Positions 1 to 24,000 of a DNA stretch of 24,000 bases are shown here, in pieces (positions within the stretch are counted from its first letter, which is position 1; each line of letters begins with the position of its first letter). A model generated the notes under the pieces. That model was given only the letters and a program-made list of their open reading frames with translations, did not search any database and had not been told where the DNA came from. The stretch is from Caminicella sporogenes DSM 14501. GTDB lineage: Bacteria; Bacillota; Clostridia; Peptostreptococcales; Caminicellaceae. A program made the position numbers and the translations under genes. Where the stretch lies: positions 233,262-257,261 of the forward strand of contig NZ_FRAJ01000003.1 of the NCBI RefSeq assembly GCF_900142285.1. The letters run 5' to 3'.

Positions 1-516
1 TACTCCAATTTCATGTATAATATTTGTTATTTCAGCTTCAATAGATTTATTTTTATTATTGCTATTATTATATAAAGATTCTACATTTGAAATACTAAAT
101 TCTTTCAATGGTCTTTTTCTTTCAATATTTATTTGCATATTCCCTGCTATTTGTCTAATTCTCTTTATAAACACTTCAAAATCAAAAGGCTTTACTACAT
201 AATAATCTGCTCCAAGATTAATCGCCTTTTGTGTTATTCTATCCTGACCCACCGCAGATAGAACTATTACCTTTGGTATTTTTTCTAAATCTAATGAGTT
301 TATTTTTTCAAGAACTCCTAAACCATCTAAATGCGGCATGATAATATCTAATATCAATACATCAGGAATTTCCTTAGATAAAAATTCAATAGCTTCTATA
401 CCATCTTTAGCCACACCTATTATTTCTAAATCTTCTTGCTTACTTAAATATTCATATAGAATATCACAAAAATCCTTATTATCATCTGCTATCAATATTT
501 TTATATTTCTATTCAC
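1..516 (-). CDS. spo0A: Spo0A sporulation master response regulator (5' part only; C-terminus lies beyond the window edge)
   Basis: The minus-strand frame is open to position 1. My translation from GTG at 514-516 reads VNRNIKILIADDNKDFCDILYEYL...DVLILDIIMPHLDGLGVLEKI...VIVLSAVGQDRITQKAINLGADYYVVKPFDFEVF...EAEITNIIHEIGV. This is a CheY-type receiver followed by the start of the Spo0A-specific IIHEIGVP helix. An AGGGGG RBS lies 8 nt upstream. The gene follows spoIVB, as in Bacillus and Clostridium. Confidence 0.9.
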   Translation of the reverse strand, partial: MNRNIKILIADDNKDFCDILYEYLSKQEDLEIIGVAKDGIEAIEFLSKEIPDVLILDIIMPHLDGLGVLEKINSLDLEKIPKVIVLSAVGQDRITQKAINLGADYYVVKPFDFEVFIKRIRQIAGNMQINIERKRPLKEFSISNVESLYNNSNNKNKSIEAEITNIIHEIGV

Positions 517-559
517 TCCAAATACCCCCTTGAAATATGTCTAACACATTACTTAATTT

Positions 560-590
560 CAATTCGACACAAATTAAAAATATCCTTCTT
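560..590 (-). promoter_or_regulatory. Putative SigH-type promoter of spo0A with a perfect 0A box overlapping the -10 element
   Basis: The minus strand reads GAAGGATAT (plus 580-588), then 11 nt, then GTCGAAT (plus 562-568). This fits the AGGA-type -35 and GAAT-type -10 of SigH promoters. TGTCGAA (plus 563-569) is the consensus Spo0A box. The site lies about 45-70 nt upstream of the spo0A GTG. Confidence 0.4.
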
Positions 591-637
591 TATTTTGAAA
601 TATTTAAAAAATTTTATTGTAAGCTGATAAAATAAAT

Positions 638-663
638 AAAAAAAAGTTGAGAAATATCTCAAC
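638..663 (-). terminator. Rho-independent terminator after spoIVB
   Basis: The minus strand reads GTTGAGA-TATT-TCTCAAC followed by eight T. It begins 11 nt after the spoIVB stop codon (674-676). Confidence 0.7.
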
Positions 664-673
664 TAGTAGTAAT

Positions 674-1981
674 TTAACCCGTTTTTGCCAGTTCTCTATC
701 TATATAATTTTCAATACCTGATTCTTTTAACATCCATTCTATGAAAATACCATATCCCTTAGTTGGATCATTTACAAAAACATGAGTAACTGCACCAATT
801 ATTTTTCCATTTTGTATAATTGGACTACCACTCATTCCCTGAACTATTCCACCAGTTTTTCGCAATAATTCTTTATCTGTTATTCTTATTATCATACTTT
901 TATTACCCATTCTCTTTTGTCTATTTATTTTTTCAATTTCTATATCATATTCCTTAATTTTATTATCATCTGTTGTAGTCAATATTTTAGCTTTTCCTAG
1001 CTTAATTTCATTTTGAAGTCCTATCTCCAAAGGTCTATTATATTTAGTCCTAACAGGCTCTTTGTATAATTTCCCATAAATTCCATAACTTGTATTTCTA
1101 TCTAATTTTCCTAGAGGTTCTGTGGTTTCTAAAAATATACCTCTTATTTCTCCTGCATGTCCTCTTTTTCCTTGTTTTATAGATACTACTCTAGATTTAA
1201 CTATTTCTCCATTTCCTACTGATAATATTTGTCCTGTTTCAACATCAGAAATTGCATGTCCAAGTGCTCCATATATTTTTGTATTAGGTTCGTAAAAAGT
1301 AAGTGTTCCAACTCCTGCAGTACTATCTTTTACCCAGAGTCCAATTTTATAATCATTATACAATATACTCTTTACTGGTTTTATAGTAAAATTCATTATA
1401 TGTTTATTTCTCTTAACTTTTATGTTTATATTTCTATCTTTATATTTGTTTATTATTTCTATAACATGTTCAGCATTTTTTACTTTTTCTCCTTCAATTT
1501 CTAATATACTATCGCCAATTTTCAATCCAGCATCTTGTCCTGGATTATGTTTTTGTTTATCTACTCCAACTATTTCTTCTAAACCAACAATTAATACTCC
1601 TCTAGTCTTTAATTTAACACCTATAGAATGTCCTCCCGGTATAACTTTTAGTCTCGGTAAAACATCTACTTCAAGCTTTTTTACTGGCACCAGACCAAAA
1701 AGATTTATTTGCAGATGAGCTTTTCCCTTTTTAAGCGGAATTATTTCTATCTCATTTTTCTGATTTGAATCTTTATCATCTAAATTACTTATACTTATTG
1801 TTTTATTACTATTTAAATTATTTATTTTAAATGGAAATCTTATATTTAATATCCTTCTCTTTCCTTCTATTACATTTATTTGACTAGGATAATTTAAATA
1901 TTCAATAAAATTTACTATTATAAAACTTAATAAAAAAGTAAATATACAAAATAAAATATTTTTTTTATTTGCTATCTTCAA
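674..1981 (-). CDS. spoIVB: SpoIVB stage IV sporulation signalling serine peptidase (S55)
   Basis: The 435-aa ORF has an N-terminal TM segment and a PDZ-like region (GVKLKTRGVLIVG...DAGLKIGDSILEIEGEKV). The peptidase core reads GTLTFYEP...GALGHAI...GMSGSPIIQNGKIIGAVTHVF. The TTG start is 10 nt after GGAGG. Its position directly upstream of spo0A is conserved. Confidence 0.9.
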   Translation of the reverse strand: MKIANKKNILFCIFTFLLSFIIVNFIEYLNYPSQINVIEGKRRILNIRFPFKINNLNSNKTISISNLDDKDSNQKNEIEIIPLKKGKAHLQINLFGLVPVKKLEVDVLPRLKVIPGGHSIGVKLKTRGVLIVGLEEIVGVDKQKHNPGQDAGLKIGDSILEIEGEKVKNAEHVIEIINKYKDRNINIKVKRNKHIMNFTIKPVKSILYNDYKIGLWVKDSTAGVGTLTFYEPNTKIYGALGHAISDVETGQILSVGNGEIVKSRVVSIKQGKRGHAGEIRGIFLETTEPLGKLDRNTSYGIYGKLYKEPVRTKYNRPLEIGLQNEIKLGKAKILTTTDDNKIKEYDIEIEKINRQKRMGNKSMIIRITDKELLRKTGGIVQGMSGSPIIQNGKIIGAVTHVFVNDPTKGYGIFIEWMLKESGIENYIDRELAKTG

Positions 1982-2149
1982 AAGTTTTCACTCCTCCGCT
2001 TAACCACTCCTTTTTATAAAAGAAATAAAAAATGAAAATAAACTCTAATTATAATTTAGCCTAATTTAATACTCATTATTCTATATAAAATATAAGCGTT
2101 AAAGAATAAAAAAGTATATATATAAATTCTTATCAAAATTAGTTAAAAT

Positions 2150-2175
2150 AAAAAAAGTTGCTAAATTTTAGCAAC
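2150..2175 (-). terminator. Rho-independent (bidirectional-looking) terminator at the recN 3' end
   Basis: The minus strand reads GTTGCTAA-AAT-TTAGCAAC followed by TTTTTTT, with an A-tract on the other side. The recN TAG stop (2161-2163) lies inside the stem. Confidence 0.6.
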
Positions 2176-3897
2176 TTTTTTATTAAAACCTTCTTTTATT
2201 TTATTTGCCAGCTCTATCATTTCCTCAGCATTTTGCAGTGTTAAATCTGTTATATTATTACCTCCAATTAATCTGCTGATTTCTTCTATTCTTTCTTCTT
2301 CAGTCAATGTCTTAACTTTTGTCATAGTTTGATCATCATAAAAAACTTTTTCAATAAGTAAATGGTTATCAGCCATAACAGCTATTTGCGGAAGATGTGT
2401 AATTGAAATAACTTGATAATTAATAGCAATAAGAGCCATTTTTTCTCCTACAATATTAGCAGTCTTTCCACTAATTCCAGTATCAATTTCATCAAATATA
2501 AGAGTTGATATATTATCAACCTTTGCTAGTATGATTTTTAATGCTAACATTATTCTTGATATTTCTCCACCTGATGCCACTTTTGAAAGAGGCATTAACG
2601 GTTCACCGGGATTAGTAGAAATTAAAAATTCGACTTTATCAATTCCCTTTTGTGAAAAAATTAATTTACCTTCTTTATCAAGATTTGCAACAATATTTAC
2701 TTCAAACTTTGCTTTTTCAAGATTTAAATCTTTAAGTTCTTTCAAAATCTTTTCTTCAAAATCTTTTGCTACTTGCTTTCTAATCACCGTTAATTTATCA
2801 GCTAATTCAATATATTCTTCTTCACATTTTTTTATTTTTTCATTCAATACATTTATCTTATCAAAACTGCCTTCTATTTCTTTTAATTCATCAATGAGTT
2901 CATTTCTATAATTTAATATTTCTTCAATAGTATTTCCATACTTCCTTTTTAAATTATTAATTGTATCAAGTCTCATTTCTATTTCATTTAATCTCTCAGA
3001 ATCAAATGAAATATTCTCTAAATAATGCCTCATATCAGTAGAAATATCTTGAAGTCTATAGAATATATCTTGAACTTCACTATAAAAATTCAAAAGCTTT
3101 TCATCAAAACTCGATATTTTTTCTAATTTACTTAATACATTTGACAATACACTTGACACTGAATATTCATCATTATAATTAGATGAAATTTTATCATAAC
3201 TTTCACTTATAGTGGCAAAAATATTTTCAGCATTTTTTAACAGCTCATACTCTTTTAAAAGCTCTTCATCTTCATTATTTTTTAAATTACTAGAATCTAT
3301 TTCATTTATCTGAAATTTTATAAGGTCTATTCTTCGCTCTCTTTCCTTTTCATTTATACTGCTATATTTTTTTAATTCGCTTTTGTAAAGTTTTAATTCA
3401 TTATACTTTTCCTTTACCTTAATAGCAGTATCTTGTATTAATTTATTTCCGTATAAATCTAATAAATCAATATGATTTTCAGAATAAAGCAAAGATTGAT
3501 GTTCATGTTGACCGTGAATATCAATTAATAACTTAGATATTTTTTGTATAAATGCTAACTGTACTATTCTACCATTAACTCTGGATATACTTTTACCTGT
3601 ACCAAAAATTTCTCTTGTCAATATTAAAATATTATCTTCACAGTCTATACCATATTCATCTAATAGCTTCTTAACTTCTCTATTATCAATATCAAATACA
3701 GCCTCTATTATAGCTCTTTTTTTGCCAGTTCTAACAAAATTTTTATTTGATTTTCCGCCTAACGTAAGATTTATTGCATCAATAATTATCGATTTACCTG
3801 CACCTGTCTCACCTGATATAACATTAAAACCATTCGTAAATGAAATTTTAACTTTATCTATAAGTAAGAAATTCTCAATGCTAAGTTCAAGGAGCAT
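2161..3897 (-). CDS. recN: DNA repair protein RecN
   Basis: The ORF has a Walker A motif (GETGAGKSIIIDAI), a long coiled-coil middle and a C-terminal SMC signature plus Walker B (ASGGEISRIMLALK...LIFDEIDTGISG). I place the start at ATG 3897 (MLLELSIENF), 6 nt after AAGGAGG. The ORF-track TTG at 3903 abuts the RBS and is unlikely. Confidence 0.92.
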   Translation of the reverse strand: MLLELSIENFLLIDKVKISFTNGFNVISGETGAGKSIIIDAINLTLGGKSNKNFVRTGKKRAIIEAVFDIDNREVKKLLDEYGIDCEDNILILTREIFGTGKSISRVNGRIVQLAFIQKISKLLIDIHGQHEHQSLLYSENHIDLLDLYGNKLIQDTAIKVKEKYNELKLYKSELKKYSSINEKERERRIDLIKFQINEIDSSNLKNNEDEELLKEYELLKNAENIFATISESYDKISSNYNDEYSVSSVLSNVLSKLEKISSFDEKLLNFYSEVQDIFYRLQDISTDMRHYLENISFDSERLNEIEMRLDTINNLKRKYGNTIEEILNYRNELIDELKEIEGSFDKINVLNEKIKKCEEEYIELADKLTVIRKQVAKDFEEKILKELKDLNLEKAKFEVNIVANLDKEGKLIFSQKGIDKVEFLISTNPGEPLMPLSKVASGGEISRIMLALKIILAKVDNISTLIFDEIDTGISGKTANIVGEKMALIAINYQVISITHLPQIAVMADNHLLIEKVFYDDQTMTKVKTLTEEERIEEISRLIGGNNITDLTLQNAEEMIELANKIKEGFNKKVAKI

Positions 3898-3913
3898 ATA
3901 CAACCTCCTTTTC

Positions 3914-4363
3914 TTATTTCATCAATTTCTTAAAGTAACTAATCAGTTCTTCTACATCTTTATCTTCCCTAGCAAGTAAAAAGATAGTATCATCACCAGC
4001 TATTGTACCTACTACTTCTTTTATATTTAAAGCATCAATTGCTGCTGCAGCTGCATTAGCTGCTCCTACTAAAGTTTTAAGTACAATAATATTTTTAGAA
4101 TAATCTATAGATAACACAGAGTCCTTAAAAATCTTTATCAATCTATCAGATAATACACCTTCTTGCTGTTTTATTGTAGCATACTTGTATCTGCCATTTT
4201 TAGTTAATACTTTGATTAATCTTAATTCTTTAATATCTCTTGAAACTGTAGCTTGAGTAACATTAAAACCATTTTTTTTCAAGTATTCTGCTAATTCTTC
4301 TTGAGTTTCAATTTCATTATTTTCAATAATTTCAAGTATTTTAGCATGTCTTGAATACTTCAT
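3914..4363 (-). CDS. argR: Arginine repressor ArgR/AhrC
   Basis: The 149-aa ORF has a winged-helix N-terminus ([28 protein letters not shown]) and the ArgR C-terminal domain ([12 protein letters not shown]). It lies between tlyA and recN, as in B. subtilis (ahrC). Confidence 0.9.
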
Positions 4364-4470
4364 AAATAACCTCCTGTTTTATATTTATAAAGAAAACGTT
4401 TTTTAAACACTAGATACTAATTCTATAATTATACTTAATATTCCTGCATAATTATAAATATTTCTAAAAG

Positions 4471-5280
4471 TTAAGAAAAATTCAAATGAGCTCTTTCAAC
4501 TACATCTTGAACTATTTTTTCTATATCCAATATTTCTTCAGATTTTTCATTAATGGTATAAGCAAGAAATTCTATATTTCCCTTAGGTCCTGTAATAGGC
4601 GAAAAAGTAACATATTTTATAGATAAACCCAAGTTTAAAGCAAATCTCAATATATCATACAATACTTCTTTATGTACTTTTTTATCCTTCACTACACCTT
4701 TTTTACCTATTTTACTTCTGCCAGCTTCAAACTGAGGTTTTATCAAAAATACTATTTCACCGCCATCTTTGACTACTTTCTTTACAACAGGTAAAACTAA
4801 TTTCAGTGATATAAAAGATACATCTATAGTTGCAAAATCTACTCTATCTCCAATATCATCAGGATTAACATATCTTATATTCGTTCTTTCCATGTTTATA
4901 ACTCTTTCATCTTGTCTTAATTTCCAGTCCAATTGTCCATATCCTACATCTACAGCATACACCTTACTTGCACCATTTTGCAGCATACAATCTGTAAAAC
5001 CACCAGTTGAAGCCCCGATATCCATAGCAATCTTATTAGTCAAATCGAGATTTAATTCATTTATAATTTTTTCTAATTTATATCCTCCTCTACTTACATA
5101 AGGCATTTCTTTTCCTCTAATTTCAATTTTCGAATCAACATTTACTTTCATACCTGACTTATCAATTTTTTCATTATTTACATATACAATACCAGCCATA
5201 AGTGCCCTTTTTGCTTTTTCCCTTGAAGAAAAGTAACCTCTTTCCACTAATAAAACATCTATTCTCTGTTTTTCACTCAT
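4471..5280 (-). CDS. tlyA: TlyA-family rRNA 2'-O-methyltransferase (S4 domain plus FtsJ-like methyltransferase)
   Basis: The N-terminus is S4-like (RIDVLLVERGYFSSREKAKRALMAG). A SAM-binding motif (MDIGASTGGFTD) follows. The position after dxs matches B. subtilis yqxC. Confidence 0.85.
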   Translation of the reverse strand: MSEKQRIDVLLVERGYFSSREKAKRALMAGIVYVNNEKIDKSGMKVNVDSKIEIRGKEMPYVSRGGYKLEKIINELNLDLTNKIAMDIGASTGGFTDCMLQNGASKVYAVDVGYGQLDWKLRQDERVINMERTNIRYVNPDDIGDRVDFATIDVSFISLKLVLPVVKKVVKDGGEIVFLIKPQFEAGRSKIGKKGVVKDKKVHKEVLYDILRFALNLGLSIKYVTFSPITGPKGNIEFLAYTINEKSEEILDIEKIVQDVVERAHLNFS

Positions 5281-5286
5281 CTATAT

Positions 5287-7158
5287 CTATATCTCCTTCT
5301 TTTTTAATAATTCTAATATACTCAAAGCAATACTTTTAAAATCTAATTTATATTCTTTAAAAAGAACATCTACACTTCCATGCTCTACAAATTTATCTGG
5401 AAAACCAAATATTTTAAACTTTTTACCCTTTATTCCATTTTCATTTAAAAGTTCAAGTACTCCACAACCAAAACCACCTGATTTCACATTATCTTCAAGT
5501 GTTATTACAGTATCAATATTTTTAATTTCATTCAATATAGTATCTTTATCTAATGGTTTTACAAATCTACTGTTTATTACAGTTGTCATTATACCTTCTT
5601 TTTCAAGTAATTTAGAAACTTCTAGTCCCGTTTTAACCATTTTTCCAATGGCTATAATGCACACATCTTTACCTTTTCTCAAAATTTCTGCTCTATCTAC
5701 ATTATTTTTTTCATCAATACATAAATCTTCACTAACTCCACGAGGATACCTAATAGCTATTGGACTTTCCTGCTTAAAAGCATATTCAAGCATTTTTTCA
5801 AGCTCTTTTCCATCTTTTGGTGCAAGAATTTTTAAATTTGGTATGTGTCTGAGATATGATAAATCAAAAACTCCATGATGAGTTTCACCATCTTGCCCAA
5901 CTATTCCTGCTCTGTCAATTGCAAAAACTACAGGCAAGTTTTGAAGACAAACATCATGAATAATTTGGTCATATCCTCTCTGAAGAAAAGTAGAGTAAAC
6001 TGCAAATACTGGTCTTATACCATTTGCCGCTAAACCTGCTGCAAAAGTAACTGCATGCTGCTCTGCTATCCCGACATCATAAAATCGTTCAGGAAATTTG
6101 CTGGCAAATAAACTTAATCCCGTTCCTGATGGCATAGCTGCAGTAATAGCAACTATTCTAGAATCTTTTTCAGCAAGTTTAACAAGAATTTCTCCAAATA
6201 TTTCTGAATAAGTTTTAGATGAATTTACCTTTAATTTTTTACCAGTTTGAATATTAAACGGTCCTATACCGTGAAATTTATCTGGATGTTTTTCAGCAAA
6301 GCTATACCCTTTTCCTTTTCTAGTTTTTACATGAACTAATATAGGTCCTTTAATATTTTTAGCTCTTTTAAAAACTTCTATTAAATCTTCAATATTATGT
6401 CCATTTACAGGACCTAAATAAGTAAATCCAAGTTCTTCAAATATAATACCGGGAACAAAAAAATATTTAATAGTATCTTTTGTCTTTTGAGCAGTTCTTA
6501 CCACTGATTCACCAATTGCCGGTATTTTTCTAAGTAAACTTTCTACATCATCTTTAACCTTAAAATACGTAGGTGCTGTTCTTATCCTATTTAAATATTT
6601 TGAGAGTCCTCCAACATTTTCAGAAATTGACATTTCATTATCATTTAATACAACTATAAAATCCGTTTTTGAATGACCCGCATGATTTAAAGCTTCAAAA
6701 GCCATTCCTCCTGTTAAAGCTCCATCACCTATTACAGATATTATTGAATATTTTTCTCCTTTTAAATCTCTCGCAAGTGCCATACCAAGTCCAGCTGAAA
6801 TAGAAGTACTGCTATGTCCTGTTTCAAAACTGTCATGTATACTTTCTTTAATCTTTGGAAAGCCACTTAAACCCTTAAACTGCCTTAATGTATCAAACTG
6901 TTCTTTTCTGCCAGTCAATATTTTATGTACATATGCTTGATGCCCAACATCCCATATTATTTTATCTTCTGGACTGTTAAAAACTTTATGCAGTGCAATA
7001 GTAAGTTCTACAACTCCTAGGTTTGAAGCTAAATGTCCTCCTGTAACAGATACTTTTTCAATCAAAAACTTTCTTATTTCACTTGACAATTTTTTTAATT
7101 CTAATAAATTCAGTTTTTTAAAATCGTCTAGCCCATTTATTTTAGATAAAATATTCAT
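5287..7158 (-). CDS. dxs: 1-deoxy-D-xylulose-5-phosphate synthase
   Basis: The 623-aa ORF contains GHLASNLGVVELTIALH, the TPP motif GDGALTGGMAFEALN...NDN, and DRAGIVGQDGETHHG. Full-length Dxs architecture. Confidence 0.95.
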   Translation of the reverse strand: MNILSKINGLDDFKKLNLLELKKLSSEIRKFLIEKVSVTGGHLASNLGVVELTIALHKVFNSPEDKIIWDVGHQAYVHKILTGRKEQFDTLRQFKGLSGFPKIKESIHDSFETGHSSTSISAGLGMALARDLKGEKYSIISVIGDGALTGGMAFEALNHAGHSKTDFIVVLNDNEMSISENVGGLSKYLNRIRTAPTYFKVKDDVESLLRKIPAIGESVVRTAQKTKDTIKYFFVPGIIFEELGFTYLGPVNGHNIEDLIEVFKRAKNIKGPILVHVKTRKGKGYSFAEKHPDKFHGIGPFNIQTGKKLKVNSSKTYSEIFGEILVKLAEKDSRIVAITAAMPSGTGLSLFASKFPERFYDVGIAEQHAVTFAAGLAANGIRPVFAVYSTFLQRGYDQIIHDVCLQNLPVVFAIDRAGIVGQDGETHHGVFDLSYLRHIPNLKILAPKDGKELEKMLEYAFKQESPIAIRYPRGVSEDLCIDEKNNVDRAEILRKGKDVCIIAIGKMVKTGLEVSKLLEKEGIMTTVINSRFVKPLDKDTILNEIKNIDTVITLEDNVKSGGFGCGVLELLNENGIKGKKFKIFGFPDKFVEHGSVDVLFKEYKLDFKSIALSILELLKKKEI

Positions 7159-7172
7159 ATAATACAGTCATC

Positions 7173-7814
7173 TCACTTTCCTTTTTTTTTGTTGACTTTC
7201 TTTTTCTTATTATTGGGCAGAATTCCTATTTTAAACTTATAACTCAACCAATTTAACAACTTTGCTACAAAAAATACTATTTCTTTTGATTTTCTCAGTG
7301 CAATTTCTTTTCCAAATGCTTTTCCTCCAACTGTTAAAGCAGCTACTACTGCACTTAATATTATACTAAATATAGCCGTATCAATGTTTTTATATATTTT
7401 ACTAATCTGTATAAGTATTATTGCTCCAGCAGCACCACTAATTATACCTGCTATATCTCCTATAACATCGTTACAAAAATTTGAAACCGGTCCTGCATTT
7501 TGTATTAATCTAATAGCTTCCTTTGCACCTTTAATACGCTTAGAAGCCATTGCATTAAAAGGTCTTTGGTCTGCCGTAGCTACTGCTATACCTATAAGGT
7601 CAAACACAATTCCTATGAATATAATAATAATTAAAACTAGAAAAGCTATTCCTATAGAAGCATTTCTAAGAAGTGCTTCAGAAATAATACTCATTCCTAT
7701 AGCTAAAATAAAAGTAATTATTGTAACATTTATAATCCATTTAAAATTATAATTTTTTATAGATTTTATAGCAATTTTTATACGATTTATTTTTTTTCTT
7801 TTAGTTTTATTCAA
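7173..7814 (-). CDS. oapA: Small 4-TM membrane protein with basic termini; candidate OLE-associated protein OapA
   Basis: The 213-aa ORF has four hydrophobic segments, including IGIAFLVLIIIIFIGIVFDLIGIAVA and VIGDIAGIISGAAGAIILIQI. The N-terminus is Lys/Arg-rich (MNKTKRKKINRIK) and the C-terminus is Lys-rich (NNKKKKVNKKKGK). The TTG start follows GAGGTG. It lies directly downstream of the structured RNA island and upstream of dxs, the position reported for oapA. The assignment rests on context and topology, not a verified alignment. Confidence 0.65.
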   Translation of the reverse strand: MNKTKRKKINRIKIAIKSIKNYNFKWIINVTIITFILAIGMSIISEALLRNASIGIAFLVLIIIIFIGIVFDLIGIAVATADQRPFNAMASKRIKGAKEAIRLIQNAGPVSNFCNDVIGDIAGIISGAAGAIILIQISKIYKNIDTAIFSIILSAVVAALTVGGKAFGKEIALRKSKEIVFFVAKLLNWLSYKFKIGILPNNKKKKVNKKKGK

Positions 7815-7897
7815 TGTTTATACCACACCTCATTAATAAAATAGTTTTTTATAAGACAACTTAATTACTATTTTGTTAAAATTTACCCACATTAATC

Positions 7898-7925
7898 AAA
7901 AAAAACTGATAGCAAAAGCCATCAG
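7898..7925 (-). terminator. Intrinsic terminator-like hairpin at the 3' end of the structured RNA
   Basis: The minus strand reads CTGATGGC-TTTT-GCTATCAG followed by eight T. One stem pair is G-U on the minus transcript but A-C on the plus strand, which supports minus-strand function. Confidence 0.6.
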
Positions 7926-8520
7926 TATACTAACACTTGAGGGTAGTATATTAAGTAAACTTTGCGGCTTAGGTCTAGTAGGATTTCCCATATGGGTACT
8001 GTTCTGTTGCCAGATCAGCGGTTTCCCTTTAAACCCATATTTATACTGTCGCCAAGTATAAGACTAGACTACCACTAAGTCCGCACTGTAATCCTTAATA
8101 TACCTTCACGTGGAAACAGTCTAGGAGTTTTCCTCAACAGGCATACTAATTCCTAGCCTCTTTTGCAGAATAGGTTTAGAATAGCAATGCTTTAATATTA
8201 CGGGCCCATAATATTAAAGCTGAATCTATTCATCCACCTATTCCACTCAAGGCAGGCTACACTGCATGTAGCAGAAATCTACCACATGCAGGTTCATCCT
8301 AATCCCTTTCGAGATTTAGGTCTCCACGGAAAGAGGGTCGCCGTCCACATGCCATTGTGGATCGCCCCCTATTCCTTACTCCCAGCATCAACCCCTGACT
8401 GGGCGTCAGAAGCCAATACCAGGAACTTCATCGATGTGCCCTTTGACGGATTTTTAGCCCCGCCTTCAGAATTAGATGCTCTGACTAGAATACTGCACCA
8501 CTCAAGTGTAGAAGATATTA
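7926..8520 (-). ncRNA. ole: OLE-class (ornate, large, extremophilic) structured ncRNA
   Basis: The island is G+C-rich: by hand count, 34 of 60 nt are G/C at 8341-8400 versus 6 of 60 at 7741-7800. It has no credible ORF. A 9-bp long-range helix pairs 7933-7941 with 8501-8509. Many local helices are present: 8189-8200/8209-8220, 8262-8269/8284-8291, 8344-8349/8356-8361, 7990-7997/8033-8040, 8121-8126/8151-8156, and a GAAA-capped hairpin at 8298-8320. Three helices contain pairs that are G-U only on the minus transcript. The flanking order ispA ... RNA, 4-TM gene, dxs is the hallmark OLE locus. Not confirmed with a covariance model. Confidence 0.75.
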
Positions 8521-8541
8521 TAACATAAATTAAATAATTTA

Positions 8542-8985
8542 TCAAATAAGTATATTAGCAATTAATATGCCAAGAAAAGCTCCTGCAAAAACTTCAATTG
8601 GAGTATGTCCTACAAGTTCTTTCAATCTACCTTCTTCTATTTGTCTGTGCTTTTGTTTATCTTCTAAAATTTTATTTAATATTATAGCCTGTTTTCCAAC
8701 AGCACGTCTAACTCCAGCCGCATCATACATTACTATCAAAGCAAAAACTAATGATACTCCATATAAAGCAGAATCCCATCCATTTTTTAATCCAACTGCA
8801 GTTGAAAGCCCCATTACCATAGAAGAATGAGAACTCGGCATTCCACCAGAACCAACAAATCTATAAAGATTTAACTTTTTTTGAGTCAGCAAAGTAATAA
8901 TTACTTTAAGAGCTTGTGCTATAAACCAGGAGGTAATTGCTACATTTAATATTTCATTTCTAAAAATCTTTGGTAAAAATGCCAC
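8542..8985 (-). CDS. Divergent PAP2 / DUF212 (YuiD-like) membrane protein
   Basis: The 147-aa ORF carries the family motifs GGMPSSHSS, VMYDAAGVRRAVGKQA and GHTPIEVFAGAFLG. The GTG start is 7 nt after AGGAGG. Confidence 0.8.
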   Translation of the reverse strand: MAFLPKIFRNEILNVAITSWFIAQALKVIITLLTQKKLNLYRFVGSGGMPSSHSSMVMGLSTAVGLKNGWDSALYGVSLVFALIVMYDAAGVRRAVGKQAIILNKILEDKQKHRQIEEGRLKELVGHTPIEVFAGAFLGILIANILI

Positions 8986-9000
8986 TTCATTTCCTCCTAA

Positions 9001-9891
9001 CTAATAATCTCTTACTTCTAAAAATCTTGATAATTCTCTTAAAAAATCAGCTTTTTCCCCAAATATTTCAAGCACATTTATACTGCGATTTATCAAATCT
9101 TTAGCTATTTTTTTCGATTTATCAACACCGAATAAAGATACATAAGTACTCTTATCATTATTAAAATCACTACCTACTTTTTTACCAAGTTTTTTTTCAT
9201 CTCCAACAACATCTAATATATCATCTACTATCTGAAAAGCCAGTCCTATATTTCTTCCATATTCTGAAAGTGCTCCATATTCTTGCTCATTTGCTCCACC
9301 AATTATAGCACCTGCCTTAATAGATGCTTCAATCAAAGCTGTTGTCTTTTTCAAATGAATAAACTCTAATGTTTCTTTGTCAATTTCTTTTCCTTCAGAT
9401 TCCAAATCTACAACTTGTCCACCAATCATTCCCTCTACTCCGGCTGCTTTTGCTATCTCAAACATAGCCTGTATACCTTTATCTTTATCAATTTTTCCAT
9501 CAATAATTTTTTTAATCATAGTTTCAAATGCAAGATTAAGCAATCCATCACCAGCTAGTATAGCTATTCCTTCACCAAAAACTTTATGATTAGTCAGCTT
9601 ACCTCTTCTGTAATCATCATTATCCATAGCCGGTAAATCATCATGTATTAAAGAATATGTATGTATCATTTCAATAGCACAAGCAAAAGGCATTACATCA
9701 TCAATTTTTCCACCCAACATATCACAAACTTCTATCATTAAAACAGGTCTTAATCTCTTTCCTCCTGCATTAATACTATAAGCCATTGCTTCAAAAATTG
9801 TCTTTTGAAAACCATTTTTAGCTACAAAATATTTTTTTAATTCTTCATCTACTCTGCTTTTTTTGGACAATAATAAAGTTTTAAAATCCAT
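9001..9891 (-). CDS. ispA: Farnesyl/geranyl diphosphate synthase (polyprenyl synthetase)
   Basis: The first Asp-rich motif is LIHDDLPAMDNDDYRRG and the second is FQIVDDILD. I place the start at ATG 9891 (MDFKTLLL), 6 nt after GAGGAGG, which lies in the xseB 3' end. The longer ORF-track start at 9915 is unlikely. Confidence 0.9.
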   Translation of the reverse strand: MDFKTLLLSKKSRVDEELKKYFVAKNGFQKTIFEAMAYSINAGGKRLRPVLMIEVCDMLGGKIDDVMPFACAIEMIHTYSLIHDDLPAMDNDDYRRGKLTNHKVFGEGIAILAGDGLLNLAFETMIKKIIDGKIDKDKGIQAMFEIAKAAGVEGMIGGQVVDLESEGKEIDKETLEFIHLKKTTALIEASIKAGAIIGGANEQEYGALSEYGRNIGLAFQIVDDILDVVGDEKKLGKKVGSDFNNDKSTYVSLFGVDKSKKIAKDLINRSINVLEIFGEKADFLRELSRFLEVRDY

Positions 9892-9892
9892 T

Positions 9893-10138
9893 TTATTCCT
9901 CCTCATACACATCAAAAGGCTGAGTCTTTATTTCTCCATCTTCATCATGTAATAATAAAGATATCTTTTGCTGTGCACTATTTAAAACATTTATACATCT
10001 TCTATAAATTTTAATCCCTTCTTCAAAATACTTTAGTGAATCTTCTAAAGAAAGATTTCCTTCTTCTAATAATTTTACTATATCTTTTAATCTATTTAAA
10101 TCTGTTTCAAAACTTTTATTTTGAGTATTATCTGTCAA
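9893..10138 (-). CDS. xseB: Exodeoxyribonuclease VII small subunit
   Basis: The 81-aa ORF reads FETDLNRLKDIVKLLEEGNLSLEDSLKYFEEGIKIYRRC, which is typical of XseB. The TTG start follows AAAGGAG and overlaps the xseA stop. Confidence 0.88.
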   Translation of the reverse strand: MTDNTQNKSFETDLNRLKDIVKLLEEGNLSLEDSLKYFEEGIKIYRRCINVLNSAQQKISLLLHDEDGEIKTQPFDVYEEE

Positions 10139-11363
10139 TCAATTTATCTCCTTTCTCAATATTATCAACTGTACAATTCAAATAACCATCTCTCAATAAT
10201 ACTTTAATTTCATCTCTCAAATTTACATTTTCTACACTTGTTAGTAATTTATTATCACTGCTTTGAAGTATTGCAAACCCTCTTGACATCGTTGAAAGAG
10301 GACTTAAATTATTTAAATTATTTCCTAAATGAAAAAGCATTTCTTTTAATATTTCTACTTTTTTGTTTAAAATATTACTTATCTGACTATGCATATAATC
10401 AAGATTTTGATGTTCTTCTCTAATTTTATATAAAAGATATTTCTGCATTCTTTCTTCACTATAATTTTCTAATTTATGCTTATAATTTTCTATAAATTTT
10501 GAAATATTTACCTTTAAATTCCTATAATACAAATTCAGAGTATATTTAATATCTGATATAGTAGGAACAGCTATTTCTCCTGCAGCAGAAGGCGTTGGAG
10601 CTCTTAAATCAGCAACAAAATCAGAAATAGTAAAATCCGTTTCATGTCCAACAGCTGAAATTATCGGTTTTTTAGAATTAAATATACTATCAGCTACTAT
10701 TTCTTCATTAAATGGCCATAATTCTTCTATTGAACCTCCACCACGAGCCAATATTATCAAATCTACATCATCAATTTTATTTAATCTATCTATAGCTTCA
10801 GATATTTGAACACTTGCCCTATCACCTTGCACCAACACTGGAGATATTAAAATATCTACAAAATTATTTCTTCTTGTAATTACAGATATAATATCTCTAA
10901 TTGCAGCTCCAGTCGGCGAAGTTACCACAGCTATTTTCTTAGGAAAAAATGGTATTTTCTTTTTATATTTTGAATCAAAATAACCCTTTTTAAAAAGTCT
11001 ATTTTTTAACTTTTCAAATTCAATATATAAATCTCCAAGTCCTTCTTCTTCTAATTCATTAACATATAATTGATACTCTCCATTTTTGTCATAAATTGAA
11101 ATATAACCTTTTACAATTACTTTCATTCCATCTTTTGGCATAAACTTTAGTTTAACAAATTCACTACTAAACATTATACATTTCAGTTTACTTTTTTCAT
11201 CTTTTATTGAAAAATACACATGTCCACTGCTATGTAATTTAAAATTAGATATTTCGCCTTTAATAACTAAATTATTTAAAATAGGGTCATGTAATAAAAT
11301 TCTTTTTAAATAATTTGTGAGCTCAGTAACTGTTAAAATTTTAATTCGCATTGTTTTAAACAT
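10128..11363 (-). CDS. xseA: Exodeoxyribonuclease VII large subunit
   Basis: The 411-aa ORF has an N-terminal OB-fold (LTVTELTNYLKRIL...GEISNFKLHSSGHVYFSIKD), the core ARGGGSIEELWPFNEE and GHETDFTI. The true start may be the second ATG at 11351 (MRIKILTV). Confidence 0.9.
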   Translation of the reverse strand: MFKTMRIKILTVTELTNYLKRILLHDPILNNLVIKGEISNFKLHSSGHVYFSIKDEKSKLKCIMFSSEFVKLKFMPKDGMKVIVKGYISIYDKNGEYQLYVNELEEEGLGDLYIEFEKLKNRLFKKGYFDSKYKKKIPFFPKKIAVVTSPTGAAIRDIISVITRRNNFVDILISPVLVQGDRASVQISEAIDRLNKIDDVDLIILARGGGSIEELWPFNEEIVADSIFNSKKPIISAVGHETDFTISDFVADLRAPTPSAAGEIAVPTISDIKYTLNLYYRNLKVNISKFIENYKHKLENYSEERMQKYLLYKIREEHQNLDYMHSQISNILNKKVEILKEMLFHLGNNLNNLSPLSTMSRGFAILQSSDNKLLTSVENVNLRDEIKVLLRDGYLNCTVDNIEKGDKLIDR

Positions 11364-12205
11364 GCCTCCAATGTATTTTCTAATAGCATAGCAATTGTCA
11401 TAGGTCCTACTCCACCCGGTACAGGCGTAATATATGACGCTTTCTTTACAGCACTATCAAACTCAACATCTCCAACAAGTTTTCCATCTACAACATTTGT
11501 TCCAACGTCAATTACTATACAATTTTCTTTGAGCATATCTCCTTTTATCAAATTAGCCCTTCCTGCTGCTGCCACTACAACATCTGCTCTTAATAAATGC
11601 TCTTTTAAATCTTTAGTTTTTGAATGACAGAGTGTAACTGTAAGATTTTCTTGCTGCAATAGTTCTGCAACAGGCTTACCTACTATATTACTTCTACCTA
11701 CAACAACAGCATTTTTACCCGTTAAATCTTGATTTATACTCTTGATGAGTTCTATAACACCTTTTGGAGTACATGGTAAAAAGCTCTTTGAGTTTGAATA
11801 CAACATACCCACATTTATTGGATTAATACAATCAACGTCTTTTTCATAAGAAAGTGCAAACTTAATTTTATTTTCATCTATACCTTTAGGAAGTGGAAAT
11901 TGAATTATTATTCCATTTATTTTTTCATTTTTATTTAAATTATTTATTAAATCTAATATTTCATCTTCTGATACATTTTCAGAAAGTAAATGTTTTTCAC
12001 TATAAAAATGTACTTTTGTACATTTTTTGATAATAGTATTTACATAAACCTCTGAAGCTTTATCATTTCCTATATATACAACTGCAAGTCCCGGAACTTT
12101 TCCATATTTGTCAGATAGATACTTTACCTTTTCTTCAATTTCTATTAACCTCTTCTTTGAAATTTCTCTTCCATTAATTATATTACTCACTATATCTCCC
12201 CCCAT
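11333..12205 (-). CDS. folD: Bifunctional methylenetetrahydrofolate dehydrogenase/cyclohydrolase
   Basis: FolD motifs are present: PGLAVVYIGNDKASEVYV, LPCTPKGVIELI, VVVGRSNIVGKPVAELL and TPVPGGVGPMTIAML. An alternative and probably better start is GTG 12190, 5 nt after GGGGGAG. Confidence 0.92.
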   Translation of the reverse strand: MGGDIVSNIINGREISKKRLIEIEEKVKYLSDKYGKVPGLAVVYIGNDKASEVYVNTIIKKCTKVHFYSEKHLLSENVSEDEILDLINNLNKNEKINGIIIQFPLPKGIDENKIKFALSYEKDVDCINPINVGMLYSNSKSFLPCTPKGVIELIKSINQDLTGKNAVVVGRSNIVGKPVAELLQQENLTVTLCHSKTKDLKEHLLRADVVVAAAGRANLIKGDMLKENCIVIDVGTNVVDGKLVGDVEFDSAVKKASYITPVPGGVGPMTIAMLLENTLEACLKQCELKF

Positions 12206-13145
12206 TTAATCCTAATAAAGCAATGCCAACTGCATTATCTGTAGAATAATGTGGCTTACTAAGATAAACATTTATGCCTTCTCTTTTAAGCCTTATAAAT
12301 AAATTATCTCTTATAAAACTATTTGATGCAACTCCTCCGACTAATAAAACATCATTTATTTTTGTCTTTTTGCAAGAATTTTTGATTACTTCAAATAAAG
12401 ATTTATAAATACACTCAAATAGTGCTACTGCTATATCTGAATTATTATATATTCTGCTCTCAATAATTCTTTTTACATGAGTTTCTGTTCCAGAAAAATT
12501 TATGTATGTACCTTCTGTACTTACCGGCAGCTTAATCTTACCTAATACTCCATTTTTTGAAAGTTTATCCAATTCTTTACCTGAAGGAAAATTTAATCCC
12601 ATCATAACTCCTATTCTATCAATCAATTGTCCTGCACTAATATCTTTAGTAGCTCCAATTATCTGTACTTTAAATTTATTATCTATTTCACACACTTTAA
12701 GAATTTCCGTTGTCCCACCAGAAATATGAACTGCTATGTAATCTCGTATATCCAACATCTCTGCAGACCATTTCCCAGCAGCTATATGACCTTCTTGATG
12801 ACTATATTCTTCATAACTAGTTTTTAACATAGCTGCTATTGTTTTTCCAAAAGATGTACCCGCTAAAAAAACAGGCATATATGATTCAGGCAAATTTCTG
12901 GGTTTATTGCTTGCAGAAACTTTTGATATTTTATTTATATCCACTTGACTAGCAAGTTTTTCAAAAAGTATTGGCAAATTTTTGATATGCTGAAATAATG
13001 CTTCTGACTGCCTAAGACCTCTTAAACCTCTTTTAACTTTTAAAACTTGCCTACTATCAAACATTAATTTTTCATTTTCATCGACTACAGCTATAGAAGT
13101 AGTATAACAGCTTGTATCTATTCCCAAAAAATACTTACTCATCAT
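12183..13145 (-). CDS. Kae1/TsaD-family (glycoprotease/M22-like, ASKHA fold) protein, divergent paralogue
   Basis: The 320-aa ORF contains GIDTSCYTTSIAVV, a His-x-x-Gly-His metal motif (SHQEGHIAAG), ISGGTTEIL and LLVGGVASNSFIRD. These motifs parallel TsaD, but the protein is shorter and substituted at several canonical positions. Confidence 0.65.
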   Translation of the reverse strand: MMSKYFLGIDTSCYTTSIAVVDENEKLMFDSRQVLKVKRGLRGLRQSEALFQHIKNLPILFEKLASQVDINKISKVSASNKPRNLPESYMPVFLAGTSFGKTIAAMLKTSYEEYSHQEGHIAAGKWSAEMLDIRDYIAVHISGGTTEILKVCEIDNKFKVQIIGATKDISAGQLIDRIGVMMGLNFPSGKELDKLSKNGVLGKIKLPVSTEGTYINFSGTETHVKRIIESRIYNNSDIAVALFECIYKSLFEVIKNSCKKTKINDVLLVGGVASNSFIRDNLFIRLKREGINVYLSKPHYSTDNAVGIALLGLNGGRYSE

Positions 13146-13548
13146 TTAATCCCTTCTTAGATACTAAAGAAGCTAATAATCCATTAATAAAATTAGGAGA
13201 TTCATCTTCACTAAATTTTTTAGCAAGTTCAATAGCTTCATTTATTGATACTTTTATTGGTATATCTTCTCTATACAAAATTTCCGCAACTGCTATTCTC
13301 AATATAGATAAATCTATTTTAGAAATTCTACTCAATTTCCAGCCTTTTAAATTTTCTTCGATATTTTTATCTATTTCTTCTTTATTTTCAATAAATAAAT
13401 TTACCATTTCTTCTATAAACTGTCTGTCTTTTTTGTTATCTATAACTCCTTCTATAAAATTTTCAACAGCTTTAAAATCATATATCTTTTGGAACTCTAT
13501 TTGAAATAATGCCTGCATCAAAGTTTCTCTAGCTAATTTCCTACTCAT
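13135..13548 (-). CDS. nusB: Transcription antitermination factor NusB
   Basis: The 137-aa ORF reads RKLARETLMQALFQIEF...LSILRIAVAEILYREDIPIKVSINEAIELAKKFS...FINGLL. An AAAGGAGG RBS is present. Confidence 0.9.
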   Translation of the reverse strand: MSRKLARETLMQALFQIEFQKIYDFKAVENFIEGVIDNKKDRQFIEEMVNLFIENKEEIDKNIEENLKGWKLSRISKIDLSILRIAVAEILYREDIPIKVSINEAIELAKKFSEDESPNFINGLLASLVSKKGLNDE

Positions 13549-13661
13549 TATAAATCCTCCTTTGCTGAATATGTTATTTTAAATTTTATTTTTTACATTT
13601 TTTTCTTTAAGATACATCTCAATCGAAATTCAATAAGTTCTTATGTTATAATAACATAAAT

Positions 13662-13683
13662 TAACTCCCTAAAAAGGGAGTTA
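13662..13683 (-). terminator. Hairpin after asp23, a possible partial terminator
   Basis: The minus strand reads TAACTCCCT-TTTT-AGGGAGTTA, a 9-bp stem. It is followed by ATTTATGTTAT, an interrupted T-tract, so termination is probably only partial. Confidence 0.45.
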
Positions 13684-13715
13684 GTCATTTTTTCGATATT
13701 ATTATCTATATTAAA

Positions 13716-14102
13716 TTATTCTTCCTCAACTTGTTCTTCTTTTTTTGGAACATTCACACCTTGAACATGAATATTTACTTCAACTACCCTAAGTCCAGTC
13801 ATCGTTTCTATAGCATTTTTAACTTTTTCCTGTACTTTCCATGCAACATCTGGTATTTTTACTCCATAATCTACAATAACATACAAATCAATAGCTGCCT
13901 CTTCTTCCCCAACTTCAACTTTTACTCCTTTAGAAAGACTTTTTCTTCCAAGTAAGTCAGAAATATTTCCAGCTAATCCTCCGCTCATACTGTAAATTCC
14001 TTCAACTTCAGCAGCTGCTAGTCCTGCTATAGTACCGACAACTTCATCAGATATTTTAACTTGACCATAATTCAAGTTATCTGTTTGAGAATTATTATCC
14101 AT
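13716..14102 (-). CDS. Asp23/Gls24-family alkaline shock protein
   Basis: The 128-aa ORF reads [24 protein letters not shown]...GVKVEVGEEEAAIDLYVIVDYGVKIPDVAWKVQEKV...VEVNIHVQGV. Its position between spoIIIA and nusB matches B. subtilis yqhY. Confidence 0.85.
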   Translation of the reverse strand: MDNNSQTDNLNYGQVKISDEVVGTIAGLAAAEVEGIYSMSGGLAGNISDLLGRKSLSKGVKVEVGEEEAAIDLYVIVDYGVKIPDVAWKVQEKVKNAIETMTGLRVVEVNIHVQGVNVPKKEEQVEEE

Positions 14103-14174
14103 GTTTTTACCTCCAATTTCCTTATTATACTGTTTATTATACCAAAATGTATTTTTATTTACAATTATTAAGAT

Positions 14175-14870
14175 TTATTTATTTTGAATTTTTATATTAT
14201 CTATAGATACTTTCGTTTCTCTAGTTACAATATCTAAAATTTTAGCTATATCGGATTTACTTAATTCTTCATCCTTAACAGTTACATAAACGCTTTCATT
14301 CGTAATAAATACAACTGCATCTTCAAAACCTTTACTTTTTATTAAACTTTCCACTATTTTTTCCTTATTGATTAAATCTATTATTGCCATCTTTTTCTTA
14401 ATTGCACTTTTTCTTGATTCTTCATCAGTCATCTTACTATTAATAATCTCATCAAATCTTTCTATTGTCTTTTCTCTCTCAACTTCTATATCTATTTTTG
14501 CTTGAAGAAAATAACTTGATTTATTTCTTTTTTCATTATTTAACAAAGATTCCTCAATGTTTGAATTGGAAACTGATACTATTTTATTTATATCTTCTTG
14601 CTTACTATCTACTACTTTTTCTTCTTCTGGTATCATCATCATAGATGATGTAGCTGTTTCTTTTCCTATATTTTCTTCAACGACTATATTATCCTCATTT
14701 TCCTTTGATGTCATAACTGATAATTGATTTTCTTCATATTGTTTAAAGTCCGAAGAACTTTCAAGTATTGATTTTTTATTTAGCATATAATTCAAATAAC
14801 TTATTGAAATTAATACAAACACTAATGATAAAATTACAACCTTTCTCTTATCAAATTTAAAATTAAACAT
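14175..14870 (-). CDS. spoIIIAH: Stage III sporulation protein AH
   Basis: The ORF has an N-terminal TM segment and a low-complexity linker. The C-terminal YscJ/FliF-like domain reads LIKSKGFEDAVVFITNESVYVTVKDEELSKSDIAKILDIV. It is the last gene of the spoIIIA array. Confidence 0.78.
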   Translation of the reverse strand: MFNFKFDKRKVVILSLVFVLISISYLNYMLNKKSILESSSDFKQYEENQLSVMTSKENEDNIVVEENIGKETATSSMMMIPEEEKVVDSKQEDINKIVSVSNSNIEESLLNNEKRNKSSYFLQAKIDIEVEREKTIERFDEIINSKMTDEESRKSAIKKKMAIIDLINKEKIVESLIKSKGFEDAVVFITNESVYVTVKDEELSKSDIAKILDIVTRETKVSIDNIKIQNK

Positions 14871-14885
14871 ATTTTCATCTCCCCC

Positions 14886-15473
14886 TTATTTTTTTTCATA
14901 TACTTTAACTTTATAACTTTTTATTTGAAAAATCGTTGTAACTGCATCAATAAGTGCACTTTTCACCTTTGGATTACCAGCACCCTCAGCTACAACTATT
15001 ACCCCCCTTACTATAGGTTTTATTTCTTTTATTACAACAGGTGCATTTTTATAATCGCTATTATTTAAAGTTACAATCTGCTCAGTAATATTTTCTTGTG
15101 TAGTAGTTCTCGTCCCACCCTGACTGTCATTTTCTTTAGTAGTTTGAAGAGATTTTGTAATATTTGAAGCTGGAACAACTTCAGAGCTAGTTTCATAAGT
15201 TATCATTACATCTACATCACCTACTCCATTTATTTGACTCAATATTTGTTCTAATTTCTTGTCTATACTATCTGTATAAAAATATTCATTTTTTTCTATT
15301 CTTGATGTCTGTAAACTTTCAATCTTTTCTGTTGATTTATTTTCTTTAGGATAAAAAGTACTCCACGAAATTAGCAGTATAATACATGATATAATTACTG
15401 CTAAAAAATTATATATCGTCTTTTTTATATTTTGAGTTGCTATAATATCCTTTAACTTTTCTATGATTTTCAC
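14886..15473 (-). CDS. spoIIIAG: Stage III sporulation protein AG
   Basis: The ORF has an N-terminal TM segment. Its ring-building motif region reads GVGDVDVMITYETSSEVVPA...VRGVIVVAEGAGNPKVKSALIDAVTTIF. The start is GTG after GGGGGTGAGGA. Confidence 0.82.
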   Translation of the reverse strand: MKIIEKLKDIIATQNIKKTIYNFLAVIISCIILLISWSTFYPKENKSTEKIESLQTSRIEKNEYFYTDSIDKKLEQILSQINGVGDVDVMITYETSSEVVPASNITKSLQTTKENDSQGGTRTTTQENITEQIVTLNNSDYKNAPVVIKEIKPIVRGVIVVAEGAGNPKVKSALIDAVTTIFQIKSYKVKVYEKK

Positions 15474-15499
15474 TTTATCCTCACCCCCGCTTATGAAAC

Positions 15500-16093
15500 T
15501 TAATTGATAATTATATCTAGATTATCAATATTGTAAATATCTGTAATATCACATCTAATTTCTTTTTTTAAACTATCATTTTTACTATTTAAGTTATTAT
15601 TTTCTTCTTCGCCGTTTACATTTATTTTTATTATCGAAACAGTTTCTTTATCACTCATATTTTTTTTATCGTTTGAAAGCAGAATATATAACTTTCTTAT
15701 TTTACCGAATTTCTCTCTATCTTCTTCCAAATCCATATCTACATTTAATACTTTTACAGAATATTTTCTTTCTATTCTGGTCTTTATATCATCTTTTAAT
15801 TTAGATTTGTAAATATTAATCAACTGTTCTCTTTGTAAAGATTCAATATTCTTTACAGTCATTTTACATTCTTCCTCACTTAAAAGAGCAGATATTTTAA
15901 AATATTCCTTTTCAAGTACATCTTTACTATTAAGTAAATTTATTATAGGATTTATTATTACAATCATAACTAAAAAACCAAGTATTAAATTTAAATATTT
16001 CTTCATCTTTCCTTCAGGCATAAGTATTTCTATAAAACTGACAAATATCATAACTGACACTATATTTCTTATCCATTTATAAATAAACCCCAT
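15500..16093 (-). CDS. spoIIIAF: Stage III sporulation protein AF
   Basis: Two N-terminal TM segments are present (IRNIVSVMIFVSFIEILMP and LILGFLVMIVIINPII). The position between spoIIIAE and spoIIIAG supports the call. Confidence 0.8.
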   Translation of the reverse strand: MGFIYKWIRNIVSVMIFVSFIEILMPEGKMKKYLNLILGFLVMIVIINPIINLLNSKDVLEKEYFKISALLSEEECKMTVKNIESLQREQLINIYKSKLKDDIKTRIERKYSVKVLNVDMDLEEDREKFGKIRKLYILLSNDKKNMSDKETVSIIKINVNGEEENNNLNSKNDSLKKEIRCDITDIYNIDNLDIIIN

Positions 16094-16101
16094 ATTATCA
16101 C

Positions 16102-17292
16102 CTACCTAATCATAGCAGTAATATTAGCTGCCCCTATAATTGCTGTAACACCTATAAAAAATATTATTGTTACCGAAATTACTGTTGCAAATAAAACTGT
16201 AACTGCACTGCTCATATCATTTAAACAATTTACTATCTTACTATCAGAAATAGGTTCTACTAAAGCTGCAGCTATTTTATAAATTATCATAATTGACACT
16301 ATCTTAAAGATAGGATAAGAAACTATTATAAGTAATAATATCAATCCTACAGCTCCTACTGCATTTTTAAGTAATAAAGAACATCCTAATACCGTATCTA
16401 CAGCTTCAGACATAAAACCTCCGACTATAGGAATGAAACTGTCCACAGCAAATTTTGCTGTTCTCATTGCAATTCCATCAGATGTAGAAGTTACAACTCC
16501 TTGAATAGACATTATTCCCAAAAATACTGTTAAAATTAATCCTATTAACGCTATACAGCCCTGTTTAATTAACGATGATAATTTTGAAATCTGCACTTTA
16601 GATGTAAAATTATTTATTATCGATAAAATTGCTGTAAATAATACTAAAGGAATTACTACATCTTTCATTGTTGTACTTGTTATACCTATTGAAGCAACAA
16701 TAATAGGTTTAAAAATTGCAGATGTAGTCAAACTTCCAGCGGCTACCAATAAAGTTAACAGCACAGGAATCAACGCCTGCATAAAACTTACCATGTTATC
16801 TATGGCTACTTGTCCAACATGCATAGCTACCATAAAACTCTTTACTGCTAAGCCCATAATAATTAAATAACATCCATAAAAAGCTATTTCTCCAGATATA
16901 CTACCGCCGAAAGAATTACTTAAATTTTTAAGTAGTGCACATAGTATAGATATAAATATCAACTGTGCTAATAGTCTAGAATTTATTACTATTTCCTTAA
17001 AAAGTAATTTTATTATATTTTTTATTATTTCATTTAACTGATACCGAGTATTTCCTTTCAGCATTGAAATTATCATGGATTTAATATTTATGTTTGGAAT
17101 TTTTATTTCTTCATTTTTACTCATATTTTCAATAAGTCCTTCTATCTCTGAAATATCAAGTGCCTTTATTTGTTCTAAAATTACTTTATCTGTTAAATTA
17201 TTCAAATCAGCTTCACCTTCATAACAGTAAACTACTTTAAATTTCAAAACAAAAATTGCTAATATGAGTAAAATTAATATTGATTTTTTCAT
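16102..17292 (-). CDS. spoIIIAE: Stage III sporulation protein AE (polytopic permease-like)
   Basis: The 396-aa ORF has a signal/TM segment followed by multiple TM segments. Conserved stretches include DSFIPIVGGFMSEAVDTVLGCS. Confidence 0.9.
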   Translation of the reverse strand: MKKSILILLILAIFVLKFKVVYCYEGEADLNNLTDKVILEQIKALDISEIEGLIENMSKNEEIKIPNINIKSMIISMLKGNTRYQLNEIIKNIIKLLFKEIVINSRLLAQLIFISILCALLKNLSNSFGGSISGEIAFYGCYLIIMGLAVKSFMVAMHVGQVAIDNMVSFMQALIPVLLTLLVAAGSLTTSAIFKPIIVASIGITSTTMKDVVIPLVLFTAILSIINNFTSKVQISKLSSLIKQGCIALIGLILTVFLGIMSIQGVVTSTSDGIAMRTAKFAVDSFIPIVGGFMSEAVDTVLGCSLLLKNAVGAVGLILLLIIVSYPIFKIVSIMIIYKIAAALVEPISDSKIVNCLNDMSSAVTVLFATVISVTIIFFIGVTAIIGAANITAMIR

Positions 17293-17303
17293 TTCTTCAC
17301 TTC

Positions 17304-17690
17304 CTATAACATCAATTTTGTAATTAAATTAAAAACAGATAATAATATAGGCAGTGCTAAAACCATTATAATTATTTTGCCTCCTAACTCTACCTTAAAA
17401 GCAATAGCTTCTTCTCCTGAATCTCTGCAAATCTGTGCTCCAAATTCTGAAATATATGCTATTCCAATTATTTTGAAAATAGATTTGACGTATACTAAAT
17501 CTATTTCAAGCTTATCAGTTAACTGATTTATTACTTCAAATACTGAAACCAATTTACCTGCAATCATTAAAAAAATCATCACTCCAGCAGCTATACTAAT
17601 ATGTACCCCATACTCAGGTTTATATTGTTTAACAATTATTGTTAAAATAGTTGCTATAATTCCAAGTCCAACTATCTTGAATATTTCCAT
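17304..17690 (-). CDS. spoIIIAD: Stage III sporulation protein AD
   Basis: The 128-aa membrane protein reads MEIFKIVGLGIIATILTIIVKQ...IGIAYISEFGAQICRDSGEEAIAFKVELGGKI. Confidence 0.9.
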   Translation of the reverse strand: MEIFKIVGLGIIATILTIIVKQYKPEYGVHISIAAGVMIFLMIAGKLVSVFEVINQLTDKLEIDLVYVKSIFKIIGIAYISEFGAQICRDSGEEAIAFKVELGGKIIIMVLALPILLSVFNLITKLML

Positions 17691-17704
17691 ATAATCACAC
17701 CTTT

Positions 17705-17908
17705 TTAATAAATTTCAAACATAGTTTTAACTGTACTAAATAAATTGTTTATTATGTTAATAATCATAAAAAGTACTATTATCAAACCGGTAATTGTAGT
17801 CATCATAGCCATTTCTTCTCTTCCAGAATGTTTTAGTACCATATTTAGTACCGAAACTAATATACCTATTGCTGCTATTTTAAATATCATATTTATATCT
17901 AATGCCAT
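17705..17908 (-). CDS. spoIIIAC: Stage III sporulation protein AC
   Basis: The 67-aa two-TM protein reads IFKIAAIGILVSVLNMVLKHSGREEMAMMTTITGLIIVL. A GGGGGGA RBS is present. Confidence 0.9.
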   Translation of the reverse strand: MALDINMIFKIAAIGILVSVLNMVLKHSGREEMAMMTTITGLIIVLFMIINIINNLFSTVKTMFEIY

Positions 17909-17923
17909 TTTTATCCCCCCAAA

Positions 17924-18442
17924 TTAAATTAATATCACTATTAACGCCAATCCCAATATAACTCCTAACTTACTATACATTTTTCCATTTTTATTTTGCT
18001 GATACATAGCCTTTTTTTTCTGTTCTTCCAATAAATCTCTAATAAAATTAAAATGTTTTTTCTGGACTTCTTTGCTTACAACCCCTAAATCTTTACCAAA
18101 ATTTATTATTATTTCTATATCCTCTCTATTAAAATTCGTTTTACTTTTAAATTTCAACACACTTATCTTCCAAGCTTCATCTATTCTATATCCTTCTTTA
18201 CTGTTTAATAACTTGGATACTTCTTTAAAAATTTTTGAAGTATTGCCATTACACAATTTAGCTATCTTCTCCATAGCTAAAGGAAGTGAAGTAGAATAGT
18301 AAATAATTTCACTTTCCAATCTATTTAATGCACTTTGAATATCGTTTAAATCTCTAATTCTAAAACTATACCCTAAAGAAATAAGATAACCTATTGCAGA
18401 TGAAGAAAATAATAAAATACTGCATAGAAAAATCTTAATCAT
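17924..18442 (-). CDS. spoIIIAB: Stage III sporulation protein AB
   Basis: The protein has an N-terminal TM segment, a GspF-like cytoplasmic domain and a C-terminal TM segment. I place the start at ATG 18442 (MIKIFLCSILL), which overlaps the spoIIIAA stop as ATGATTAA. The ORF-track start at 18475 is unlikely. Confidence 0.85.
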   Translation of the reverse strand: MIKIFLCSILLFSSSAIGYLISLGYSFRIRDLNDIQSALNRLESEIIYYSTSLPLAMEKIAKLCNGNTSKIFKEVSKLLNSKEGYRIDEAWKISVLKFKSKTNFNREDIEIIINFGKDLGVVSKEVQKKHFNFIRDLLEEQKKKAMYQQNKNGKMYSKLGVILGLALIVILI

Positions 18443-19499
18443 AATCTGTTTCACTCCTATCGTATAGGAGTACATCGTTAAGAATTTTATTATTTTTACA
18501 ATCTATTATTTTTCTTACTGTTCCTACTTTTGGCTTATTTGACAAAATTATTACCCTCTCAAATACCTTATTCTTTATTAATTTAGAAATATTTTCTCTC
18601 CTGCAAACTTCTTCAAGACTACTGCCATGAATAGTCGTTATAAACTTCACTCCAGCATTCATTGCTTCTTTAAGTGCATAAATATCATCATCTCTACCAA
18701 TTTCATCAGTTACTATTACTTTTGGAGACATAGACCTTATGAGCATTATCATTCCTTCTGCCTTTGGACAACTATCAAGTATATCTGTCCTAATTCCTAT
18801 ATCATTTTGAGGTACACCATTATAACATCCTCCTATTTCAGACCTTTCATCTACAACTCCTACATTAATCCCTTTAAAATTCAAATCAGCTACACCATTA
18901 CTTATAAGTCTTACAATATCTCTTAAAAGTGTTGTCTTACCACATTGAGGCGGAGAAATAATAAGTGTATTATAAATAGAATTTTGCGACTTGATAATAT
19001 ATCTAATTACTTTTTTAGCACATCCAATTTTTTCTTTTGAAAATCTTATATTTAAACCCGATATATCTTTTAATGTTTTTACTCTTTTTTTTTCTATAAT
19101 TGTCTTTCCACATATTCCAACTCTATGTCCACCTTTTATAGTAATAAAACCATTTCTTATTTCTTCTTCAAGAGCATAGGCTGAATAATCAGTAACCAAT
19201 TGAAAACACGTTTCAATATCAAGTTTGTTAACCATAATAATATTATGTTTATTTTTTGTTATAATACCTGTATCAGTAACAAAATAATCTTCTCCACTGA
19301 CATTAATAATTAAAGGTCTGTTCACTCTCAATCTAATTTCTTCTACATTTTTAATAGTATTTGAAGAAATTTTCATAAGTATTTTTCGCAGCCTTACAGG
19401 AAGTATTGATAAAACTTCATTAAAATTTAACTCTTCAATTTTCTTTTCCATATGTTTTATTCCTATAAAGCTATTATTTTTTTCTTTATGTTTTTCCAT
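18435..19499 (-). CDS. spoIIIAA: Stage III sporulation protein AA (secretion-type ATPase)
   Basis: The ORF has a Walker A motif (SPPQCGKTTLLRD) and a Walker B-like motif (KVIVTDEIG). A strong RBS, AAAGGAGGG, lies 7 nt upstream of the ATG. It is the first gene of the eight-gene spoIIIA array. Confidence 0.9.
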   Translation of the reverse strand: MEKHKEKNNSFIGIKHMEKKIEELNFNEVLSILPVRLRKILMKISSNTIKNVEEIRLRVNRPLIINVSGEDYFVTDTGIITKNKHNIIMVNKLDIETCFQLVTDYSAYALEEEIRNGFITIKGGHRVGICGKTIIEKKRVKTLKDISGLNIRFSKEKIGCAKKVIRYIIKSQNSIYNTLIISPPQCGKTTLLRDIVRLISNGVADLNFKGINVGVVDERSEIGGCYNGVPQNDIGIRTDILDSCPKAEGMIMLIRSMSPKVIVTDEIGRDDDIYALKEAMNAGVKFITTIHGSSLEEVCRRENISKLIKNKVFERVIILSNKPKVGTVRKIIDCKNNKILNDVLLYDRSETDYD

Positions 19500-19562
19500 A
19501 ACATGTCCCTCCTTTGTATAAAATAATATTTCTTTAAAGCTAAATTTATGATATTTTTTTTC

Positions 19563-19597
19563 AAAAAAAAAGAAAAACCTGATACTTTTGTATCAGG
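19563..19597 (-). terminator. Rho-independent terminator upstream of spoIIIA
   Basis: The minus strand reads CCTGATAC-AAAA-GTATCAGG followed by TTTTTCTTTTTTTT. It begins 20 nt after the stop of the acidic zinc-ribbon gene. Confidence 0.75.
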
Positions 19598-19617
19598 CTT
19601 AATCTATACATGCCGTT

Positions 19618-20031
19618 TTATTCTTCATCGTCATCATTATCAAAACTGCAGCAATCACAGTCTTCAGATAAATAAATCTTTTCATTACAATTTGGACAAG
19701 TAATCTCTACTTCGTCACAATCATCAAATAAATCATCTTCAACATAAATTTCTTCACCACATGTAGGACATTCTATCATTTCAAAATCATCATCTAACTC
19801 TTCATATTCTTCATAATAGTCATCTTCTAAATCTGCTAAATCTTCATCTATGGCTTCAACATATTCATCTATTTCTTCAATTTCATCATCTATGTATTCT
19901 ATTGCATCTGCAAAGTCTTCCAATACATCTATTATGTAACCTAAAAGCTTCCCTTCCTTTGAATTTAAATCCAATTCCATTCCTTCTGCTAAGCCTCTTA
20001 AATATGCAACTCTTTCACTTAAATAACTCAT
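19618..20031 (-). CDS. Highly acidic zinc-ribbon protein of unknown function (resembles the clostridial CD1247-type N-terminal domain family)
   Basis: The 137-aa ORF has a helical N-terminus (LSERVAYLRGLAEGMELD...LLGYIIDVLEDFADAI) and a long Asp/Glu-rich tract. The Cys pairs CPTCGEE and CPNCNEK are followed by CDCC. The family name is recalled from memory, not searched. Confidence 0.6.
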   Translation of the reverse strand: MSYLSERVAYLRGLAEGMELDLNSKEGKLLGYIIDVLEDFADAIEYIDDEIEEIDEYVEAIDEDLADLEDDYYEEYEELDDDFEMIECPTCGEEIYVEDDLFDDCDEVEITCPNCNEKIYLSEDCDCCSFDNDDDEE

Positions 20032-20076
20032 ATAAATCCTCCTTTATTTATTAAATTTACTTTTATATTATTCCCA

Positions 20077-20634
20077 TTAAGCTCTAGATAAATACTCCCC
20101 AGTTCTTGTGTCTACTTTTACCTTATCGCCTTCATTTACAAACAATGGAACTTGTACTTCTGCACCTGTTTCTAACTTTGCACGTTTAGTAACATTTGTA
20201 GCAGTATCACCTTTTACTCCCGGTTCTGTTTCAACTACAACTAATTCAACAAAGTTAGGAGGATCTACTTGGAAGCATTTACCTTTATAAAACTTAAGAG
20301 TTGCATTATCATTTTCTTTTATATACTTTATTGCATCTTCTACTTGTTCAAAAGTAAGTGGAATTTGTTCATATGTTTCATTATCCATAAAGTAGTAAAA
20401 TTCTCCATCTGTATATAGATATTGCATCTCTTTAGTTTCTATATGTGCTCTAGGAAATTTATCATTTGGATTAAAAGCTTGCTCTCTTATAGTACCTGAA
20501 ATTAAGCTCTTATATTTTGTTCTAACAAAAGCAGCTCCTTTTCCAGGTTTTACATGTTGAAAATCAACAACTACAAAAGGTTCTCCATTAATTTCAAAAG
20601 TAACTCCTTTTCTGAAATCTCCTGCTGAAATCAT
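20077..20634 (-). CDS. efp: Translation elongation factor P
   Basis: The protein reads [43 protein letters not shown] place the start at ATG 20634, 7 nt after GGAGGG. The ORF-track start at 20649 adds 5 residues that are probably not translated. Confidence 0.95.
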
Positions 20635-20702
20635 TACATATCCCTCCATATTTTTTCTTTCTAACTTTTCTTACTTGTACCTTATTAAATAAAATTTTTA
20701 GT

Positions 20703-21764
20703 TTAAATTTCAATTAAATCCTTTGGTGATTTAGATAATAATTCACATCCATCTTTTTTTACAACAACTAAATCCTCTATTCTAACACCACCAAAGTCAG
20801 GAATATATATACCAGGCTCATCAGTAACTACCATATTTTCCTCTAGAGTATCTTTACCAAGTGGAGATAATCTAGGATTTTCATGAACTTCAAGACCTAC
20901 TCCATGACCAAGTCCATGACCAAAATATTCTCCATATCCCTTATTGGTAATAATATCTCTAGCAATTTTATCTACTTCAAAGCCTGTTATCCCAGCTCTA
21001 ATGTTTTCTAGCGCAGCTTTTTGAGCTTGTAAAACTATTTCATATATTTCTCTTTGTCTTTCTGTTGCTTTTCCAATTACAACAGTCCTTGTCATATCAG
21101 AACAATAACCATTATATACACACCCAAAATCTAAAGTAACAAAATCGCCTTTTTCTATAATTTTTTGTGAAGCAACACCATGTGGAAGTGCTGAACGTTT
21201 ACCAGATGCAACTATGCTTTCAAAAGAAGTACCTGATGCACCTTGTCTTTTCATGAAATTTTCTAATTCCAAGGATATTTCCCATTCAGTAATTCCGGGT
21301 TTTAATACTGAACAAATATGCTTAAAAGCCATATCGGCAATACTAGCTGCTTTTCTAATATTTTCAATCTCATCTTCTGTTTTAATTTTTCTCAAATCAT
21401 TTATGATACCATTTAATGGTACTAATTCAATATTATTTAGTTTTTCTTCAAATTCTCTATACTGTAAAAAAGTAACAAAATCTTCTTCAAATCCTAACTT
21501 TTTAATCTGCAGATTATTTAAAATATCATATAAAGATTTTTCATTCGAATGTTTTATTATTTCAAAACCTTTACACTGTTTTGAGGCCTGCTCTACGTAT
21601 CTAAAATCAGTAATAAATATATTTCTATCTCTAGTTATTACAACATATCCAGCTGTTCCAGTAAATCCACTTAAATATCTTCTATTTTGAGGCTTATATA
21701 CAACTGCAGCATCTAATCCTTTTTCAATAATCTTTTTTCTAAAATTATTAACTTTATTATTCAT
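20703..21764 (-). CDS. Xaa-Pro aminopeptidase/dipeptidase (M24B)
   Basis: M24 metal-ligand motifs are present: DFGCVYNGYCSDMTRT, HGLGHGVGLEVHE, EPGIY and VRIEDLV. The likely start is the second ATG at 21764, 7 nt after AGGAGG. The position upstream of efp matches B. subtilis yqhT. Confidence 0.9.
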   Translation of the reverse strand: MNNKVNNFRKKIIEKGLDAAVVYKPQNRRYLSGFTGTAGYVVITRDRNIFITDFRYVEQASKQCKGFEIIKHSNEKSLYDILNNLQIKKLGFEEDFVTFLQYREFEEKLNNIELVPLNGIINDLRKIKTEDEIENIRKAASIADMAFKHICSVLKPGITEWEISLELENFMKRQGASGTSFESIVASGKRSALPHGVASQKIIEKGDFVTLDFGCVYNGYCSDMTRTVVIGKATERQREIYEIVLQAQKAALENIRAGITGFEVDKIARDIITNKGYGEYFGHGLGHGVGLEVHENPRLSPLGKDTLEENMVVTDEPGIYIPDFGGVRIEDLVVVKKDGCELLSKSPKDLIEI

Positions 21765-22230
21765 TTTCATACCTCCTATTTAACATTTCATGTAGAGCAA
21801 ATAATGCTAAAATATACCCATATTCTTTAAAACCGCTGATTTGCCCTACACAAACTGGAGCTATAACAGACTTAGTCCTAAACTCTTCTCTATTATAAAT
21901 ATTGGATAAATGAACTTCGACAGTAGGTATCTCAACAGAAGCAATTGCATCTCTTATAGCTATACTATAATGGGTATATGCTCCGGGATTTATAATAATA
22001 CCTCTGTAAACTCCATACGCTTCATGTATTTTATCTATTATCTGTCCTTCACAATTTGATTGAAAAAAAGAAATTTCAAAATTTAAATTTTCTGCTTCCC
22101 TTTTTAAAATATTATTTATATATTCCAAAGTTTTTTGTCCATAAAGTTTTGTATCTCTTATACCCAATAGATTTAAATTTGGACCATTTAAAACTAATAT
22201 TTTAGCTTTTTTCATTACTATTTTCCACAT
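21757..22230 (-). CDS. aroQ: Type II 3-dehydroquinate dehydratase
   Basis: The protein reads ILVLNGPNLNLLGIRDTKLYG...IIINPGAYTHYSIAIRDA...VEVHLSNIYNREEFR. An alternative start is ATG 22215 (MKKAKILVL). Confidence 0.9.
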   Translation of the reverse strand: MWKIVMKKAKILVLNGPNLNLLGIRDTKLYGQKTLEYINNILKREAENLNFEISFFQSNCEGQIIDKIHEAYGVYRGIIINPGAYTHYSIAIRDAIASVEIPTVEVHLSNIYNREEFRTKSVIAPVCVGQISGFKEYGYILALFALHEMLNRRYENE

Positions 22231-22350
22231 CCTACTAAAAAATTACATAATAATAATACCACAAAAAAATAAATTTGAATATAATTTTATTCTAAATATA
22301 TCAGCTGCAATATATAAAATTGCAAATCTTTCACTTCATTTTTTATACTT

Positions 22351-22872
22351 TTATAACTTTTTAGAATTATAAATTTCCATTATCTTAACTGCAACTTCAT
22401 TGGAAGATAAAAAATCAATATTTATATCAAAATCTGATGCTCTTTTATAAAGTTCTCTTCTCTCTTCAAGTAGTAATTTGATTTTTTCATAATAATTATC
22501 ACAATTTAGCAAAGGTCTTTTATGAATTTCACTTTCTAAATTTTCTTTTATTTTTGATACACTGCCATTTAAGTGAAAAATTAAACCTTTCTTCTTTAAA
22601 TTTAAAATATTTCTTTCATCTTTTACAACTCCACCACCTGTAGCTATAACACACCCGTCTAACTTAGATATCTCTTCTATCACAATTTTTTCTAAATTTC
22701 TAAAATATTCTTCACCATATTTTTCAAATATTTTATTTATAGACATCCCGGTTTTCCTAATTATTTCATCATCAGAATCAATAAATTTCATATTAAATTT
22801 TTTAGCCAATAATCTTCCTACTGTAGTTTTACCTGTACCCATAAACCCAATTAAAACTATATTTTCTCTCAT
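22351..22872 (-). CDS. aroK: Shikimate kinase
   Basis: The 173-aa ORF has a P-loop (LIGFMGTGKTTVGRLLA), DSDDEI and ATGGGVV. Confidence 0.9.
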   Translation of the reverse strand: MRENIVLIGFMGTGKTTVGRLLAKKFNMKFIDSDDEIIRKTGMSINKIFEKYGEEYFRNLEKIVIEEISKLDGCVIATGGGVVKDERNILNLKKKGLIFHLNGSVSKIKENLESEIHKRPLLNCDNYYEKIKLLLEERRELYKRASDFDINIDFLSSNEVAVKIMEIYNSKKL

Positions 22873-22881
22873 TATCTCACC

Positions 22882-23151
22882 TTAATGTCTAGGATTTTTA
22901 GATACTATATCTATTGCATTAATAAGAGCCTTCATAACATCTACACAAAATTGCATATCCATTTCATAAACTTTTTCATAAAGTCTTCCTTTTTCACTGA
23001 CAATATAATGCGGTTTTAAATTATTAAGAGCTATAGCTTTAATATCCATTTGACACTTTTCACATTTACATATGTCTTCAAAACCACTCAATAGCTCAGG
23101 TAATATACGGTCAATAACTACTTCCATATAATTTTTGAGAAAAACTTTCAT
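22882..23151 (-). CDS. ComFB-family (late competence development protein ComFB-like) small protein
   Basis: The 89-aa ORF reads NYMEVVIDRILPELL...ICKCEKCQMDIKAIALNNLKPHY, the Cys cluster and ALN-L-P-Y pattern typical of ComFB. It lies directly after the pseudopilin genes. The RBS is AGGGGA. Confidence 0.72.
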   Translation of the reverse strand: MKVFLKNYMEVVIDRILPELLSGFEDICKCEKCQMDIKAIALNNLKPHYIVSEKGRLYEKVYEMDMQFCVDVMKALINAIDIVSKNPRH

Positions 23152-23163
23152 GCTATTATCCCC

Positions 23164-23739
23164 CTAATTTTCTTTTTTCCAATTTCTAAAATATACTTGA
23201 TTTGTAAGTGTTATTTCTTCACTACCAACACTGCTGGTAATAAATATTTTTATACCTCTAACTTTTTCAAGTTCTGTCTTATCTCCCCCTATGAGTTCTA
23301 TTTTAAAATCCTTTATGCCAACAGCATATTGATTTGTATTAAATTTATCTTTTTTATAATAATCTTTAATATCAAAACCCAAAGGAATTTCTAATTTTGA
23401 TGTTCGATATAGTTTATCTTCCTTATATTCATACTTTATGTAGACATCTCTTTCTTCATCATATATTTTGAAAACTAATGTTTTAACCGGATATTTATTC
23501 CCTATCCTATTTCCCAAATCCGCTACTACTAATGCTTCTGCTTCCATTATATTTTCTACTAATTCATTCATTGCAATTTGAGCTTGATATTGAGCTTCTA
23601 TTTGATTATCACTTTTTATAAATGTTTTATAATTAGACAGAAAAAAAGAAAAAACAGCAGATAAAATTATTCCCATTATTGCTATTGATATTAAAACTTC
23701 AACCAATGTAAATCCATGCTTATTATTCAAATATTTCAC
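23164..23739 (-). CDS. Prepilin-type N-terminal cleavage/methylation domain protein (minor pilin or pseudopilin)
   Basis: The N-terminus MKYLNNKHG/FTLVEVLISIAIMGIILSAVFSF has a class III signal: Gly-Phe cleavage site, Glu at +5 and a hydrophobic helix. The GTG start overlaps the stop of the upstream gene. Confidence 0.75.
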   Translation of the reverse strand: MKYLNNKHGFTLVEVLISIAIMGIILSAVFSFFLSNYKTFIKSDNQIEAQYQAQIAMNELVENIMEAEALVVADLGNRIGNKYPVKTLVFKIYDEERDVYIKYEYKEDKLYRTSKLEIPLGFDIKDYYKKDKFNTNQYAVGIKDFKIELIGGDKTELEKVRGIKIFITSSVGSEEITLTNQVYFRNWKKEN

Positions 23740-24000
23740 CTTTTAACAGCACCCTTCCAGTAACAGGAATGATTGTTATTTCCATATATTTACCTGTATT
23801 TATGTCTTTTATTCTAACCGTTCCAGCATAGCTCGGCGTACCGTTATGATTAAAATGTATAATAGAATAATCTAAAGCACCATCATCAAAGTTATCTAAC
23901 AATATCAAATTTGAATCTAAATACTCTGTTTTAAGTGTAGCTATGCCTCTTTTTACAGAATAACGGTCTTTTTTTATTACTATATAATAAAGACTGTCTT
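23723..24000 (-). CDS. C-terminal part of a further pilus-operon protein (probable GspH/FimT-like pseudopilin); 5' end outside the window
   Basis: I checked that the frame stays open from 23908 to the window edge (...DSLYYIVIKKDRYSVKRGIATLKTEYLDSNLILLDNFDDG...). The 61-aa ORF-track entry is therefore a truncation. The function is inferred only from the neighbourhood and the beta-rich C-terminus. Confidence 0.45.
   Translation of the reverse strand, partial: DSLYYIVIKKDRYSVKRGIATLKTEYLDSNLILLDNFDDGALDYSIIHFNHNGTPSYAGTVRIKDINTGKYMEITIIPVTGRVLLKGEIFE

Follow-up and report, generated by a model that had tools for sequence, protein, structure and literature searches.

What does the one long stretch without protein genes encode in the 24-kb window examined here, that is, the whole piece of Caminicella DNA under analysis? 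A preliminary description of the locus had pointed to a G+C-rich island between ispA and dxs as the only part of the window that protein genes leave unexplained, and had read it as an OLE-class large non-coding RNA transcribed from the minus strand. The island is indeed the sole long non-coding stretch of the window, whose other internal gaps measure at most 179 nt (a figure that counts a 67-aa ORF at the spoIIIAC position as a gene) and in which no tRNAs were found. Its G+C content is 43.7% against 28.0% over the whole window, and our recount reproduced the jump reported earlier, with 34 of 60 G or C at positions 8341-8400 and 6 of 60 at 7741-7800. All statements of the preliminary description about the letters themselves held when checked.

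Identity of the island

A covariance-model search, the check that the preliminary description had proposed, returned a match to the Rfam OLE family (RF01071) at positions 8517 to 7924 of the minus strand, 594 nt long and spanning the entire model (1-616 of 616), with 555.2 bits (gathering score, 50 bits) and an E value of 1.7e-160. Scores of 464-558 bits against the same model were obtained for 18 bona fide OLE loci of other genomes, which places this copy at the top of the normal range, and a permissive Rfam scan of positions 7700-8700 found no rival RNA family better than E = 0.77, a junk match. Given this full-length match, the 146 of 152 consensus pairs that are canonical, and covariation across 108 sequences, the island is almost certainly the ole gene (7924-8517, minus strand), whose product is a typical OLE (ornate, large, extremophilic) RNA, as had been proposed; no observation speaks against this identity.

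OLE is a known class, of which the Caminicella copy is an ordinary member that adds minor lineage-specific details only. It resembles the OLE RNAs of Halalkalibacterium (Bacillus) halodurans, Clostridium acetobutylicum and C. botulinum in length, consensus secondary structure and invariant nucleotides, and it shares with OLE RNAs studied elsewhere the L4, L5/L6 and L9.3 dimerization loops, the P1 closing helix, a proximal sigma-70 promoter placed where P1 begins, the ispA...ole-oapA-dxs neighborhood, and a presumably anaerobic, spore-forming host of the Bacillota. The differences, namely an inserted DUF212 gene, a 3' hairpin, a short P7 and the sequence of L9.3, are at the level of lineage and lie within the class. 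GOLLD, ROOL, the raiA motif and the membrane-associated SRP RNA are likewise large, structured and abundant non-coding RNAs, and GOLLD and ROOL are homo-oligomers too, but none of the four matches the island in sequence or structure; they belong to other hosts and contexts and lack an OapA partner, the context of GOLLD and ROOL being phage-associated, unlike that of ole.

Secondary structure, covariation and dimerization loops

The island is structured far beyond chance, with a minimum free energy of −248.7 kcal/mol on the minus strand (z = −13.0) and −191.7 kcal/mol on the plus strand (z = −8.2). The orientation earlier deduced from G-U pairs holds: at 21 consensus pairs, the minus transcript has G-U where a plus-strand transcript would have A-C. 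In an alignment of 108 OLE sequences (MAFFT), 84.1% of the cells of the consensus structure are paired, compared with 41-47% in slid controls, and the covariation score is 0.439, compared with 0.10-0.15 in controls and reached by none of 500 shuffles. MAFFT loses register in regions of variable length, and column support is low (40-60%) for outer P1, P7 and distal P9; for P1, a per-sequence duplex test was used in place of column-based support. The class is marked by nearly invariant nucleotides at about 25% of positions, long conserved junctions included, and every column invariant across the 108 sequences is carried by the window copy, whose key segments are the commonest variant of the family and whose hallmark loops are identical to its consensus.

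The RNA is closed by P1, the enclosing helix already recognized in the preliminary description: ACACTTGAG (7933-7941) and CTCAAGTGT (8501-8509) are exactly reverse-complementary, and beyond a 1-nt bulge the helix continues with GGU/ACC. On the minus transcript, the 5' strand (8497-8509) thus reads ACACUUGAG, bulged U8500 and GGU, and the 3' strand (7933-7944) reads ACC CUCAAGUGU, with minimum-free-energy folding, covariation and the duplex test all in support. The three inner pairs are 100% paired and covary as UA, CG and UG, and the median duplex energy is −12.9 kcal/mol for cognate ends and −7.3 for non-cognate ends (p = 3e-11). Two further long-range helices follow, both identified by folding and covariation. 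The P2-like helix has its 5' strand at 8485-8496 (GCAG..UCUAG, including a CUAG palindrome) and its partner at 8116-8124; it is 98.6-100% paired, and its variable pair covaries between U-A and C-G. The P3/P3.1-like helix, of 15 bp with two 1-nt bulges, joins 8468-8483 to 8138-8153, with changes on both sides at 13 of 15 pairs, and corresponds to the proposed membrane-spanning stem (PMC12265935). Together, P2 and P3 are 92.3% paired with a covariation of 0.366, compared with at most 0.115, and their 3' strands (8116-8153, supported by consensus pairs as well) flank a GAG-GAAAA-CUC hairpin at 8125-8135.

Seven of the eight helices listed earlier proved real, and the exception falls in this region. 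The complementarity of CUAGGA and UCCUAG (8121-8126/8151-8156) exists, but the helix does not: Rfam pairs already engage C8156, C8125 and U8126, its covariation score of 0.067 lies below the shuffle mean of 0.083 and was reached by 496 of 500 shuffles, and its bases are used by the covarying P2 and P3, so that it is best seen as a by-product of the CUAG palindromes. The other hairpins named there and the helix 7990-7997/8033-8040 coincide with Rfam consensus pairs. They include a P8-type hairpin at 8262-8291 (helices 8-9 are 88-94% paired and covary) and a P7-type short hairpin with a GAAA tetraloop at 8298-8320, placed by the RF01071 alignment and consensus pairs. P7 is longer in OLE RNAs studied elsewhere and is here cut down to the GAAA hairpin, with 2 nt in place of a 23-nt stretch of the Rfam consensus. 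The 3' domain (7945-8115; P10-P15 or 'domain 2' in the literature), which contains the helix 7990-7997/8033-8040 and the conserved segment GGGAAAUCCUACUAGACCUAAGCCGCAAA, shows heavy covariation, with helices 22-28 being 78-99% paired.

Cryo-EM has attributed the bridges of the OLE homodimer to an A-rich L4, complementary L5 and L6 loops, and a palindromic L9.3 (PMC12286853, PMC12265935), and all of these elements occur in the Caminicella copy. The hairpin at 8445-8464 (consensus pairs) presents the A-rich loop CUAAAAAU (L4, bridge B1), identical in 106 of 108 OLE sequences; a long hairpin at 8379-8425, 97.6% paired, carries the GCCCA loop (L5, bridge B2); and its kissing partner L6, with the loop AAUGGCAU, caps a hairpin at 8328-8375 that is supported by consensus pairs and contains the 6-bp stem at 8344-8361 with the AGGGGG/CCCUCU extension described earlier. 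The long P9 arm (8156-8253, consensus pairs) ends in the tip hairpin 8189-8220, also listed earlier, whose palindromic loop GGGCCC (8202-8207) corresponds to L9.3, the kissing-loop bridge B3; the loop is commonly UGGCCA in OLE RNAs studied elsewhere, and the GGCC core is contained in the variant found here. The predicted structure of the Caminicella RNA thus appears to hold the family's loop set for dimerization.

Could the island instead encode a protein, or be a decayed copy? Both plus-strand ORFs named in the preliminary description are present, with 62 aa (7873-8061) and 80 aa (8286-8528), and neither is conserved even at 90% nucleotide identity: the longest open frames within OLE switch strand and frame among relatives, falling to 48 codons in the relative at that distance (L052), the substitutions seen in the family preserve RNA helices by compensation and follow no codon pattern, and the preliminary description found no RBS for either ORF. 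We therefore reject plus-strand coding as wholly implausible. A non-functional OLE remnant is hardly more credible. The shortened P7 and the six non-canonical consensus pairs would fit decay, but variation in P7 and P8 is natural in OLE (PMC12265935), and the full-length match at the top of the family score range, the retention of every invariant column and an intact oapA all speak against it. So does a second genome of the species, the public complete genome CP126462.1, which is 99.5% identical: the ole gene is unchanged between the two strains, although 31 other sites differ over 6.4 kb. In the other strain, a change at the stop codon lengthens OapA by 6 residues. Exact protein matches lead to CP126462.1 and to SRA run SRR4096545.

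Gene neighborhood, host and OapA

The gene order around the island is folD-xseA-xseB-ispA-DUF212-ole-oapA-dxs-tlyA-argR-recN, in which the run ispA-(DUF212)-ole-oapA-dxs-tlyA-argR-recN agrees with the published OLE neighborhood (PMC12265935). The minus-strand neighbors include ispA upstream (farnesyl diphosphate synthase, 9001-9915, from profile matches) and dxs downstream of oapA (1-deoxy-D-xylulose-5-phosphate synthase, 5287-7158; TIGR00204, 862 bits). The preliminary description was correct in taking the order ispA, ole, oapA-dxs as the canonical context but missed that ole does not directly follow ispA: the Caminicella locus differs from those studied elsewhere by a gene for a DUF212 (divergent PAP2) membrane protein of 147 aa (8542-8985, minus strand; PF02681, E = 3.7e-51) between the two, for which NCBIfam gave no name. 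A DUF212 gene occupies this position at 17 of 121 OLE loci, none of them among the named Bacilli, and our literature search found no link between OLE and DUF212, PAP2 or yuiD. The host, a member of the Clostridia, forms spores and has a low G+C content; the window contains a spoIIIA operon and spoIVB, and its G+C content is 28%. Among the compared loci, the nearest relative is that of Candidatus Petromonas tenebris (Clostridia; Peptostreptococcales).

Immediately downstream of ole on the same strand lies oapA (7173-7814), assigned by position, hydrophobic segments and motifs, whose product is OLE-associated protein A, a membrane protein of 213 aa; at 101 of 121 loci, the gene that immediately follows OLE in the same orientation is a homologue of this ORF. 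In its Kyte-Doolittle profile, four hydrophobic segments fall between residues 23 and 168; both tails, N-terminal and C-terminal, are rich in K and R, and PFxAMA, RNAxxVSNFCNDVIGDI and TVGGKAxGK are conserved motifs. In its place next to ole, its four predicted transmembrane segments and its basic tails, the protein is like known OapA; the identity to homologues at other OLE loci is 34-78%, a comparison that left out the H. halodurans sequence. NCBIfam returned no match for the protein, and the similarity to the CNNM (DUF21) transmembrane domain PF01595 is weak (E = 3.3e-5; 24.1 bits, below the Pfam threshold of 28.4), as the literature leads one to expect (PMC12265935). The transmembrane domain of the MpfA/CNNM-CorC divalent-cation transporters may be a distant relative of OapA. 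These transporters contain CBS-pair and CorC domains and work without an RNA, whereas Caminicella OapA lacks those domains and its gene is preceded by a 600-nt RNA gene.

Transcription signals at the two ends of ole

A motif scan places a predicted sigma-70-type promoter directly before ole on the minus strand (8517-8545), with a −35 box TTGATA (8545-8540) that overlaps the DUF212 stop codon, a 17-nt spacer, an extended −10 TG and a −10 box TATAAT (8522-8517). It matches the consensus at 11 of 12 positions, the best in 10 kb, and puts the predicted transcription start at about 8511-8509, the first base of P1. The predicted element is a family-wide feature: an equivalent stands at the corresponding place in 60 of 107 OLE loci, compared with 5 of 540 control windows; in B. 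halodurans, the homologous promoter is active and 5' ends map to the start of P1 (PMC3413148). This promoter abutting the 5' end of ole was absent from the preliminary description.

At the other end, a hairpin resembling an intrinsic terminator (7897-7926, minus strand; dG −12.9, conserved stem) consists of CUGAUGGC-UUUU-GCUAUCAG (7926-7905) followed by U8 (7904-7897). The stem sequence occurs once in the window, where none is expected by chance, and recurs with differing loops at the OLE 3' ends of 6 other genomes and 10 metagenome contigs, so that it is conserved across Peptostreptococcales and Tissierellales. These contigs are the OLE-associated fraction of 120 metagenome matches, most of which are chance matches unrelated to OLE. 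A terminator after OLE is not family-wide, being found at 10 of 107 loci, several of them weak or overlapping the oapA RBS; most loci of OLE RNAs studied elsewhere thus lack one, whereas here a strong hairpin stands right after P1. A palindromic DNA operator is an unlikely reading of the element, whose arm spacing varies from 3 to 5 nt and whose stem is kept in RNA by a compensatory C-G to U-A change, and a general repeat is rejected by its absence elsewhere in 123 loci and in the window. Across the two orders the stem stays constant, in contrast to its loop and to the variable helices of OLE, all of which diverge.

Between the terminator and oapA (7896-7815), no promoter scored at least 9/12 and none was convincing by eye, and we infer from this that oapA is transcribed by read-through past the terminator. 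In H. halodurans, the whole cluster is reportedly also transcribed polycistronically (PMC12265935); therefore, the terminator may be leaky, or the Peptostreptococcales/Tissierellales lineage may differ.

These signals bear on whether ole and its hairpin (7926-7897) act mainly in cis, as a giant attenuator or riboswitch-like leader that controls read-through into oapA-dxs, rather than as a component of a trans-acting RNP. The position of the terminator directly between ole and oapA and the missing oapA promoter would suit such a leader, as would the roughly 7-fold rise of B. halodurans OLE with ethanol while oapA mRNA rises only modestly, which fits a regulated or partial stop (PMC3413148). However, a hairpin present at so few OLE loci cannot be the function of the family, no alternative pairing of the hairpin with OLE came to light, 600 nt with about 25% invariant positions goes far beyond the needs of an attenuator, and the published OLE is a single stable, protein-binding species of about 600 nt located at membranes (PMC3413148, PMC12265935); we consider a leader role very improbable. 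Somewhat less remote, though still doubtful, is a joint reading for the Peptostreptococcales/Tissierellales in which the hairpin CUGAUAGC/GCUAUCAG functions as an additional structural or protein-binding element and the DUF212 protein is a lineage-specific partner. Beyond a terminator role, the hairpin could act as a 3' cap for stability or as a site for a partner, and the DUF212/PAP2-like membrane phosphatase might connect the OLE-OapA particle with the metabolism of polyprenyl phosphates or isoprenoid lipids. The isoprenoid genes ispA and dxs lie upstream and downstream, respectively.

Proposed model and implications

From the predicted signals and fold, transcription from the sigma-70 promoter (8545-8517) would begin at about 8510, the first base of P1, and yield a transcript of about 610 nt ending at the terminator hairpin and its U8 (7926-7897). 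The transcript would fold into the family architecture, with P1, P2 and P3 as long-range closing helices, a 5' domain bearing the dimer loops, and the conserved 3' domain, and the next gene, oapA, would provide a membrane protein with four helices and a possible relation to the CNNM domain. With the terminator in place, OLE RNA would greatly outnumber oapA mRNA, and expression of oapA-dxs would depend on read-through.

The OLE RNAs of H. halodurans and two Clostridium species are abundant, very stable and homodimeric; OLE binds OapA, OapB and OapC (and bS21), with OapA holding the RNA at the membrane, and cells need the RNA to withstand short-chain alcohols, cold, excess Mg2+ and poor carbon sources (PMC12265935, PMC12286853). 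The genes oapB and oapC are located beyond the 24-kb window. Overlapping Mg2+-related functions have been proposed for OapA and MpfA, as has an anticorrelated occurrence of mpfA and ole (PMC12265935). We posit, at odds slightly short of even, that OLE is the RNA subunit of an OapA-based particle for the transport and sensing of divalent cations (Mg2+), in which the RNA would take on the regulatory and scaffolding role that the CBS-pair and CorC domains have in MpfA/CNNM; ion transport by OapA is itself hypothetical. Ideas of OLE as a ribozyme, a sensor or a 'bTOR' master regulator coexist in the literature.

Both the gene and its surroundings are canonical for OLE, and a public genome already contains the identical ole sequence; what the copy offers in practice is the correct annotation of ole, oapA, and the ole promoter and terminator. 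OLE is among the largest and best-conserved bacterial non-coding RNAs, and cryo-EM work suggests that it may be a membrane-spanning RNA dimer. For comparative work on the family, the locus offers two leads: the clade-conserved 3' terminator hairpin, which would make ole a self-contained transcription unit upstream of oapA, and the recurrent DUF212/PAP2 gene adjoining ole in Clostridia.

Identification of an OLE RNA gene

The G+C-rich island at 7926-8520, which the preliminary description had read as an OLE-class noncoding RNA of the minus strand, is supported as such: the Rfam OLE model (RF01071; gathering score, 50) matched 8517..7924 on the minus strand over its full length (model positions 1-616 of 616), with 555.2 bits and E = 1.7e-160. 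This places the gene, hereafter ole, at the top of the normal score range, since 18 OLE loci of other genomes scored 464-558 bits on the same model. No family besides OLE matched in an Rfam scan of the window, and the best non-OLE match in a permissive scan of 7700-8700 reached only E = 0.77. When the window sequence was fitted to the Rfam consensus structure, 146 of 152 pairs were canonical, and 21 were G-U on the minus transcript but A-C if read from the plus strand, which confirms the minus orientation proposed earlier on such pairs. Energetically, the island is structured far beyond chance and the minus strand is favored, given that the predicted minus transcript (8510..7897) had a minimum free energy (MFE) of −248.7 kcal/mol (z = −13.0 against dinucleotide shuffles) versus −191.7 kcal/mol (z = −8.2) for the plus strand.

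Compositionally, the island has 43.7% G+C (window, 28.0%), and recounting returned the previously reported 34 of 60 G/C at 8341-8400 and 6 of 60 at 7741-7800. It is, as had been claimed, the sole long gene-free stretch of the window, where other internal gaps span at most 179 nt (counting a 67-aa ORF at the spoIIIAC position) and no tRNAs were found. Two plus-strand ORFs of 62 and 80 aa lie within it and were rejected as conserved genes: the longest open frame switches strand and frame among twelve OLE loci, and in the OLE of a relative with 90% nucleotide identity it covers only 48 codons.

The gene is an ordinary copy of a previously described RNA class, and its sequence is already in public records. 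Among the matches listed, the closest species representative was Candidatus Petromonas tenebris (89.8% identity over 658 nt), and the exact proteins are also encoded by SRA run SRR4096545 and by GenBank CP126462.1 (assembly GCA_030166575.1, a complete chromosome of 2.48 Mb). The latter is 99.52% identical to window 5542-11985, with none of its 31 differences in ole, the ole promoter, the 3′ hairpin or the DUF212 gene, and its OLE likewise scored 555.2 bits. What novelty is left is limited to lineage-level details, namely the conserved 3′ hairpin, the DUF212 neighbor and a GGGCCC loop.

Comparative support for the fold

For comparison, at least 120 OLE loci were fetched from species-representative genomes by a conserved OLE 23-mer, and all locus counts refer to this sample; full-length copies were located by HMM, and 108 sequences, among the matches listed, were aligned. 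In this alignment, the Rfam structure plus the additional helices proposed earlier was 84.1% paired, versus 41-47% with partners slid by 1-3 columns, with a covariation score of 0.439 against 0.10-0.15 in the slid controls, a value reached by none of 500 shuffles. P7 and distal P9 gave low values because MAFFT loses register in variable-length hairpins.

Every hairpin listed in the preliminary description was found in the sequence, and seven of its eight helices are real, six of them coinciding with Rfam consensus pairs. Its terminal helix is P1 of the literature, absent from the Rfam structure line: its strands ACACTTGAG (7933-7941) and CTCAAGTGT (8501-8509) are exact reverse complements, followed by one bulged U and then GGU/ACC. 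The inner three pairs of P1 were 100% paired and covarying in the alignment (U-A in 62, C-G in 29 and U-G in 14 sequences), and the outer part varies in sequence between species with complementarity kept, the median duplex energy being −12.9 kcal/mol for cognate 5′/3′ ends versus −7.3 kcal/mol for non-cognate ends (p = 3e-11). The eighth helix, a local CUAGGA/UCCUAG pairing (8121-8126/8151-8156), is not real and lacks covariation, its score of 0.067 falling under the shuffle mean of 0.083. In the MFE fold its bases go instead into two long-range minus-strand helices, one P2-like (8496-8493 and 8489-8485 with 8116-8124) and one P3/P3.1-like of 15 bp (8483-8468 with 8138-8153), which were 92.3% paired with a covariation of 0.366 versus at most 0.115 in slid controls; these P-numbers are tentative, being taken from text descriptions in papers rather than figures.

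The loops that form dimer bridges in cryo-EM structures of OLE (L4, L5, L6 and L9.3; PMC12286853, PMC12265935) are all present on the minus strand of ole: L4 as CUAAAAAU, identical in 106 of 108 aligned sequences (among the matches listed), L5 as GCCCA, L6 as AAUGGCAU, and L9.3 as the 6-nt palindrome GGGCCC (8202-8207). This kissing loop is GGGCCC in the clade of the window, AGGCCU in Marinisporobacter and UGGCCA in most Bacilli. The bases beside its central tetranucleotide are complementary in 60 of 106 scorable loops (among the matches listed), and this could reflect either a 6-bp intermolecular kissing helix or a mere intramolecular loop-closing pair. The long conserved junctions are those of the commonest family variants. 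The P7 of ole is short, a 23-nt hairpin capped by a GAAA tetraloop (8298-8320, minus), and in the Rfam alignment 2 nt stand against a 23-nt consensus stretch; natural variation in the P7/P8 region is already known (PMC12265935).

Gene neighborhood

Every annotated gene in the window (1-24000) lies on the minus strand, and the order along the transcription direction is pilin-like, comFB, aroK, aroQ, M24 peptidase, efp, spoIIIAA-AH, Asp23 (yqhY-like), nusB, TsaD/Kae1-like paralogue, folD, xseA, xseB, ispA, DUF212, ole, oapA, dxs, tlyA, argR, recN and spoIVB. This order corresponds to the conserved B. subtilis yqhS-efp-spoIIIA-yqhY-nusB-folD-xseAB-ispA-dxs-yqxC-ahrC-recN-spoIVB region, relative to which ole-oapA (with DUF212) is an insertion between ispA and dxs. 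The ispA-OLE-oapA-dxs arrangement described earlier stands overall, except that it overlooked the gene between ispA and ole, which encodes a 147-aa DUF212 (divergent PAP2) membrane protein (8542-8985, minus) and runs with its stop codon into the ole −35 box. Among the matches listed, the ispA-DUF212-ole arrangement occurred in 17 of 121 OLE loci, none named as Bacilli, with carriers in Caloramator, Alkaliphilus, Marinisporobacter, Thermoclostridium, Ca. Petromonas and several MAGs; a literature search for a link of OLE with DUF212/PAP2 found no paper.

Next after ole comes oapA, a 213-aa ORF with same-strand homologues at that position in 101 of 121 OLE loci (among the matches listed). OapA contains four hydrophobic segments, is basic in its tails and shows strong motif conservation, and its sub-threshold match to the CNNM transmembrane domain fits the published distant kinship with MpfA-type transporters (PMC12265935). 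In CP126462.1, a substitution at window 7175 (codon 7173-7175, minus; L122:4828-4831 in the fetched locus) abolishes the oapA stop codon, such that the gene is called at 219 rather than 213 aa and shares 4 nt with the start of dxs.

Elsewhere in the window, a 320-aa TsaD/Kae1-family protein (12183-13145, minus) between nusB and folD, not known to belong to the B. subtilis version of the cluster, is probably a TsaD paralogue, since it scored 162.6 bits, well under the NCBIfam TsaD cut-off of 296. In the 167-nt gap between Asp23 (yqhY-like) and nusB, a hairpin (13660-13685) reads as terminator-like on either strand, a 195-aa ORF without confident family (14886-15473, minus) occupies the position expected for spoIIIAG, and a 137-aa ORF between spoIIIAA and efp (19618-20031, minus) had only a faint LITAF-like zinc-ribbon match. 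Among the fetched loci, L074 (JAGGRA010000014.1), labelled 'Pseudomonas sp. ISL-84', has a complete OLE locus in the ispA-ole-oapA-dxs-tlyA-argR order typical of Bacillaceae, and contamination or mislabelling has probably led to an error in its assembly or organism name.

Promoter, 3′ hairpin and transcription unit

Across 10 kb, the top-scoring sigma-70-like site was TTGATA-17-TATAAT, which carries an extended −10 TG and stops precisely at the 5′ boundary of the Rfam OLE match. Among the matches listed, 60 of 107 OLE loci have an equivalent promoter in this place, versus 5 of 540 control windows. Such an own promoter is a known feature of the family: B. halodurans OLE is transcribed at a high level from its own promoter, with 5′ ends at the start of P1 (PMC3413148).

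At the 3′ edge of ole (7897-7926, minus) lies a hairpin, CUGAUGGC-UUUU-GCUAUCAG followed by U8 (dG −12.9). Terminator-like hairpins after OLE are rare (10 of 107 loci among the matches listed, several weak), and the stem CUGAUAGC/GCUAUCAG is kept after the OLE of Ca. Petromonas, two Alkaliphilus, Dethiothermospora and two Tissierellaceae, spanning the orders Peptostreptococcales and Tissierellales (fetched loci L052:3506-3525, L021:5923-5942, L058:7280-7299, L041:3441-3459, L121:6863-6883 and L114:1571-1589). The loop varies in sequence and length (3-5 nt) while the stem sequence is constant; the same stem follows OLE on 10 metagenome contigs, including one compensatory C-G to U-A variant, and was not found away from the OLE 3′ end in the fetched loci or the window. 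The A- and U-tracts on either side of the hairpin suggest that it terminates in both directions. For a plain terminator, such deep conservation of the stem sequence is unusual. A promoter search between the hairpin and oapA found no good candidate, and we infer that ole may be a self-contained unit, with oapA-dxs relying on read-through, which would agree with the report that oapA mRNA responds only modestly in B. halodurans (PMC3413148).

How OLE may work

Computationally, the gene, strand, fold, partner gene, and promoter and terminator motifs of ole are all in evidence. In the literature, OLE RNA is abundant, stable and homodimeric (PMC12265935, PMC12286853), binds OapA, OapB, OapC and bS21, resides at the membrane, possibly crossing it via P3, and is required when cells face stress from alcohol, cold, Mg2+ or carbon source (PMC12265935). 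We tentatively posit, with slightly less than even confidence, that OLE may be the regulatory and scaffolding RNA subunit of an OapA-based particle for divalent-cation transport or sensing, in which the RNA would take the place that cytoplasmic domains have in MpfA/CNNM proteins.
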